DNA of 64,000 nt from Dehalococcoidia bacterium (lineage in GTDB: Bacteria; Chloroflexota; Dehalococcoidia; Lucifugimonadales; UBA2985), in NCBI GenBank assembly GCA_965222415.1, contig CBDCTU010000004.1:128850-192849 (forward strand). The letters are read 5' to 3'. The position numbers and the translations under genes are program-made. Below, in pieces: positions 1 through 64,000 of this stretch. The stretch's first letter is position 1. Each line of letters starts with the position of its first letter. The notes beneath the pieces are model-generated. The model saw only the letters and a program-made list of their open reading frames with translations, made no database searches and was not told the origin of the DNA.

Positions 1-619
1 CCACGGCAATCCGGGGCGAGTCGAATCCCCAGTCCTTGAAGCAGGTGTGGATGAGATCCAGCTTGGCCAGCACGTTCTCCTTGGTGACGTAGGCCACCGC
101 CTGCGCCAAGGACCTGTGGGTTGTCAGGTGTATCACCCTCAGGTTGCCCGCGGTGAGCATTGTGGCTACCTGCTTGGCCTCGCTGAGCTTCTGCAGAAGC
201 TCCATGTGACCAATGTCGTTGTAACCGGCGGCCTGGGCCGCCTCCTTGTTTATGGGAGCCGTGGCCATTGCCTGCACGTCGCCCGACAGGGCCAGCTCCC
301 CCGCTCGCAGTACCCACTCTACGCAGGCCTTTCCCGCCCCTGCGCTGATCTGGCCCGGCACAATGTCCTCCGGTCTCAGATTGCCCGGGTCGAGTATGGA
401 GATGGCGTTGTCCGCAGCCTGCGCCGCAGAGGACACGGGCGTTATGTCCAGGGTCAGGCCCAGGTCCATCGCCGTCTTCCGGAGCAATGGAGCGTTTCCT
501 ATCACCAGTGGGTGGCACTCCCGGGTTATAGCGGGGATGGCAAGGGCCTTGGCCACCACCTCAGGCCCGATACCGCACGGGTCTCCCATTGTGATGGCGA
601 TGATGGACTTGCTGCTCAT
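1..619 (-). CDS. pdxA: 4-hydroxythreonine-4-phosphate dehydrogenase PdxA (3' part runs off the window start)
   Basis: The reverse complement from the ATG at 619-617 translates MSSKSIIAITMGDPCGIGPEVVAKAL...ATAPINKEA...GHMELL, typical of PdxA. An AGGAGAGG RBS lies upstream. This ORF is absent from the ORF track because it is truncated by the window edge. The 47..691 plus ORF is its antisense shadow. Confidence 0.8.
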   Translation of the reverse strand, partial: MSSKSIIAITMGDPCGIGPEVVAKALAIPAITRECHPLVIGNAPLLRKTAMDLGLTLDITPVSSAAQAADNAISILDPGNLRPEDIVPGQISAGAGKACVEWVLRAGELALSGDVQAMATAPINKEAAQAAGYNDIGHMELLQKLSEAKQVATMLTAGNLRVIHLTTHRSLAQAVAYVTKENVLAKLDLIHTCFKDWGFDSPRIAV

Positions 620-695
620 ATTTTGACCTCTCCTGTGGCTATCGAAAACGGATGCGTAGCGTCACTTCACGGCTCCCCCGGAGACCATTGAAAGC

Positions 696-724
696 ATTAT
701 ATTGGGTGTTCCTCAATGGTACAA
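696..724 (-). promoter_or_regulatory. candidate sigma70 promoter for pdxA (TTGTAC-17-TATAAT)
   Basis: The minus strand reads ttgtac (719-724), a 17-nt spacer, then tataat (696-701), about 75 nt upstream of the pdxA ATG. Confidence 0.4.
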
Positions 725-731
725 TAGAATA

Positions 732-866
732 GGCCCCGATACACCGGGGCCTTGAGTGCACGCTCTCTCCAGGAGAGCGCCGTTAGGGACATCTGCAGAC
801 GCAGAGCGTCCTACCCGTCGCGCCGCTCCAGCCGTTAGCCATGACGAGGCGGCGCGTATTACTCAA
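732..866. ncRNA. unclassified structured RNA-like element: GC hairpin plus a closed four-way junction
   Basis: Hairpin ggccccg/cggggcc at 732-738/745-751. Closing stem ttgagt (752-757)/actcaa (861-866) encloses three hairpins. These are cgctctc/gagagcg (761-767/773-779), ggac..tctgc-agac-gcaga..gtcc (787-811) and cgcgccgctc/gag(g)cggcgcg (819-828/846-856). A plus-strand extended -10 (TGgTACAAT, 717-725) would start transcription near 732. The strand is not resolved. Confidence 0.35.
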
Positions 867-892
867 CTTCAGGTAGTGTCCCAGTTGGAGCC

Positions 893-1027
893 TTAGCTCT
901 TACGACCTTTTTGCAAAGTGCGTCCTGCATTCGACTCCTTCTTCGTCAACGGTGACTGTCCATCAGCCTTTTGTAATTCCCGTCCAGCCTTAGACAGGTC
1001 CTTCTTAGTTGGTTTACGTTCTGACAT
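893..1027 (-). CDS. possible 44-aa lysine-rich small protein
   Basis: ATG at 1027, translation MSERKPTKKDLSKAGRELQKADGQSPLTKKESNAGRTLQKGRKS, stop at 893-895. An AAGGAG lies about 12 nt upstream. The ORF is below the ORF-track length cutoff and sits in an AT-richer segment. Confidence 0.2.
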   Translation of the reverse strand: MSERKPTKKDLSKAGRELQKADGQSPLTKKESNAGRTLQKGRKS

Positions 1028-1070
1028 TACTTACCCTGACTCCTTTCTTCAAACTGAAACACTACCCAAT

Positions 1071-1343
1071 TTAGTATCCCATGAGGGGCTCCACGTCCCT
1101 CAGCAGGTTGATAAGGGTGTGCTCAAAGGCCTCCGGCTGTCCCGCCAGGACGAAGTCCACGGGCGGCTCATAGACCGGCCTGCGGCGCTTGAAGGGCTTC
1201 ACGTAGCTCAGTCCCCGGAAGTGGCCCCTTACGCTTACCACCCTGGGTCGGGTGCGCCAGTAACCCTTGACCACGTTGCCCTTGCGGTTGAGGTGAGGCT
1301 TGACCCAAATGGCGTCTACGTCTGGCCGTCCTTCCCTTTGCAT
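1071..1343 (-). CDS. hypothetical basic 90-aa protein
   Basis: ORF with an AGGAGG about 10 nt upstream of the ATG. It lies immediately downstream of the ImmA-like gene on the same strand. I recognise no family. Confidence 0.5.
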   Translation of the reverse strand: MQREGRPDVDAIWVKPHLNRKGNVVKGYWRTRPRVVSVRGHFRGLSYVKPFKRRRPVYEPPVDFVLAGQPEAFEHTLINLLRDVEPLMGY

Positions 1344-1377
1344 GTCAGATGGGCCTCCTGCTTTAGTTGGCGATACT

Positions 1378-2202
1378 CTAGTCAGTTTCTTCTACACGGG
1401 AAAGTGATAAGACATATCTGTTTTCACGAGAGCCAATTGCCAACGAATCGGTGGGAAATTTCATCCACCGCTGTCTTTCTCCTCCCACAGAGCGTTGTGT
1501 GCACATGAGGTACTCTTCAGTTCGGACTACACCAGAAATCTTGAGAGCCTGAAGGGGCCCCGATTCACTTACATCCTTTGCTCTAATCCCCTTGGGCAGT
1601 CCATATCTGTTTGGCCTGCACCTGTTATTGGTATGTAACCAGCTATGTGTTACCTGATTTGAAGAGGCGCTCCACCTGCTCAATACAGCCGGGAACGGCA
1701 GGAAGTCAGTAAAGCGAATAGCCGTTGATAAAACTGAGGAATTAAAGATGCTCGCTAGCTTTTGGACAGTTGCCAAATCAAGGCCCTGTTGTTCCATGTA
1801 CTCTCGAAACTGTTCCTCAGGCATAAGTACTTCGGCCGCAATCCTATCGCACAGCTTCTCTAGTTGCCTGTGGCTGAGTTGGTCGACCCCAAACTTGGAT
1901 TTGACAGAAGGGTCTGACTGGGTGATGATATGCCCCAATTCGTGTGCCCATGAGAAACTAGAGCGCGACTGGTTGGGGTTCAGGATAATTTTATAGCCGG
2001 AGCCCTTTGGCAATACCATGCCATCTATTTTGCGTTGCTTGGTTGTTGCTCTGCCATAAGCCCCCTTTGGGAGGTCCAGGCCGTTTACCTTCAACTCCTT
2101 CCACTCAACCTCTAACACTCCCAGTGATTCACCGAATTTGGCCAGATCAGTGGGTGGGCCCCAAGCGGCTTGTAGCCTCGCTTTTGTTTCCTGACTAAAC
2201 AT
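1378..2202 (-). CDS. ImmA/IrrE-family (COG2856) zinc metallopeptidase
   Basis: HExxH motif in WAHELGHIITQ followed by EVLMPEE. The gene is paired with an upstream XRE HTH gene and has AT-richer composition than its neighbours. Confidence 0.8.
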   Translation of the reverse strand: MFSQETKARLQAAWGPPTDLAKFGESLGVLEVEWKELKVNGLDLPKGAYGRATTKQRKIDGMVLPKGSGYKIILNPNQSRSSFSWAHELGHIITQSDPSVKSKFGVDQLSHRQLEKLCDRIAAEVLMPEEQFREYMEQQGLDLATVQKLASIFNSSVLSTAIRFTDFLPFPAVLSRWSASSNQVTHSWLHTNNRCRPNRYGLPKGIRAKDVSESGPLQALKISGVVRTEEYLMCTQRSVGGERQRWMKFPTDSLAIGSRENRYVLSLSRVEETD

Positions 2203-2208
2203 TTCTAG

Positions 2209-2655
2209 CTAGAACAGAGGCATTTGCTCGTGGCTTCCATTTCGGGAATCTCTGCTAGGTACCCTAGTGTTGTCTTCTAGTACTCTTCCGCTTTCGCTCA
2301 ACAAGTTCTCGAAAAGTTCGTGTTCACTCTCAACGCGTTCGGTCTGGAGGTTATCTGGCCCACGTAACCCGCCCTGTCGTGCCAAGGCTGGCCAAAGACT
2401 TGGGAACTGTTTCCCGTTATTCTTGCCTTCCAAAAACAGCCAAAATCTGAAGGCAAGTTCATTCTTTATCACTACCTCATCTACGGCTAGAGACTTGGCT
2501 ATCTTTGTAAGTTCTTCAGGGCTTGGACCAATTGTACCTGCTAGTATGTAACCTAGCCTGTGGGAATGGATCCTGCTCTGGACCTCTAAGTGGTCCTGAG
2601 ATACACCCTTGAATCCCATTATCTGACCTAAGCGATGTGCTTCGTTGTCTCTCAT
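2209..2655 (-). CDS. XRE-family helix-turn-helix regulator
   Basis: The N-terminal GVSQDHLEVQSRIHSHRLGYILAG...PSPEELTKIAKSLAV fits the HTH_XRE pattern. AGGAGA RBS present. A 6-nt gap separates it from the ImmA-like gene. Confidence 0.7.
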   Translation of the reverse strand: MRDNEAHRLGQIMGFKGVSQDHLEVQSRIHSHRLGYILAGTIGPSPEELTKIAKSLAVDEVVIKNELAFRFWLFLEGKNNGKQFPSLWPALARQGGLRGPDNLQTERVESEHELFENLLSESGRVLEDNTRVPSRDSRNGSHEQMPLF

Positions 2656-2710
2656 CTCTTGTATCTCCTATCTGATTTACACTTATCCATTCCAAATCTC
2701 ACTTTCTCAA

Positions 2711-5212
2711 TTACCCGCACTTCTCGTAGCCGCAGCTGGGGCATCTCTCGCAGCCTTCCTGGTGCACCAGGAACCCGTAGCAGTCGGGGCATCGGTCCCG
2801 CCTGCCGTTGGCGTTGGCCTCCGCCTTGAGGAAGAGCTCCTGCTGCACTGCAACGGCGCTCTGGGGCTGCGGTGCCTGCATCTCCGGGGTCGCGGACTGG
2901 CGGCTGAGGACCAGGGCCACCGCGTCGGGGGCCGAGCGCACCATCGTGCCGTCGTCCCAGGCCGGGCAGCACGTTATGCCCATAAGCTGCTCCACTATCT
3001 GCTCCTTCGCAATACCGGAGCGCAGGGCCAGTGACGCGAGGCGAGATATGGCCTCCAGCTGCGCCGAGTCGCAGCCACCGGCCTTGCCCAGGTTTGAGAA
3101 CACCTCGAAAGGCTCCCCGTCCGAGAAGTTGATGGTTATGTACATGTTGCCGTGACCCGTGCGCACCCTGTCCGTGATGCCCTGAACCATAGGGGGCCTT
3201 TCCTTGGTCACGCGGGGCCTTATCGCCATGGCCATCTGGCTGTCCACAGCCAGGTCGGCCTCTCCCCTGCCGGCCATTCCGGACGTGAGCACCTCCGCCT
3301 CGCGGCTGCCTGCGCGGTAAACCGTGATGCCCTTGCAGCCCAGCTTCCACGCCAGGAGATACGCAGTCCGCACGTCATCCCTTGTGGCCGAGTTGGGGAA
3401 GTTGATGGTCTTGGATATGGCGGCGTCCACGCTCTCCTGGAAGGCTGCCTGCATCCGCACGTGGTCCTGTGGCGATATGTCCGCCGCGGTCACAAAGACC
3501 TCTCTCACCCACTCCGGGACGTCGTCCTCCCTGTCCTGGATGGAGCCGCCGTTGGCCAGGAACTCCATAAGGTCTTCGCTGTAGAAGTCGTCCTGGCGCG
3601 CCACCTGCTCGAAGTTGGCGTCGACGTAAAGCAGGCTCTGGCCCTCCAGGATGTTGTGCTTGTGGTAGCAGAGGGAGAAGAGAGGCTCTATACCGCTGGA
3701 GCAACCGGCAATCATAGATATGGTGCCCGTAGGGGCCACAGTGAGGCGGCAGGCGTTGCGCATTGGGCGTCCCTGCTTCTGGTAGGCGCTTCCCTCGTAG
3801 GCGGGGAAGACGCCGCGCTCTTTCGCCAGCTCCTCCGAGGTGTTACCCGACTCCTCCCTCACGAACTTCATAAGGCTGCGCCCCAGGTTGAGCCCCTCCT
3901 GGGAGTTGTACGGTATGCCCAGCATCACCAGCATGTCGGCAAAGCCCATCACGCCCAAGCCAATCTTGCGGGTCAGCTTGGTCATTCGCTCAATCTCCGG
4001 GACGGAGTAGCCGTTGGCGTCGATGACGTTGTCCAGGAAGCGGGTGGCGATACGCACGGCCTCTCTCAGGCCATCCCAGTCCACCATGGGCTGGCGGTCG
4101 TTGTCCACCACGAACTTAGCGAGGTTGATGGAGCCCAGGTTGCAGGACTCGTACGGCAGCAGGGGCTGCTCTCCGCACGGGTTTGTAGCGGTCATGCGGC
4201 CTACGTGGAGTGTGGGGTTGTCGCGGTTGACCTGGTCCAGGAAAATGGTGCCGGGCTCGCCGTTGAGCCACGCCCCTTCGATAATCCTGGTGAATACGTC
4301 CGCCGAGTTCAACTTGCCCACAACCTGGCCGGTGCGCGGGTCTCGAAGCTCGTAGTTCTCGCCCCTGTCCACCGCCTGCATGAACTCCTCGCTGGCTCCC
4401 ACGGATATGTTGAAGTTGTGAATCTGCCCCTCGGTGGTCTTGCAGGTGATGAAATCCATGATGTCCGGGTGATGCACGTCCATCACCGCCATGTTGGCGC
4501 CGTCGCGCTTCCCTCCCTGGGTCACCAGCGTTGAGACTGAGGAGAGGTGGCGAAGCACCGCTACGGGGCCGCAGGCCCTCCCGTGAGTGGTGGATATGGG
4601 CGCGCCCTTGGGCCGGATGTTGGAGAGAGCGAAGCCCGTGCCTCCCCCGAATTTCTGCACCAGGGCGGCCTCCTTGGCCGTCTCCATTATTCCTTCCATG
4701 CTGTCCTCCAGCCCTATGACGAAGCAGGCGGACAGCGTTCCCGCTCCCGTGCCGGCGTTCATAAGCGTGGGCGAATTGGGGACGAACTCCATCCGGGCCA
4801 TTGGCTCGTAGAAGGCCTCCTCCCAGTGGGCCACGTCAGCCTTGGAGTTGTAGAAAAGCTCCGCTTCTGCGATGGCGCGGGCGACCCTGCGGAACATCTG
4901 GGCCGGGTTCTCGATGACCTCGCCGTCGTCGTTCTTGCGGAGGTAGCGTTTCTCCAGGACAACCATGGCGTTTTCGGAGATGGCGGGCACCGTCCCCTTG
5001 ACCTCAATGGCCTCCGCGCCGTCTTTTGGTGTTTTGGTTTGCTTATCGGAGTTGCCGTTGCCGTTGGGCTTGGTCAGGTTCTCGGCTATCTGCTGGGCCA
5101 CCGAGGGGTCGGTGACCCCGGCAGCCTTCACGGCAGCCAGGACGTCCTCAGCTGCGATGGTCGGCTCGTTGCCGGTGGTCTCATTGCTATCCGCTTCTCC
5201 TGCGATGGTCAT
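2711..5212 (-). CDS. nrdJ: class II (adenosylcobalamin-dependent) ribonucleotide reductase
   Basis: 833 aa with NPCGEQPLLPYESCNLGSINL and a C-terminal Cys-rich zinc ribbon (CPDCYG...CERCPSCGYEKCG). GGGAGGA RBS present. nrdR lies directly upstream. Confidence 0.95.
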   Translation of the reverse strand: MTIAGEADSNETTGNEPTIAAEDVLAAVKAAGVTDPSVAQQIAENLTKPNGNGNSDKQTKTPKDGAEAIEVKGTVPAISENAMVVLEKRYLRKNDDGEVIENPAQMFRRVARAIAEAELFYNSKADVAHWEEAFYEPMARMEFVPNSPTLMNAGTGAGTLSACFVIGLEDSMEGIMETAKEAALVQKFGGGTGFALSNIRPKGAPISTTHGRACGPVAVLRHLSSVSTLVTQGGKRDGANMAVMDVHHPDIMDFITCKTTEGQIHNFNISVGASEEFMQAVDRGENYELRDPRTGQVVGKLNSADVFTRIIEGAWLNGEPGTIFLDQVNRDNPTLHVGRMTATNPCGEQPLLPYESCNLGSINLAKFVVDNDRQPMVDWDGLREAVRIATRFLDNVIDANGYSVPEIERMTKLTRKIGLGVMGFADMLVMLGIPYNSQEGLNLGRSLMKFVREESGNTSEELAKERGVFPAYEGSAYQKQGRPMRNACRLTVAPTGTISMIAGCSSGIEPLFSLCYHKHNILEGQSLLYVDANFEQVARQDDFYSEDLMEFLANGGSIQDREDDVPEWVREVFVTAADISPQDHVRMQAAFQESVDAAISKTINFPNSATRDDVRTAYLLAWKLGCKGITVYRAGSREAEVLTSGMAGRGEADLAVDSQMAMAIRPRVTKERPPMVQGITDRVRTGHGNMYITINFSDGEPFEVFSNLGKAGGCDSAQLEAISRLASLALRSGIAKEQIVEQLMGITCCPAWDDGTMVRSAPDAVALVLSRQSATPEMQAPQPQSAVAVQQELFLKAEANANGRRDRCPDCYGFLVHQEGCERCPSCGYEKCG

Positions 5213-5259
5213 GGCTAGATCCTCCCTACAGATTTGCTCTTGCTTGGTCTCAGGTACGT

Positions 5260-5841
5260 CTACGAAGTTTGCGGCGTCTCGCCTCCCAGATCCATTGGCA
5301 TACCGGGAGTGGCCCGCGGCCGCCTGCCGCGACGCCGGCGGGCAGGCGGGTCTTCAGGAATAAGAGGCAGCTGCGGGCTGGGAACCTCTCGTTCCAGGGC
5401 ATCCTGCAGCGCCTCCACCTCCTGCTTGAAGCTTTCTATGTCTGCGAAGTCCCGGTACACGCTGGCGAAACGCATGTAGGCAACCCGGTCAACGGCGCGG
5501 AGGCGGTCCATTACCATCTCTCCGATGTGGGAGCTTGGGATCTCCGCCCTGCCCAGCTGCTGAAGCTCGGCCTCAATCTCGTCAACCAGCTTCTCGATGC
5601 GTCCCGTAGGAAGCGGCCTCTTGACGCACGCCTTGAGGATGCTGCTTATCAGCTTGTCCCGGTTGTACTCCTCCCGGCGGTTGTCGCGCTTGGCCACCAT
5701 TAGGGCCGTTGTCTGGATGCGCTCATAGGTGGTGTAGCGGAGTCCGCACTGTATGCACTCCCGGCGACGGCGTACGCCCTCCGTGGAGTCCCGCGAGTCA
5801 ATGACCTTTGATTCCGTATGATTGCAGTATGGACAGCGCAT
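5260..5841 (-). CDS. nrdR: transcriptional repressor NrdR (with an Arg/Pro-rich C-terminal extension)
   Basis: MRCPYCNHTESKVIDSRDS...RRRRECIQCGLRYTTYE zinc ribbon followed by an ATP-cone. At 193 aa it is longer than I would expect for NrdR. Confidence 0.95.
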   Translation of the reverse strand: MRCPYCNHTESKVIDSRDSTEGVRRRRECIQCGLRYTTYERIQTTALMVAKRDNRREEYNRDKLISSILKACVKRPLPTGRIEKLVDEIEAELQQLGRAEIPSSHIGEMVMDRLRAVDRVAYMRFASVYRDFADIESFKQEVEALQDALEREVPSPQLPLIPEDPPARRRRGRRPRATPGMPMDLGGETPQTS

Positions 5842-5895
5842 TGGACTCTATTCGTGGGTCTAAATCCTGTATTCTTTGAATCACGGCGTGACAAA

Positions 5896-5911
5896 ACACA
5901 ATATGATGTGT
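5896..5911. promoter_or_regulatory. NrdR box
   Basis: acacaatatgatgtgt matches the 16-bp palindromic NrdR-box pattern acaCwAtATaTwGtgt. It lies between the predicted promoter and the nrdR start. A weaker half-site (tgtgacaacatagtga, 5925-5940) overlaps the -10/TSS. Confidence 0.6.
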
Positions 5912-5939
5912 CCTTCAATCCCCGTGTGACAACATAGTG

Positions 5940-5968
5940 ATTATATGCACCAAGTCCACGGGTTTCAA
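5940..5968 (-). promoter_or_regulatory. candidate sigma70 promoter of nrdR-nrdJ (TTGAAA-17-TATAAT)
   Basis: The minus strand reads ttgaaa (5963-5968), a 17-nt spacer, then tataat (5940-5945). Confidence 0.5.
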
Positions 5969-6089
5969 TAGCCTCATTTAGGAATTTGGAACATTTTGGG
6001 GCACTTGGTTGGCAGTCCACAACCTGTGGGTGTCATTGCTTGACAGCAAGCGCCATTTTGGCTGGAGCAGGTGTTAGTGTGAGTCGCAG

Positions 6090-6186
6090 CTAAAGCCTCT
6101 GCCCGCAAAGTCACGGAGTCTCGTATGGAACGCTCTGGATTCCTCGCTACGCTCGGAGTGACAGGAAATGGAGCTTCGGAGCAGGT
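6090..6186. repeat. REP/MITE-like repeat copy (family with gattcctcgctRcgctcggaRtgaca)
   Basis: About 95 bp closely similar to 55820-55915 (ctaaagcctctgcc..ggaacgctYtggattcctcgct.cgctcgga.tgaca..ggagcttcggag). Confidence 0.7.
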
Positions 6187-6213
6187 TACCGTAGGGGTCT
6201 CGGACTCGTCGGG

Positions 6214-7767
6214 CTAGCCGGAGGTCTGAGAGATGCCCGTAGAGGGGTCCTGAAGCAGGCGGCCGGCCAAGTCGAGGGCCTCTTCGCGGGTGGAGATCTC
6301 CCCTGCTCCCTGCGCCTCCATGACGGCCTCCAGAAGGCGTCCCAAGGCGGGCCCGGGGGCTATGCCCAGTGTCTCCATGAGCAGGTGGCCGTCCACCAGC
6401 TTCGGAATCTTCTGCAGGTCGTCGCGCTCTCTGAGACCCTGGTGGAGAATGTGGCCTATGAGTTGGCAGTGGTCCTGCCAGTCGTCCTTATCAACAATCC
6501 TGGGGCCTTTGGCCGACATGTAGTCAGCCATGTTCAGATAGAGCGTGTCTATGGCAGCGCTGTCCAGGTCACGGAAGAAGCGATATATGGCTCGTTGGGT
6601 CGGCATTTCAACGCCCTGCCGCATCTGCGTGGGACGCAGGTGGTGCTTCACCATAGTGCTCACCAGGTGAGTGGCGCGGCTGCTCATGCGCAGCCGTCGA
6701 AGGACCGTATCGCACACCTCTGCGCCCTGCACGTCGTGGCCTATGAACCGGATGCGTCCCGTTGGCTCAATGGTCTTGGTGGCAGGCTTGGATATGTCGT
6801 GAAGGAGGCATCCCAGCTTTAGGATGGTGCGGCGCGTGTGGCCGTCGCTGATCTCTTCATCGAAGTAGGTGTCCAGAGAGGCGTGCCAGGGAACGCAGGC
6901 GAGGACCTCGTTGTCCGCTATAGCGTCTCGGTCGGTGACCTGCTCCAGCGCCCCCGGAGCCTCGACGCAGTGATAGAAGACGTTCCAGTAGTGTTCTCTG
7001 GGCTGCTCAACCCCCCTGGCTTCCTCCAGCTCGGGAATGAGCAGGCAGAGCAACCCCAGGTTGTCCATGAGGCGCAGGTGAAGAGACGCCCCAGGCTCAG
7101 CCAGAATCTTGAGTAGCTCGTCCCGCAGGCGCTCAGGCGCCACGGTGGTCAGCAGGTGGGCGTCCCTCCGGATGAGTTGGACGGTGCTGTCGTCCAGTGA
7201 GAAGCCGAGCTGGGCGGCCAGGCGAACGCCACGGAGCAGACGAACGGGGTCGTCCTGGAAGACGCGGTCGGAAGCAGGTCTGAGGGTGGCCGCAGCCAGG
7301 TCTGCCAGGCCGCCGAGGGGGTCTATCAGCCTTTCCGAGGGCGATCCCGCCAAGGCGTTGTCCAGTGGAAGAGCCAGGGCATCGATGGTGAAATCCCTTC
7401 GGGCCAGGTCCCGGGTAATTTCCTCTTCGCAGGACGTCAGATCCACGTGGATTCTGGCGGTCGGTCCGCCTCCGGCGCTCCACCGCTCGGGCAGCACCAC
7501 CCTGGCCGTTGCGTGGGTCTCGTTCAGGGAGACGAAGCTGCCGCCTGTTACGGCTGCCAACTCTCGCCCCAGCGATATTGCGTCACCGCTAACGGCTATG
7601 TCGATGTCGCCGGGCTGCCGTCCCAGGAGTGCGTCTCTGAGCGTCCCCCCTACCAGATGCGCCGTCGCGGAGCGGCCTGCAAAGAACTCCGCCAGGATGC
7701 GGAGCAGGGGCAGAGTCTCAGCGGACACCGGGGAGCCGGTGATTCTTGGGGGGCTGTGAGGGTTCAA
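6214..7767 (-). CDS. cca: CCA-adding enzyme / tRNA nucleotidyltransferase with a C-terminal HD domain
   Basis: LVGGTLRDALLGRQPGDIDIAV nucleotidyltransferase motif. HD motif in CLLHDISKP. TTG start as given by the ORF track. Confidence 0.85.
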   Translation of the reverse strand: MNPHSPPRITGSPVSAETLPLLRILAEFFAGRSATAHLVGGTLRDALLGRQPGDIDIAVSGDAISLGRELAAVTGGSFVSLNETHATARVVLPERWSAGGGPTARIHVDLTSCEEEITRDLARRDFTIDALALPLDNALAGSPSERLIDPLGGLADLAAATLRPASDRVFQDDPVRLLRGVRLAAQLGFSLDDSTVQLIRRDAHLLTTVAPERLRDELLKILAEPGASLHLRLMDNLGLLCLLIPELEEARGVEQPREHYWNVFYHCVEAPGALEQVTDRDAIADNEVLACVPWHASLDTYFDEEISDGHTRRTILKLGCLLHDISKPATKTIEPTGRIRFIGHDVQGAEVCDTVLRRLRMSSRATHLVSTMVKHHLRPTQMRQGVEMPTQRAIYRFFRDLDSAAIDTLYLNMADYMSAKGPRIVDKDDWQDHCQLIGHILHQGLRERDDLQKIPKLVDGHLLMETLGIAPGPALGRLLEAVMEAQGAGEISTREEALDLAGRLLQDPSTGISQTSG

Positions 7768-7783
7768 ATTGCTTCGGTCCGAG

Positions 7784-8266
7784 TCAGGCCTCTTGCGGCT
7801 CCAGCTTCCAGAGCTTGTCCGAGCTTTCCAGGTGGTCGATGTAGAGCGTCCCGTTGATGTGGTCCGTCTCGTGCTCCAGGGCCTGCGCCAAGAGCCCCTC
7901 GGCCTTTATTCGCATCGTGTTGCCGTCCCGGTCCAGCGCTCGCGCCCGCACCTTCAGGGAGCGCGTCAGCTCGCCTCGATAGCCCGGGATGCTGAGGCAA
8001 CCCTCCTCTACCAACCTCTCCCCTTCCCGGCGTGTTATCTCCGGGTTGATGAGCACCAGCACCTCTTCCTCCTCCGGTATCTCGATTACGACGATCTTTT
8101 GGAGCACGCCCACCTGGTTGGCCGCCAGGCCTACGCCCGAAGTGGCCCTCATTGTGTCTATCATGTCATCGATGAGCTTCTGAAGTGCGGCGTCAATCTT
8201 GGTAACCCGTCTCGCCTTCTGTCTCAAGACGGGGTCCGGCAGTGTGCGAAGATTCAAAACAGTCAA
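7784..8266 (-). CDS. def: peptide deformylase
   Basis: EGCLSIPG and HETDH motifs. TTG start preceded by AGGAGG. Confidence 0.95.
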   Translation of the reverse strand: MTVLNLRTLPDPVLRQKARRVTKIDAALQKLIDDMIDTMRATSGVGLAANQVGVLQKIVVIEIPEEEEVLVLINPEITRREGERLVEEGCLSIPGYRGELTRSLKVRARALDRDGNTMRIKAEGLLAQALEHETDHINGTLYIDHLESSDKLWKLEPQEA

Positions 8267-8345
8267 GGGCCGCCTCCTGGCAAATTATCACTCCTCAAGC
8301 CAATTATAGTTGCGGGTAGAGCGTGTGTAAATCCAAAGTTCTGCT

Positions 8346-10769
8346 TCACGCGACTGATATCGGGTCTACGTCCACGCTCCAGCCCGGCGGAATCTGCGTC
8401 TTCTCCAGCAGCGACCGGGGATCCTGGCCCCTGAGAATGATGTGCCAGCGATACCGCCCCCTCAGACGAGGAGGAAAGGCGGGAGCCGGCCCCAGGATGT
8501 CGGTGTCGGTGAGGCCCCACGAATCGCGTTGCCGCTTCAGAGTGTCTCCCATACGCGTCGCCTCCCGATGGCATATGGCCTGGCTTATGTCCGTGTACAC
8601 CAGACGAATAAGGCGCGCAAAGGGAGGCAATGCCTGCTCCCGGCGGTAGGTCATCTCGTCGTCGTAGAAGGCCGCGTAGTCCTGGGCGGAGGCGGTGGTT
8701 ACGGCGTAGTGGTGAGGCGAGTAGGTCTGAACTACGACCTGCCCTCCCAGGGGCCCCCTTCCCGTCCGGCCCGCCACCTGGCAGAGAAGCTGGAAGACCC
8801 TCTCTCCGGCGTGAAAGTCCGGGAGGAAGAGGCCAATATCGGCGCACAGCACACCCACCAGGGTCACGTTGGGAAAATGGAGCCCTTTTGCAATCATCTG
8901 GGTGCCCACCAGCACCTGTGCGTCGCCCCGCAGGAAGCTCTCCATTATCCTCTCGTGGGACCCCTTTGCCGAGGTGGAGTCTCTGTCCCACCGAAGCGAC
9001 TTGATATCGGGGTAGTCCTTCTGCAGCTCTTCGACCACGCGCTGCGTCCCCAGGCCCAGGTAGCGTATCTGGCGGCTTCGACACTTGGGGCACTGGCTTG
9101 GGGGGTTTCGGCGATAGTTGCACCGGTGGCAGAGGAGCTTGCCTGCCTGGGCGTGGTGTGTGAGTGTAAAGTCGCAGCGGCTGCACCGCATGACGTGTCC
9201 GCAGTCGCGACACTGGACCATGCTGCCGCTGCCCCTGCGATTGAGGTAGAGTATCACCTGCTCGCCTGCCTCGACAACCCGGCCTATGCCGCGGCTCAAA
9301 GCGCGGCTGAAGATGCTGCGGTTGCCCTCCTCAAGCTCCCGGCGCAGATCTATGACCTGTACCGAGGGTTGGGAGCCCGCGCCGCTGGAACGCGCGCCGG
9401 CCACGGCTGCTATGCGATCTGGCAGCTTGAGCAGACGGTATCGCCCGTTGACGGCGCGGGTATAGGTCACAACGTCCGGTGTAGCGGTGCCCAGGACGAC
9501 CACCGCGCCGGTCAGATCCGCCAGCTTCAGGGCCGCCTCCCGGGCGTGATAGCGAGGCGCGTCGTCCTGCTTGTAGGTGGGCTCGTGCTCCTCGTCGATG
9601 ACTATCAGCCCCAGGTCGGGTTGGGGCGCAAAGACGGCGCTGCGCGCGCCTATCGTTACCCCGTAATCGCCCTCCTTTACGCGCCACCACTGGTCGAAGC
9701 GCTCCCCCGCGGACAGGCCGCTGTGCTGAACAGCCACCTGGCCCGGAAACCTGCGGCTGAACCTGTCGATGGTCTGCGGGGTCAGGGACAGCTCCGGCGC
9801 CATCACGATTCCCCGCTTTCCCCTGCTCATGGCGTGGGCAAGGGCACGGAGATACACCTCCGTTTTTCCGCTGCCGGTGACGCCGTGGAGCAGGAAAACA
9901 TGGGAGGATGGGCCGTCTATGGCGCTCTCTATCGCGCTCACGCAACCTTGTTGATCTGGGGTGAGAACGGGCGGGTCGTCCGGCGGGAAGACTCTGCCTC
10001 TGAGCGGGTCGCGATCCAGGCGCACGTCCACGCGGCGCACCAAGTCCTTTGTCTCCAGCCCCCCAACGACGGACGCGCCGAACTCCCGGACGGCCGAGGC
10101 GCGGAGCACTGGCCCGTCCTGCTCTTCCATGTAGCCAAGGAAGGAGGCCTGCCTGGGAGACAGGCGATTCAGTGTGGCTTCCCTCCCATCCGCGTCTGCC
10201 AAAGGCGCAAGCTCCAGGTGTATGGCGTATCTGGGCCGCACCGTTGGGTTACGCCACTCCGAGGACACCTGTATAAAGCCCCGCCGCGCCAGTGAGACCA
10301 GAGCGGAGTCTATCCTGGGCCCCAGTGCTCTCAGCAAAGCCCCTCGTTCCACTCTTGTCCTGGAAGCCAGGTAGTCCATAACCCGACGCTGAGGCGGAGA
10401 CAGCCTTTGCCCGGATGTGCGTTGCGTCAGGGAATAGTAGCTGAGACTGCGCTCTCGTATGCCCGGCGGCATCATCAGTGCGGCGCATTCAAAAAGGGGC
10501 GCCATGTAGTAGTCGCTGATCCAGCGGGCCAGGGCCAGGTGATCGGGAGACAGAATGGGCTGGTCGCGGGATGTGCTTGTTACATCTCTGGTCTCAGGTA
10601 CGGGAGACTCGTTGCTTAGCCCGAAAACCACTCCGGGCAGAACGCGAGGGCCGAAGGGAACTTGCACCAAGTGGCCCGGGGAGATGGTCAACCCGGTGGG
10701 AATTGAGTACGTGAAGGTGCGGTCGTACCCCGTGGGGGCGTCTACGGCCACCTCGGCGTACTTCATCAT
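8346..10769 (-). CDS. priA: primosomal protein N' (replication restart helicase PriA)
   Basis: 807 aa with N-terminal MKYAEVAVDAPTG..FTYSIP, Walker A GVTGSGKTEVY, DEEHE, and the Cys-rich zinc insert CRDCGHVMRCSRCD...CHRC...CPKC. Confidence 0.95.
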   Translation of the reverse strand: MMKYAEVAVDAPTGYDRTFTYSIPTGLTISPGHLVQVPFGPRVLPGVVFGLSNESPVPETRDVTSTSRDQPILSPDHLALARWISDYYMAPLFECAALMMPPGIRERSLSYYSLTQRTSGQRLSPPQRRVMDYLASRTRVERGALLRALGPRIDSALVSLARRGFIQVSSEWRNPTVRPRYAIHLELAPLADADGREATLNRLSPRQASFLGYMEEQDGPVLRASAVREFGASVVGGLETKDLVRRVDVRLDRDPLRGRVFPPDDPPVLTPDQQGCVSAIESAIDGPSSHVFLLHGVTGSGKTEVYLRALAHAMSRGKRGIVMAPELSLTPQTIDRFSRRFPGQVAVQHSGLSAGERFDQWWRVKEGDYGVTIGARSAVFAPQPDLGLIVIDEEHEPTYKQDDAPRYHAREAALKLADLTGAVVVLGTATPDVVTYTRAVNGRYRLLKLPDRIAAVAGARSSGAGSQPSVQVIDLRRELEEGNRSIFSRALSRGIGRVVEAGEQVILYLNRRGSGSMVQCRDCGHVMRCSRCDFTLTHHAQAGKLLCHRCNYRRNPPSQCPKCRSRQIRYLGLGTQRVVEELQKDYPDIKSLRWDRDSTSAKGSHERIMESFLRGDAQVLVGTQMIAKGLHFPNVTLVGVLCADIGLFLPDFHAGERVFQLLCQVAGRTGRGPLGGQVVVQTYSPHHYAVTTASAQDYAAFYDDEMTYRREQALPPFARLIRLVYTDISQAICHREATRMGDTLKRQRDSWGLTDTDILGPAPAFPPRLRGRYRWHIILRGQDPRSLLEKTQIPPGWSVDVDPISVA

Positions 10770-10824
10770 CTTACGAGAGGGTTATGCTGGGTATGCCAGG
10801 CCGGAGGGAAATCGGAAGCTGGCC

Positions 10825-11238
10825 CTACTCCCTGGAGCGGCTTCTGTCTTCCTTGATCCGGGCGGCTCGGCCGTGGAGTCCTCGGAGGTAGTACAGTCGG
10901 GCGCGGCGAACGAGGCCCCGGCGCATCACTTCTACGGAGTCCACCACAGGAGAGTAGTAGGCGAAGGTGCGCTCGACGCCTATGCCGTGGGAGACGCGGC
11001 GCACGGTGAACGTGGACCCCGGCCCGCCGCCTCGCTTGCGGATTACCGCTCCCTGGAACGCCTGGAGCCGCTCTCGGTCTCCTTCCCTTACTCGGATGGT
11101 GACCTTAACGGTGTCTCCCGGACGGAACTCCTGTATTTTGGGGTTTTCCACAAGGGGGACGATTGCGTCTACATCCATGATAACGTCCTTCTGCGATTGC
11201 GCTGTCTCTATAATGTCTTGAAGAAATTCGTCTGACAT
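10825..11238 (-). CDS. rplS: 50S ribosomal protein L19
   Basis: [33 protein letters not shown]...[10 protein letters not shown] prefer the ATG at 11238 (MSDEF...). The track ORF extends to 11265. Confidence 0.9.
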
Positions 11239-11314
11239 TGTATATGCCACGCCCCGGAAGAGCAAGCCAATTGAGGGCGAATTCGGAGCATCCCGCCGTT
11301 TTTCCGGTTATGCC

Positions 11315-12571
11315 CTATGACTGAGGGCTCAGGGTGCGCACCTGACGGATAGATAAACCCATCACTATGGCAAAGAAGATGACCGCAGTGCCTCCTATCG
11401 CCACCGCAAGGGGCGCGCTGGTATATTCGGCGATGGCGCCGGCCTGCATAGCGCCCACCGGCAGGAGGCTCCACGTCATTCCGTAGATGCCCATAACCCG
11501 GCCTCGCAGCTCGTTTGGGACCATCAGCTGCAAGGTGCTCATAATAGTGATCATGTATATGGACGTGCTCACCCCTGCGGAGAATATGAAGACCAGGCTA
11601 AGGGGAAAGAATTTGAAGAGCGAGCCTGTGACTGCGAAGAGTATCAGGAACGTGCCGAACAGCACTGCGCCGCCAAGTATCAGCCAGCCCTTACGTTGGA
11701 AATTGCCAAGGGACGCCGTTATGAGCGTGCCCAGCAGTGCGCCCGCGCCCGAGGCCGCGTGCAGTACTCCCAGGCCGAGTTCGCCCACATTGAAGATGTC
11801 CCTGGCAAAGACGGGAAGTATGAAGATGTAGGACATCCCGAATATGCTGTTGAAGAATGTCATACTGATCAGAAAGGCAAAGATTGTGTTGGTGCGCACG
11901 AAGTTGATGCCCTGGGCCATGTCATGGAAGAAAGAGGCGCCCTCGGCCCGCTGAATTGGGGGCAGTCTCAGGGTGGCGATCATCACAGCCATTATCAGGA
12001 ATCCCAGGAAAGGGGCAAAGAAGCCCGGCGCAACCCCCAACCGCGTCCCGATGATGACCCCGCCAATGGCCGGCCCGATTACCCGCGTGCCCTGCCACAC
12101 CATAGAGTTGAGGGCTACGGCGTTCAGCATGTCCTCGCGGTCGATGAGATGGGGAAAGAGCGACTGACGTGTGGGGGTGTCAAAGGCCTGTACGGAACCG
12201 ATGAGAAAGGCGCTGGTTATGATATGCCAGGGTTCCACCAGCCCCGTCAGGGTGAGGATTGCCAGAGCAAGCATGACCATGCTTGAGGTCGTCTGAGTGG
12301 CTATCAGCAGGCGGCGCTGGTTCACCTTGTCGGCGATCACGCCGCCGAACAGGTTCAGCGCTATTGCAGGCAATCCCGCAGCCAGTCCCACTAATCCCAG
12401 GGCGATCTTGGAATCCGTCAGGATATATATCAGCCATCCCTGGGCAACGGTCATGATCTGAAAGCCAAGGACTGAGGCGACCATGCCAATCCAGAAGCGG
12501 CGGAAGCTCGAATGCCTGAGAGCCGTGAACATTTGAAGGCGCGGGCGGCGCTGAGTCCCGGCGGTCTGCAT
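11315..12571 (-). CDS. MFS transporter (paralog of 22424..23677)
   Basis: 418 aa with about 12 predicted TM segments. The N-terminal FRRFWIGMVASVLGFQ pattern is shared with the second MFS gene. Confidence 0.85.
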   Translation of the reverse strand: MQTAGTQRRPRLQMFTALRHSSFRRFWIGMVASVLGFQIMTVAQGWLIYILTDSKIALGLVGLAAGLPAIALNLFGGVIADKVNQRRLLIATQTTSSMVMLALAILTLTGLVEPWHIITSAFLIGSVQAFDTPTRQSLFPHLIDREDMLNAVALNSMVWQGTRVIGPAIGGVIIGTRLGVAPGFFAPFLGFLIMAVMIATLRLPPIQRAEGASFFHDMAQGINFVRTNTIFAFLISMTFFNSIFGMSYIFILPVFARDIFNVGELGLGVLHAASGAGALLGTLITASLGNFQRKGWLILGGAVLFGTFLILFAVTGSLFKFFPLSLVFIFSAGVSTSIYMITIMSTLQLMVPNELRGRVMGIYGMTWSLLPVGAMQAGAIAEYTSAPLAVAIGGTAVIFFAIVMGLSIRQVRTLSPQS

Positions 12572-12740
12572 ACTAAGCTCGCTTCCTATCCAGAGCCGTC
12601 AAAGGAGGTTCAGACGGCGGTTATGGCTATTCCTCTGTGAGTATCCCCGATTTTGGCGCTTTTGCCAAGTCGTTGCTCGTACGGGGGGCATGAGACGGTA
12701 GCTTATGGTTGCAGATGGTCTACGGTAATTGGGCGTGCCC

Positions 12741-12771
12741 CAAAAGAGCGCCGCCCCTCTTGAGGGGCGGC
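12741..12771 (-). terminator. rho-independent terminator after the ACIII operon
   Basis: 9-bp stem gccgcccct/aggggcggc (12750-12758/12763-12771), followed on the minus strand by CTCTTTTGGGG. Confidence 0.6.
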
Positions 12772-12822
12772 ATATGAGACAATACTAGGCAGTCGAGTCT
12801 GTTTCGCTTCAGGCAGCCTCTG

Positions 12823-13446
12823 CTACTGGCTCTGAAGACCCCTGACGTAGTGGACCAGCGTCCACCGCTCATTCTCTGTTAGGAGCTTCCGGAAGACCGG
12901 CATGGAGATGGTGTTGCCGACGATGTTGGAGTCCTGGCCTGCCTGAGCTAGCGCAAGCTTGGTGGGTCCCCCCTCAGAGATTAGGCCGAACAGCGTCTCG
13001 TCGTCCCTCTCCATTGTCGTTGTAGCCGTTAGGTCAGTAGGCGCGACAGCGTTCCATTTCAGGAGGAAGTTGTTCATAGTGCCGTCGCCCTTACCGGCGG
13101 TCCCGTGGCACACTGCGCAGTTGACGCCGTACAGCTTCTGGCCGAGAGCAGCGCTGTCGGCTGTGCTCTCCATAGCCATCATCTGATGAACGGCGAGAGA
13201 TCCTTCACCGACAGGCTGGAATGGCATTGAGCCCTCCGGCGGGTAGAGACGGGGCGGCTCCTGGGAGCGGTACATCTGGGAGTAGTGCATCTCCCCGAAT
13301 ATCTCCACCTGGTAGGTTCCCCTGCCCCACGGCAGGCAGCCAATGGCGGCAACAGCCAGCAACAGGGCGGCCATCACAAGCCCCGGCATGGGCCTTTTCC
13401 AAGCGGAGCGCGCCTTCCCACTCTGACGAATTATCACGGCATCCAA
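12823..13446 (-). CDS. actE: monoheme cytochrome c, ActE-like subunit
   Basis: Single CAVCHG heme motif and an N-terminal membrane anchor or lipobox-like AAIGC. An alternative ATG start lies at 13389. Confidence 0.7.
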   Translation of the reverse strand: MDAVIIRQSGKARSAWKRPMPGLVMAALLLAVAAIGCLPWGRGTYQVEIFGEMHYSQMYRSQEPPRLYPPEGSMPFQPVGEGSLAVHQMMAMESTADSAALGQKLYGVNCAVCHGTAGKGDGTMNNFLLKWNAVAPTDLTATTTMERDDETLFGLISEGGPTKLALAQAGQDSNIVGNTISMPVFRKLLTENERWTLVHYVRGLQSQ

Positions 13447-13964
13447 AACGGCTTACCTCGCTCGTGGATTACGTCCACCGCGTTGCCCCGGCGCAGGGCC
13501 TGGTCAACGGTGTCCAGCCTCTCTTCGGGACACGTAACGAGCAGTCCAATGTACCCTTCCGTGATACGCGGGTCGTACGGGTCCAACCTGGGCCTGGGCA
13601 GACGGGACTCGAAGATGATGCCCAGTATGGTGAACAAGACCGCGCCAAGAAGGGTCGCTTCGTAGGATATGATTGTCATTGCGGGAATGGCCAGGATGGG
13701 CTTGCCGCCCGTCACCAGGGGATAGGCTAGCTGGGTCCCGGCCGTGAGAAGTACGGCCACCGTGAGGCCCATCAAAGCGCCCACAATGGGAAAGACGTAG
13801 ACGTGGTGAGCCGGGGTTTTCTCCCCAAACGCTCCTTCCGGATAGGGGCTGCCGGTGAGGACATCGTAGTCCTCCTGGGAGCAGCCGGCCTCCAAGAGTA
13901 CGTCGGTGGCGTCTGCCGCCGTGGCCGCGTCGCTGAAAAGACCTAGTATGTTTTTATTGGCCAT
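13434..13964 (-). CDS. actD: ActD-like (DUF3341) membrane subunit
   Basis: 176 aa with a soluble N-terminal domain (MANKNILGLFSDAATAADA...) and two TM helices. GGAGG RBS present. Confidence 0.7.
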   Translation of the reverse strand: MANKNILGLFSDAATAADATDVLLEAGCSQEDYDVLTGSPYPEGAFGEKTPAHHVYVFPIVGALMGLTVAVLLTAGTQLAYPLVTGGKPILAIPAMTIISYEATLLGAVLFTILGIIFESRLPRPRLDPYDPRITEGYIGLLVTCPEERLDTVDQALRRGNAVDVIHERGKPFWMP

Positions 13965-13982
13965 AAAGGACCTCCAGTGGGT

Positions 13983-15359
13983 TTAATCCTCCCGCATAAC
14001 GGCAGGAACTGTTACCTTTCCGATTTGAATTGAGTCCTCCAGGACTACGCCCTCTTTGGTGTCCCCTATAGGGATGAGGGGGAATAGCTTGGCGAACAGC
14101 AGTACCAGCATTGACACCAGCGCAAAGGTAGCGCCGATGATGATGACCTCCACCGCGCTGGGAGTGTAGCCTCCCCAGGTGAAGCTGAAATTCTGCTTCC
14201 TTGCCAGGCCTGGCACTATGATGATGAACCGCTCAAGCCACATACCGACATTGACCAGGACGGTGGTAAACAGCATCCACTTTATGCTGCGGCGCACCTT
14301 CTTAAAGAGCCACAATGGCACTGGGATGAAGTAGGACGCGAAAAGGAAAGTAATGAAGAAGGCCGACCAGGGCAAGTGGAATACCTGCATCTCTCGCAGC
14401 GCAATCTCCGGGGCCTCAAGGCTGTACAGTCCGAAGAAGAACTCCAGCAGGAAGAAGAAAAACCAGGTGGTTGCCACCACAATCAGCAGCTTGGCCAAGG
14501 CGTCCAGGTGCTCGTAGCGGATGTAGTCCTGCCACTTGAAGATGTACCGGAGCACGATCATCACGGTCACCACTCCAGACACTCCTGAGTGGACCGCCCC
14601 GATGACGAAGTAAGGGGCGAAGACTGTGCTATGCCATCCCTCCACCGCCAGGGCCATGCCGAAGTCCCAGGACACAATGCTGTGAACCGAAACGAAGATG
14701 GGCAGTATGATGGCTGAGAGAAGTATGCCGGCGATGAGCTGCAACTTCCACTGCCGAACGCTACCCCTCCAACCCAGCGCCAGGATTGAGTACAGGATGT
14801 GACGCCAACCGGTGGTCCTGTCTCTGGCTACAGCTATGTCCGGCACCAGCGCTATGTAGACGAAGAGTATGCTGCTGGTGAGGTAAGTGAACACCGCTGC
14901 GGGGTCCCACACTAGCGCGGAGCGGATGTTGGGGTACACTCCCCGGGCCCAGTCGAATGGGAACACCCAGTAGAAGACTCGCCAGGGTCTGCCGGCGTGG
15001 ATCAGGGGCATCATCATCGCGGTCATCAGCGAGAAGACCGTCAGCACCTCAGCGGCCCTGGTCGCGGGACGTCGCCACTCGGCCTGCACCAGTCGGAGGA
15101 TGGCCGAAAGCATAACACCCGCGTGGCTGATACCGATCCAGAACACGAAGTTGGTGATGAAGAACCCCCACATAACGGGTCGGTTCAGGCCAGTCACGCC
15201 CAATCCCCTGTTGAACATATAGCCGGCGGCGCCAAAGGCAACCAAGACTATCGTGGCCAGGAAGCCCACCACCAGCCAGTACCACAGAGGGTTCTCCATT
15301 ATGGAACGGAGAAGGTCACGGTTAATCTCGGCGTCTGTGAGCTTAACTCTTTCCTGCAT
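13983..15359 (-). CDS. actF: NrfD/PsrC-like polytopic membrane subunit (second copy, ActF-like)
   Basis: 458 aa, highly hydrophobic, and a paralog of the adjacent ActC-like ORF. Confidence 0.75.
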   Translation of the reverse strand: MQERVKLTDAEINRDLLRSIMENPLWYWLVVGFLATIVLVAFGAAGYMFNRGLGVTGLNRPVMWGFFITNFVFWIGISHAGVMLSAILRLVQAEWRRPATRAAEVLTVFSLMTAMMMPLIHAGRPWRVFYWVFPFDWARGVYPNIRSALVWDPAAVFTYLTSSILFVYIALVPDIAVARDRTTGWRHILYSILALGWRGSVRQWKLQLIAGILLSAIILPIFVSVHSIVSWDFGMALAVEGWHSTVFAPYFVIGAVHSGVSGVVTVMIVLRYIFKWQDYIRYEHLDALAKLLIVVATTWFFFFLLEFFFGLYSLEAPEIALREMQVFHLPWSAFFITFLFASYFIPVPLWLFKKVRRSIKWMLFTTVLVNVGMWLERFIIIVPGLARKQNFSFTWGGYTPSAVEVIIIGATFALVSMLVLLFAKLFPLIPIGDTKEGVVLEDSIQIGKVTVPAVMRED

Positions 15360-15410
15360 CCTTTAATCTCCTAGTCTCTCTTTGGCCATATCGTTCGGGA
15401 TTTGCTATCC

Positions 15411-16790
15411 CTACTCCGGCTTGGCCAACACCCTGACCTCGGTTTTCAGAAATCTGCGCATCCGCTGAAGTAACAGGCCTTCCTTCAACTCCCAAATCGA
15501 GGTTATAGGGAATATGCGAGTGGCCAGCATATAGAACAGGACTGCCCCTCCCAACGCTCCGGCTACTACGAGCACGTCAGTCAATCCCGGCAAGTTTGCC
15601 GGCGGGACGTTCTCCAAGGCGTGTAGCGTGGGGTCTTCGATGGAGAAGGCGGGAACGTACAGTCGAATCATATTGAAGAACGTCCCTGTGAGAACGACGA
15701 TTCCTGCGAGGGCCGGTCCCCAAGTGGTCTTGCGGACCACGTTCCACATGAGAATGAGGAAGGGCAAGAGAGAGCTCAAAAGGAACGCAACTACAAAGGC
15801 CGGCTTGTAGCTCTCGAACATGAGAAGCTTAAGCACGCCCTGCTCTGCCGGTGTGCGTCCGTACCAGTAGGTAAAGAAGCTGGACCACCAGAAGTAGAAC
15901 CACAGCAGAGAAAGGGCAAGCAGCAGCTTGCTCAGGCCCCAGAACTGGTCCACTTCAAGGTAGCTTCTCAGCCCGCCTGACTTCCGAAGGATGAACATGG
16001 TCACCAGTACTACCGCTACTCCGGACTGAAGCCCGCTCAGGGCGTGATGGGCCGGATAGATGGCGTCCTTCCAGCCAGGCACCAAGCTCATGGAGAAGTC
16101 GACGCTTATCATCATGTGCACGAAGATGAGGAACATAAAATAGAACCCGCCCAGTGTGCCTATGCCGGCGTGCAGCATCTTCCACTGCTTGCGAGTGCCC
16201 GCCCAGCTCAGAGCCAGCTTTCGATAGAGGCCCTGGCGTTTGCTGGAGTTATCTCTAAGAGTTGCCAAGTCCGGTAAGGAGGCGAAGTACAGCAGTGCAA
16301 GGCCGTTAATCACCAGAAGACCCATTGCAATGGTGTCCCAGACGTGCGGGCTGTAGCCGGGCGCCTCGAACCACAAGCTCCTCCGCCCGTCAATGGGGGG
16401 AAGGACCCACAGCAGGGGTATCATCATGATAAATGCGAACACGCCCACCGCGGCGAACATTTCGGATATCCTTGCCAGAGGCCTCCGCCAGTGGGCCTTG
16501 ACCATTCTCAAAGCCACTGACACCAGCACAGCCGACTGGGATACTGAGAATATGTAGGCGAAGATGGCCGCGTAGTAGGCCCACGCTCCACGGTCCTCAA
16601 AGCCCTCGCCGAGCAGCATCAAGAACCCTATCGCTCCCAGAGCCAGAAGGCCGGCCGCTCCGGCTGCTACCAGCCAGAACTTCTTGCCCGCCGACATGTG
16701 CCTGTTCAGGACGTCGTCGGTTATCCCCTGAGGCGTCATGCTCAGGAGTGCCGGCGCCGGCATGTGGTGGAGCTCATGCATGGCCGTCAC
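15411..16790 (-). CDS. actC: NrfD/PsrC-like quinol-interacting membrane subunit (ActC-like)
   Basis: 459 aa polytopic membrane protein directly downstream of the FeS subunit. GTG start overlaps the actB2 stop. Confidence 0.75.
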   Translation of the reverse strand: MTAMHELHHMPAPALLSMTPQGITDDVLNRHMSAGKKFWLVAAGAAGLLALGAIGFLMLLGEGFEDRGAWAYYAAIFAYIFSVSQSAVLVSVALRMVKAHWRRPLARISEMFAAVGVFAFIMMIPLLWVLPPIDGRRSLWFEAPGYSPHVWDTIAMGLLVINGLALLYFASLPDLATLRDNSSKRQGLYRKLALSWAGTRKQWKMLHAGIGTLGGFYFMFLIFVHMMISVDFSMSLVPGWKDAIYPAHHALSGLQSGVAVVLVTMFILRKSGGLRSYLEVDQFWGLSKLLLALSLLWFYFWWSSFFTYWYGRTPAEQGVLKLLMFESYKPAFVVAFLLSSLLPFLILMWNVVRKTTWGPALAGIVVLTGTFFNMIRLYVPAFSIEDPTLHALENVPPANLPGLTDVLVVAGALGGAVLFYMLATRIFPITSIWELKEGLLLQRMRRFLKTEVRVLAKPE

Positions 16791-17541
16791 CCGCCGTTTC
16801 AGCGTACATATCCACCTTGCTCAGGTAGATCACGTTAGGCTCCGTACCAAGGTCCTCCAAGAGCTTGTAGCCCCTGCCGCCTTCGTGCAGGTGCTCGCTC
16901 TTCATCCTGGAGACACTGCTGTCGGGGTCGTTGAAATCGCCAAACACGAGCGTATCCGTGGGACACGCCTGAACGCAGGCCGGGAGGTAGTTGCCCATCT
17001 TCATGTCCTCGTCCGTTATCCTGCCTCCCTGCTGACCTTCGATGATGCGCTCCGCCCTCCGCAGGCGCTGCACGTTGAAGCTGCACTTCTCCATGATGCC
17101 GCGGCTGCGAACCGTGACGTCCGGGTTCAGCTGGTTCCTCAGGGATTCCGGCCAGACTGGCTCCCAGAAGTTGAAGAATCGCACCTGGTATGGGCAGTTG
17201 TTGGCGCAGTAGCGAGTGCCCACGCAGCGGTTGTATATCTGTACGTTCATTCCCTGGTTGTTGTGATAGGTGGCGTACACGGGGCACACGGGCTCGCAGG
17301 GGGCGTTCTCGCAGTGCTGGCACAGAATAGGTATGAATCTGGCCTTTACATCGGGGAACTCGCCCTCCCAGTACCGCTCTACGTGGATCCACTGGATGGC
17401 GCGGCGCTGGCGGAATAGCTCCTCGGTGTTCAGGGGTATGTTGTTCTCAGCCTGGCACGCCACTACGCACGCCTGGCACCCGATGCACCGGTCTACGTCC
17501 ACCACCATGCCCCATTTGTGATCTATGCGATTCTGGACCAT
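16774..17541 (-). CDS. actB2: 4Fe-4S ferredoxin-type subunit (ActB2-like)
   Basis: Several Cys clusters, for example CIGCQACVVACQAENN and CQHCENAPCEPVCP. Confidence 0.85.
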   Translation of the reverse strand: MVQNRIDHKWGMVVDVDRCIGCQACVVACQAENNIPLNTEELFRQRRAIQWIHVERYWEGEFPDVKARFIPILCQHCENAPCEPVCPVYATYHNNQGMNVQIYNRCVGTRYCANNCPYQVRFFNFWEPVWPESLRNQLNPDVTVRSRGIMEKCSFNVQRLRRAERIIEGQQGGRITDEDMKMGNYLPACVQACPTDTLVFGDFNDPDSSVSRMKSEHLHEGGRGYKLLEDLGTEPNVIYLSKVDMYAETAGDGHA

Positions 17542-17562
17542 GCTTCTCCTAACCCAGTCTAC

Positions 17563-19824
17563 CTAGCTGGGGCCCGTGACTTTGATTATCACTCCCTTGT
17601 GAGGCTCCTCTGCGAACTGGTTTCCGGCGAACTTGGGAATGTCTATCTGCTCCCCCGTCTTGCTCACCCTTACCTTCGTAGCGGCCCACGCGAGGGCTTG
17701 CGTGTCCTTGTCGGTTACCGGCTCTATCAGGGACAGCGTGTTCGCCCCTACTTCCTCCGCATACTGTCCCAGGGCCGTGTGACCCTGCCCTATCGGCATA
17801 GAGACCGTCTTGGGCGGCACGCCCGGGTGCGGGAAGGCGGGAGCTTCCACCCTTCCGCTACCGGACTCGACCGCCAGGATATCGCCTTCAATGATGCCCA
17901 TTTCCTCTGCGACCTTGGAGTTGATCTCCACCCATGTGTGCCAGACCACCGTCGTGATGGGGTCCGGTGTTGCCTGTAGCCACGGCAGATTGGCTAACTG
18001 CCCGTCCCCAAGTGAATGGGAGAGGAACGGGACAAGGCTGAACGAGCCTGACCCGGGATCGCCGAGACCTGAGCCGTCCCACGCGGTGTCAAGTGGCTTG
18101 ATCTCTGCAACGCCGGAGTCGTTTCTGGACTGGGTATCCCACCAACCGCCCCGCTGTAACACGCCATTCCAGAATCCCTCAAAGCTGTTCGCCGTAACGG
18201 AGCCACTTTGCTTCGACCAGAGCTTTTCGACCCCGGCTTTGATCACGTCCTGCATTGTGGCGTCGGGCGTCAAGCTGAGCTTGCCCTCCAGTCCAAGGTC
18301 AAGCTCCCTGCCCAGGACGAGCAACTCGTCTCCGAAGCCGCTTGTGCCCTCGAGGAACGGCCTGACCACCGGCTGTTGTATTCCAAGGGTCTGGTACTGC
18401 GGGCCCGGATCCGGATCGTTGTCGCCCCAGTCCTCCAGGTAGACGTACTCCGGCAGGACCAGGTTGGCCATGCTCGCGGTCTCGTCCATAAAGCTGGAGA
18501 AGGCGATTACAAAGCCTGCTCCGTTAACTACATTGGAGAAATTGGCGCCCGTAGGCAGCCCGTATACGGGATTTGCTCCACGCACCATGAGCACATCCAC
18601 GGAACCGGAACCGGCCAAGTCGCTCCACTGCTGGAAGGAGGCCGGCATACCCATACTGGCCACATCGTTGCTGGACAACTCCGGCAGCGGCGGAGGCGGG
18701 TTGAAAACCACGCCGCCCTTCTTACCAACGTTGTCCACCAGAATGTTAAGGGCGTAGATGGCCTTGAGGTTGAACAGACCGCTTCTGTGAGCGCCTGCAG
18801 AGCCTCCTCCGATTGCCAGGCTGGGCTGGTGACCCTCATCTGCGAAAGAGTGGGCCAAGTCCTCAATGGCTGCGCTCTCCATACCGGTGGCGTCCCTCAC
18901 CATTGCGCTGTCCGGCGCGAAGGCGTTGAGGGCCTCGTGTCCCTGCCCGTCGGTCAGAGCGGCAGCGGCGTCGCCGTTGCCCATGCCGTCCCTGATAATG
19001 ACGTAGGCCATGCTCATCGCCAGGACGCCTTCACCTCCCGGCTTTACCGGGACCCACTTGTCGGCGTTGGCTGCTGTCATGGAGAAGCGGGAGTCTATCT
19101 GGTAGTGTACGCCCCTCTTCCTGTCGCCCTGGCGGAACTCGCCGTAGCCCCTGGCGTACCTCACGGGTGACAACCAGGTGGAGAGGAAGTCCGCTCCGAA
19201 GGAAAAGAGGTAATTCGAGTTCTCTATGTCGAAGTCCGGCAGCCTGTCCTGGTCGAACACGTCCTTGACTGCCCTGTGGAGGTTGACTTGCTCCAGCGAC
19301 TGGAAGGCCATGTGCCTGCCGCCGTACGCCTTTACGAACTCACTGGCGAGCAGGGCAAGGTGACCTCGCAGCGGCTCCGTCACCAACAGAAACCTGCTCT
19401 TGTCCGAGAGGCTGTTCATCCCTGCGTTCAGTATCTCACGGGCGCGATCCCAGGAGATGGGCAGGAAACCGTCGCTGCGGTTGGCCCTGAACATAGGGGT
19501 CTCCAGGCGGTCCGGGTGATAGAGAGCCTGCAGGCCGGCTTCGCTACGGGCGCTGTGTTTGCCCCGGTTGATGGGGAAGTCGGGGTTGCCCTCGACCTTC
19601 TTAGCTCTACCCTCCACTACCCTGATGATGACGCCGCATCCACCGGGGTCCTGCCGGCAGGCAGTGGCGTACCAGTTGTCTATGCCCGTGACCAAGTCTT
19701 CCGGGAGATTGACGGGACTCTCCACCTGAAGCTCTTCCTCAGGTATGCGGCAGCCGTTGAATACCACGGCTCCCAGAGCCGATACCCCCGTCCATCTCAA
19801 GAACTGTCTTCTGGTTATTCCCAT
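17563..19824 (-). CDS. actB1: molybdopterin-oxidoreductase-like subunit with Tat signal (ActB1-like)
   Basis: MGITRRQFLRWTGVSALGAVVF twin-arginine signal on a 753-aa molybdopterin-family fold. Confidence 0.85.
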   Translation of the reverse strand: MGITRRQFLRWTGVSALGAVVFNGCRIPEEELQVESPVNLPEDLVTGIDNWYATACRQDPGGCGVIIRVVEGRAKKVEGNPDFPINRGKHSARSEAGLQALYHPDRLETPMFRANRSDGFLPISWDRAREILNAGMNSLSDKSRFLLVTEPLRGHLALLASEFVKAYGGRHMAFQSLEQVNLHRAVKDVFDQDRLPDFDIENSNYLFSFGADFLSTWLSPVRYARGYGEFRQGDRKRGVHYQIDSRFSMTAANADKWVPVKPGGEGVLAMSMAYVIIRDGMGNGDAAAALTDGQGHEALNAFAPDSAMVRDATGMESAAIEDLAHSFADEGHQPSLAIGGGSAGAHRSGLFNLKAIYALNILVDNVGKKGGVVFNPPPPLPELSSNDVASMGMPASFQQWSDLAGSGSVDVLMVRGANPVYGLPTGANFSNVVNGAGFVIAFSSFMDETASMANLVLPEYVYLEDWGDNDPDPGPQYQTLGIQQPVVRPFLEGTSGFGDELLVLGRELDLGLEGKLSLTPDATMQDVIKAGVEKLWSKQSGSVTANSFEGFWNGVLQRGGWWDTQSRNDSGVAEIKPLDTAWDGSGLGDPGSGSFSLVPFLSHSLGDGQLANLPWLQATPDPITTVVWHTWVEINSKVAEEMGIIEGDILAVESGSGRVEAPAFPHPGVPPKTVSMPIGQGHTALGQYAEEVGANTLSLIEPVTDKDTQALAWAATKVRVSKTGEQIDIPKFAGNQFAEEPHKGVIIKVTGPS

Positions 19825-19839
19825 AACTTAAAGCTCATC

Positions 19840-20505
19840 CTAATAGTGACAGGTTGTGCAGTCCGTAGGCGCATTGTTGTCCCGGTGACAGTCGACGCAG
19901 TCTCCCATCTTCAGGCTGCGCTCCTGCTTGACCTCGGCCATAGCGGCCACGTCTCCGTGGCAGGTGGAGCAGACGTCCGCGGCCACAGGAGCAGGCTCGC
20001 CCGCCGGGGTTTCTCCCCGCTCCAGGAAGTAGCGTATATGGGCCTCATGCACAAAGCGCACGTGGTCGGGCACCCTGTGCACCCTCTCCCATGCGACGGG
20101 TTCCTTGTTCTCCCAGGCGTCCACCAGTTTGGCCACCTCAGTCAACTCCTCGCCCTGTACGGACGCGTGGCAGAAGAGGCACTGCTCCACCGGCGGGATG
20201 CTGGCGGTTGCGCCCTTGTCCACGTTCCTGTGGCAGAAGGTGCAGTCGAGGCCGAGGCCGTACATCTCGTTGCCGTCTGCGTCCAGCTTGGGATTGCCCT
20301 CGGAGTCCGTCCAGACATCTATGCCGGCGTGTACCGTGTGGGGGAAGGCGATTGGCTGCTCAGGGGCTGCTCCGAAACCCAGCACTTCAAATGGCGTTGT
20401 CCACCACGCTCGGGCCACGAAGGCTGTTGCCAGCAAAAGGACAATGCCGGTAGCGCTTGCACCTACCGACACCACCAGTAGCAACGCTATTCGCCTTATA
20501 AGCAC
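19840..20505 (-). CDS. actA: pentaheme cytochrome c (ActA-like)
   Basis: Five CxxCH motifs (CTFCH, CLFCH, CSTCH, CVDCH, CTTCH) and an N-terminal TM anchor. GTG start preceded by GGAGA. Confidence 0.85.
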   Translation of the reverse strand: MLIRRIALLLVVSVGASATGIVLLLATAFVARAWWTTPFEVLGFGAAPEQPIAFPHTVHAGIDVWTDSEGNPKLDADGNEMYGLGLDCTFCHRNVDKGATASIPPVEQCLFCHASVQGEELTEVAKLVDAWENKEPVAWERVHRVPDHVRFVHEAHIRYFLERGETPAGEPAPVAADVCSTCHGDVAAMAEVKQERSLKMGDCVDCHRDNNAPTDCTTCHY

Positions 20506-20581
20506 TTGGTCTCCATTCTCCTATCCAGTGTCAATTTACCTTACTGAAAATGGGTCCCTAAAGATCCGCTTGACCGCCTTT

Positions 20582-20872
20582 TTATATCCACCACCGGGGC
20601 CAGAATCCCTCTATGAACCCGGCTTTATCAGCGGCCCTGTTCAGGGCGAACACCACTACCGCCAACGCCAGCGCCGCGCCTCCGTAGAATACCGGGCGCG
20701 CCTTCTCCAGCCTTGCCGGTAGGTGTCCTGAGCCTACGAGGGAGGGAATGATGGCATGAGCCATCAGGAAGTTGAAACCGAATCCTACTGCCGCAAAGAA
20801 AAGAAGCCAAATGAAGGTGAGAATGTCGCCGATAGCGCGCCAGTCGCTGCTGTTTATAAATTCTGGATCCAT
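20582..20872 (-). CDS. small two-TM membrane protein at the head of the ACIII operon
   Basis: 96-aa ORF with two hydrophobic helices, same strand and 76 nt upstream of actA. I recognise no family. Confidence 0.5.
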   Translation of the reverse strand: MDPEFINSSDWRAIGDILTFIWLLFFAAVGFGFNFLMAHAIIPSLVGSGHLPARLEKARPVFYGGAALALAVVVFALNRAADKAGFIEGFWPRWWI

Positions 20873-20963
20873 TGTTATTCTCTACTCAATTACACCCACC
20901 TCGACCAGCCGATTCATCCCCTTCTTTATCATCGAAGTTTCCAAGCTAGTCCCGCAAAGGACT

Positions 20964-20991
20964 TTGAAATAAACTTCACGTAGTGTACAAT
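20964..20991 (+). promoter_or_regulatory. candidate sigma70 promoter (TTGAAA-16-TACAAT)
   Basis: ttgaaa at 20964-20969 and tacaat at 20986-20991, about 75 nt upstream of the small Tat-signal ORF. Confidence 0.4.
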
Positions 20992-21065
20992 TAGCCTTGA
21001 GGTTAGTCAATAGCAATATCGAGAGTTTCGGACAATAAATCACATTCAATTTTCAGGAGGCAACC

Positions 21066-21296
21066 ATGGCCGACAGGGCGGAGAAGGCGTCAACACTGCT
21101 GAATCGAAGGGATTTCTTGACCAAGGCGTCGGTTGCAATGGCGGCCGCGGCTACGCTGACGGTTATGTCCAGGAATTTCTCTCCCTTCCGGAAGGCCCAA
21201 GGGGACGCATCCTCGGCAGGCTCCATGTTTACGCCGCGACCTGGATCACGGCTGAAATACTGGGGCAACAGGCTGAGCCGCTTCCGGCTGCGATAA
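21066..21296 (+). CDS. small (76 aa) twin-arginine-signal protein
   Basis: Strong RBS (caggaggcaaccATG). NRRDFLTKASVAMAAAATL is a Tat-type signal. The predicted mature part is only about 40 aa. Confidence 0.55.
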   Translation: MADRAEKASTLLNRRDFLTKASVAMAAAATLTVMSRNFSPFRKAQGDASSAGSMFTPRPGSRLKYWGNRLSRFRLR

Positions 21297-21473
21297 CCCC
21301 CCGGGCGCTAGTGCCTTGAACGGGTATGGCCGCAATCGTCGCAGGGATTGACGCATCAGTAGATTCGTGTGCTATACTCCTTCTCGATTGCAGGCGGGAA
21401 TCGCTGCTATTTGGTTCTCCTTAATAGGCCACTAGACTGTGAGACGCATAATGCCTAAATCAGAGACAGTCAC

Positions 21474-22175
21474 TTGCTGAACCGATTCTTCCGTCGGTGG
21501 TCGATGGTTGGCCTGCTGGTTATCGCGCTGGCGATGAGCGGGGCTTGCGTTACCGATGCGGTCGCGGAGGAGGCTGACTATATACTGGAAGAGTTCGGCA
21601 AGGACTCCGCTCCCTCCGGCCCCCTGACGTATGAAGGCGAGGTCATTGTATACTCGCCCGATGTGCAAGACCTGCTGGCGGGCGTCCGCTCCGAGACTCT
21701 GGAAGTTGACAAGAGGGATGTCGTAGAAGATTACCTGGTCCAGCAGGATCGCATCGACTGTATCCTGGAGGACATAGCAGAGTCTGCGGAGAGCGATACG
21801 GACCTTGGCTGCAAGGGCACCATCCTGGTGAAGAAAGAGGGCAAGAACGGCCTCCCTGGCATAACCGAAGTCCTGGAGAGCATCAACACTAGAGAAGACG
21901 AGCCGACAAAGAGGGGCTACTTGTCGGATTACATAAACACCTGGAGCGAGTACCAGCGCATAGAACGTGTGGGAGAGGGACTGGAGCAGATGAAGAGGAC
22001 CAGTGAAATACCGGTATTTGGGTCCTTGGTGTCCGCTATATACAACTTCCCCATAATGTATGAAGGGGATATCTTGGTCCCACAGGAAGACACCTCAGCC
22101 CTGATAGACGAGTACCACTCCTACGACACGGAAGAGGCCAGAAGGCGAACTGTATCCGACTACCTGAACAGGTAG
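21474..22175 (+). CDS. secreted or lipoprotein-like acidic hypothetical protein
   Basis: TTG start. The RFFRRWSMVGLLVIALAMSGAC signal has a lipobox-like Cys, and the rest is Asp/Glu-rich. An alternative ATG start lies at 21504. Confidence 0.6.
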   Translation: MLNRFFRRWSMVGLLVIALAMSGACVTDAVAEEADYILEEFGKDSAPSGPLTYEGEVIVYSPDVQDLLAGVRSETLEVDKRDVVEDYLVQQDRIDCILEDIAESAESDTDLGCKGTILVKKEGKNGLPGITEVLESINTREDEPTKRGYLSDYINTWSEYQRIERVGEGLEQMKRTSEIPVFGSLVSAIYNFPIMYEGDILVPQEDTSALIDEYHSYDTEEARRRTVSDYLNR

Positions 22176-22423
22176 ACGCGCCTTCACTTGCTTAAGCCCC
22201 CGTCCAGTCGGCTCTGAGTCGGTTTCCCCGCAGGCAGTAATCTCTGCAAACTCTCCCCCACTTCCCTTATCCCCCCTGTTCCTGCCTTCCCCCGCACATC
22301 TGGAAAGGTATATCATTCGCTCGGAACAGGTTTGCCCAGGGCTCTCCGGCAGAGGAAGGCGGAGCATCGGTGGGCTGTGGATACAGGAACTCCGTGCCCA
22401 TGAAGAAATAGGAAAAGGACGCA

Positions 22424-23677
22424 GTGCAGGAAGGCGGTTCTACCCTCTCGGAGCAAAACCCCAAGCGCGTTGGGGTCTCTCGCCTGCTGCTCTCCTTCGA
22501 AGTCATCCAGTTCCGGTGGCTCTGGGCCAGCATATTCTTCTCCTCCATGTCCATGGGAGTTCGTTGGCTCGGCCAGGGTTGGCTCGTGCTGGAGCTCACG
22601 GACTCCCCCTTCTGGGTCGGCCTGGTGGCAGGCCTGCAGGGTATTGGCCTGGTGGGGTTCGGAGCCTTCGGCGGAACAATCGTAGACCGGTTCGACAAGC
22701 GCAAAGTTCTGGCCGTGGTGCACTTCGGCAGCGGCGCGGCGGCCATCGCCGTGGGAGTGTTATTCGTCACCGGCAACATAGCCCTCTGGCATCTGATAGT
22801 GGCAGCCCTTGCGCAGGGCCTGCTCATGGCGACCCAGCTCCCCGCCTCCAACTCCCTGGCGTACCAGCTAGTGGGGCCCGACCGTCTTCTGAACGCGATG
22901 GCAACCCAGCTCGCGGGGATGAACATAACTCGCGTAATCGGCTCGTTGATTGCAGGCGCTCTCATCTCCCGGTACGACGTCGGCAGCAGCTACCTATTCG
23001 CCGGGTGCTGCTCCGTGGTCGGCTTGGGGCTGTTGTGGTTCGTCAAGGGCAGTTTTCAAACGTCCATAGAACGGGAGCCCTTCTGGCGTTCCGTCAAACA
23101 GGGGATCAGGTACGCGTGGCGGGCCGGGGATATACGCAGGCTGCTGCTGCTCAGCCTCATTATCGAGGCATTCGGGTTCTCTCACTTCGTGATGATGCCT
23201 GTGATAGCCCGGGACGTGCTCCACGTGGGCGCCGTTGGGCTGGGGTATCTCTCCGCCGCCAGCGGAGTCGGTTCTACCCTGAGCACGGTAACGGTGTCGA
23301 GCCTGGGAGATTACAGGAACAAGGGGAAGCTGCTCGTGGTCACTGCCCTGGGAGCGGGAGCGACTCTGGTGCTGTTCGCCTTCTCCACCTCGTTCACGGC
23401 CTCACTGGTGCTTGTGGCGATGGTTGGGGGCTTCCTGATGGCCTACGACGTGACTATGGGCACGATGCTGCAGCTCCTGTCTCGCGACGAGATGAGAGGG
23501 CGCGTGCTGGGCATCTACGGCCTTACCTTCGGTTTCACGCCCGTCGGCGGGTTCTTCGTCGGGGCCGTCGCCACGGCGCTGACGACCTCCATCGCCGTGG
23601 CGACCGGTGGGATCTTCATAATAGTCTACGTCGCAGCCATAGCCCGGTCCGCCCTCCGCATCACCAACAAGAACTAG
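22424..23677 (+). CDS. MFS transporter (paralog of 11315..12571)
   Basis: 417 aa with about 12 TM segments and FRWLWASIFFSSMSMG near the N-terminus. GTG start. Confidence 0.85.
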   Translation: MQEGGSTLSEQNPKRVGVSRLLLSFEVIQFRWLWASIFFSSMSMGVRWLGQGWLVLELTDSPFWVGLVAGLQGIGLVGFGAFGGTIVDRFDKRKVLAVVHFGSGAAAIAVGVLFVTGNIALWHLIVAALAQGLLMATQLPASNSLAYQLVGPDRLLNAMATQLAGMNITRVIGSLIAGALISRYDVGSSYLFAGCCSVVGLGLLWFVKGSFQTSIEREPFWRSVKQGIRYAWRAGDIRRLLLLSLIIEAFGFSHFVMMPVIARDVLHVGAVGLGYLSAASGVGSTLSTVTVSSLGDYRNKGKLLVVTALGAGATLVLFAFSTSFTASLVLVAMVGGFLMAYDVTMGTMLQLLSRDEMRGRVLGIYGLTFGFTPVGGFFVGAVATALTTSIAVATGGIFIIVYVAAIARSALRITNKN

Positions 23678-23731
23678 GCGCGCGCTAGCTTCGTGAGGAA
23701 CTGCTGAAGGCGTTTGCGCAAGAGCCGGCTG

Positions 23732-24514
23732 TCAGGTGCGGTATTCCTGGATGGCCTGAAAGAGCACCAGAACTGAGACCAGCGCCAGCACCGCGCCAAT
23801 GAGCGTTCTCAAAGAGGCCTGGCTTATTCTTCCGGTTGTCCTGGCTCCGAAGTAGGCCCCCACGCCGGCTGCAAGTCCCATAACCCCAAGCGCTGTGTAG
23901 TCCACCTGTCCGAAAGAGAGCCGTCCGACTATTGCGAACAGGGCGGAAACGAAGTTGATGGCCAGGTTGGTCCCTACGGCTATGGGTGGGTACACCCTCA
24001 GAAGCTGCACCATGGCGGGAAGCCGTATGACTCCCAGGGCGAGACCCACCAGGGATCCCAGGAACCCGATCCCCATGCCGAGAGCAATCTCGAGTGGCAA
24101 GCTCCTCCGAGGGGTAGGGATTTGGGAGTCACCACCGTCGCCCTCCCTTGACTCACGCCGGCCCTGAATGAGAAACACCGCTCCCTGCCACAGCAGAGCT
24201 ACCGCAACGGCTGCCAGGATGACCCAAGCGGGGATGGCGCTGCCCAGAAACCCTCCGGCAAAGGACCCGATCACCGACGGTATCCCTATCGTTACCAACA
24301 GGCGGTGGTCCAAGCGGCCTTCTCGGAAGTGCGTCCACCCTCCCACCAATGAGCTGATAGCCGTGACCCCAACGTTGGTCCCCGCGGCTACACCTGGGGA
24401 CAGGCCGATCATATAGATCAGTGGAAGGCGCACCACTCCCAGCACGAGGCCGACCAGAGTTCCCAGGAAGGCAATGGCGAAGCTGGTAACGGCGTAAAGA
24501 ACTAAGTCCGACAT
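23732..24514 (-). CDS. TauE/SafE (DUF81) family anion exporter
   Basis: Polytopic membrane protein with internal duplication. I prefer the ATG at 24514 (MSDLVLYAV...), which avoids overlap with mutL. The track ORF runs to 24619. Confidence 0.8.
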   Translation of the reverse strand: MSDLVLYAVTSFAIAFLGTLVGLVLGVVRLPLIYMIGLSPGVAAGTNVGVTAISSLVGGWTHFREGRLDHRLLVTIGIPSVIGSFAGGFLGSAIPAWVILAAVAVALLWQGAVFLIQGRRESREGDGGDSQIPTPRRSLPLEIALGMGIGFLGSLVGLALGVIRLPAMVQLLRVYPPIAVGTNLAINFVSALFAIVGRLSFGQVDYTALGVMGLAAGVGAYFGARTTGRISQASLRTLIGAVLALVSVLVLFQAIQEYRT

Positions 24515-24546
24515 GATAGGCCGCTGTGGAAAGCCGGCGCTCTCCC

Positions 24547-26262
24547 CTAGCGCCTTCCGAACTCCCGCTCCAGGTGTGCGGCGCTGAGATGCACCATTGT
24601 CGGGCGACCGTGGGGGCATGTGTTGGGCTGGCTGGTGGCCTCAAGCTGCGCCAGCAGGTGCGCCATCTCCTGGTGCGCAAGGCCCTTCCCTGCCCTGACC
24701 GCCGAGTGGCATGCTATGGAACTTGTTATCCTCTCCTCCCAGTCGACGGCCTCCTTTCCCTGCCCCACGTCCTCCAGCACTGACAGGAAAGCCTCTTTGG
24801 GATCGGCGTCCGAAAGGAAGGAGGGAAGGCCGCGCAGCAGGAGAGAGTTCGGCCCAAAGGACTCAAGCTCGAAGCCGTACCTGGTCCACTCCGAGCGATG
24901 TGCTTCAAAGGCCTCCTCCTGTAGGGGCGTAAACTCCACTACCACAGGCTCCAGCAGACCCTGTGCCTCCAGGCCGGTGTCCTCGATCTCGTTTCGCACC
25001 ATCTCGTAGAGCACCCGCTCGTGGGCGGCGTGCTGGTCCACCAGGTACACTCCCCCAGGCCCCTCTGCGACTATGTACAGGTTCTGCACCTGCCCCAGCA
25101 CTCGCAGCGACGGCACTATTTCTCTGGGCGTATGAGCGCCTCCCCTGTTGTCTTCGGGCGCAAACAGGGATAGAGCTTGCTGGGTGGTTCCAGCCTGTGT
25201 AGCGGGTGGGCGCGCCGCCGGGTCTCGGACGCTCAGCGTGTCCGGTCGCACAGTGGGCACCGGGGCGTGTGTCACGAGGGCGCTCCGGACCGCCCTCTGT
25301 AGTGTCGAAAACACCTCGCGCTCCTCCCGGAAACGCACCTCCAGCTTGGCGGGGTGCACGTTCACGTCCAGCTCTTCGGGCGGAACGGTTATGTGCACGA
25401 CGGCAAGGGGATGGCGGCGCTCCATGAGAAAGCCCTGGTAGGCCTCCTCCAGGGCGAAAGTCAGAGTACGACTCTGTATCCAGCGCCGGTTCACGATGAT
25501 GTTGATGCTGCTCCGGCTGGAGCGGTTTATGTTCGGTGGGCTTATGAGACCGCGGACGCCTATTGAGCTATCTCCCGGAGTGTCGGGGTATGTGGCTTCC
25601 AGCAGAGACCTCGCCGTCTTTGGGCCGTACACGGCAGAGCAGGCGTCGCGGAGGTCTCCACTGCCGGCGCACGAGAAGGCTCTGCGGCCGTCGACGTCCA
25701 GATGGAACGCCGCATTCGGGTAGGCCAGTGTCAGCTGGTGCAGGAGGGTGCGCACTCTGGAGGCTTCGACGGAGGGGGATTTCATAAACTTGAGGCGGGC
25801 AGGCACGTTCCGAAACAGGCCGCGCACCGTGACGGATGTTCCGGGCGGGCTTCCCTGGGGGACGGCGCGGGCTATCTCGCCGTTCTCCACGTCCACCAGA
25901 ACGCCGCCGGGTTGCTGGGCCTGCCGGGAGAGCAATGCGACCGTGGAGACGGCGGCGATGCTGCCCAGCGCCTCTCCCCTGAATCCCAGGGTGGTTATGC
26001 GGTCAAGGCTATCCGATGGCGATAGCTTGCTGGTGGCGAAACGCTGGAAGGCTAGCTCCACCTCATCCGGGGGTATGCCTTCCCCGTTGTCCACCACTCG
26101 TATCGTCTCCAGCCCGCCGCCGCTGATCTCGACGAATACCGACGTCGCGCCGGCGTCCAGGGAGTTCTCCACCAGCTCCTTGACCACCGAGGCGGGCCTT
26201 TCCACCACCTCGCCCGCGGCGATCCTTGCGGCCAGCTGGGGAGCGAGAACCCGTATCGGCAT
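24547..26262 (-). CDS. mutL: DNA mismatch repair protein MutL
   Basis: IAAGEVVERPASVVKELVENSLDAGA GHKL ATPase motif. I prefer the ATG at 26262 (MPIRVL...). Confidence 0.9.
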   Translation of the reverse strand: MPIRVLAPQLAARIAAGEVVERPASVVKELVENSLDAGATSVFVEISGGGLETIRVVDNGEGIPPDEVELAFQRFATSKLSPSDSLDRITTLGFRGEALGSIAAVSTVALLSRQAQQPGGVLVDVENGEIARAVPQGSPPGTSVTVRGLFRNVPARLKFMKSPSVEASRVRTLLHQLTLAYPNAAFHLDVDGRRAFSCAGSGDLRDACSAVYGPKTARSLLEATYPDTPGDSSIGVRGLISPPNINRSSRSSINIIVNRRWIQSRTLTFALEEAYQGFLMERRHPLAVVHITVPPEELDVNVHPAKLEVRFREEREVFSTLQRAVRSALVTHAPVPTVRPDTLSVRDPAARPPATQAGTTQQALSLFAPEDNRGGAHTPREIVPSLRVLGQVQNLYIVAEGPGGVYLVDQHAAHERVLYEMVRNEIEDTGLEAQGLLEPVVVEFTPLQEEAFEAHRSEWTRYGFELESFGPNSLLLRGLPSFLSDADPKEAFLSVLEDVGQGKEAVDWEERITSSIACHSAVRAGKGLAHQEMAHLLAQLEATSQPNTCPHGRPTMVHLSAAHLEREFGRR

Positions 26263-26272
26263 GACAGGGCGG

Positions 26273-26704
26273 CTACACGTCGTCTGGAGAGAGAGGGTCT
26301 TCAAACTCGACGGGCCGGCTTCCGTTGGCGCAGAGGGCGGATATTACGTGGTAGACCTTGGACATCTCCGTGTCCGTCCGCCGCTCGTGGACGTAGGGTT
26401 TGACCCTGATACCGCCAAGCGTGCTCACTATCTCCGGGTAGTCGTCAATGATCAGGTCCGGCCAGGGGCTGAGGCCCGCAGCAATCATCCTGCGCTTGAA
26501 ATCAGAGATGGGCTTGTGGAAGCAATCGGTGACGTACTGCTCAAGGCCGTGCTTTCGCACCTCGTACCAGCGAATGCCCACGCCGGACCAGACGTACAGG
26601 GTGTGGCCGTCGTCCTTGAGCGCCTTGAAAAGCTCTCTGACTCCGGGACGGAGACTGCCGTCCCAAGCAATTAAGGTGTAGTCGCAATCGAAGAATATAT
26701 TCAC
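26273..26704 (-). CDS. small HAD-superfamily-like hydrolase
   Basis: N-terminal FFDCDYTL (DxDxT nucleophile motif), 143 aa, GTG start. Confidence 0.6.
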   Translation of the reverse strand: MNIFFDCDYTLIAWDGSLRPGVRELFKALKDDGHTLYVWSGVGIRWYEVRKHGLEQYVTDCFHKPISDFKRRMIAAGLSPWPDLIIDDYPEIVSTLGGIRVKPYVHERRTDTEMSKVYHVISALCANGSRPVEFEDPLSPDDV

Positions 26705-26830
26705 GCAGTTTTACCGAGGCCATTATAGGCGGTGCATTCCATATCAGGCAAGCGCGGGTGCGATGGGTCAGCGCCTAGTGTTACTCTTTTATCTAGGGCA
26801 TCGCCATCTACCATTGTGACAGCCGCCTTC

Positions 26831-27229
26831 TCATTCATCCCTTTCTTGTGTCGAATCCGAAAATTTCATAGCAAAGAAGGGAAAAACAACTAGCACGGCT
26901 AAACCTACTAATGCTGTTGCCCATTGGAGAATAGTAACAGCTATGTGCGCACCAGCGTCGGTCTCACTCTCTATCCAGTTTTGGGCTGATAAGTATGCCG
27001 CTGTGACTGCAACAAGGCGAATCATCAAGTTCAGCAAAGTTCCCACCTGTCCCTGTGTAGGCAAGTTACCAATAAGAAATGTAGTGGCAGCCATTAAGGC
27101 TAGTAGAGCTGCTTGAACTGCATCATTAGCTAGATCGCTAATGAAGATTTCCGCCGCCATAATCAAAGCTGTCATAAAGAAAAGTAATACCGCCTTGACT
27201 ATTACTTCCCATCGCGAGACCATTGTCAA
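26831..27229 (-). CDS. hypothetical four-TM membrane protein in an AT-richer cassette
   Basis: 132-aa hydrophobic ORF, visibly AT-richer than the flanking mutS and mutL. Confidence 0.5.
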   Translation of the reverse strand: MTMVSRWEVIVKAVLLFFMTALIMAAEIFISDLANDAVQAALLALMAATTFLIGNLPTQGQVGTLLNLMIRLVAVTAAYLSAQNWIESETDAGAHIAVTILQWATALVGLAVLVVFPFFAMKFSDSTQERDE

Positions 27230-27365
27230 GCCACCTTTGCTAGATCTCGTGTTTGCCTTTGTTTCTGCGCTATCGCTGCTTTCATATCTGGTGTTTCCTT
27301 AATCTGACATACCCTCGTAATCACCAGGCACATTCTCATGCTCGGCTTACGCACACAAATGGGCC

Positions 27366-29924
27366 CTACCCCTTTTCCTCCTCTTCCTCCTGTGCCCTCT
27401 TCTGAAGGCCGTACAGAGCGTTGATGGCCTCCAGGGGGGTCATGGAGGAGACGTCCAGGCCAAGAAGCTCCTGCACAACCGGGTGAGGGAGGGTGAACAG
27501 AGGGCGCTGTCGAGCTTTGGGGAGTCGTCTTTCCCCTCCCTCCAGCTCCGAGAGCAGCTCCCAGGCGCGGCTCACCACCGGTGGGGGCAGCCCCGCCAGT
27601 TGCGCCACGTTTATGCCGTAGCTCCGGTCGGCGCCACCGGGCACAATGCGATGGAGGAACACCACGTTGCCGTCGCTCTCCACTGCGGCCACGCTGAAGT
27701 TGCGCACCCTGGGCAGCGTCTGCGGAAGCTCCGTCAGCTCGTGGTAGTGGGTGGCGAAGAGGGTCTTGCACCCCAGGCGCGGACTGGTGTGGATGTGCTC
27801 CGCGGTCGCCTGTGCGATGGCCAGGCCGTCGTACGTGCTGGTGCCCCGGCCTATCTCGTCCAGGACCACCAGCGAGCGCGGCGTCGCGTGGTGCAATATG
27901 GAGGCAGTCTCAACCATCTCCACCATAAAGGTGGACTGCCCCGTGTACAGGTCGTCCTGGAGGCCCACGCGGGTGAAGACGCGGTCAACCAGCCCGATTG
28001 TAGCCGACCTGGCGGGCACGAAGCTGCCGATCTGTGCCATAAGCACGATGAGGGCCACCTGCCTTATGTAGGTGGACTTGCCGGCCATGTTGGGGCCGGT
28101 AAGCAGCATCACCTGGGCGTCCTCGTTGCTCAGGTACGCGTCGTTGGGGACGAACGTGCCGGGAGGCATGGTAAGCTCCACCACCGGATGCCTGCCCTCC
28201 TTTATGTCGATGACGCTGCCGTTGTCGAGACGCGGCCGGACGTAGCCGTGACGCGCCGCTCCCTCGGCCAGGGCTGCGTACACGTCTATGTGACCGACCC
28301 CGGACGCGGTTGAGGTGATGCGCTGCCCCATCGCGGCTATCTGCCTGCACACCTGCTGGAACAGCGACTGCTCCAGGTCGTTCATGCGCTCCTGGGCGTT
28401 GAGCAGAATGGACTCGTACTCCTTCAGCTCAGGGGTGAAGAACCTCTCGCCTCCCACCAGGGTCTGACGGCGGACGTAGTTGTCGGGGACCTGCGGCAGA
28501 TTGGAGTTGCTCACCTCTATGTAGTAGCCGAAAACCCGGTTGTAGCCCACCTTCAGGGACCTGATTCCGGTGCGTTCCTTCTCCTTGCGCTCCAGGTTGG
28601 CAATGTACTCCCTGCCGTTCCTGGAAACGTCCCGAAGCTCGTCCAACTCCGGCGAGAAGCCCCGCCGTATGATGCCGCCCTCCGCAGAAGATGCGGTCGG
28701 CGCGTCCTCCAGCGCCTCGCCTACCAGCGTGACCACGGAATCGCACGGGTCCAGGCGCTCTCCCAGCCGCGAAAGATGCCCTGTGGAGCCTTCGATCAGC
28801 GTCTTCAGGCGCGCAACCGCTTCCATCCCGTCCTTCAGCGATGCGACCTCCCTGGGAATGGCTGTTCCGGTGGCTATGCGGTTCAGAAGTCGCTCAAGGT
28901 CTGGCACGGCCTTGAGGACATCGATGACCTCCTCCCTGCGTATCTGGTCTCTGAAGAGGGCCTCCACCGCCTCCTGACGCTGCTCAAGCTGGCTCAGGTC
29001 AAGTAGGGGCTGTCCCACCCACCTCCTGAGCAGTCTACTGCCCATAGACGTGCTCGTTATGTCCAGGGTTGCCAGCAGGGAGTGCGTCGTCCTGCCCGAC
29101 CTTCCTCCCTGGAACAGCTCCAGGTTGCTGCGGGTCTGGTGGTCCAGGAGCATGAAGGCCCTGGGCGAGTACGTGTGAAGCCCCTGCAGACGTTCCAACC
29201 CGGCCTTCTGGGTCCTGTGTATGTAGCTAACAATGGCTCCCGACGCCCCTATGGCGAGGGGCATACCGTGGCACCCGTACGCCTCAAGGGTCGCCACGCC
29301 AAAGTGCTCCTTCAGCGCCTCCTCAGCCTCTCCGGGACGAAACAGCGCCTCCTCCAGAGCGGTGACGTGGTGCAGGGACATGCCGGAGGGGGTCTCCCGG
29401 TCCTGGGGGAAAAGCACCTCCGCGGGGCTTAGCCGCTCCAGCTCCAGAGGCAGATCGTCCAGGGGTATCTGGGTTGTGGCGAACTCGCTGGTGGTTATGT
29501 CCACGTACGCCAGGCCTGCTTCCTCTTCGTGTACCACCACCGCGGCCAGGTAGTTGTTGGCGCTCTGGTCCAGCAGCGACGGCTCGGTCACGGTGCCGGG
29601 AGTAACCACACGCACAACCTCGCGCTCCACAGGTCCCTTGGAGGACACCTCCCCCGTCTGCTCGCAAATGGCCACTTTGTAGCCGCGCTTCACCAGACGC
29701 GCCAGGTAGCTGTCCAGGGCGTGGTATGGTATGCCCGCCAGTGGGACGCGCTGTCCCCTGCCCATCTCCCTGGACGTCAGGGCTATCTCCAGCTCCCGGG
29801 CGGTTATCCGGGCGTCTTCGTCGAAGGTCTCGTAGAAGTCGCCCATGCGGAACAGGAGAATAGCGTCCGGGTGCTGTTCCTTGATTTTCAGATATTGCTG
29901 CCGCGCGGGCGTGATTGAGGCCAT
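27366..29924 (-). CDS. mutS: DNA mismatch repair protein MutS
   Basis: TPARQQYLKIKEQHPDAILLFRMGDFYE near the N-terminus and Walker A GPNMAGKSTY. I prefer the ATG at 29924 (MASITP...), which has an AGGAAG RBS. Confidence 0.95.
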   Translation of the reverse strand: MASITPARQQYLKIKEQHPDAILLFRMGDFYETFDEDARITARELEIALTSREMGRGQRVPLAGIPYHALDSYLARLVKRGYKVAICEQTGEVSSKGPVEREVVRVVTPGTVTEPSLLDQSANNYLAAVVVHEEEAGLAYVDITTSEFATTQIPLDDLPLELERLSPAEVLFPQDRETPSGMSLHHVTALEEALFRPGEAEEALKEHFGVATLEAYGCHGMPLAIGASGAIVSYIHRTQKAGLERLQGLHTYSPRAFMLLDHQTRSNLELFQGGRSGRTTHSLLATLDITSTSMGSRLLRRWVGQPLLDLSQLEQRQEAVEALFRDQIRREEVIDVLKAVPDLERLLNRIATGTAIPREVASLKDGMEAVARLKTLIEGSTGHLSRLGERLDPCDSVVTLVGEALEDAPTASSAEGGIIRRGFSPELDELRDVSRNGREYIANLERKEKERTGIRSLKVGYNRVFGYYIEVSNSNLPQVPDNYVRRQTLVGGERFFTPELKEYESILLNAQERMNDLEQSLFQQVCRQIAAMGQRITSTASGVGHIDVYAALAEGAARHGYVRPRLDNGSVIDIKEGRHPVVELTMPPGTFVPNDAYLSNEDAQVMLLTGPNMAGKSTYIRQVALIVLMAQIGSFVPARSATIGLVDRVFTRVGLQDDLYTGQSTFMVEMVETASILHHATPRSLVVLDEIGRGTSTYDGLAIAQATAEHIHTSPRLGCKTLFATHYHELTELPQTLPRVRNFSVAAVESDGNVVFLHRIVPGGADRSYGINVAQLAGLPPPVVSRAWELLSELEGGERRLPKARQRPLFTLPHPVVQELLGLDVSSMTPLEAINALYGLQKRAQEEEEEKG

Positions 29925-30096
29925 AGACTTGATTCTTCCTGTAGTGGGGTGCAAGGAGATTTTACAGGACGGGGAGTCGCAGAGGAATAGGCTCGCGCCC
30001 TCTCGTAAGGCGAAATCACGCTTGCGGAAATGCTATACGCAACGACAAAACGGGGTGCAGAAGAGTGGCGTGTGCATGCTATTCCTGCGGGAGGAG

Positions 30097-30330
30097 GGCT
30101 TTGCATAACTCCGGTGTATGTCTTAGAAGAGGCTATCTTCTTCGTCATTCCCGTGAAGCTTGCCCCGTACTCCGATACGGGGACGGGAATCTAAAGCCCC
30201 TCTTCCAAGGCATCGTAGCCTTGCAGACAGCGTTCCTAGATTCCTGCCTCCGCAGGAATGACGATGAGGGCTATTCTTGCGGGATGACGCAATGGATTAT
30301 TCATAGGTCTCCGGAAGCAGGAATCCAGGA
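30097..30330. repeat. cluster of REP/MITE-like palindromic repeats
   Basis: About 200 bp homologous to 40868-41050 (ttcttcgtcattcccgtgaa..gggaatctaaagcc..gattcctgcctccgcaggaatgac..ggtctcc), with one extra internal hairpin insertion. Confidence 0.8.
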
Positions 30331-30375
30331 CCTATTAGTTGGCGGAGGGTCTAAGATTCCTCGCGGGCTCGGACT

Positions 30376-30412
30376 GACAAAAACGTAGGGGCGGTTCGCG
30401 AACCGCCCCTAC
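30376..30412 (-). terminator. rho-independent terminator after the NuoEFG-like operon
   Basis: Perfect 28-nt palindrome gtaggggcggttcg/cgaaccgcccctac (30385-30412), followed on the minus strand by GTTTTTG. Confidence 0.75.
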
Positions 30413-30435
30413 CAAGAAGCATATAGTGGCTGGGT

Positions 30436-33261
30436 CTAGCCCTCCGCCTGGGCCACCCTTACGGGGGCCATGTCGAGGGTCGGCACCTTGGACATGGGGT
30501 CCGGGTCGTCGCTCTCCTCCAGGCGGGCGGCCAGCTCGCCAAAGAGGAAGGTGGCTGACACCGTCTTGGGTGTCGTTGCCTCCGAGATGTGAGCCTTGGC
30601 CCTGACACGCTCCCGTGCCGAGATTGCCTCCACCCACTCCCCTTCCCCTATGCCCAGGGAGGATGCGTCGGAAGGGTGAAGTTGAAGTATCTCGTCACGC
30701 TGTATGTGGTTCTTCTCCCCGATTACCTCTATCTCTATGCCCCTCTGGGGCTGCTGCAACACACGTCCGGGAAGGAACAGGAGTGGGTAGTCCGGCGTGG
30801 TCATTGCAGGGACGTCCTTGATTTCCATTGGCAGCAGCTTGTGCTTCCTGGTCTGGGAACCCTGGGCGTAGAGGATACTCTCACCCGGGTCGTCCGGAGA
30901 GGCGCTGGGCCACTGTACGCCAAAGTTCTGCCCTCCCTCGGTTGGATAAAGCTGGCTGGGCAGTGGATTATCGGGCATTCCGGCCGGCTGGAGTACGCTC
31001 TCCCTGGAGAGAAGGCGCTGGTAGGAGATGCCGGCGTACATGGGTACGACGCGGGAGACCTCGTCCAGTATCTGGGCCGGGCAGTGATAGTCAAACCCCT
31101 GGGCGTTCATGGCCTGAGCTATCTGGCACAGCGTCCACCAGTCGGGCATGGCCAGAGTGTTGCCTACCTCCAGCACCTTCCGCAAGGGCTGGACGCGCCG
31201 CTCCAGGTTCGTAAAGGTGCCCTCCTTCTCTGCGAAGGTGACCGATGGCAGCACCACGTCGGCTGACTGGGCCAGGTCGGAGAGGAACGTGTCCTGCACG
31301 ACCAGGAATTCCAGCTGACCCGCCTGCGCGGCGTCTCCAAGCTGGCCGTTGGTGAAGTTGGGGCTGTCGCCCACGACGAGCATGGCCTTTACGCGCCCAT
31401 CAGAGGCGGCCTGGAAGACATCGTTGATTCCAAGGCCGGGGTTGGATGGCAGCTCTGCGCCCCAGGCTCCCTGGAGGCTTGCAGATTCCTCAAGTCCCAT
31501 GTATCCCGGCAGCAGGTTGGGCACGCAGCCCACGTCCCAGGAGCCCTGGTCGTTGGTGCCGGGTCGCAACGGGAACAGGCCTGCGTGGGGCTTGCCTATA
31601 TTGCCCGTCATCAGAGCCAGGTTGGAGAGGGCTTGGACCAGATCGACTCTCGATGAGGCTGATACGGTGTCCAAGGCGTACAGGATAGCGGCGGGGCCGT
31701 TCTGGGCGAATGTGCGGGCAGCCTGCCGTATCTCCTCCTCGGATATGCCAGTCGCTTCCTCAACCTTCTTGAGATCGAAGTGCCACAGAGAGTTCTTCAG
31801 AGCGTCCAGGTTCTCGCACGAATCTCGCAGGAAATCCTCATTCTCCAGCACCTCGTCCATGATGACCCGCAGGATTCCTCCCACAAGGACGGCATCGGTC
31901 CCCGGCTCAGGTCGTATCCACATGGTCGCGTAGCGAGTCAGCTCCACCTCTCGCGGGTCGATGACGATGAGCTTCGCTCCGTTCCTCACGGCGCGTTTCA
32001 CCGGGACCGCCGCTACGTTGTGCTCCTCAGTGGCGTTGGCGCCAACGACCAGGATGGACTTGGCGTTTTCAAGGTCCCATATCGGGTTGGTGGCTGCCTG
32101 GTACCCCAGCGACTCCTCCAGGGGCTGCGCCATCTCCGGCCTGGTGTTGGAGGAGTGGTCGACATTGTTGGTGCCCATCACCGTGCGGGCGAACTTTTGC
32201 AGCAGGTAGTTCTCCTCGTTGGTGCCTCTGTAGGAAGCCACGGCGGCGAACTGGTCGCCCTTGTACTGGCCGAGCCTCTCGGCTACCAGAGCGACTGCCT
32301 CTTCCCAGGAAGCCTCCTCCAGGACGCCGTTGCGTCGTATCAGGGGAGTCTTCAGGCGAGCGCGGCTGTTGACGAATTCGAAGCCGAACTTCCCCTTGAA
32401 GCAGGCCTGGCCGTGGTTGGCCTCCGCCTCCAGGTCCGGGATGGCGCGGATAACCTTGCCGCGCTTGTTAACCTCCAGCTTCAGCTGGCATCCCACCGGG
32501 CAGTGCGGGCAGGTTGTGGAAATCCTCTCCACCGCCTTCTCCCACTTATACTCCGTCTCCACCAGCGCGCCCACCGGACATACGTCGATGCAGGCGCCGC
32601 AGAACTCGCAGCCGGACTCCAGAAGCGAGGAGCCATGAGCAGGCCCAACCAGGGAGACCCCTGCCCGCTCCGTAAACGTGATTGCGCTGTCGACCCGTAT
32701 CTCCTCGCAGGCCCTTACGCAGCGCCCGCACACGATGCACAGGTTGTAATCCATGTCGTAGAAGGGGTCTTTGCTCTCTACGGGTAGGTTCCGGTATTTG
32801 TAGTTCAGGGGCGTCGTAAGGCCGGTGCCTACGTACAGGGTGGTGTCCTTGAGCTCGCACCGGTCGTTCTTGGGGCAGGCCACGCACCGGTCGGTGACGG
32901 AGACGTGGCGCAGGCATATGTCCTGGGGCCCGCACAGCTCGATGCGGTGGCAGGTGAGACAGCCGTGGGGGTGCTCCGATACCACCAACTCCGTAATGCC
33001 CTTGCGCAGCTCCTGTATCTGCTCCGTGTTGGTCCACACTACCATGTCGTTGGCCACGGGCGTCGTGCACGAGGCGGGAGTGCCTCTGGTGTTCTCAATC
33101 TCGACCACGCACATGCGGCACGCCCCGTAGGGTTTCATTCCGGGGTAGTAACAAAGGTAAGGGATGTACAGTCCGGCATCCATGGCCGCCTGTATGACAG
33201 TCTTTCCCGCTTCGGTCTTTACTTCCTGCCCGTCTATGACCAGGCTGAGATCAGCGACCAT
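30436..33261 (-). CDS. NuoG-like / formate-dehydrogenase-alpha-like FeS plus molybdopterin-fold subunit
   Basis: Start at the ATG at 33261 (MVADLSLVIDGQEV...) with an AAGGAGA RBS. It has an N-terminal 2Fe-2S domain, 4Fe-4S Cys clusters and then a molybdopterin fold. The first 59 aa of the track ORF overlap the upstream gene. Confidence 0.85.
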   Translation of the reverse strand: MVADLSLVIDGQEVKTEAGKTVIQAAMDAGLYIPYLCYYPGMKPYGACRMCVVEIENTRGTPASCTTPVANDMVVWTNTEQIQELRKGITELVVSEHPHGCLTCHRIELCGPQDICLRHVSVTDRCVACPKNDRCELKDTTLYVGTGLTTPLNYKYRNLPVESKDPFYDMDYNLCIVCGRCVRACEEIRVDSAITFTERAGVSLVGPAHGSSLLESGCEFCGACIDVCPVGALVETEYKWEKAVERISTTCPHCPVGCQLKLEVNKRGKVIRAIPDLEAEANHGQACFKGKFGFEFVNSRARLKTPLIRRNGVLEEASWEEAVALVAERLGQYKGDQFAAVASYRGTNEENYLLQKFARTVMGTNNVDHSSNTRPEMAQPLEESLGYQAATNPIWDLENAKSILVVGANATEEHNVAAVPVKRAVRNGAKLIVIDPREVELTRYATMWIRPEPGTDAVLVGGILRVIMDEVLENEDFLRDSCENLDALKNSLWHFDLKKVEEATGISEEEIRQAARTFAQNGPAAILYALDTVSASSRVDLVQALSNLALMTGNIGKPHAGLFPLRPGTNDQGSWDVGCVPNLLPGYMGLEESASLQGAWGAELPSNPGLGINDVFQAASDGRVKAMLVVGDSPNFTNGQLGDAAQAGQLEFLVVQDTFLSDLAQSADVVLPSVTFAEKEGTFTNLERRVQPLRKVLEVGNTLAMPDWWTLCQIAQAMNAQGFDYHCPAQILDEVSRVVPMYAGISYQRLLSRESVLQPAGMPDNPLPSQLYPTEGGQNFGVQWPSASPDDPGESILYAQGSQTRKHKLLPMEIKDVPAMTTPDYPLLFLPGRVLQQPQRGIEIEVIGEKNHIQRDEILQLHPSDASSLGIGEGEWVEAISARERVRAKAHISEATTPKTVSATFLFGELAARLEESDDPDPMSKVPTLDMAPVRVAQAEG

Positions 33262-33269
33262 AGTTCTCC

Positions 33270-35021
33270 TTAAATTCTGATTTCCAGCGGCTGCGGCTGC
33301 GCCGACGTCCAACGCGGCCTTGTGCGCTGTGGAGTGAATACGGGGCCGGTGCACTGGCCCGTCGGGCACCTGCCCTCCTCCATATGGGCTGCGAAGTCGT
33401 CCGGGAAGTGCTGAAGGGCGGACTGGACGGGGTTCCATCCCAGCTGCCCGTGTCCGCAGAGGGACGTCGAGGCCATGTTCTGGCCGACGGTGCGCATGAG
33501 CTCCATATCACTTGGCCGAGTCTGGAACGTGGAAATCCGCTCCAGTATCTCCAGAATGTTGGTCATACCCAGGCGACACGGGAAGCACTTGCCGCAGGAC
33601 TCGTACTGGCAGAAGGCTATGAGCAGTCGGGTCATATCCACGGCGCACGCCCGGTCGTCGGCGACTATGATGCCGCCGGAGCCAAGGATTGCGCCGGCCC
33701 GCTGCATAGCGTCGAAATCGAGCGGAATGTCCACCTGCTCCGCTGAGAGTACGCCTCCAAGTGGGCCACCCGTCTGAAGGAATTTGGCCTGCCTTCCGCC
33801 GGGGACGCCTCCGACAACTTCGTCGATGACCTCCCGGATGGTGATGCCCATTGGAACCTCCACCATGCCGGGCAGCGCGATGTTGCCGGACAGGCAGAGG
33901 ATTGCCGTGCCCTTGCTGCTCTCCGTTCCGATGCCTGCAAACCACTCCCCTCCCCTGGCTATGATCTCCGGCACGTAGGCGAGGGTCTTGATGTTGTTGA
34001 TGTTGCTGGGAAGCTGCCAGACTCCCGCCTGAGCCGGGAACGGAGGGCGGTACCTTGGCATGGCGCGCTTCCCCTCGATGGACTCCATGAGCGCCGTCTC
34101 CTCACCGGCGACGTAGGACTCGCCCGTCAGGGAGACCTCCACGTCGAAGCTGAAGGAGGAGCCCAGGATGTTCTCTCCAAGCAGGCCCAGCTCGTAGGCC
34201 TGCTCAATGGCCCGCTCCGTCCTCTCGATAGGCCCGTGATGGCCGTGTCTTATGAAAACGATACCGTTGCTTGCGCCCGTTGCGTACCCGGCCAGAATAG
34301 TGCCCTCAATGAGGGAGTGGGGGTCGCTTTCCAGGATGCCCTTGTCGTTGTAGGCTCCGGGGTCTCCCTCCTCGCAGTTGCACAGGATGTACTTCACAGG
34401 GCCGGGTGAGCGAGACAGGAAGCTCCACTTGGTGCCAGTTGGGAAGGCCGCGCCTCCTCTGCCCCGCAGACCGGAAGTTTGCACCTCCTGGACGACGTCC
34501 TGGGGTTCCATCTGCGAAACGGCCTTGGCGAGGGCCGCGTAGCCGCCCTGCGCTATGTATTGGTAAATATCCAGGGGATCTATGTGGCCGCAGTTGCGCA
34601 GGGCAACCCGAACCTGCCGTCCCCACATCGGAAGATCATCCAGGTGAGGTATGCCGGTCACCGGTCCGTCCCCCAGGTAGCCAAGGGCCAGGTCAGGCCG
34701 GGGGTCGTCTCCCACCAGGTAAGACTCTACGAGCGACGAGACCTGTCCGGGAGAGATGTTCTTGTAGAAGATTCTGGGTCTGCCGGGCTTCTGGATGTCC
34801 ACCAGAGGCTCAGCGAAGCACAGACCCAGGCAGCCTACACCGCTTACGTTTGCGTCGATGCCCCTGCTCTCAAGCTCGGACCTGAACGCCTCAACCACGT
34901 CCATAGCGCCCGCGGCCTCGCCGCAGACGGCTGTGCCGATGCGAATCCAGGGCTTGTCGCCGGCTTCAAGCTCCTGGTAGCGTCGTTGCGCCTCTTGCTG
35001 GATTTCTGCGTAGCCGGCCAT
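33270..35021 (-). CDS. NuoF/HoxF-like NAD(H)-binding FMN FeS flavoprotein with an N-terminal thioredoxin-like 2Fe-2S domain
   Basis: GGAAFPTGTKW and ESCGKCFPCR motifs in a 583-aa protein. Confidence 0.9.
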   Translation of the reverse strand: MAGYAEIQQEAQRRYQELEAGDKPWIRIGTAVCGEAAGAMDVVEAFRSELESRGIDANVSGVGCLGLCFAEPLVDIQKPGRPRIFYKNISPGQVSSLVESYLVGDDPRPDLALGYLGDGPVTGIPHLDDLPMWGRQVRVALRNCGHIDPLDIYQYIAQGGYAALAKAVSQMEPQDVVQEVQTSGLRGRGGAAFPTGTKWSFLSRSPGPVKYILCNCEEGDPGAYNDKGILESDPHSLIEGTILAGYATGASNGIVFIRHGHHGPIERTERAIEQAYELGLLGENILGSSFSFDVEVSLTGESYVAGEETALMESIEGKRAMPRYRPPFPAQAGVWQLPSNINNIKTLAYVPEIIARGGEWFAGIGTESSKGTAILCLSGNIALPGMVEVPMGITIREVIDEVVGGVPGGRQAKFLQTGGPLGGVLSAEQVDIPLDFDAMQRAGAILGSGGIIVADDRACAVDMTRLLIAFCQYESCGKCFPCRLGMTNILEILERISTFQTRPSDMELMRTVGQNMASTSLCGHGQLGWNPVQSALQHFPDDFAAHMEEGRCPTGQCTGPVFTPQRTRPRWTSAQPQPLEIRI

Positions 35022-35032
35022 AGCGTGAGATC

Positions 35033-35536
35033 CTAGCTCCCGTTCCTGAGGTTGCCAATCATGTTTGAGATGCTCTGGGACATGGGAGCCTCTTTGCCGT
35101 CGGCCAGGGCTTGAGGTCCCAATATCTTGTCGTCAATGCGAACCACCGGGCCTTGGGAGCAGGCCCCCAGGCAGGTGTTGTACTTCAGGGATACCTTGCC
35201 GTCCGGTGTGTCCCCCTCTTCGGACAGACCCAGGGTCTGGAGGACGGACTGCAATAGCTCCATAGCGCCCAGCAGGTGGCAGGTGGGTCCCCAGCACACC
35301 TCCACTATGTGCTCGCCGGGTGGAGTGAAGCGGAAGTTGGTGTAGAAGGAGGCCACGCCCCACACGTCGTTGACTGTGGAGTTGGTGAAGGTGGCCACCT
35401 CTTCGATGGCCTCCTGCGGTATGTAGCCAATCTCGTCTTCGATGGACAGAAGAGATGATAACATGGTGACGGTCCTGGCTGTCTGGTTAGCCAGGGCGCC
35501 TCTCACTTGCTCTCTCAGGCTACCGGTGCTGTTCAC
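35033..35536 (-). CDS. NuoE-like 2Fe-2S subunit
   Basis: CWGPTCHLLGA...CLGACSQGPVV. I propose the GTG start at 35536 (GAGG upstream), giving 167 aa. The longer track ORF (to 35830) overlaps the convergently starting DUF1801 gene and looks non-coding at its N-terminus. Confidence 0.7.
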   Translation of the reverse strand: MNSTGSLREQVRGALANQTARTVTMLSSLLSIEDEIGYIPQEAIEEVATFTNSTVNDVWGVASFYTNFRFTPPGEHIVEVCWGPTCHLLGAMELLQSVLQTLGLSEEGDTPDGKVSLKYNTCLGACSQGPVVRIDDKILGPQALADGKEAPMSQSISNMIGNLRNGS

Positions 35537-35617
35537 GATATACTTAGACCTCGTGAAATTTCTAACTATGCGGATGTTAGCACAAGGCGCGGGATGGTTC
35601 AATAGTCTGCCCTCGTC

Positions 35618-35646
35618 TTGAAGAGTGGGTATCTCGATAGTACAAT
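35618..35646 (+). promoter_or_regulatory. candidate sigma70 promoter (TTGAAG-17-TACAAT)
   Basis: ttgaag at 35618-35623 and tacaat at 35641-35646, about 30 nt upstream of the DUF1801 gene. Confidence 0.45.
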
Positions 35647-35678
35647 AGCCCCGTTCAAACGATACAGGAGAGAGGGAT

Positions 35679-36149
35679 ATGTACAGCGCTGCAACAACAG
35701 TCGACGAGTACCTGGACGAGCTTTCGGAGGACAGGCGCACCTCTATGGAGACTGTGCGCAAGGTGATACTGGACAACATCTCTGAGGGATACGAAGAGAT
35801 CATGCAGTTTGGGATGATAGGGTACGTCATTCCCCTGGAGCGGTATCCGGTGACTTACAACGGCCAGGCCTTGCAGGCGGTTGCGCTCTGCTCCCAAAAG
35901 AACTACATGTCCCTGTACCTGATGAACGTCTACGGCGACAAGGACACCCAGGAGTGGTTCGAGGAGGAGTACCGGGCCAGCGGCAAAAAGCTGAACATGG
36001 GTAAGGCCTGCATACGCTTCAAGAAGCCGGAAGACCTGCCAGTGGATTTGATTGCCAAGGCCATTTCCCTGACTTCGGTGGAGCAGTACATCGAGATCTA
36101 CGAGGCGGCCCGGGCCAAGACAAGCAAGCCGGTCAAGCGCTCCAAGTAG
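35679..36149 (+). CDS. DUF1801 (YdhG-like) domain protein
   Basis: TVDEYLDELSEDRRTSMETVRKVILDNISEGYEE...GMIGYVIP pattern. CAGGAGAGAGGG RBS present. Confidence 0.7.
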   Translation: MYSAATTVDEYLDELSEDRRTSMETVRKVILDNISEGYEEIMQFGMIGYVIPLERYPVTYNGQALQAVALCSQKNYMSLYLMNVYGDKDTQEWFEEEYRASGKKLNMGKACIRFKKPEDLPVDLIAKAISLTSVEQYIEIYEAARAKTSKPVKRSK

Positions 36150-36164
36150 AGCCCTCAACTCACG

Positions 36165-36300
36165 GCGGGGTCGCTTCCAAACCTCTTCCCCCTCGAGGGG
36201 GAAGATTGAGATGGGGGTGAGAGGACTCTATGTTTGCCCCCATCCTAGCCTTCCCCCGCAAGCGAGGGAAGGGAAATTGGGTCCAAGTAGGCCTCTCGAT
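36165..36300. repeat. REP-like palindromic repeats (cctcttccccctcgagggggaag / gcaagcgagggaaggg type)
   Basis: GC-rich hairpins between convergent genes. Confidence 0.6.
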
Positions 36301-36323
36301 TCAGGATGCTGGCGAGACCGGGC

Positions 36324-36911
36324 CTAGCTTAGCTCCCGCAGGTCCACCACCCGCGCGTCCCGGCCCCCGGGCGTCAATTCCAGTATTGCCACGGAGCCCA
36401 GCCTGCGCATCTGCCTTGGCAGCGAAGGACTTCCGGGGTTGATGAATAGAAGCCCCTGGTGCTCCTCCACCAGCGCGTGCAGGGTGCGACCGAATACCAC
36501 GATGTCCAGCGCCGTCCCAAAGTACTCCTCCACCATCACTGGCAGCCTCCCATCGGGCAGATGGTGGGCTTCAATGATCCCCGGCAGAAGCTCGTCGGAA
36601 AAGCCGTCCATTAGAAGGTTGTTCACCACGCCTACCGTGTGGCCCTCCAGCTCCAGTATCTGCTGCTGACTGACCCTGGGGTCGCCGGCGCACTCCATCG
36701 CGTGGGCAGTGGGGGTCTCCATCCGGTCGCCGTATATGGCCCCGGCCGCCTTTACCGGCGCGATGCGCTCCAGCCAGTCCAGGGTGTAATCCCGGTAGAT
36801 ATTGCCGGCGTGAAGAATGAGATCGACCCCCTCGAAGGCGGTTGCCACTTGCGGCGGCACCTCCGTTGCGCCGCCGGGTACGTGGGTGTCCGATATAAGG
36901 CCTATTCGCAT
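36324..36911 (-). CDS. YfcE/MJ0936-family metallophosphoesterase
   Basis: ATG at 36911 (MRIGLISDTHVPGG...) with an AAGGAGAAC RBS, plus GNIYRD and a later HH motif. The track ORF N-terminus (to 37127) overlaps the upstream gene. Confidence 0.85.
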   Translation of the reverse strand: MRIGLISDTHVPGGATEVPPQVATAFEGVDLILHAGNIYRDYTLDWLERIAPVKAAGAIYGDRMETPTAHAMECAGDPRVSQQQILELEGHTVGVVNNLLMDGFSDELLPGIIEAHHLPDGRLPVMVEEYFGTALDIVVFGRTLHALVEEHQGLLFINPGSPSLPRQMRRLGSVAILELTPGGRDARVVDLRELS

Positions 36912-36928
36912 AGTGTTCTCCTTCAGTC

Positions 36929-38257
36929 CTATCCCAAATCCGACATTATCATGTCGGCTACCTGCTTGCCCATGCGCACGCTGTAGTTGGTGCCCCGGTC
37001 CTCCGGATACACCTGGGTGGTGTTCGCCAGGTACAGGTCCCTGATGGGCGTGCGGTGATCGGGTATCTGCTGGGAGTAGTTGGTGCCGATTATGGGCTGC
37101 GCGGCCGCAACCTTGTGATAGTGCCACTCCTCTATCCAGGAGGGATCGAAGCGGGGGTTTATCTTCTTCAGGTGCGGCGTGTACTCGTCAAGCAGCTCCT
37201 GCTCAGACATGTGGAACAGGGGGCTGTCCTCCCCCAGGTAGTTGGAGATGTACAGGATGTGCTTGCCTCCGTAGATGGAGGGGTCGACGAAGTTGGTCTG
37301 CTCGATGAGGCCCACAAAGGGGATTGAGCGGTCGGCTATGTTCAGCCAGTAGATGGGCGACAGCGGCTCCTTGAGAACTAGGATGACCAGCACCGCCGAC
37401 AGGTATGTGACGTTCTGGAGCTTGTCCACGTAGTCCTGCGGCAGCGACGGCACGAGCCGTGGAAACACGTAGGACGGGGTTGTGGCAAGCACCGCATCGA
37501 AGCGACGGACGTCAGCGCCGCCGTCGGCGTTCGGTATCTCCAACCCAACGGCCCGTCCGTCCTCCACGGTGATGGACCTGACGGGCGTGGAGAGATTCAC
37601 CTCGCTGCCCTGCTCGCCGATGCGCTCTGCCAGCACCTCGAATATCTCCGCGAAGCTGCCCATCGGGTAGCCCAGCCGCTCCCTCTGCATCCCCTTCAGC
37701 CCCTTGCCGCGTGAGGCGAAGCGGGTCTGTATCTTGCCCCAGAACCAGGGCATTCCCACCTTGTCGAAGTGCGCCCCGAACTTGCCTCTGAGCAACGGGC
37801 CCCACACCACGTCGTAGACGCCTTTGCCGGCGTACTTGCGGATCCAATCCGAAGCTACAAAAGGCTCCAGTTTCCGCCAGTCCTTGTACCTGCGCAGGTA
37901 CAGAGTGACCAGACCCAGCCTGAATCGGTCTATCAGGCTGAGGGGCGAGAATCGCAGGAGGTCGCCCGGAGTCACGAAGTTGTATATCTTGTCGCCGTAG
38001 AAGATACCCACCTTGGACTCTATCCAGGCCATCCTGTGGCCCAGCCCAATCTCGTGGACCAGATCAACTATGTCCGTGTCGCTTGTGAAGAGGTGATGGT
38101 ATCCCCTCTCCAGCCGACCGCCCCCCACGTCGAAAGTAGAAGCCTGCCCGCCCAGGAATGGCGCGCCCTCGTAAACCGACGCCTGGTGCCCGGCCTTGCC
38201 CAGGGTATAGGCGGCCGCCAGGCCGGCCGCGCCCGCCCCTATTATGCCCACTTTCAT
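36929..38257 (-). CDS. FAD-dependent oxidoreductase (amine oxidase / phytoene desaturase-like fold)
   Basis: MKVGIIGAGAAGLAAAYTLGKAGHQASVYEG...LGG dinucleotide-binding motif. Confidence 0.85.
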   Translation of the reverse strand: MKVGIIGAGAAGLAAAYTLGKAGHQASVYEGAPFLGGQASTFDVGGGRLERGYHHLFTSDTDIVDLVHEIGLGHRMAWIESKVGIFYGDKIYNFVTPGDLLRFSPLSLIDRFRLGLVTLYLRRYKDWRKLEPFVASDWIRKYAGKGVYDVVWGPLLRGKFGAHFDKVGMPWFWGKIQTRFASRGKGLKGMQRERLGYPMGSFAEIFEVLAERIGEQGSEVNLSTPVRSITVEDGRAVGLEIPNADGGADVRRFDAVLATTPSYVFPRLVPSLPQDYVDKLQNVTYLSAVLVILVLKEPLSPIYWLNIADRSIPFVGLIEQTNFVDPSIYGGKHILYISNYLGEDSPLFHMSEQELLDEYTPHLKKINPRFDPSWIEEWHYHKVAAAQPIIGTNYSQQIPDHRTPIRDLYLANTTQVYPEDRGTNYSVRMGKQVADMIMSDLG

Positions 38258-39345
38258 CGGGAATCCTCCGTTTCCGGTCTCGCTCCCGTAGTCGGATACG
38301 GCAACGGGGACGTCTGCATTTGGCTATCTCGCGTTAGCTGGCCAAAGGATACCTTCTCAGCCCAGAGGAATACAAAGCCCAGCAACGTCACGGGTATGAG
38401 CAGCGCCGCGTGCACCACGATGGTGTACGCGCCCGCCGCGGACGCCTCCGCTCCCAGCAGCGTGAGGGTCGTGGCCGCCGCCACCTCGAAGGCTCCCACG
38501 CCTCCTCCGGCCGCCGGCACCGACGTAGCCAGGTTGGAGACGGCGGTGACCAGCAGTATGACGCCAGCCATCTCGGCCAGGCCGAAGGACTTGTCCAGGT
38601 TGAAGGAGAAGGCTACTATGTAGTACATCAGCGCCTCCATCAGCCACACCGGCAGGGAGAGCAGGAACACCACCGCAAGGCGTCTGGGGTCCTTCAGCGA
38701 CGCAAGCCCGTCGATGAACACACTGATCAGCCCTCTCACCCGGTCCCTGACCCGGGCTGGAAGGATACCCGTCGTCCGGTCAATCAGCGTCTTGAACCAG
38801 GGAGGCGAGGACGCTGCGGCTATCATGAAGAGGAGCACCCCGACAAACGGCATGGACATCGCCAGTGCCAGCAACACCCAGGGGACTCCCGCCTTATCCG
38901 CCAGCCCTTGCAGCAGTCCCACTATCGGCAGGAACAGGCCGACGACCGCGGCGAAAAAAAGGAGCGTGAGGCCGTCGAACACCCGCTCCACGGCTATGGT
39001 GGCGAGGGCGGAGACCTTGCTGACATTCTCCCGCTCCCCCACGTAGTAGGCCCTCACCACCTCGCCCAGTCGCACGGGGAGAACGTTGTTGGCCATATAG
39101 CCGACCACCACCACGGGGTAGAGTCGCCGGACGCTCAGGCCCTTCACCGGCGCAAGAAGGTACTGCCACCGGAAGGTCCGGAAGAAGACTGAGCCGAAGT
39201 AGACCAGAATGGCCGGTACAAGCGCAAAGTAGTTGGCCTCTCCCATCTTCTCCCACGTCTCGCCAATGTCCAGGCGGGACAGGAAGATGCCCAGGAAGAG
39301 TGCGCTTATCCCTATGGCAAGCCAGAAGCGGTAGGACTTGTGCAA
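38254..39345 (-). CDS. flippase-like / lysylphosphatidylglycerol-synthase TM-region family (UPF0104) membrane protein
   Basis: Polytopic 363-aa protein with the N-terminal pattern WLAIGISALFLGIFLSRLD...FRTFRWQYLL. A 4-nt overlap joins it to the downstream oxidoreductase gene. Confidence 0.75.
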   Translation of the reverse strand: MHKSYRFWLAIGISALFLGIFLSRLDIGETWEKMGEANYFALVPAILVYFGSVFFRTFRWQYLLAPVKGLSVRRLYPVVVVGYMANNVLPVRLGEVVRAYYVGERENVSKVSALATIAVERVFDGLTLLFFAAVVGLFLPIVGLLQGLADKAGVPWVLLALAMSMPFVGVLLFMIAAASSPPWFKTLIDRTTGILPARVRDRVRGLISVFIDGLASLKDPRRLAVVFLLSLPVWLMEALMYYIVAFSFNLDKSFGLAEMAGVILLVTAVSNLATSVPAAGGGVGAFEVAAATTLTLLGAEASAAGAYTIVVHAALLIPVTLLGFVFLWAEKVSFGQLTRDSQMQTSPLPYPTTGARPETEDSR

Positions 39346-39449
39346 ACGCGAGGCTCCAAGCTCAGAGGTATGGTTACAGTTGCACCAGTATACCTACAAT
39401 GTACGAACGAGGACAATACGGGAGGCCGCGCCGGTATTCCCCGGGTCTG

Positions 39450-39478
39450 TTGATAATGGCGAACAGCGCCGCTATCAT
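39450..39478 (+). promoter_or_regulatory. candidate sigma70 promoter (TTGATA-17-TATCAT)
   Basis: ttgata at 39450-39455 and tatcat at 39473-39478, upstream of the LRR lipoprotein gene (GGGAGG RBS). Confidence 0.35.
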
Positions 39479-39531
39479 ACCCACATGAATCTGTTGGCTA
39501 TGGTGTCAGGCAAAACCGGGAGGTAAAGAAA

Positions 39532-40680
39532 ATGACCCGTACACCCACCACAAGATACGTGACCCTGTTGAGCGTTGTCCTTGCGCTGGCCCTTACGGCG
39601 TCGCTCGCGGCCTGCGGCTCCGATGAGCCGTCCGGCGTGACAGGCCCCGACCGGACCGCGTCCACCCCAACGGAGACGCCGGCCTCCCCCGCACGGACGC
39701 CTTCCACGCCAGGGTCAGGGGTCGCGCCCACGGCCACCGTTGCGCCTACACCTGCGGCTACGACAGCGCCGCCCGCGGCCTCCGGCTCCGTCGAAACGGA
39801 CCGGGCGGCGCTGGTTGCCCTCTACGACGCAACGAACGGTGATAACTGGAGTAACAGCCGCAACTGGCTGAGCGACGTGCCCCCCGGCGAATGGGAGGGC
39901 GTCTACACTGACGACGACGGGCGCGTTACATGGCTGGAACTCAACTACAACGGGTTAATCGGGGAGATACCGGCGGAGTTGGGCAGTCTCTCCAACCTGA
40001 CATATCTGTACCTCGAAAACAACGCCTTGAGCGGGGAGATACCGGCGGAGTTGGGCAGCCTCTCCAGCCTGACACATCTGTACCTCGAAAACAACGCCTT
40101 GAGCGGGGAGATACCGGCGGAGCTGGGCAGCCTCTCCAACCTGACAGAGTTGTACCTAAGCGAGAACCAGTTAATCGGGGAGATACCGGCGGAGTTGGGC
40201 AGCCTCTCCAGCCTGTCAGCGCTGTACCTAAGCGACAACGAGTTGAGCGGGGAGATACCGGCGGAGTTGGGCAGCCTCTCCAACCTGTCAGCGCTGTACC
40301 TCAACGGCAACGCCTTGAGCGGGGAGATACCGCCGGAGCTGGGCAGCCTTTCCAACCTGACAGAGCTGTACCTCAGCGTCAACGAGTTGAGCGGGGAGAT
40401 ACCGGCGGAGTTGGGCAGCCTTTCCAACCTGGAAGCGCTGTACCTCAGTGTCAACGAGTTGAGCGGGGAGATACCGGCGGAGCTGGGCAGTCTCTCCAAC
40501 CTGGAAGTGCTGGGCCTCAGCAACAACGACTTGAGCGGGGAGATACCGGCGGAGCTGGGCAGCCTCTCCAACCTGCTAGGGATGGTCCTCGGCGGCAACG
40601 ACTTGAGCGGGTGCGTGCCAAGCAGCCTGGAAGACCAGTTTACCTCCTATTCTGACCTTGGCGGCCTGCCCTTCTGCTGA
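39532..40680 (+). CDS. lipoprotein with about ten plant-specific-type 24-aa leucine-rich repeats
   Basis: Lipobox LAAC and a Pro/Thr/Ala-rich linker. An N-cap DRAALVALYDATNGDNWSNSRNW is followed by repeated L..L.L..N.LSGEIPAELGSLSNL units. Confidence 0.85.
   Translation: MTRTPTTRYVTLLSVVLALALTASLAACGSDEPSGVTGPDRTASTPTETPASPARTPSTPGSGVAPTATVAPTPAATTAPPAASGSVETDRAALVALYDATNGDNWSNSRNWLSDVPPGEWEGVYTDDDGRVTWLELNYNGLIGEIPAELGSLSNLTYLYLENNALSGEIPAELGSLSSLTHLYLENNALSGEIPAELGSLSNLTELYLSENQLIGEIPAELGSLSSLSALYLSDNELSGEIPAELGSLSNLSALYLNGNALSGEIPPELGSLSNLTELYLSVNELSGEIPAELGSLSNLEALYLSVNELSGEIPAELGSLSNLEVLGLSNNDLSGEIPAELGSLSNLLGMVLGGNDLSGCVPSSLEDQFTSYSDLGGLPFC
39955..40610 (+). repeat. 72-bp coding tandem repeats (LRR units)
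   Basis: ggggagataccggcggagYtgggcagYctctccaRcctg recurs every 72 bp inside the LRR CDS. Confidence 0.9.
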
Positions 40681-40861
40681 AGCCACGCGCCCTCAGCCGG
40701 GGACGGACGGCATATCGCCCGGAATGTCTCGCAAGGTATCCTCGGCAAGGATGGGGCCGGTCAACTTCGCGCCGCCATGCCGGCCCTCCCTCGCTACGGA
40801 GACCTTTGCGGGACCCCTGGCGTGGGTATGCCCCCTCTATGACTCTCCCACTTCAGGAGAG

Positions 40862-41457
40862 CTTTGAACAACCCAGGTGTATCTCCTAGAGGAAGCTGTC
40901 TTCTTCGTCATTCCCGTGAAAACGGGAATCTAAAGCCCTTCTTTCAAGGCCTCGTAGCCTTGCAGATAGCGTTCTTAGATTCCTGCCTCCGCAGGAATGA
41001 CGGTGAGGGCAATTCTTGTGGGATGACGCTATGGGTTATGCAAAGGTCTCCTTCAGGGGAGAGAATGCCCCTTCCCCCGCAGGCGTGGGTGTGCTGTGTA
41101 GTGGACTCCGCTCATATGGTTCGACAAGCTCACCCCCGTATCAAGTACGGGGCAGGCTATGAGCGGGTCAACGAAACCATGCCTGCGAAAGCAGGCATCC
41201 AGAGGGGGGGTGTGGAGGCGTGGGCTCTAGCCTGCGGAGACCTCTGCGCAACACGCGCGGCAGCTCCGTTGAATGTCATTCTGAGCCCTTCGGCTACGCT
41301 CAGGATAAACTACGCGAAGAATCCGAAGGGTTTTACCCCAAGACAGCGCAGTTCTGCGAGCAAAGGCTTTGGATTCCTCACTTCGCTGCGCTACGTTCGG
41401 AATGACAGTAGGGGCGCCTCTTCTGGAAGATACGCCGGAGTTATGCAAAGGTATGCG
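40862..41457. repeat. large composite cluster of at least four REP/MITE-like repeat families
   Basis: Contains the 30097-30330 homolog and a ggttcgacaagctcac..gtacggggcaggct..gagcgg unit (compare 49225-49380). It also holds a cattctgagc..gaagaatc / gattcctcac..cgttcggaatgac inverted pair, the atgcctgcgaaagcaggcat hairpin, and the gttatgcaaaggt motif. Confidence 0.8.
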
Positions 41458-41482
41458 GAAGCAGGGTTCTGGCGGGCAGACC

Positions 41483-43717
41483 TCACGGCTCTGAAGTCTC
41501 CTTGGGGAAGTACGCGATGGCCCTGTGATTGAGGTAATCTATGTCCGTCTTGCGATAGACGTAGTAGTCCAGGAAACCGCGCCACTTGTCCCGGCTGATC
41601 AGGCTGCTGGCGGCCTCGCCCAGGCCCAGGCACGGCTCGTCCCGCCTGTCGCTGCACGGCTTGTACCCCTCCGGAGGCCACCAGAGGTACATGAACTCTC
41701 TACCAGGGCCGTAGTTTCCGACGTATCTGGCCATCCTGTCCTTGTTGCGGTCGCTGATGAGCAGCACCGAACCCTCCGGCTCCTGGGTCGCATTGCCCGC
41801 ATCGAAATAGTCGACGGTCTCGTAGTCGCGTATATACCAGACGAGGCCCCAGTAGATGTCCTTGTCCACGGTAACGCGCAGTTGGTCTCCCTCGCCTGTA
41901 CTCTGGGCCAATTCGCGTATATCCGCCATTATGCCGGGGACCTCACGGGAGTCCTGGGCGTAGACCAGCATCTCCTCCGGGATGTCGCCGTTGATATAGC
42001 TGGCGTGCCAGCCCGTCCTGACGGCCAACACCAGGAGGACCAGGGCGAAGGACAGGGCCACAATCCTCAGACCGGTGCCCGCGCCCGAGCGCAGGACCAG
42101 GTGCACTCCCAGTCCCACCAGCACGAGGACGACTACAAACAGGGACCAGAACTCAACGAAGTTGAAGAACCTGCCCCGCTCTATGTCGAAGAGAACGAGC
42201 CTCACCAGCAGGTAGAGGAGAAGCGCCGTTAAGGGGATGAGATACAGCCCTCCGGCGCTCAGGACGCGTCGCCACCGGACGGCCGCTATCATATCCCCGA
42301 TGAGCTTCCCGGAAAGCACTATCATGGGCAGGGCTATGCTCGCCAGCAGCCAGGGCATCTTCTCCCCTGCCCACGTGTAGAGCAGGACGGTCGTGACTAC
42401 CCAGTAGGACAGGAACCTGGTGAAGCTGTTGCCTCGAAGGGTGTAGTAAACCACCCCCGCTACGGAGAAGATCAGGGGCAGCGTCTCGTACAGAGGCGCG
42501 ATCACGAAGTAGTAGTACCAGGGCTGGTCTCCCCTGTTCACGTCGTGCTGCACTATCCAGTATCCAAGGGACTGCCACATTCCGCTGGCAACACCCAGTG
42601 CGTTGGTGAAGAAGGTGGTGTACAGGAGCAGCCACACGCTGTAGAAGACGGCGGCGCAGCGCAGCCAGACCTGCCTGTTCCACGAGACTCCGACCAGCGT
42701 CGAGAACCACAGCGCCGCGAACACCAACAGCGCGGCTATCACCATGCCCTTGGTTACGTCCACGTTCTGGATTGTCCAGAGCACGTCTCCGGCGGGTGCG
42801 CCTACCGGGTTGCCGCTGCCCGCCAGAACGACCCCGTAGCTCTTCAGCGCGCTTTGGAACAGGCTTACCAGCGCTACGGCCTGCGGCAGTAGCAGGGTCG
42901 ACAGCAGGACCAGGAACGCCCCCGGTCGCGAGAACGCCGATAACCGGGCCCGTCCACGGGCGCGCCCGTAGCCATATCCAATGCCCGGAGTGTAGCGGTA
43001 CTCGTCGTCCGGCTGGTCTGCGCCGACTCCGGCAGCGGCGGGCCGGCGCAGCAGCCAGGGAACCCAGTCCTTCGCTGCCACTATCAGCAGGTAGCTTCCC
43101 AGAATGCCTACGACGAAGAAGGTCGTCTCCTTGGTGGCGAATGCCATTGCGAGCGTCAGGGCGCTCAGGTACAGGTAGCGAGGCTTGCCTTCGACCATGT
43201 CTCGCCACAGCAGGATGATCAGGCCCAGTGTCCATACGGCCATGAAGATGTCGTTGCGGGCGTAGCGGCTGTAGAAGAGCATCATTGGCGAGAAGGCCAG
43301 AAGGACGGCTGTGACAAGCGCCCCTGCCCTGCCCAGATGCGAGCGGAAGAAGTAAGGGAGGGCTACCAGGACTGTCCCGAATATTGCCGCCGGCAGCCGC
43401 GAAGTGAACTCGCTGTCTCCGAAAAGGAAGAACATGGCGGCAATGCCGTGGTACTGGAATGGGCCATGGGAAAGGGGGTTGTGCTGGTAGCCGAGGCCCT
43501 CGGCCAGGCGGAAGCTGTAGTACAGGTGCAGACTTTCGTCGTAACCTATGGCTCTTGCGCCAAGGTCCCAGAAACGCATGGACGCGGCCACCAGAATCAA
43601 CAGCGCGTACGCTGCCACCTCCCAGTGGGAAGCCAGCAGGAAGAGCAGGCTCCCCCTTTGCTCGTCCGCAGAGGCGACGCTGGACTCCTTCATAACGGCT
43701 CTGTCACTCTCGTACAC
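41483..43717 (-). CDS. TIGR03663-like membrane glycosyltransferase (GT39/ArnT-like fold)
   Basis: 744-aa polytopic protein with RFWDLGARAIGYDESLHLYYS near the N-terminus. An alternative ATG start at 43693 would avoid overlap with the upstream gene. Confidence 0.8.
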   Translation of the reverse strand: MYESDRAVMKESSVASADEQRGSLLFLLASHWEVAAYALLILVAASMRFWDLGARAIGYDESLHLYYSFRLAEGLGYQHNPLSHGPFQYHGIAAMFFLFGDSEFTSRLPAAIFGTVLVALPYFFRSHLGRAGALVTAVLLAFSPMMLFYSRYARNDIFMAVWTLGLIILLWRDMVEGKPRYLYLSALTLAMAFATKETTFFVVGILGSYLLIVAAKDWVPWLLRRPAAAGVGADQPDDEYRYTPGIGYGYGRARGRARLSAFSRPGAFLVLLSTLLLPQAVALVSLFQSALKSYGVVLAGSGNPVGAPAGDVLWTIQNVDVTKGMVIAALLVFAALWFSTLVGVSWNRQVWLRCAAVFYSVWLLLYTTFFTNALGVASGMWQSLGYWIVQHDVNRGDQPWYYYFVIAPLYETLPLIFSVAGVVYYTLRGNSFTRFLSYWVVTTVLLYTWAGEKMPWLLASIALPMIVLSGKLIGDMIAAVRWRRVLSAGGLYLIPLTALLLYLLVRLVLFDIERGRFFNFVEFWSLFVVVLVLVGLGVHLVLRSGAGTGLRIVALSFALVLLVLAVRTGWHASYINGDIPEEMLVYAQDSREVPGIMADIRELAQSTGEGDQLRVTVDKDIYWGLVWYIRDYETVDYFDAGNATQEPEGSVLLISDRNKDRMARYVGNYGPGREFMYLWWPPEGYKPCSDRRDEPCLGLGEAASSLISRDKWRGFLDYYVYRKTDIDYLNHRAIAYFPKETSEP

Positions 43718-46133
43718 GGTAAATTGTCACGTCCTCGCTCTCGAACACCGCTTCACCGATTTGCGGGAACTTGGCCAGTCCGCCCAAGCCATAGGAGACC
43801 CTCTCGCGTGGGCCTACCACCACGTACTGAACGTCGTACTCCTTCAGGAGGCGCACTGCCTCCGAAGCATCGGGTGTAGTGTAGATGGTTCTGACATCCT
43901 CTGCCCTGCCCTCGAAGGGCTCTCGGGAGCCGCGCCACTGGTGCTCGTGCCAGGGCCAGCCGAGAACGGTCGGCATCCCGGTGCTGGAGGAGACGCGGCC
44001 GTAGGGGCTCCAGCTGTCTCCAACCGCCTCCACAATCCCTTCGCCCTCCTTCCCGTTCTCTTGGAGCCACTGGATGGCGGCGTACTCCCCTGGACTGGAG
44101 CGGGCGATGTAAGCCAGGCCGTCAAGGGTGTTTTCACCGCCGTTCCCGCCCTTGGTGAGGGCCGCCTCCACCGGATAGTAGAGCGATGCCAGAAAGAGAC
44201 CTCCTGCCAGGACCCACCATCCCCTCAAGGCCCATTTGTAGACGCTCCCGGATGGGGGTTTTGTCGAATTCAAGAAGTATAGGCCAAAGGCGGAAGCTAT
44301 AGCAAGGAGAGTCCAAGCCTGGTAGTACAGCTTGAAGATGGTGTTCATCCTGTTGTGGAAGAGGTCGTCCACGCGCAGGAACTCCGGCCCCAGCGCCAGG
44401 AGCAGCGCCAGCGACACTATGGATAGTACGAAGACCATTACGGGAGACACACCGGACTCGGCGTACCGGATAAGGCTGTACAGGCTCACGAAGAGAATCA
44501 GGGCCAGTGGAGCGGTGTTCAGGAACCGCTCGCCTACCACTACTATGGGGTCGGTTGACCACGTCAGGGTGCTCCAGGCCAGCTGCCAGGTGGCCCACAC
44601 GAAGAGCGGGGTGAGCACTACGCCAATTGCAACGCAAGCCCTTGGCCAGAACTCCCTGGAGCGGGCCAGATTGGCAAGGCTTGAGCGCCGGCCGGCCGGA
44701 GCGGCGCTGTCGGCGTCGGCGCTGGGATACCCGCCGGACGATACGCCGGCGCCCAGCGACAGCGCTCGCGGTATCTGCCTGAGCAGGAAGGGCAGCAGCG
44801 CCACAAGGAACAGGCCCCATATCACGAAGAAGTGCACCGGCCGTGTGCCTACCTCGCCCACAGGCAGTATGCCCGTTGCCTGGCTGTCCAGGCTGACATA
44901 GAAGGGCAGGTACAGGAGTATCGCCAGGGACAGGGTCGCTGCGGCTGGCAGCCACGCCTGGAGCAGCGCTCTCGTCCACGCTCCATCCTCCTGGCGGACG
45001 GCCTTGAATGCAAGCAACGCCGCCCAGAGCGCGGTAAATGTGACTATGTCCCAGGCGTTGACAAAGGCGAGGCCGCCCAGCAGCAGCGCAGCCACGAGGA
45101 CTGCGCCCGGACGCTCCATCACCCACCGCGCGCTCAGACGGGCCGGCGACATGAAGGTGCTGAGGCCAAAGGCAAGGAATAGCAGGACAAAGGGGATGGA
45201 CATCACGTGAGGATGCAGGTCGCCCAGGAGGAAGCTGAAGAAAGGGAACTCGGTTATGGTGTAATCCAGGCTGCCTCCCTGCTCGTTGAGGCTGTCTATG
45301 ACCCGTGTGCCTCGCCACCACCACAGGTGCTCCGTTGGTCGCCAGGAAGCCACCTCAAGGGCGCCGAAGTTCTTGATTCCCAACCAATCCCAGAACGACG
45401 CCGGCGCCCACTGACGCAGCCTTACGAACTCCAGTGCGCCCTGCAGGTTGCTCACCGCTATCAGCAACACCGGGGCCACAAGAGCGAACCCCATCCCTTT
45501 ACGAGACGAGGCTCCGTGCGCGCGCGTCAGGTTGTAAACCAGGCCGTAGGCGGCGGATCCGGCCATCGCCGGGATGAGGGCAAGGGCAAGGTTGTAGGAA
45601 ATGCGGGAAGGTATGAAGGTAAGCTCCGTCAGGTTGCCCATCATCAGGTATCCGAAATAGTAGTATGGCAGGTCGTGGCCTCTCAGCCACGGGTCCTCCG
45701 GCGGAAAGAAGCCGGCCAGGATGGAGGCGTTGAGGAATGCGAAATCCATCGGCTTTTCGGTGGAATCGATGGAGGGGTCGTAGACCCGGTAGACGACCCA
45801 TGCCACGTACAGGGCGAGGAACACCACCTCCCCCAGCATGAGGGCGCGCCTCTCCCGGCGGACGAAGTCCAACATCTCCGCGCGCCGTCGCATTGCGAAC
45901 CACCCGGAGACGACTGCGAACAGGCCCAAGGCGGCCCAGAGGGTGAGGGGCGTGGTGGGCACAATGTGAAGCGAGCCTAGCATCCACAGGGGCCAGGACA
46001 GCAGGATGAGACCCAGGGGTTTGGCTACGGAATATCCCCTGTCCCTGAGGCCGCTAAAGAGGATAAAGGCCAGAGGGAAGGCTATGATCCCGATAAGCTC
46101 TGCGGCCAGGAGCCAGGTTAAGGCGTTTGCCAC
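43704..46133 (-). CDS. DUF2298 / Chlor_Arch_YYY domain membrane protein
   Basis: 809-aa highly hydrophobic protein containing the diagnostic triple-Tyr segment RGHDLPYYYFGYLM. GTG start. Confidence 0.85.
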   Translation of the reverse strand: MANALTWLLAAELIGIIAFPLAFILFSGLRDRGYSVAKPLGLILLSWPLWMLGSLHIVPTTPLTLWAALGLFAVVSGWFAMRRRAEMLDFVRRERRALMLGEVVFLALYVAWVVYRVYDPSIDSTEKPMDFAFLNASILAGFFPPEDPWLRGHDLPYYYFGYLMMGNLTELTFIPSRISYNLALALIPAMAGSAAYGLVYNLTRAHGASSRKGMGFALVAPVLLIAVSNLQGALEFVRLRQWAPASFWDWLGIKNFGALEVASWRPTEHLWWWRGTRVIDSLNEQGGSLDYTITEFPFFSFLLGDLHPHVMSIPFVLLFLAFGLSTFMSPARLSARWVMERPGAVLVAALLLGGLAFVNAWDIVTFTALWAALLAFKAVRQEDGAWTRALLQAWLPAAATLSLAILLYLPFYVSLDSQATGILPVGEVGTRPVHFFVIWGLFLVALLPFLLRQIPRALSLGAGVSSGGYPSADADSAAPAGRRSSLANLARSREFWPRACVAIGVVLTPLFVWATWQLAWSTLTWSTDPIVVVGERFLNTAPLALILFVSLYSLIRYAESGVSPVMVFVLSIVSLALLLALGPEFLRVDDLFHNRMNTIFKLYYQAWTLLAIASAFGLYFLNSTKPPSGSVYKWALRGWWVLAGGLFLASLYYPVEAALTKGGNGGENTLDGLAYIARSSPGEYAAIQWLQENGKEGEGIVEAVGDSWSPYGRVSSSTGMPTVLGWPWHEHQWRGSREPFEGRAEDVRTIYTTPDASEAVRLLKEYDVQYVVVGPRERVSYGLGGLAKFPQIGEAVFESEDVTIYRVRE

Positions 46134-46190
46134 GTGGTCAGTCCCCGTCTTTCATTCAGGGGTTCTTGCGGCGACGGCCCAGTCTTCCCA

Positions 46191-47135
46191 TTAGCTTACG
46201 GGAGAGAAGAGCTCCTCGACGAACTCGGCGGGGTGGAAGGGCGCCATGTCATCCATACCCTCGCCTGTGCCAATGAAGAGCACTGGCAGCCCCAACTCCT
46301 GGACAATGGCAACGACGGTTCCGCCCTTGGCCGTGCCGTCCAGCTTTGACAGGAACACCCCGGTGCACCCCATAGCCTCCGTGAAAGAGCGGGCCTGTAT
46401 CACTCCGTTCTGACCCGTGGTGGCGTCCATGACCAGAATGGTCTCGTGGGGCGCCTGGGGGTCGAGGCGGGACAGGACGCGGGAGATCTTCTTCATCTCC
46501 TCCATCAGGTTCTGCTTTGTGTGGAGCCTCCCGGCGGTGTCGACTATGACGGCGTCCATCCCTCGCGCTCTGGCGGCCTCAAGGGCGTCGTACGCAATGG
46601 CCGCGGGATCGCCGCCTGCCCTGTGTGCGATGACGTCGACGCCTACCCGACTCCCCCAGGACTGAAGCTGCTCAATCGCTCCGGCGCGGAAGGTGTCGGA
46701 GGCGGCCAGAAGGACTTTGCTGCCCTGCTCCATCATGTAGTGGGCCAGCTTGGCGATGCTGGTGGTCTTCCCTACCCCGTTGACTCCTATGGCAAGGATG
46801 ACCCGTGGCTGTCCGGGGGTGTGCGACTGCTCCTGCCCGCTTGCGCCGTCCGCAGCCGACAGCAAAGCGACCAACTCCGCCTTCAGCAGGTCAATGACCT
46901 CCTCGGCCTCCTTCAGGTTCCGGGACGACGCCTCGGCTCTGACCCTCTCAATGAGGCTTGTGGACGTGGCAACGCCCACGTCAGCTGATATGAGAAGCTC
47001 TTCCAGCTCCTCCCACAGGGACTCGTCCAGTTGTCTGCGCTGGACAATCTGCACCATGCGGGAGAACCAGGACTCGCGGCTCTTCTTGAGTCCCTCCTGG
47101 ACCTTGTCACGCCTTCCCAGTAACCTGTTGAACAT
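46191..47135 (-). CDS. ftsY: signal recognition particle receptor FtsY
   Basis: GVNGVGKTTSIAKLA, DTAGRL and SKLDGTAKGG motifs. Confidence 0.95.
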   Translation of the reverse strand: MFNRLLGRRDKVQEGLKKSRESWFSRMVQIVQRRQLDESLWEELEELLISADVGVATSTSLIERVRAEASSRNLKEAEEVIDLLKAELVALLSAADGASGQEQSHTPGQPRVILAIGVNGVGKTTSIAKLAHYMMEQGSKVLLAASDTFRAGAIEQLQSWGSRVGVDVIAHRAGGDPAAIAYDALEAARARGMDAVIVDTAGRLHTKQNLMEEMKKISRVLSRLDPQAPHETILVMDATTGQNGVIQARSFTEAMGCTGVFLSKLDGTAKGGTVVAIVQELGLPVLFIGTGEGMDDMAPFHPAEFVEELFSPVS

Positions 47136-47229
47136 CACAATTCATCATAGCACGGGCCTATGGCGGTCGCAACGCGGGCTGCGCGCTAATCACCCTCGCG
47201 AAGCTTGTCCTCGTGGAAACGGGGAGCGT

Positions 47230-47400
47230 GGGTCTGGATTCCCGCTCGGAGCAAACTCTTGCATTATTTGCTCCCAAGCTCCATTTGCTGTCATTCCGAG
47301 CGCAGCGAGGAATCCAGAGGTCTTCACAATAGATACGGTAGCATTGCAGACAAAGGCTTTAGATTCCTCACTCCGCTGCGCTGCGTTCGGAATGACAATG
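47230..47400. repeat. REP/MITE-like inverted pair (gtcattccgagcgcagcgaggaatc ... gattcctcactccgctgcgctgcgttcggaatgac)
   Basis: Same family as 41270-41420, 55770-55890 and 6126-6165. Confidence 0.8.
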
Positions 47401-47533
47401 AGTGCGTCCCTTCTGGACATACACAGAAATTGCGCAAAAGTACCCTCGGGGGCGGCGTGACGGTGAGTTGTTGCGCCCGCTCACACGATTCGACGTGGCT
47501 CACCACTGGCGCACGCTGAATACGCGCCCTCCC

Positions 47534-49123
47534 CTATTCCCGCGCGGGCGGCTCTTCGGGGGGCGGCTCTACAACCTCCCTGGTGTACTGGCGACGTCGA
47601 ATGGAAGGGTCAAGCCGGTTCAGGAAGCGGCGCAGCAGGAGGAGAACGGCGATTCCCACCCCAATGACCGGCAGGAAGACGACCAGCCAGATGGACAGCC
47701 TCACCAGCTCCCTGACCAGCGTCGAGAGCGCCCGCACCGCCGACTTGAAGGTATCGCCGATGTCCCACCCGCCGACCAGGAAGCGCTCAGCCTCCGTCAC
47801 CCGCACGTCGATGGAGTCGGAGCCGGACACCTGGCCTGCATCGCTCATGGCGCTGACTGTCAGCACGGCCGTGTACGCGAAGGGGCGGTGGTCGGCAAAC
47901 GCGTGACCCTCATCAATGCGCGTGCTCCCCTCCTCCGGGTTGCCCGTGACCGTGGGAGAGCCGTCGCCGAAATCCCACTGGTACTGGTAGTCCCACAGCT
48001 CTCCCGGCCTGGTGAAGGAGGCGCTGTACTCCGTCGAAGCGCCCTCCTCCACAGTCAGGTCTTCGCCGGCGAACACCGATATCGTCGGCACACGCCTCAC
48101 CGACACCTCGAGGGAATCGGAACCTTCGGCTATGCCGCCCTCGCCGGTTCCCTCCAGCGTGATGGTCGCGATGTACTCAGAATCCAGGTCCTCATGGTAG
48201 CTGCGCGTCACCGTGGCGGTCAGTCGCTCGCCGCTCTGGGTCGGTATCGTGCCGCTGCCGGCGACCGACGACCCGTCGCCGAAGTCCCAGACGTAGGTGT
48301 ACTGGTCGATGCCCGGCGGGGCTGTGAATGAAGCGCGGAACTTTACGGCTTGACCCACTCGCGCGGAGGTGTCCGGCCCGGCGTTCACGTCGATGGTCTG
48401 AGGGGCAAGTCTCAGGCTGACCTCTATCAGAGAGAAGGCCGCGGTCTGCGACAGGAAGTTCAGCCGTCCCTGGGTCTGCTCTATCCGCAGCTGGAGATCG
48501 GAAAGCTCCTTCTGGACTAGCAGGGCGTCCTCCACGCTGTCCGACTGTTCAAGGAAGGACAGCAGCCGCTGCTCCGTTGCCTTCATGCTGACCAGCCTTG
48601 ACTGGCTGTCCACGTATTCGTCGGTAACGTCCTGGCTGGTGATGGAGCGGGCCTCAACTTCGCCCATCTCCCCGATTATTCGAAGGGCCTCATCCAGGGA
48701 CGCGGCGGGCACTCTAACGGCGATGGAGCCTCTGTGACGGGACGACCGCTCCGAGTTGACCACCCAACCACCCAGCCGGCTTGCCATGTCTCCCACGCGG
48801 CCGATGGTAAGGGCTACGTCGTCGGTGACCAGGGACATGTACGCCGTATGCACGATGATGCGGTCCTGTGCCGGAATCGACGGCTCCACCTTGACGTCGC
48901 CGGCAGGAGCCAATCCTTGGGAGTCCGCTTCCATCATCATTGCCGGAGTGGGCTGCGGCTGCGAGGGCGCTTCAAGAGTTTCGCGTTCCAAGCCTTCCAA
49001 ATCGCGGTCCTCTGCGCCATCCGCAAGATAGAACTGATCGCTAGAGGGTTCTTCGGCGGCACAACCCGCTAGCGCGAAGAGAATCGTAGTCAGAACCAGG
49101 GCAGCCAGCAAGATGGGCTTCAT
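47534..49123 (-). CDS. lipoprotein combining a DUF4349-like region, two PKD-like domains and a C-terminal TM anchor
   Basis: Lipobox LAGC. A DUF4349-like segment (IIVHTAYMSLV...coiled-coil LQLRIEQTQGRLNFL) is followed by two YxWDFGDGS PKD signatures and a C-terminal hydrophobic helix. Confidence 0.75.
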   Translation of the reverse strand: MKPILLAALVLTTILFALAGCAAEEPSSDQFYLADGAEDRDLEGLERETLEAPSQPQPTPAMMMEADSQGLAPAGDVKVEPSIPAQDRIIVHTAYMSLVTDDVALTIGRVGDMASRLGGWVVNSERSSRHRGSIAVRVPAASLDEALRIIGEMGEVEARSITSQDVTDEYVDSQSRLVSMKATEQRLLSFLEQSDSVEDALLVQKELSDLQLRIEQTQGRLNFLSQTAAFSLIEVSLRLAPQTIDVNAGPDTSARVGQAVKFRASFTAPPGIDQYTYVWDFGDGSSVAGSGTIPTQSGERLTATVTRSYHEDLDSEYIATITLEGTGEGGIAEGSDSLEVSVRRVPTISVFAGEDLTVEEGASTEYSASFTRPGELWDYQYQWDFGDGSPTVTGNPEEGSTRIDEGHAFADHRPFAYTAVLTVSAMSDAGQVSGSDSIDVRVTEAERFLVGGWDIGDTFKSAVRALSTLVRELVRLSIWLVVFLPVIGVGIAVLLLLRRFLNRLDPSIRRRQYTREVVEPPPEEPPARE

Positions 49124-49224
49124 TGGCGTGCGCTTTCCTTACACCAGGCTATGCCCTATAATAGCAATAGGGTATCCAACGGTCAATCTGCGAGCTTCGG
49201 CGGTACTTCTGTGTTGTGTCGGCA

Positions 49225-49380
49225 GGCGCGTCTCATATTCCCGCTCACCCCCGTATCAGGTACGGGGCAGGCTCTGAGCTTGTCGAAGGGAGTGAGCGGG
49301 AGGGAAACGACCAAGGCATTCCCGCTCAAATGGTTCGACAGGCTCACCATGAGCGTGATGAGCGTTCAGCGCGCCTTTAG
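49225..49380. repeat. REP-like repeats (cccgctcac..gtacggggcaggct..gagc / ggttcgacaggctcacc family)
   Basis: Shares units with 41105-41175. Confidence 0.7.
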
Positions 49381-49477
49381 TGGGAAAGTCGCGGTATGCC
49401 AACGCCCGTTGGTATTACCACTGCGGCCTAACCCGGACTTGGAGAGTTATACCTGAAGTGAAGACAAACGCATAGCT

Positions 49478-52096
49478 ATGAGAGTAACCGCCTCGGCGAA
49501 GTTCAGCGCCTTTCTGGAGAGGCGTTCCGGCTGGATAGTGTCCGGGGTGGGTATAGCTACCCTTCTGCTGATCTTCCCGCTCATAGCTCTGGCGCCGGGC
49601 GAGCAGGCCTCGACGGAGCCCGGCGGGCCTATATTCGACCTCCGAGACCTGGTGGACGAGCGCTTTCCACCTGCCTTCTATGTGCCCTCCTTCATAGTGG
49701 AGTCGAAGAGTGGATCCGATGGCGACGTTCTCACCCAGGCTGCGCTTTGGGAGCTGTACCAGAACGAGGAGGCCATGCGTAGCGCGGACGAGCGCGGAGA
49801 GCTGCGCCCGCCCAAGCTGGAGGCCCAGCCCTATCTGTACAAAGGCAACAACCCCAACACCCAGATTCCCATTCACGGCATGTACACCGTCGCCGACGCC
49901 GTTCAGGCTGTCCTGGCTCACATGGGCACAGACCTGGAACGGGCCAGTGACGAGGACGTCAAGATAGCGCTCCACTTCGTGCTGCTGGAGGGATCCGCCA
50001 CATTCAATTTGATGGAGTCCATATCCGAGAAGGCCTCCTTCACCCTGGAGGAGTCGGATAGGATTGGGCAGTACCGGCGCTGGCGTGCTCCCGCCTTCAT
50101 CAACTTCGTGATAGCGGAGAACGACAGGCTGGGCGGAGGTCCCCTGACCATAACCGTCGGGGGCGACGAGACCGCCGTGCAGAAGGAGCACTTTGGTCGG
50201 AACGTGCAGACAATCCTGAGGGGCGAAGAGCGGAACTATCGACTCTGGGGCGTTGCAATAGACCCAAACCTGGAGTCCCAGGATGAGGGGCGCACCACCG
50301 TACCCTTCATCTTTGCCACCGTCCTGGCTGTCCTGGTGGTAATCGGGATAAGCCTGCGCTCCTGGCGAGCGGTGCTTCTTTCCGCCATAGGGCTCGCGAT
50401 GATGATTGTGTGGCTCAAGGGTTTGTCCAGCCTCCTGGGGCTCAAGGCCGGCTTGGTGGTGGAGCTGATCGTGCCCATAGCCATGATATCCCTTGGGGTG
50501 GACTTTGCCATCCACGCCCTCCACCGCTACGGCGAGGAGAGGGGCAAGGGACTTGGGCCCCGTCCGGCCCTGCGAGTGGGGTTTGCCGGCGTAATGGGCG
50601 CGCTGGTGCTGGCCATGCTCACGGACGGCGTAGCCTTCTTCTCCAACACCGTTTCCGGCATAGAGTCGATAATCGGCTTCGGTGTTGCCGCCGGCATAGC
50701 CGTAGTATCCTCCTTCATAATCATGGGAATCTGGGTGCCCCTGGTCCTCATGCGGCTGGACGCCCGAAGAGGGGGCAGGCAGGCCAACGCTGCCCCGGCA
50801 TTGGAGACGGCGCTCTCTCCCGATGACGGCCCGCGTCGCAGCGCTCTCAGTCCGGAGTGGTCTGTGGCGAGGCTGGCCCGGAGTCGCCTCGTTGTCCTGC
50901 CCATAGTGGCTGTGGTGACCGGCGCAGCCTTGGTCTTTGCCCTCAGACTGGAGGCCCAACTGGACGTCAAGGACTTCTTCGATGGCGGCTCGGACTTCGT
51001 GGTGGGCCTGGACAAGCTCGACTATCACGTTGGGGCAACTCAGGGCGAGCCCGGCATCATCTACATAGAGGGCGACCTGTCCTCCCGCGATTCCATTGAG
51101 GCCCTTAGAGAGCTTCAAGACAAGCTGAAGGCCAACCCGTACGTGGCCAAGGGCATTGATGAAGAGCCCACTCTGTACAGCTGGACTATCTTTGATTTGA
51201 TGGAGCTTCTCATCGGCAGCGAGTACGCCCTCACCCAGGTGGAGCTTGTCACGGAGCAGGTCATCACGGACTCGGATGGGGACAGAATGCCGGACACTCA
51301 GGCGCAAGTCAGGGCGGCCTTCGACTACATTGTAGAGTACGGTATTCCCTTGAACGCATCCACGCTGGCTTTCACACCGGCCCAGGTGCAGGGCAGCCTC
51401 TTCCACGATCCCACCGGGCATGATCCCGACGCTATCCAGATGTTGGTTGGCCTGCCCGGCACCAGAGAGCAATCGGTGGTATCCAGGGCGCGTCAGGCGG
51501 TAGAGGCTGACCTGGAGTTTCTTAAGGACGTACCCTCGATCTCTGCAGCGGGTCTCACCGGCTCTGCCTTCACCCGGGCCGCCTCCCTGGACGCAGCGGT
51601 GCGCTCTCTGCTAATATCGCTGCCCATTGCCGTGGCAGCCTGTTTCCTGGTGGCGGCGCTGTTCATGCGCTCAATACGCTATGCTTTTGTGACCATTATC
51701 CCCATTGGCCTCGTGGTGACATGGCTCTACGCGATAATGTATCTGCTGGGGTTTGATCTCAACTTCGTAACGGCCACCATTGGTGCCGTGTCCATTGGCG
51801 TGGGCGTGGACTTCTCCATTCACCTCACACAACGGTTCCGGGAGGATATGGCGCGGGATGGAGACGGGATGCAGGCGATAGAACGGGCGGCCCGGAGCAC
51901 GGGCATGGCCCTCATAGCGTCGGCGTCATCCAGCGTCGCGGGCTTCGCGATAATGGGTTTTGCACCGATGCCGATGTTCTCGGCGTACGGCATCCTCACC
52001 GCAGTCATGGTCTTCATGGCGGCCGCGGCGGCCCTGCTGGTGTTGCCCTCCCTGCTCCTGCTGGTGACACCGCAGCGTCCGAAGGCGACCGGCTAA
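49478..52096 (+). CDS. RND-superfamily MMPL-type exporter
   Basis: 872 aa with two blocks of about 6 TM helices, each preceded by a large extracytoplasmic domain. The 685-aa minus-strand ORF opposite it is a shadow. Confidence 0.85.
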   Translation: MRVTASAKFSAFLERRSGWIVSGVGIATLLLIFPLIALAPGEQASTEPGGPIFDLRDLVDERFPPAFYVPSFIVESKSGSDGDVLTQAALWELYQNEEAMRSADERGELRPPKLEAQPYLYKGNNPNTQIPIHGMYTVADAVQAVLAHMGTDLERASDEDVKIALHFVLLEGSATFNLMESISEKASFTLEESDRIGQYRRWRAPAFINFVIAENDRLGGGPLTITVGGDETAVQKEHFGRNVQTILRGEERNYRLWGVAIDPNLESQDEGRTTVPFIFATVLAVLVVIGISLRSWRAVLLSAIGLAMMIVWLKGLSSLLGLKAGLVVELIVPIAMISLGVDFAIHALHRYGEERGKGLGPRPALRVGFAGVMGALVLAMLTDGVAFFSNTVSGIESIIGFGVAAGIAVVSSFIIMGIWVPLVLMRLDARRGGRQANAAPALETALSPDDGPRRSALSPEWSVARLARSRLVVLPIVAVVTGAALVFALRLEAQLDVKDFFDGGSDFVVGLDKLDYHVGATQGEPGIIYIEGDLSSRDSIEALRELQDKLKANPYVAKGIDEEPTLYSWTIFDLMELLIGSEYALTQVELVTEQVITDSDGDRMPDTQAQVRAAFDYIVEYGIPLNASTLAFTPAQVQGSLFHDPTGHDPDAIQMLVGLPGTREQSVVSRARQAVEADLEFLKDVPSISAAGLTGSAFTRAASLDAAVRSLLISLPIAVAACFLVAALFMRSIRYAFVTIIPIGLVVTWLYAIMYLLGFDLNFVTATIGAVSIGVGVDFSIHLTQRFREDMARDGDGMQAIERAARSTGMALIASASSSVAGFAIMGFAPMPMFSAYGILTAVMVFMAAAAALLVLPSLLLLVTPQRPKATG

Positions 52097-52127
52097 GCTC
52101 TTGTTGAGCTACGCCATGTGATCACGC

Positions 52128-52550
52128 CTAGTTGGTAAAGCGTATGATTAAAGGGACTATGATCGCCGTGACTGCCAGAGTCGCGATCACCCCGGCAAAG
52201 AGAAGATAGCGGACGCCGTAATTGGACATGAGGGTCGGCTCGTAATACTTGTCGACGTCGTTGTCGCGGTACATGGCGACTAAGCCGCCGAGTAGTATGC
52301 GACGGGTCCGCCTGCCCAGGACCAGCGCCGCCACTGCGACAACGTTGAGCAGTACCGTCATAGCGATGAACACGACCAATATGATGTCGTACGTGACGGC
52401 ATCACCCTCTATCGCGGCCTCTGTGGCCACGCCGAAGTTGATGGCAAGGACAATGAGGTTGAAGATAATGGCAGTGAGCACGAAGATGGTGTCCGTGCGA
52501 CTACTCTCGCCAAGTTCGCTAACAATATGGTCATGGACCTGATGGAGCAT
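52128..52550 (-). CDS. hypothetical membrane protein (140 aa)
   Basis: Hydrophobic ORF with 3-4 predicted TM helices. I recognise no family. Confidence 0.5.
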   Translation of the reverse strand: MLHQVHDHIVSELGESSRTDTIFVLTAIIFNLIVLAINFGVATEAAIEGDAVTYDIILVVFIAMTVLLNVVAVAALVLGRRTRRILLGGLVAMYRDNDVDKYYEPTLMSNYGVRYLLFAGVIATLAVTAIIVPLIIRFTN

Positions 52551-52599
52551 CTCTATTCCTCCGATTGTCGTAGAAGGCCCAACAACTGGGCTGTATCAG

Positions 52600-53316
52600 T
52601 CAACCTTCCAGCGCCTTCAACGCCTCCAGCGCGGCGGCGCGTTCCCCATCCACCTTGCGGCGCCCAGAGCCGCGGCCCAGGACACGTCCGTCCATTACGA
52701 CCTCTATAGCAAAGGTCTTTTCGTGGCCGACGCCGTCCTCTGAAACGGTGGTGTAGACGGGAGCCCCTTTTCCCATGCCCTGCATCACCTCTTGAAGCCT
52801 CGACTTGGGGTCTCTGGGCGCTCCCTTTTGTATCACCCTGTCCAGCTCAGATTGCAGCAGCCGGAGGGTGACGGTGTAGGCGTCCTCCAGGCCGTTGCCC
52901 AGAAGAATAGCCCCTACAACAGCTTCCAATGCCGCCGCCAGATTGGAGTCACGGTCGCGCCCGCCGCTGCCCTCCTCTCCCTGGCCCATGTACAGGTAGG
53001 AGCCGAGGGTTATGCTGCGAGCCACCCTTGCCAGGGCTTCGCCCCTGACCACAGACGACCGCAACTCCGTAAGCTGGCCCTCCGTCATCTGTGGCAGCCC
53101 AAGGTACAGCTCCCGGGCTGCCACAAAATCTATAAAAGAGTCCCCCAGGAACTCAAGCCTCTGGTTGGAGGCGGCGAATTCCTGGGGGTCTTCATTAACC
53201 GCGGAGGGATGTGTAAGGGCTTGGGAGATAAGCGTTCCGTCGCCGAAGGATATTCCCAGGACTCGCCCCAGAGCCGTTAGGTCTGCTGCCACAGCGTCTC
53301 CTCCTCGGATAGCCAT
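52600..53316 (-). CDS. rnc: ribonuclease III
   Basis: ATG at 53316 (MAIRGGD...). RNase III signature QRLEFLGDS plus a C-terminal dsRBD. The N-terminus of the 356-aa track ORF is unlikely to be coding. Confidence 0.9.
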   Translation of the reverse strand: MAIRGGDAVAADLTALGRVLGISFGDGTLISQALTHPSAVNEDPQEFAASNQRLEFLGDSFIDFVAARELYLGLPQMTEGQLTELRSSVVRGEALARVARSITLGSYLYMGQGEEGSGGRDRDSNLAAALEAVVGAILLGNGLEDAYTVTLRLLQSELDRVIQKGAPRDPKSRLQEVMQGMGKGAPVYTTVSEDGVGHEKTFAIEVVMDGRVLGRGSGRRKVDGERAAALEALKALEG

Positions 53317-53404
53317 TGGGACAATTTTACGCCCATCCAATAGTCGAGTCAAAGCCGTCCGAAGCCCCGGATAGCGCCGTGATATAATCGGCAGAGGCAA
53401 AATT

Positions 53405-54655
53405 GTGAGGGATTCAGTGGATTTTATGCAGCTGCTGGAGTACGGCCTCCCTTCCGGGAAGCTGGAACTTCTGAGGTCGGCGGGCCGCATTGCCCGCGAC
53501 GAAGGCGTTCCCATGTACCTGGTGGGCGGCAGCGTCCGCGATATGCTGCTGGGCAGGCCCGTCGGAGACTTTGACCTGGTAGTGGTGGGCGACGCTGAGA
53601 CTATGGCATACGTCGTGGCCAAGCGACTGTCCGGCCAGGTGGTGTCCCGCTCCCAGTTCTCGACAGCCAAAGTGAAGGTGGATGGCGAGTCCCTTGACCT
53701 CGTGACCGCCCGGACGGAGCGCTACAGCAGGCCCGGCGCTCTTCCTCAGATAGCCCACGGCACGATAGAAGAGGATCTGGCGCGGCGGGACTTCTCCATC
53801 AACGCTATGGCCGTTCCCCTTCATATGGACTCGAAGGACGGGCCGCTGGACCTCTTCAACGGAGAGGAGGACCTGCAACTCGGACTTGTCCGGGTGCTCC
53901 ACGAGGGGAGCTTTGCGGACGACGCCACCCGCATATTGCGGGCCGTCCGCTACGAGCAGCGACTACGCTTCCGGCTGGAGGAGCGCACGGAGGCCCTGCT
54001 AATCGAGAACCTGTCCATGCTGGACACCATCAGCGGCGACAGGCTGCTCAGGGAAATCCAGCGCTGGCTCGCCGAAAAGGACGCCTCCGGGATTCTCCTG
54101 CGAGCGGAAGAGTTGGGGGTTATGGCCGCCATACATCCGGCTCTGTCCAAGTCAGGTGAGTCTGTGCGCTCTGCGATGGAAAGAAGCAAGGGGCGCATCG
54201 AGGAGTTGGTGTGGGTGGGAATGATGGCATATGCCCTCACCACCGCGGAAGGCGAAGGACTTATCGAGCGCCTGCGCCTGCCAATGCGATTGGTCAGAGT
54301 GGTCCGGGACGCCATTGCCATCAAGGAACGGATGCCCCTGCTCTCCGATGAGCACATCTCTGCCGTCCAACTGTACGACGTCCTGGCCTCGTCCGAGACC
54401 GCGGCCGTCCAGGCGTGCGCTCTGGCGGCCCAGGAGACGGCCCGGTCAAACCTGGCCCTGTTCCTGGAGAAGCTGCGCCACGTCAAGCCGGCTCTGGGCG
54501 GAAGGGATCTCATAGAGATGGGAGTGCCTCAAGGCCCCGCCGTCGGAGAGATGCTGACAATGCTAAAGCGCGCCCGGCTGGGTGGGACCGCCGGCAGCCG
54601 AGCGGAAGAGGTAGATCTGGTACAGGAGGCCCTCAAAAGCGAGGGGGCTGGTTGA
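53405..54655 (+). CDS. second class-II tRNA nucleotidyltransferase / poly(A) polymerase family protein (no HD domain)
   Basis: MYLVGGSVRDMLLGRPVGDFDLVVVGD and ...RRDFSINAM motifs. GTG start at 53405, with an alternative ATG at 53426. Confidence 0.8.
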   Translation: MRDSVDFMQLLEYGLPSGKLELLRSAGRIARDEGVPMYLVGGSVRDMLLGRPVGDFDLVVVGDAETMAYVVAKRLSGQVVSRSQFSTAKVKVDGESLDLVTARTERYSRPGALPQIAHGTIEEDLARRDFSINAMAVPLHMDSKDGPLDLFNGEEDLQLGLVRVLHEGSFADDATRILRAVRYEQRLRFRLEERTEALLIENLSMLDTISGDRLLREIQRWLAEKDASGILLRAEELGVMAAIHPALSKSGESVRSAMERSKGRIEELVWVGMMAYALTTAEGEGLIERLRLPMRLVRVVRDAIAIKERMPLLSDEHISAVQLYDVLASSETAAVQACALAAQETARSNLALFLEKLRHVKPALGGRDLIEMGVPQGPAVGEMLTMLKRARLGGTAGSRAEEVDLVQEALKSEGAG

Positions 54656-54673
54656 CTGGAGAGGGAACCGCCT

Positions 54674-54816
54674 CTAGTGTCCTGTATCCGTAGTTCCTCG
54701 CATTATTCGAGGGCTTTCTGAAAGGACAGAGAATCGGATTCTTGCTCAAACCAGGGTAGTGGATCAGCATCGATCACCCCTTTATTTGCCAATGTACTTT
54801 GGTTACACCACACTAG
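54674..54816. mobile_element. MITE-like element A, copy 1 (135-bp core between CTAG sites)
   Basis: 100% identical to 54956-55098. Imperfect terminal inverted repeats tgtcctgtatcc / ggttacaccaca (9 of 12). Bounded by CTAG on both sides. Confidence 0.5.
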
Positions 54817-54955
54817 CAGCCTGTCCGAGTAAGACGATATATGTCATAACATACATATAAACAGACTATTGGGAAGGTAGTGCAAACGCTATTCGTATAC
54901 AATTGCCACGTTAACTGTGCCAATCGTTGGCATCAGAGGTTACTCGGACAGGCTG
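54817..54955. mobile_element. MITE-like element B (139 bp, AT-rich, perfect 16-bp terminal inverted repeats)
   Basis: cagcctgtccgagtaa at 54817-54832 is the exact reverse complement of 54940-54955. CTAG flanks it on both sides. It encodes no ORF. Confidence 0.55.
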
Positions 54956-55098
54956 CTAGTGTCCTGTATCCGTAGTTCCTCGCATTATTCGAGGGCTTTC
55001 TGAAAGGACAGAGAATCGGATTCTTGCTCAAACCAGGGTAGTGGATCAGCATCGATCACCCCTTTATTTGCCAATGTACTTTGGTTACACCACACTAG
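54956..55098. mobile_element. MITE-like element A, copy 2
   Basis: Identical direct copy of 54674-54816. Its terminal CTAG (55095-55098) contains the hisB stop codon. Confidence 0.5.
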
Positions 55099-55694
55099 TC
55101 GCTGATGGTGCCCTTGGTGCTGGGCACGTCTCCGGCTATGCGCGGGTCGATGGCGACGGCTTGGCGTATCGCCCGGGCCAGCGCCTTGAAGAGCGCCTCC
55201 GCTTTGTGGTGCTCATTGGCTCCGTAGAGGATCTCTGCGTGGAGGTTCAGCCGCCCCTCAAGGGCAAACACCTCCAGAAAGTGGCGCACAAGGTCTGAAG
55301 GCAGGTCCCCAATGTGTGAGTCCTGGAAGGGCGTCTTGATCACGGCGTAGGGCCTGCCTCCCACGTCCACGGCAACCAGGGCCAGGGTCTCGTCCAAGGG
55401 GACCATAATATTACCCATTCGGACTATACCCCTTCCCTCCCCTATTGCCTGGTGCAGCGCCTGTCCCAGGACAATGCCGACGTCCTCCACCAGATGGTGC
55501 CAGCCCGGGGACGTGTCGCCCTTGGCGGAAACAGTGATGTCCATCAGGCCGTGTCTGGCCAGCTGCTCTATGAGGTGGTTGAACATCCCGTTTGGGGTGT
55601 CTACCGAGTACTGGCCCGTCCCGTCCAGGTCAATGGTCACGCTAACCTGGGTCTCTCGGGTGTCTCTTGTGAGGGAAGCAGTACGATTGCTCAC
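55095..55694 (-). CDS. hisB: imidazoleglycerol-phosphate dehydratase (monofunctional)
   Basis: TRDTRETQVSVTIDLDG... with HH motifs. At 199 aa it has no fused phosphatase domain. GTG start. Confidence 0.95.
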   Translation of the reverse strand: MSNRTASLTRDTRETQVSVTIDLDGTGQYSVDTPNGMFNHLIEQLARHGLMDITVSAKGDTSPGWHHLVEDVGIVLGQALHQAIGEGRGIVRMGNIMVPLDETLALVAVDVGGRPYAVIKTPFQDSHIGDLPSDLVRHFLEVFALEGRLNLHAEILYGANEHHKAEALFKALARAIRQAVAIDPRIAGDVPSTKGTISD

Positions 55695-55733
55695 TATCTA
55701 TCTCCAAAGTCAGAAATAGGCGACTGCGCACAT

Positions 55734-55985
55734 GGAGACCTTTGCATAACTCCGGGTATTATCCCGTGAAGAGACGCGCCTACTGTCATTCCGAACGTAG
55801 CGCAGCGAAGTGAGGAATCTAAAGCCTCTGCCTACAAAGCTGCATTGCCTTGGATGGAACGCTTTGGATTCCTCGCTGCGCTCGGAATGACATATATTGG
55901 AGCTTCGGAGTAAGTTGCGCAAAGGTCTCCTTCCGCAGGAATGACAGGTAATAAAGCATCGGGGCAAGTTATGCAAAGGTCTCCA
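55734..55985. repeat. REP/MITE-like repeat cluster between hisB and hisC
   Basis: Contains gtcattccgaacgtagcgcagcgaagtgaggaatc and gattcctcgctgcgctcggaatgac, plus ccgcaggaatgac and two gttatgcaaaggtctcc motifs. It is homologous to 6090-6186. Confidence 0.8.
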
Positions 55986-55997
55986 CACGGGCTTGGA

Positions 55998-57119
55998 CTA
56001 CCTCAGCTCCGCCAATATGTCTTCCAGTGCTTCTACGATGATATCAGTATGCTCCGGCTTTCCGACGGATATTCGCAGCGAGTGCTTCAACTGAGGCGTG
56101 TTGAAGTATCGCACAAAGATTCCGCGGCTCGCCAGTCCCTGGAACACCAGTGTTGCCTTGTCACGGGGCACGTCGAACAGCAGGAAGTTCCCGTGAGAGG
56201 GCCACACGCTGATCCCCTCTATGGCTGACAGCTTGGAGGAGAGGCGGTCCCGCTCCCCGACGATGGCCTCCACGTTGCGCTTCAGATACGGAAGGTCTCC
56301 CAGGGAGGCCATCAGCGCCACCTCCGCCGCGGCGCTGATGTTGTAGGGCTGCTTGATGTCCATGAGCAGCAGCTGGAGTCGCGGGTCCATGATACCGTAG
56401 CCCAGGCGCAGGCCGGCCAGGCCGGCCCATTTGCTCAAGCTCCGCAGCACCACAAGGTTGGGATACTTCGACACCAGGTGCGCCACCGTGTGCCCGCTGA
56501 ACTCGTAGTAGGTCTCGTCAATCACCAGCAGGAGGTCTTCCTCCAGCAGTCCCAGAACGACCTCCTCCGACACAAGGTTGCCGGTCGGGTTGTTGGGAGA
56601 GGCCAGGAAGACGGCCTTCGTGTTAGGCTCAATGGCATCCTTCACTGCGCCCAGGTCTACGTTGTACCGGTCGTCCCTTGGGACGGAGACCAGCCTCCCG
56701 CCGTTGACCTGGGTGCTGAAGGTGTACATCCCGAAGGTTGGCGGGCAGTCGATAACCCCTTCCTCGGACTCCAGGGTAGCTCTCAGCAGCAGGTCGATGA
56801 GCTCGTCAGCCCCGGCTCCTACGATAATGTGGCTTGAGGGCGCGCCGGTGTACTCCTCAAGGGCGCTCCGCAGCGCATTCTGCCTGGCGTCCGGGTAGAT
56901 GTGGTAACCTTCGTGGCGGCCCAGCGCCTCCTGCACCCGCTTTGATGGCCCGTAGGGGTTCTCGTTGCCGTTCAGCTTGATGATCCGCTCCGGCGGTATC
57001 CCGGCCATCTCCGCCAGCGCTTCCGGCGAGTCCACGGCCGTGTAAGGGTTCAACTCTCGCAGGTCTCGGCGAAAGAGGGATGTGATGTCCATTCTTCCAG
57101 TTGCTCTCATTCTCGACAC
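55998..57119 (-). CDS. hisC: histidinol-phosphate aminotransferase
   Basis: IKLNGNENPYGP and the PLP-lysine region SLSKWAGLAGLRLGY. The start is uncertain (GTG at 57119, ATG at 57110 or 57092). Confidence 0.9.
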   Translation of the reverse strand: MSRMRATGRMDITSLFRRDLRELNPYTAVDSPEALAEMAGIPPERIIKLNGNENPYGPSKRVQEALGRHEGYHIYPDARQNALRSALEEYTGAPSSHIIVGAGADELIDLLLRATLESEEGVIDCPPTFGMYTFSTQVNGGRLVSVPRDDRYNVDLGAVKDAIEPNTKAVFLASPNNPTGNLVSEEVVLGLLEEDLLLVIDETYYEFSGHTVAHLVSKYPNLVVLRSLSKWAGLAGLRLGYGIMDPRLQLLLMDIKQPYNISAAAEVALMASLGDLPYLKRNVEAIVGERDRLSSKLSAIEGISVWPSHGNFLLFDVPRDKATLVFQGLASRGIFVRYFNTPQLKHSLRISVGKPEHTDIIVEALEDILAELR

Positions 57120-57152
57120 AGCCTGAAGCGTAAGCCGGGGTTGCCACCCATC

Positions 57153-58481
57153 TCAGGACGGCCTGTTCTGAAGCTCTGCCCTGATCTCCACCGCGCGTGC
57201 GTGGGCGTCGAACCCCTCGGCTCTGGCGATTGTGGCTGCGGTCTTTGTCAGGCGTAGGGCTGTCTGGGGGTCCAGGTCTACCACGGGCATCCTTCGCAGG
57301 AACTCCGTCGCTCCCAGGTAGGAGTTGAATCGAGCCGTGCCTCCGGTCGGCATAACGTGGCTTGGGCCTGCAACGTAGTCGCCCATCACCTCCGGCGAGA
57401 AGTCTCCCAGGAAGACGCCACCGGCGTTGTGCACCTTGTCCACGCAGCGCCAGGGCTCTTTGACCATCAGGCACAGGTGCTCCGGGGCGTAGTGATTGGC
57501 CAGGTCCAGGGCATCGTCCAGTGTGTCCACCAGCACGATAGCTCCCCTTGCCTCCATGGACGCCTGGGCTGTCTCCTTGCGGGAGAGGCTATCCAATTGC
57601 CTATCGAGTTCCTCCTGGATGAGAGGTATCAGCGTCTCCGACGTGGTAATCAGGACTGGGGTAGCCATCATATCGTGCTCCGCCTGCCCAAGAAGGTCGG
57701 CGGCGCAGAGCGCGGGGTTGGCACTGTCGTCCGCTACAATCAGGGTTTCCGTCGGCCCTTCCAGGCCATCGATCTTCGTTTCCCCGTAGACCATCTTCTT
57801 GGCCAGGGTCACGAAGATGTTGCCGGGTCCGCACACCATATCGACTTTGGGAACGGTCTCCGTGCCGTAGGCCAGCGCTGCTATAGCCTGTGCGCCTCCC
57901 ACCTGGAAGACCCTGTTCACCCCGGCGATGAGGGCTGCGGCCATGACAGTGGGGTTGGGCCCTCGGTCGCCCTGGGGCGGTGTAACCAGTACAATCTCCT
58001 TCACGCCCGCCACCTTAGCCGGGATGGCGGTCATAAGCACAGTGGACGGGTAGGACGCCAGGCCGCCCGGGCTGTAGATGCCCACACGCTCTATCGGAGA
58101 GATTATCTCCCCGAAGCCTCTCTCCATATCCATCCAGGACCGGGGCAGGCCGGCGACGTGAAAGTCGCGTATCCGGCCCACTGAACGCCGTAGCGCCTCA
58201 CGCGTCTCCTGAGGGGCCTCTTCTGCGATACGAACTATGGCGTCGCGGTCAAGCTCCATGCCCTCAAGCTCTACTCCGTCAATGCGCCTGGTGTACTCGC
58301 GCACGGCGTCATCGCCGCGAAGGGCTACATCAGACACAATGCGGCTCACAGCTCCCTCCGGGGTCAGGTCCTCGCCGAAGATTCTCTTGATGCCCTCCAG
58401 CAGCTCCAGCGGCGTGGAGTTGCCTCCTGGCGTCCTTGAGAGGGCCTTCCTGCCCTCGTCCATACCACGAACTACCCTCAC
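57153..58481 (-). CDS. hisD: histidinol dehydrogenase
   Basis: 442 aa with the typical HisD pattern (SPGGLASYPSTVLM, QAEHD). The GTG start overlaps the upstream stop as GTGA. Confidence 0.95.
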   Translation of the reverse strand: MRVVRGMDEGRKALSRTPGGNSTPLELLEGIKRIFGEDLTPEGAVSRIVSDVALRGDDAVREYTRRIDGVELEGMELDRDAIVRIAEEAPQETREALRRSVGRIRDFHVAGLPRSWMDMERGFGEIISPIERVGIYSPGGLASYPSTVLMTAIPAKVAGVKEIVLVTPPQGDRGPNPTVMAAALIAGVNRVFQVGGAQAIAALAYGTETVPKVDMVCGPGNIFVTLAKKMVYGETKIDGLEGPTETLIVADDSANPALCAADLLGQAEHDMMATPVLITTSETLIPLIQEELDRQLDSLSRKETAQASMEARGAIVLVDTLDDALDLANHYAPEHLCLMVKEPWRCVDKVHNAGGVFLGDFSPEVMGDYVAGPSHVMPTGGTARFNSYLGATEFLRRMPVVDLDPQTALRLTKTAATIARAEGFDAHARAVEIRAELQNRPS

Positions 58482-59242
58482 GGCAGATACCCTCTGGCAA
58501 AGCTCAGCAAGTCCTCAATGCTCCTCTCTCTGAACGCCGCCACGAGCTCCTCGGGCACGGCGCAGTATATCCGCTCCAGGCCGTTTGCAACTGACTCCAG
58601 GAACTCCTCCGCCATTTTCTTAACAGGTTCTTCCGACTCCGCGCCTTCCTGCCGGGCGACTCTTCCAGCCATAAAAAGGAGCCTGTCCCAGTTGAACTCG
58701 CCGCCCAGGGAGTTCTGGACCCATTCCCGCCATTCAACTAGGGTTTCCGCAGATATAAAGCCAATGTCGACGTCCCTCTCGGCATTTGCCATGAGGGGCT
58801 TGATCTCCATCGTCCCGCCCATCGCCAGATGCTCCCTCCGGTCCAACTCCAACTGAAGGGCGCGGTCCATCAGGTTGCCGAGCAGCTTGTCCTCGAATAC
58901 CTCACGGTTGCCGAAGTACGGACGGTACAGGTTCAGTATCCACAGCTCGTCAGTGAACAGGTGACTGGCAAACCCTACAATGAACGCTTTGGTGGGCTCG
59001 TTGAGGTCAGAGGCTTGGTCCAGATTGGGGTGAGAGTGAAACAGACCCTCTATCCCATCCCCTTCCCTCTCGAAGTCCAGCGGGACAAAGTGGGTTTCGT
59101 CGCGCTTTCCCCTGGTGATTATGCGTATGTCCGGGGACACGGACCCAAGGAGAAATGCGCCCATATTGTTGTTCAAAGTCGGGTGGTCCAGCCGCGAGGC
59201 GGCGTCCTTCGCCATTCCCAGGTGTGCGCTGAAGTTGGGCAT
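58478..59242 (-). CDS. metal-dependent phosphoesterase-like protein (resembles the zinc-dependent phospholipase C family) inside the his operon
   Basis: N-terminal MPNFSAHLGMA...GSVSPD...ETHF...HSH pattern of His/Asp ligands. GAGGGAG RBS present. It sits 16 nt after the hisG stop and is coupled to hisD by a GTGA overlap. Confidence 0.65.
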   Translation of the reverse strand: MPNFSAHLGMAKDAASRLDHPTLNNNMGAFLLGSVSPDIRIITRGKRDETHFVPLDFEREGDGIEGLFHSHPNLDQASDLNEPTKAFIVGFASHLFTDELWILNLYRPYFGNREVFEDKLLGNLMDRALQLELDRREHLAMGGTMEIKPLMANAERDVDIGFISAETLVEWREWVQNSLGGEFNWDRLLFMAGRVARQEGAESEEPVKKMAEEFLESVANGLERIYCAVPEELVAAFRERSIEDLLSFARGYLP

Positions 59243-59258
59243 TGCTCCCTCTAACCGG

Positions 59259-60257
59259 CTAGCTTCCGCCCAGTGCCTGGAGCACCGTCTCGTAGGAAGA
59301 GCACTGGTCCTGAAATACGTAGTGGGCCTGGAACACGGTAATGCCGCTGCCGCCGATCTGACGCAGGTGGTCCACCGCCTCCAGCAGCCTCTCTCTGGGC
59401 ACGACGGTGGTCACGGCGTACCATATCTCCTCGTCTCTGCTGTACACCCTGGAAATGGTAGGCCCCGTCAGGCCGGCCACCTCCGGGCGCTGCGCAACGT
59501 GGGCCGCAACCTCCTCCGGCGTGTTGCCCCTGATGTTGGCCGTAATGCTGAAGAAGTCTCTGGCGCGCAGGTAAGCCTCTATGTGCTCCAGCAGGCCCCT
59601 GGTCTCCAGCCGCGAGGACTCACCCTGGGCCAGCAGCCGCCGGTTGCCGATGATGCAGGCCTGAGACTTCAGGATGGTCCCGTCCACTATCATTTTGAGG
59701 CGGTTCTCCCTCATAGTGGTTCCGCTGGAGGAAATGTCGGCGATGATGTCGGCAAAGCCCATCGCGGGCGCGGCCTCCAACGTACCGCTCGACTGCACCA
59801 GCGACAAGTAGTTCACGCCGAATCGATAGAGGTGACGTTGGACCAGCCGGGGGTACTTGGTGGCGACCCGCAGGTCCCTTCCCCGCTCACGCAGCTCGAT
59901 CGACAGGTCGGCCAGGTCGCTCATGGAAGTCACGTCCATCCAGGAGTCCGGGATGCCCATGACAAGCTCACAGCGCCCGTATCCCAAGTCTTCCTTAACC
60001 AGAAACGAGTCTCCGCCCTCCGCCCTAGACTCCAGAAAGCGGTCCAGCCCGGTAACGCCAAGGTCGGCGCTGCCCTCCTCCACCTTCATCGGAATGTCCC
60101 CGGTCCTCTGGAACAGGACGCTGGTGTCGCGCAGATTGGGTATGGAGGCCGTGTACCGACGAGGGTTTGGGCGCTCTATGGGCACGCCGCTGCTTCGAAG
60201 GAAGCCCAGGGTCGATTCGTGGAGCTCACCGTCGCTGGGGATTGCTAGACGTAAGAT
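59259..60257 (-). CDS. hisG: ATP phosphoribosyltransferase, long form with a C-terminal regulatory domain
   Basis: The conserved N-terminus ILRLAIPSDGELHESTLGFLRSSG is encoded upstream of the track start (GTG at 60185). No ATG/GTG/TTG precedes it after the in-frame TAG. I propose the ATC at 60257-60255, preceded by GGAGGAG. A HisG_C-like tail (TGPTISRV...WYAVTTVVPRERL...) is present. Confidence 0.8.
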   Translation of the reverse strand: MLRLAIPSDGELHESTLGFLRSSGVPIERPNPRRYTASIPNLRDTSVLFQRTGDIPMKVEEGSADLGVTGLDRFLESRAEGGDSFLVKEDLGYGRCELVMGIPDSWMDVTSMSDLADLSIELRERGRDLRVATKYPRLVQRHLYRFGVNYLSLVQSSGTLEAAPAMGFADIIADISSSGTTMRENRLKMIVDGTILKSQACIIGNRRLLAQGESSRLETRGLLEHIEAYLRARDFFSITANIRGNTPEEVAAHVAQRPEVAGLTGPTISRVYSRDEEIWYAVTTVVPRERLLEAVDHLRQIGGSGITVFQAHYVFQDQCSSYETVLQALGGS

Positions 60258-61458
60258 GTCTCTCCTCCAATTCTCCTGACGGCAGGTCCAGAATGTTCTC
60301 TATCGTGTAGGCAAAGCCAAGGGCGGGCACGTCGTCCTCTCCTCCCAGGGCCTTCACCAGGCCGTTGTAGCGACCGCCGCCGCCCAGGAACACGGGGCCG
60401 TCCGTGGTCAGGGTGATGATGTCGAAGACCATCCCTGTGTAGTAGGCGATCCCCCTCACAAGGCCGATGTCTATCCTGAGCGATACGGAGGGGCAGCGCT
60501 CGTGGAAGCCGGCCAGCACCTCCTCCAGGGGCGACAATACGTCCGGGCTGAGGCCGAACTCCTTTGCAATGGAGCTTATCTGACGCAGTGCGCTCTTCTC
60601 CTCTATGGGTGCAAAGGCGAGATCAGAAAGCAAATCTATGCCCGTCGCAATCGCCTGGGGGTCGTCCACCCTCTGCAGCTTGTCCGTGAAGCGAGTCAGG
60701 ATGTCCTCCATTGTGCGGCTGCCCAGGAGGCCGGTCAGGGACTCTTGGAACAGGTCCTGCAACAGGTCAAAGGACTCCGCCTCGTCCCGGCCTTCTATCA
60801 GCATACGCAGTCCCCTGGCTGTGTCGTCGGATGTCAGCAGTCCCAGGGAGCGCGCCTGCTCCTGTACGCGCCTGCTCCCCTCCTCCCCATCCCTGAGGTG
60901 GTGGAAGCCCGCAATCAGGAATTCCTGTGCCCTTGGGGATATGCCAAGGCCGTCCAGCATCCGGTGCAGCACTCCTATGTGCCCTACGATGCAAAGTGGC
61001 TGTGCGACTCCCAGCAGCGCCAAACCCTCCCGGGCCAGGGCAAGCACCTCGGCGTCTGACGACGGCTCGTCGGAGCCTATGATCTCCGCGCCCATCTGGT
61101 GAAACTGCCTGTACCCTGTCGACTCGTCGTATCGAAAGACGGGGCCGTCGTACTGGAGCTTCAGGGGCAGAGGCTCAGTGTCGGCCCTCTCCAGGTAGTA
61201 CTGTATGGCCGATGACGTGAACTCCGGGCGGAGGCTCACCCTGTTGCCGCCCGGGTCGGTGAAGGTGTACATGCGCGCTGCCAACTCTCCCCCGGACTTT
61301 CGGAGGAATAGCTCCGTGGGCTCCAGAAGGGGCGTGTCTATGCACTGGTAGCCGTGAGACGAGAAGAGATCCCGCAGCCCGTCCTGGACGGTCGTCCTGC
61401 GCCCAAGCTCCTGGGGGCTCTCGTACTTCATCCCGGGCAATCGACGAATGGGCAGCAT
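60226..61458 (-). CDS. hisZ: ATP phosphoribosyltransferase regulatory subunit HisZ (HisRS paralog without an anticodon-binding domain)
   Basis: Class-II aaRS core motifs (FRYD..., GGGGRYNGL...PALGFA). The protein ends about 20 aa after motif 3. Confidence 0.85.
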   Translation of the reverse strand: MLPIRRLPGMKYESPQELGRRTTVQDGLRDLFSSHGYQCIDTPLLEPTELFLRKSGGELAARMYTFTDPGGNRVSLRPEFTSSAIQYYLERADTEPLPLKLQYDGPVFRYDESTGYRQFHQMGAEIIGSDEPSSDAEVLALAREGLALLGVAQPLCIVGHIGVLHRMLDGLGISPRAQEFLIAGFHHLRDGEEGSRRVQEQARSLGLLTSDDTARGLRMLIEGRDEAESFDLLQDLFQESLTGLLGSRTMEDILTRFTDKLQRVDDPQAIATGIDLLSDLAFAPIEEKSALRQISSIAKEFGLSPDVLSPLEEVLAGFHERCPSVSLRIDIGLVRGIAYYTGMVFDIITLTTDGPVFLGGGGRYNGLVKALGGEDDVPALGFAYTIENILDLPSGELEERHLTSSNPQRR

Positions 61459-61723
61459 AGCGATAGCGTACCTCTTGGATTATATGTGAAGCATTGTACA
61501 ATAACCCTGTGGCTGATTCAACGCGGGGGCATGCTGAGGAGGGGCTTCGAAGCGCTCTACTCGCACGGTTGGGAGTGTTCGGTGACCACCGGGGTATCCG
61601 ATCTATAATTGGATCACACTAGGGTTGCTTCAAGACGATCTGTCAGATTGTGTTGTTCCCCGTCTGATGATAGCCGGAAATCGGGAATCTATAGAAAGCC
61701 CCAAGTTTTGTGGTCAAATTGGT

Positions 61724-61751
61724 TTGATTGAGTCGTTTTCTATCTTATAAT
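61724..61751 (+). promoter_or_regulatory. near-consensus sigma70 promoter (TTGATT-16-TATAAT) upstream of the 45-bp repeat array
   Basis: ttgatt at 61724-61729 and tataat at 61746-61751. The predicted TSS is near 61758, about 90 nt before the first full repeat. Confidence 0.55.
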
Positions 61752-61847
61752 ACCATTAGTCTTAGTCTGTGGCGTTGCTAACGCTATTCCAAGTAACAAA
61801 CGGATGTGGTCACAGTGAACGATGTTTTCGGTTCCGTGTCGAGGAGG

Positions 61848-62228
61848 ATGCTTGATGTGCAGAAGCCCCTGGTGTCCACCGGCTTGAGCAGGATGCTTGA
61901 TGTGCAGAAGCCTCTGGTGTCCACCGTATTGAGCAGGATGCTTGATGTGCAGAAGCCCCTGGTGTCCACCGGCTTGAGCAGGATGTTTGATGTGCAGAAG
62001 CCTCTGGTGTCCACCGGCTTGAGCAGGATGTTTGATGTGCAGAAGCCTCTGGTGTCCACCGTATTGAGCAGGATGCTTGATGTGCAGAAGCCCCTGGTGT
62101 CCACCGGCTTGAGCAGGATTTTTGATGTGCAGAAGCCTCTGGTGTCCACCGGCTTGAGCAGGATGTTTGATGTGCAGAAGCCTCTGGTGTCCACCGGCTT
62201 GAGCAGGATGTTTGATGTGCAGAAGCCC
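61848..62228 (+). repeat. tandem array of 8 full plus 1 partial 45-bp direct repeats
   Basis: Units start at 61848, 61893, 61938, 61983, 62028, 62073, 62118 and 62163, with a 21-nt partial unit at 62208. The consensus is atgYttgatgtgcagaagccYctggtgtccaccgKMttgagcagg. A degenerate copy lies at 61821-61847. Confidence 0.95.
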
Positions 62229-62876
62229 ATGTTCGCCAAGATTGCTTACTCGATTCACGGAGTGTTTCCATCGTTGGAAGAAGCTCGGTTTGAGGAAACT
62301 GGGTGGTTCCCACATTACACATTTCCAAAGAAACTCTTGAGAGAGAACGATGGCAATTCTGACTCCGATGCGGCGATTTTGGCCTACTACCGTGAAAACT
62401 GGGCGGAAGTTCGACTATCAATAGAGGAGAATATTTCCAATTATGTCGTTGATGACGATGCGAAGGCAGTTCTACGTCAAGCATTGGCTGCGTATGAAGG
62501 TGATCTCCATTCTCTTGTATGCCCTGCCTTGTTTACCCAGGTAGAGAGAGTCGTTCGTGTACATTTGTGTGACGACAAGATCGGTAAGATATCAGTTAAG
62601 GATAAGCTTGAAGACCATCTTGGCGACCTTCCTGTTTCTGCATTTCCTGACATATCATTGAGTCTTGTTTCTTTTGATATGTTGGACCACTTGTATGAGA
62701 GCATCAAGACTGAGGGAGACCGTGAACGCTTCATGAGCAATCCGATTCCTAACCGTCATTGTGCTATTCATGGACTTGTACCTTACACCGGGAAGAAGAG
62801 CAGTCTCAATTCTATCTTCATAGCCGATTACGTTTTTGGGTTGATCACAGCAGTGAAAGAAGAAGAGACTCGATAG
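62229..62876 (+). CDS. low-GC hypothetical protein with a C-terminal HEPN-like Rx4H motif (the track ORF extends in frame through the repeats to 61806)
   Basis: An ATG at 62229 follows the partial repeat directly. NRHCAIHG lies near the C-terminus and an alpha-helical AKAVLRQALAAYEGDLHSLVCPALFTQVERVVR segment upstream of it. Which start is used is unresolved. Confidence 0.6.
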   Translation: MFAKIAYSIHGVFPSLEEARFEETGWFPHYTFPKKLLRENDGNSDSDAAILAYYRENWAEVRLSIEENISNYVVDDDAKAVLRQALAAYEGDLHSLVCPALFTQVERVVRVHLCDDKIGKISVKDKLEDHLGDLPVSAFPDISLSLVSFDMLDHLYESIKTEGDRERFMSNPIPNRHCAIHGLVPYTGKKSSLNSIFIADYVFGLITAVKEEETR

Positions 62877-63175
62877 CCTTATACCAGGCGAGGAGAGGTT
62901 GTGGTGGTCCCGTAGCATCTAGCTGTTCCGACAGTATATCAACCTTATCAAGGCTAAGAGGCTTCCACGACCCCAAGGATAGTACTGCCGAAATCCAACT
63001 CGCGCCCAATTGAGCTGCAAACAATCAAGTACCTTCGTGTTGGAGTTCAGCTTTGCACTGCTAGTCGACCAAGTCATCCGGCCTCCAAGCAGGATTCCGA
63101 GGGGTGGGGGCAGCATCCGGTAGACCCCTGCGAAAGCAGGGGTGGTTGCATTCCCGGCAGGAGTGACCTAGGCCA

Positions 63176-64000
63176 CTACGCCTCTATCCCCAGCTCTTCC
63201 CTGATGCTCTTCAGTACGTCCACGTTGTCTTTGTCCGGGCCCTTGCCTTCCGCTCCCGGCACCTCCAGGAGGAACGGGACATCCCTGAAGGCGGGGTGTC
63301 CCATGATGACGCGGAATCCCTCGACGCCCATGTGCCCCTCGCCGATGTTCTCGTGGCGGTCCACGCTGCCGGCAAAGGGTATCTTGCTGTCGTTGGCGTG
63401 CACCGCCACCAGGTTGTCCAACCCTATCTCCCGGTCGAACTCCTCCATCGTCCGTTCGAGCCCGTCCTGGGTCACGATGTTGTACCCCGCAGCGAAGAGG
63501 TGCTGGGTGTCCAGGCACACCTTCACCTGCGGGCTGGCTACGGCCTTCATCAGCCGGCCTATCTCCTCGAACTTGGAGCAGATGTGGTCTCCCATGCCGG
63601 CGCTGTTCTCGATGGCGAGAGAGACGTTCTCCGGGGATGCCTCCAGCACCTGCGCCATCGCTCTTACGGCCTGGTCGAAGACGCCGTCGTAGCCTGCCCC
63701 GCGGTGGCTGCCGGTGTGGAAAATGACTCCCGAAGCGCCGATCTCCCCTGCTGCCTGCATGTAGTTGGTGAGCGCACCAATGGATTTTTGCAGGTTCTCC
63801 TCCGTGGGACTGCCCAGACTGACCAGGTATATGCAGTGGAGGAATGTTGGGGTTATGTCAGCCTGGATCGCCTTCTCCTTGAACTTCTCTATAAGTGGAG
63901 AGGCAATCGGCTTGAAGGCCCATCCCTGGGGCGACGAAATGAACATCTGGATGGCCTCAGCGCCCATCGCCTGGCCCCTGTCAATTGCTTTGTCCAGCCC
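63176..64000 (-). CDS. nfo: endonuclease IV (5' part runs off the window end)
   Basis: HANDSK...DRHENIGEGHMG in a TIM-barrel AP endonuclease pattern. The frame stays open to position 64000 (GLDKAIDRGQAMGAEAIQMF...). Confidence 0.9.
   Translation of the reverse strand, partial: GLDKAIDRGQAMGAEAIQMFISSPQGWAFKPIASPLIEKFKEKAIQADITPTFLHCIYLVSLGSPTEENLQKSIGALTNYMQAAGEIGASGVIFHTGSHRGAGYDGVFDQAVRAMAQVLEASPENVSLAIENSAGMGDHICSKFEEIGRLMKAVASPQVKVCLDTQHLFAAGYNIVTQDGLERTMEEFDREIGLDNLVAVHANDSKIPFAGSVDRHENIGEGHMGVEGFRVIMGHPAFRDVPFLLEVPGAEGKGPDKDNVDVLKSIREELGIEA

Follow-up and report, generated by a model that had tools for sequence, protein, structure and literature searches.

A his-operon subfamily of PLC/P1-fold metallophosphoesterases in Dehalococcoidia and its candidate role in histidinol-phosphate hydrolysis

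The his cluster and its one non-his gene

The histidine biosynthesis (his) genes carried by the 64,000-nucleotide stretch of Dehalococcoidia DNA analyzed here (the window) enclose one gene, X, that is not a his gene. Open reading frames and Pfam and NCBIfam profiles give the order hisZ-hisG-X-hisD-hisC-hisB on the minus strand. The hisZ gene (60226-61458, 410 aa, ATP phosphoribosyltransferase regulatory subunit) matches Pfam tRNA-synt_His with 169 bits and the NCBIfam hisZ model with 211 bits, the latter under the model's cut-off, and upstream of it is a sigma-70-like promoter match (TTGAAT-17-TACAAT, 61493-61521) that is a consensus match only. The hisG gene (59259-60185, 308 aa) encodes a long-form ATP phosphoribosyltransferase with Pfam HisG and HisG_C domains and scores 145 bits on TIGR00070 and 61 bits on TIGR03455, both above cut-offs. 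Its TAG stop codon (59259-59261) is followed by a 16-nt spacer (59243-59258; CCGGTTAGAGGGAGCA) in which the purine-rich, Shine-Dalgarno-like AGAGGGAG stands just 5' of the X start codon (ATG, 59242-59240). X itself (58478-59242) encodes 254 aa, and its TGA stop codon (58480-58478) overlaps the GTG start codon of hisD (58481-58479) in the sequence GTGA (58478-58481), a translational coupling junction that is kept in related loci.

Downstream, hisD (57153-58481, histidinol dehydrogenase, 442 aa) matches PF00815 Histidinol_dh with 497.8 bits, and hisC (55998-57119, histidinol-phosphate aminotransferase, 373 aa; Pfam Aminotran_1_2, 195 bits) occupies the same gene slot in every related operon compared. 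The product of hisB (55095-55694, 199 aa) is a monofunctional imidazoleglycerol-phosphate (IGP) dehydratase: it matches Pfam IGPD with 184 bits and the NF002116 equivalog with 272.6 bits (cut-off 269), aligns with the bifunctional HisB model over model residues 165-354 only and has no HAD phosphatase domain. The original prediction had described a his cluster with a single foreign member, an X start 16 nt after hisG with a ribosome binding site, a GTGA overlap with hisD and a 199-aa HisB that is an IGP dehydratase only, and the reading frames, family profiles and junction sequences bear out each of these. No promoter- or terminator-like sites were found on the minus strand between hisZ and hisB. 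The 300-nt gap between hisC and hisB contains an unsupported 92-aa open reading frame (55710-55988) with no family match in Pfam or NCBIfam.

Is the association of X with his genes peculiar to this genome? The prediction had suggested asking whether X orthologs co-localize with his genes elsewhere, and they do: the order hisG-X-hisD is kept in 42 of the 42 loci examined (20/20 at the family level, 17/17 at the order and class levels and 5/5 in the family designated f108), down to X identities of 26-30%, and a metagenomic X homolog that is 26% identical is likewise followed by hisD. Both position and start/stop coupling are retained though the type of hisG changes and X diverges to this extent. 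X is present in 126 of the 194 hisD-bearing Dehalococcoidia genomes (126 of 201 class genomes), or about two thirds of them, and the seven class genomes that have no hisD have no X either (7/7). In families that have X it is never found away from hisD, and in the X-less genomes of the window's taxonomic order hisG abuts hisD directly.

Fold family and conserved residues of X

X belongs to a his-dedicated subfamily of metal-dependent phosphoesterases with the phospholipase C (PLC)/P1 nuclease fold, and we found no paper on this gene. The resemblance to zinc-dependent phospholipase C that had been noticed in its His/Asp motifs is upheld by a match to Pfam PF00882 (Zn_dep_PLPC) of 29.6 bits (gathering score 26.8; E 7.9e-7), which spans only X residues 7-98 and profile positions 2-93 of 167; most X homologs also carry a precomputed PF00882 match. 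The AF2 model of X has a pLDDT of 95.4 and a pTM of 0.92, and when it was compared by VIA-align with 48,161 chains the best six matches were all PLCs or P1/S1 nucleases, with Z values of 8.5-6.2 (modest for a helical protein), 156-173 residues aligned and rmsd 4.0-5.4; the next match had Z 4.1. Foldseek comparison of the model with the PDB gave no credible match, and a profile search of PDB sequences with X gave chance matches only (BCL10, importin) and no solved PLC. Language-model neighbors of X gave weak leads to ACP phosphodiesterase clusters at a score of 0.79, which is under the useful range.

The PLCs among these matches (PF00882; B. cereus PC-PLC 1AH7, the clostridial alpha-toxin N-domain 1OLP and Listeria PlcB 8CQM, Z 8.5, 8.3 and 7.5) share an all-alpha fold with X, and their alignment starts at the very N-terminus. 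The trinuclear zinc site of PLC/P1 enzymes has nine ligands: the N-terminal residue, His, Asp, His, His and Asp, and the third-site His, His and Glu/Asp. The X residues G33, P37, D38, R47, H51, G90, H94, D98, F110, D126 and Q130 are kept in 73 of 73 orthologs, and P2 and H7 in 72 of them (the remaining one has a gap there). Among these, the candidate ligands P2, H7, D38, H51, H94 and D98 fit the PLC/P1 set by order and spacing (N-terminus, His, Asp, His, His-x3-Asp), as compared along the sequence with the published ligand set. The third-zinc positions, on the other hand, are not conserved; X has no conserved His six residues after D98, and where the classical enzymes have a His/Glu pair at i/i+4 it has D126/Q130, which appear to replace the third-zinc ligands of PLC.

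X also differs from PLC in that it is cytoplasmic and starts with Met-Pro: by inspection its N-terminus, MPNFSAHLGMAKDAASRLDH, has no hydrophobic signal sequence, signal peptide or propeptide, and it thus lacks the secreted-enzyme trait of a mature N-terminus freed by cleavage of one of these. The Met-Pro start is near-invariant in the 73 orthologs and is found in X paralogs as well. The C-terminal helical half of X is longer than that of PLC, its gene belongs to an operon for amino-acid biosynthesis, and nothing about X points to a lipid substrate.

The P1/S1 nucleases (PF02265; S1 nuclease 5FB9, plant bifunctional nuclease 3W52 and SmNuc1 8QJL) share the superfamily fold with X at Z 6.9-6.2, and after loss of Met1 the N-terminal residue and first His of X would have a spacing of 5, as do Trp1 and His6 of P1 nuclease. 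Unlike these secreted glycoproteins, X is bacterial and cytoplasmic, and it appears to differ from them at the third metal site; neither Pfam nor sequence comparison links it to PF02265, and nothing in it points to nucleic-acid binding. Known members of the PLC/P1 fold are mainly phosphodiesterases, but P1/S1 nucleases also hydrolyze 3'-phosphomonoesters (3'-nucleotidase activity), so the scaffold can hydrolyze monoesters.

The histidinol-phosphate phosphatase gap

The source genome, which is 97% complete, has hisIE, hisF, hisD, hisC, hisB, hisG and hisZ, and because hisIE is present histidinol-phosphate phosphatase (HolPase) is the sole unfilled his step. The known HolPases are the HAD-type HisB-N, the PHP-type HisJ/HisK, the inositol monophosphatase (IMPase)-type HisN and the phosphoserine-phosphatase-like HAD enzymes of Price et al. 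2018 (PMC5764234). A whole-genome search for the canonical types HisN, HisJ/HisK and HisB-N, as the original prediction had recommended, found none of them: HisB-N had no match, and nothing exceeded the cut-off for HisJ/HisK (best 27.3 bits). The genome encodes two IMPases; on the HisN model, whose cut-off is 275 bits, they reach 176 and 130-133 bits, with nearly equal SuhB scores. HisN has a motif 5 of the form R-x-x-G-D-x-aromatic-x-aromatic, and a glycine in motif 6 serves Kulis-Horn et al. 2017 (PMC5516325) as grounds for excluding HolPase activity; the first IMPase (MGSAALGLAY and WDVASG) and the second (MGSIACEM and WDVAAG) both have a SuhB-type motif 5 and the motif-6 glycine, and we reject them as HisN on these grounds and on their scores. 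The two weak PHP-like matches to the HisJ model (27.3 and 23.9 bits) comprise one inside a 580-aa open reading frame and a CehA/McbA-like metallohydrolase beside xseA.

Elsewhere in the source genome, on a different contig, hisF and hisIE are separated by a second gene that is not a his gene and that encodes a HAD hydrolase. Its motif I reads D-x-Y/F-x-T and therefore lacks the Asp+2 that serves HAD phosphatases as general acid; the gene also accompanies HisN in families f87 and f7 and is missing from many his-complete genomes, and we judge it less likely to be the phosphatase. X would fill a gap for which the source genome has no other recognized HolPase, and the best single reading, which we hold tentatively, is that X supplies this missing step.

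The substrate, metal stoichiometry and individual residue roles that we infer under this reading are as follows: X would catalyze L-histidinol phosphate + H2O -> L-histidinol + Pi, and it would be made from the same mRNA as HisC, the maker of the proposed substrate, with its translation coupled to that of HisD, the user of the proposed product. Removal of Met1 would free the amine of Pro2, which together with H7, D38, H51, H94 and D98 may hold a two-metal center. The third-zinc ligands appear to have been replaced by a subfamily-specific D126-R-x-x-Q130, which with the conserved R47 and R107 could bind the substrate at both its dianionic monoester and its amino-imidazole part. X would resemble the known HolPases in its proposed reaction, its his-operon membership and its occurrence in genomes that have no other type (the source genome and its taxonomic order), but its fold and metal site are unrelated to those of every one of them.

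Does the distribution of X among relatives agree with this role? One count speaks for it: by our own tally, families that have HisE (phosphoribosyl-ATP (PR-ATP) pyrophosphohydrolase) include a recognized HolPase in only 1 of ~18 with X, against 4 of 9 without it. Inside the window's taxonomic order X and HisN are never found together; families f1, f2, f5, f8, f12, f14, f88 and f89 have X and no HisN, and f87 (3/4 genomes) and f7 have HisN (248-270 bits) and no X. Such a complementary distribution of X and HolPase is present inside this order and absent across the class, where X and bona fide HisN occur together in f100 (12/12), f29 (12/12), f108 (12), two f27 genomes and one f121 genome. The HisN proteins of X-bearing genomes score 215-305 bits on TIGR02067, combine HisN motif 5 or a near variant of it with a residue other than glycine in motif 6, and no other family model competes for them; motif 5 is exact in f108, f29 and f91, with close variants in f100 and f87. 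The hisN gene of f108 shares an operon with X, and its translation is coupled to that of hisB (in genome G461 hisN and hisB overlap by 4 nt). HisJ-like PHP proteins accompany X in genomes of f105 and f117. In all, strong HisN is found in 39 X-bearing genomes and HisJ-like proteins in about 14, so that about 53 of the 126 (~40%) have a recognized HolPase candidate, unlike a clean non-orthologous displacement.

If HisN relieved X of its function, X might be expected to evolve faster where HisN is present, but no consistent difference was found: the dX/dHisD divergence ratios are 1.65, 1.14 and 1.53 in families with HisN and 1.02-1.98 in families without it, and the catalytic-type residues of X are all kept in the former. 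X-less relatives with intact his operons include many that have neither HisN nor HisJ (f18, f4, f13, f15 and many class-level families), and an unrecognized HolPase must therefore exist in the clade anyway. The proposal that X is a non-orthologous HolPase thus keeps its support from the metal-phosphoesterase fold, the his linkage and the genome gap, and the original prediction had named a canonical HolPase elsewhere together with absence of his linkage as findings that would speak against it; relatives show the first (HisN with X in f100, f29 and f108) but not the second. Because many relatives carry X together with genuine HisN the role is unproven, and this co-occurrence and the HAD gene between hisF and hisIE make it a leading hypothesis and not a secure inference.

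Among the unexplained gaps in amino-acid biosynthesis, HolPase ranks first, being absent from 42 of 208 prototrophs (20%), and PR-ATP pyrophosphatase ranks second (GapMind 2026, PMC13759103). If X is indeed such an enzyme, a his-dedicated PLC/P1-fold protein would add one more solution to one of these two steps, with a structure unlike the others, auxotrophy predictions would be corrected for the large and mostly uncultured Dehalococcoidia, including marine lineages, and a trinuclear-zinc phosphodiesterase scaffold would have been recruited to core cytoplasmic metabolism with its third metal site remodeled. The mixed phyletic signal is also a warning that a pathway gap and an operon position are not enough for the assignment of a step.

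Other roles for X

The undiminished constraint on X beside genuine HisN, including an in-operon hisN, and the phosphodiesterase activities of known fold members would also fit a his-pathway phosphoesterase that acts on some other substrate, with the HolPase being a promiscuous or unrecognized enzyme; we consider this possible but rather unlikely. In its most concrete form X would be a HisE analog that acts on the HisG product. X lies directly after hisG, hisE and hisG are adjacent in f29, and of the 201 class genomes 194 have hisD but only 68 a clear HisE (PF01503, E<=1e-8). Moreover, the X-bearing families f100, f108, f105 and f117, which have a HolPase, are exactly families without HisE. However, the source genome and its whole taxonomic order have a good fused HisIE (PRA-PH 76-78 bits), with which X as a HisE analog would be redundant; HisE is present in about 50 of the 126 X-bearing genomes, and all three of HisE, HisN and X occur in f29. 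A MazG protein of Desulfovibrio has been proven to act as a PR-ATP diphosphatase (PMC5764234), and of 10 genomes without HisE that were tested 9 encode MazG-family proteins, among them one that has no X. With hisIE intact and MazG candidates elsewhere in the class, we reject HisE replacement in the source genome as the main reading. Alternatively, X might act on PPi, but a dedicated inorganic pyrophosphatase has no positive support; no family I PPase was found in the source genome, and an H+-PPase is present that covers PPi removal. For a version in which X removes a damaged or side-product phosphoester, no specific substrate can be named.

A dual-purpose X, which would carry out both of the phosphate-removing steps for which much of the class has no canonical enzyme, PR-ATP pyrophosphohydrolysis (diester/anhydride, like PLC/P1) and histidinol-phosphate hydrolysis (monoester, like the P1 3'-nucleotidase), seems to us quite unlikely. 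It would explain the slot between hisG and hisD, the restriction of HisE plus HolPase among X-bearing genomes to f29 and two f27 genomes, the presence of both in the X-less f87, f7, f91 and f92, and the ~32 X-bearing genomes that have neither.

X could instead be a passenger, a phosphoesterase with a non-histidine role (such as the turnover of lipid head groups or nucleotides) that was inserted between hisG and hisD in an ancestor of the class and kept by operon inertia. The non-his paralogs of X in Chloroflexota and metagenomes (e.g. P0227, P0234 and P0256) are uncharacterized proteins of about equal length and 23-29% identity that keep its core residues M1, P2, H7, G33, D38, R47, T50, H51, F52, G90, H94 and D98 and have no his-gene linkage; the nearest lie in non-his contexts near glycosyltransferases, RNase HII and a CDP-alcohol phosphatidyltransferase. 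There have also been many clean losses of X from intact his operons, and X has no class-wide phyletic complementarity with any known his enzyme. Against this stand the tenacity of its position and coupling through sequence divergence and hisG type change, its confinement to hisD-bearing genomes (above) and the D126-R-x-x-Q130 that is invariant in the his-linked clade, where most of the non-his paralogs have H-N-x-x-R; this last difference argues for a specialized function tied to the his context, and we consider a passenger improbable. Finally, it is very improbable that X is not primarily a hydrolase but a partner, metal-binding or regulatory, of the zinc enzyme HisD or of HisG/HisZ, held at a fixed ratio by translational coupling; the coupling to hisD, an invariant His/Asp cluster that could serve metal binding alone and the persistence of X whichever hydrolases are present would suit such a partner, but no comparable partner of HisD or HisG is known from any organism, and X has a full dinuclear-type ligand set and conserved arginines (R47, R107 and R127) typical of substrate or phosphate binding.

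The his cluster and the linkage of X

The his genes of the window lie on the minus strand in the order hisZ (60226–61458), long-form hisG (59259–60185), X (58478–59242), hisD (57153–58481), hisC (55998–57119) and hisB (55095–55694), where X is the gene for a putative 254-aa phospholipase C (PLC)-like metal-dependent phosphoesterase (P0001); each was called from its open reading frame (ORF) and a family match, in the case of X a Pfam match. The original prediction described X as starting shortly after hisG and co-translated with hisD, and hisB as encoding IGP dehydratase only, and the ORFs, family matches and sequence agree with it in every detail: 16 nt separate the hisG stop from the X start, AGAGGGAG precedes X as its putative ribosome-binding site, the X TGA overlaps the hisD GTG in the tetranucleotide GTGA, and the hisB product matches as a monofunctional IGP dehydratase. 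A scan of the cluster's minus strand gave only one promoter-like site, upstream of hisZ, and no terminator-like sites within the cluster. The public names of near homologs assign the source organism to Chloroflexota, class Dehalococcoidia.

The same order, hisZ-hisG-X-hisD-hisC(-hisB), was present at 20/20 loci of the window's family, 17/17 loci in further families of the order or class, and 5/5 loci of the more distant family f108, so X orthologs co-localized with his genes wherever this was checked, including at loci with a short-type hisG. By profile search X is present in 126 of 201 genomes of the class Dehalococcoidia, nearly all-or-none within each family; hisD is present in 194, and all seven genomes that lack it also lack X. 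Because the operon linkage is kept and X is missing from all hisD-less genomes, X very likely acts in histidine biosynthesis.

Several other features of the region were noted. The usual partner of HisZ is the short HisG, and here hisZ adjoins a hisG of the long form, with its HisG_C regulatory domain retained (59259–61458, minus strand); a short-type hisG occupies the same position in the more distant relatives f108, f31 and f29. The 300-nt gap between hisC and hisB, genes that are adjacent in other families, contains a 92-aa ORF (55710–55988, minus strand) with no match in Pfam or NCBIfam. Two genes flank the cluster: the one at 61806–62876 (+) encodes 356 aa in which ArsR-type HTH and zinc-ribbon (DUF2082) signals are weak, and the product of the one at 63176–63967 (−) is a TIM-barrel (AP_endonuc_2) protein resembling xylose isomerase. 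At 53405–54655 there is a gene of the CCA-adding or poly(A)-polymerase family.

Fold, residues and relatives of the X protein

The predicted likeness of X to the PLC family is borne out by a match above the Pfam gathering score for zinc-dependent phospholipase C, confined to the N-terminal 98 residues; no NCBIfam model matched. An AlphaFold2 model built from a 26-ortholog alignment (28–70% identity) is all-alpha with a mean pLDDT of 95.4. Foldseek found nothing for it in the PDB, and an exhaustive VIA-align search placed PLC and P1/S1-nuclease structures in the top six positions (Z 8.5 to 6.2), after which the next match drops to Z 4.1. Most of these six alignments begin at X residue 1 or 2, which is paired with residue 1 of the mature enzyme.

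Residues G33, P37, D38, R47, H51, G90, H94, D98, F110, D126 and Q130 are present in 73/73 orthologs, and P2 and H7 in 72/73 (nine lineages), the remaining sequence being gapped there. Compared by order and spacing with the published ligand sets, P2/H7/D38/H51/H94/D98 would match the N-terminus/His/Asp/His/His/Asp residues that bind the tightly coupled zinc pair of PLC and P1 nuclease; the three third-zinc ligands of these enzymes have no conserved counterpart in X. The X protein is predicted to be cytoplasmic, because its N-terminus carries no signal peptide. In PLC and P1 the free N-terminal amine serves as a metal ligand, and the nearly invariant Met-Pro start of X would fit such a role.

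The X family is small, with 722 representatives at E ≤ 1e-3 (136 at E ≤ 1e-30) among 1.84 billion. Paralogs 23–29% identical to X keep the core residues in unrelated gene contexts (glycosyltransferases, RNase HII, a CDP-alcohol phosphatidyltransferase), and most have H-N-x-x-R where the his-linked clade has D126-R-x-x-Q130. D-R-x-x-Q also occurs in a metagenomic protein that shares just 26% identity with X and is followed by an overlapping hisD; this signature and the downstream hisD even at such divergence argue that the his-linked proteins are a distinct, specialized subfamily. On two unrelated metagenomic contigs, non-his paralogs (L148:4253–5886 and L151:441–2086) are translationally coupled to a gene of 279–295 aa, with glycosyltransferase and RNase HII genes downstream, an arrangement that may be a second conserved module on the X fold.

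The histidinol-phosphate phosphatase step

The window's genome (completeness 97%) was searched for the known types of histidinol-phosphate phosphatase (HolPase). HisB-N was not found, and the best match to the HisJ family fell well short of the cut-off (27 bits versus 90). On the HisN model, whose cut-off is 275 bits, the genome's two IMPase paralogs reach 176 and 130–133 bits; they score almost as high on SuhB, and both have the SuhB-type motif 5 and motif-6 glycine that are signs of IMPases without HolPase activity (Kulis-Horn et al. 2017, PMC5516325). No canonical HolPase was found in this genome. The pyrophosphohydrolase step is covered by a hisIE fusion whose PRA-PH domain scores well, and the phosphatase is the sole missing his step. 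In GapMind 2026 (PMC13759103), which makes no mention of the X family, hisN ranks as the largest gap still left and is absent from 42 of 208 prototrophs; full-text literature searches found no publication tying a PLC-like protein to histidine biosynthesis.

Within the window's order X and HisN exclude each other: eight families (f1, f2, f5, f8, f12, f14, f88, f89) have X and no HisN, and f87 and f7 have HisN (248–270 bits) and no X. Among HisE-bearing families, a recognized HolPase occurs in about 1/18 with X versus 4/9 without it, by our own tally, for which relatedness makes a formal test unsafe. Strong HisN-type IMPases nonetheless accompany X in 12/12 genomes of f100 (264–305 bits), 12/12 of f29 (mostly 242–273 bits), 12 genomes of f108 (215–240 bits) and three genomes beyond these families, and HisJ-like proteins accompany it in f105 and f117. 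These HisN proteins match HisN far above any other IMPase model and have HisN motif 5 or close variants with a non-glycine at the motif-6 position; in f108 hisN and X share an operon (in one genome, G461, hisN and hisB overlap by 4 nt). The X/HisD divergence ratio is 1.65, 1.14 and 1.53 in three families with HisN versus 1.02–1.98 in six groups without it, a measure by which X is under no relaxed constraint, and its candidate catalytic residues are all kept where HisN is present.

The proposal that X is a new HolPase is therefore partly supported: it is favored by the gap, the his linkage and the exclusivity with HisN within the order, and weakened by HisN in relatives that have X and by the undiminished constraint. 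It is the likeliest single reading, and we give it slightly less than an even chance in the window's genome. In f18, f4, f13 and f15 of the same order hisG directly abuts hisD, and because these relatives without X have neither HisN nor HisJ, an unrecognized phosphatase must operate in the window's clade, which also tells against the proposal.

Other readings of X and a second accessory gene

X could instead be another his-pathway phosphoesterase, for example an analog of HisE (PR-ATP pyrophosphohydrolase), a reading that we rank second and consider less likely than the phosphatase one. Clear HisE (PF01503) is found in 68/201 Dehalococcoidia genomes versus hisD in 194, standalone HisI is present in many, and HisE is absent from f100, f108, f105 and f117, which hold both X and a HolPase, a pattern compatible with a HisE-analog role or even a dual one. 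Against this, MazG-family proteins, which may supply the HisE step, occur in 9/10 HisE-less genomes tested, including one without X, and in Desulfovibrio PR-ATP diphosphatase activity is established for a MazG protein (PMC5764234). Family f29 has HisE, HisN and X together; its gene order is hisE-hisG-X-hisD, with a short standalone hisE that directly precedes and overlaps hisG (L056:5557–7022, genome G367); the "internal TGA" of its hisE matches is the natural stop at the domain end. That X combines HisE-like and phosphatase functions is improbable, as is a passenger gene with a role unrelated to histidine, and a non-catalytic partner of HisD or HisG/HisZ is more improbable still. Nothing positive speaks for X as a dedicated pyrophosphatase, since the window's genome has an H+-PPase.

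Outside the window the same genome has a second his cluster, hisF-HAD-hisIE (contig C1:469826–471952, L058:6827–8953, minus strand). Directly upstream of hisF is an ORF of 1207 aa that matched neither Pfam nor NCBIfam (L058:9137–12760, C1:472136–475759, minus strand). The gene between hisF and hisIE encodes a 242-aa HAD-family hydrolase (P0122) and overlaps hisIE by 4 nt; it is found in the window's order only, its position is kept in several families, and the genomes that carry it may have X, HisN or neither. The general acid of HAD phosphatases is the Asp+2 residue; motif I of P0122 is a dehalogenase-like D-x-Y/F-x-T without it, and the best model, haloacid dehalogenase type II, is below cut-off. 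P0122 tells against the phosphatase reading of X, although we rate it a weaker phosphatase candidate than X; it shows that these his clusters harbor accessory genes.
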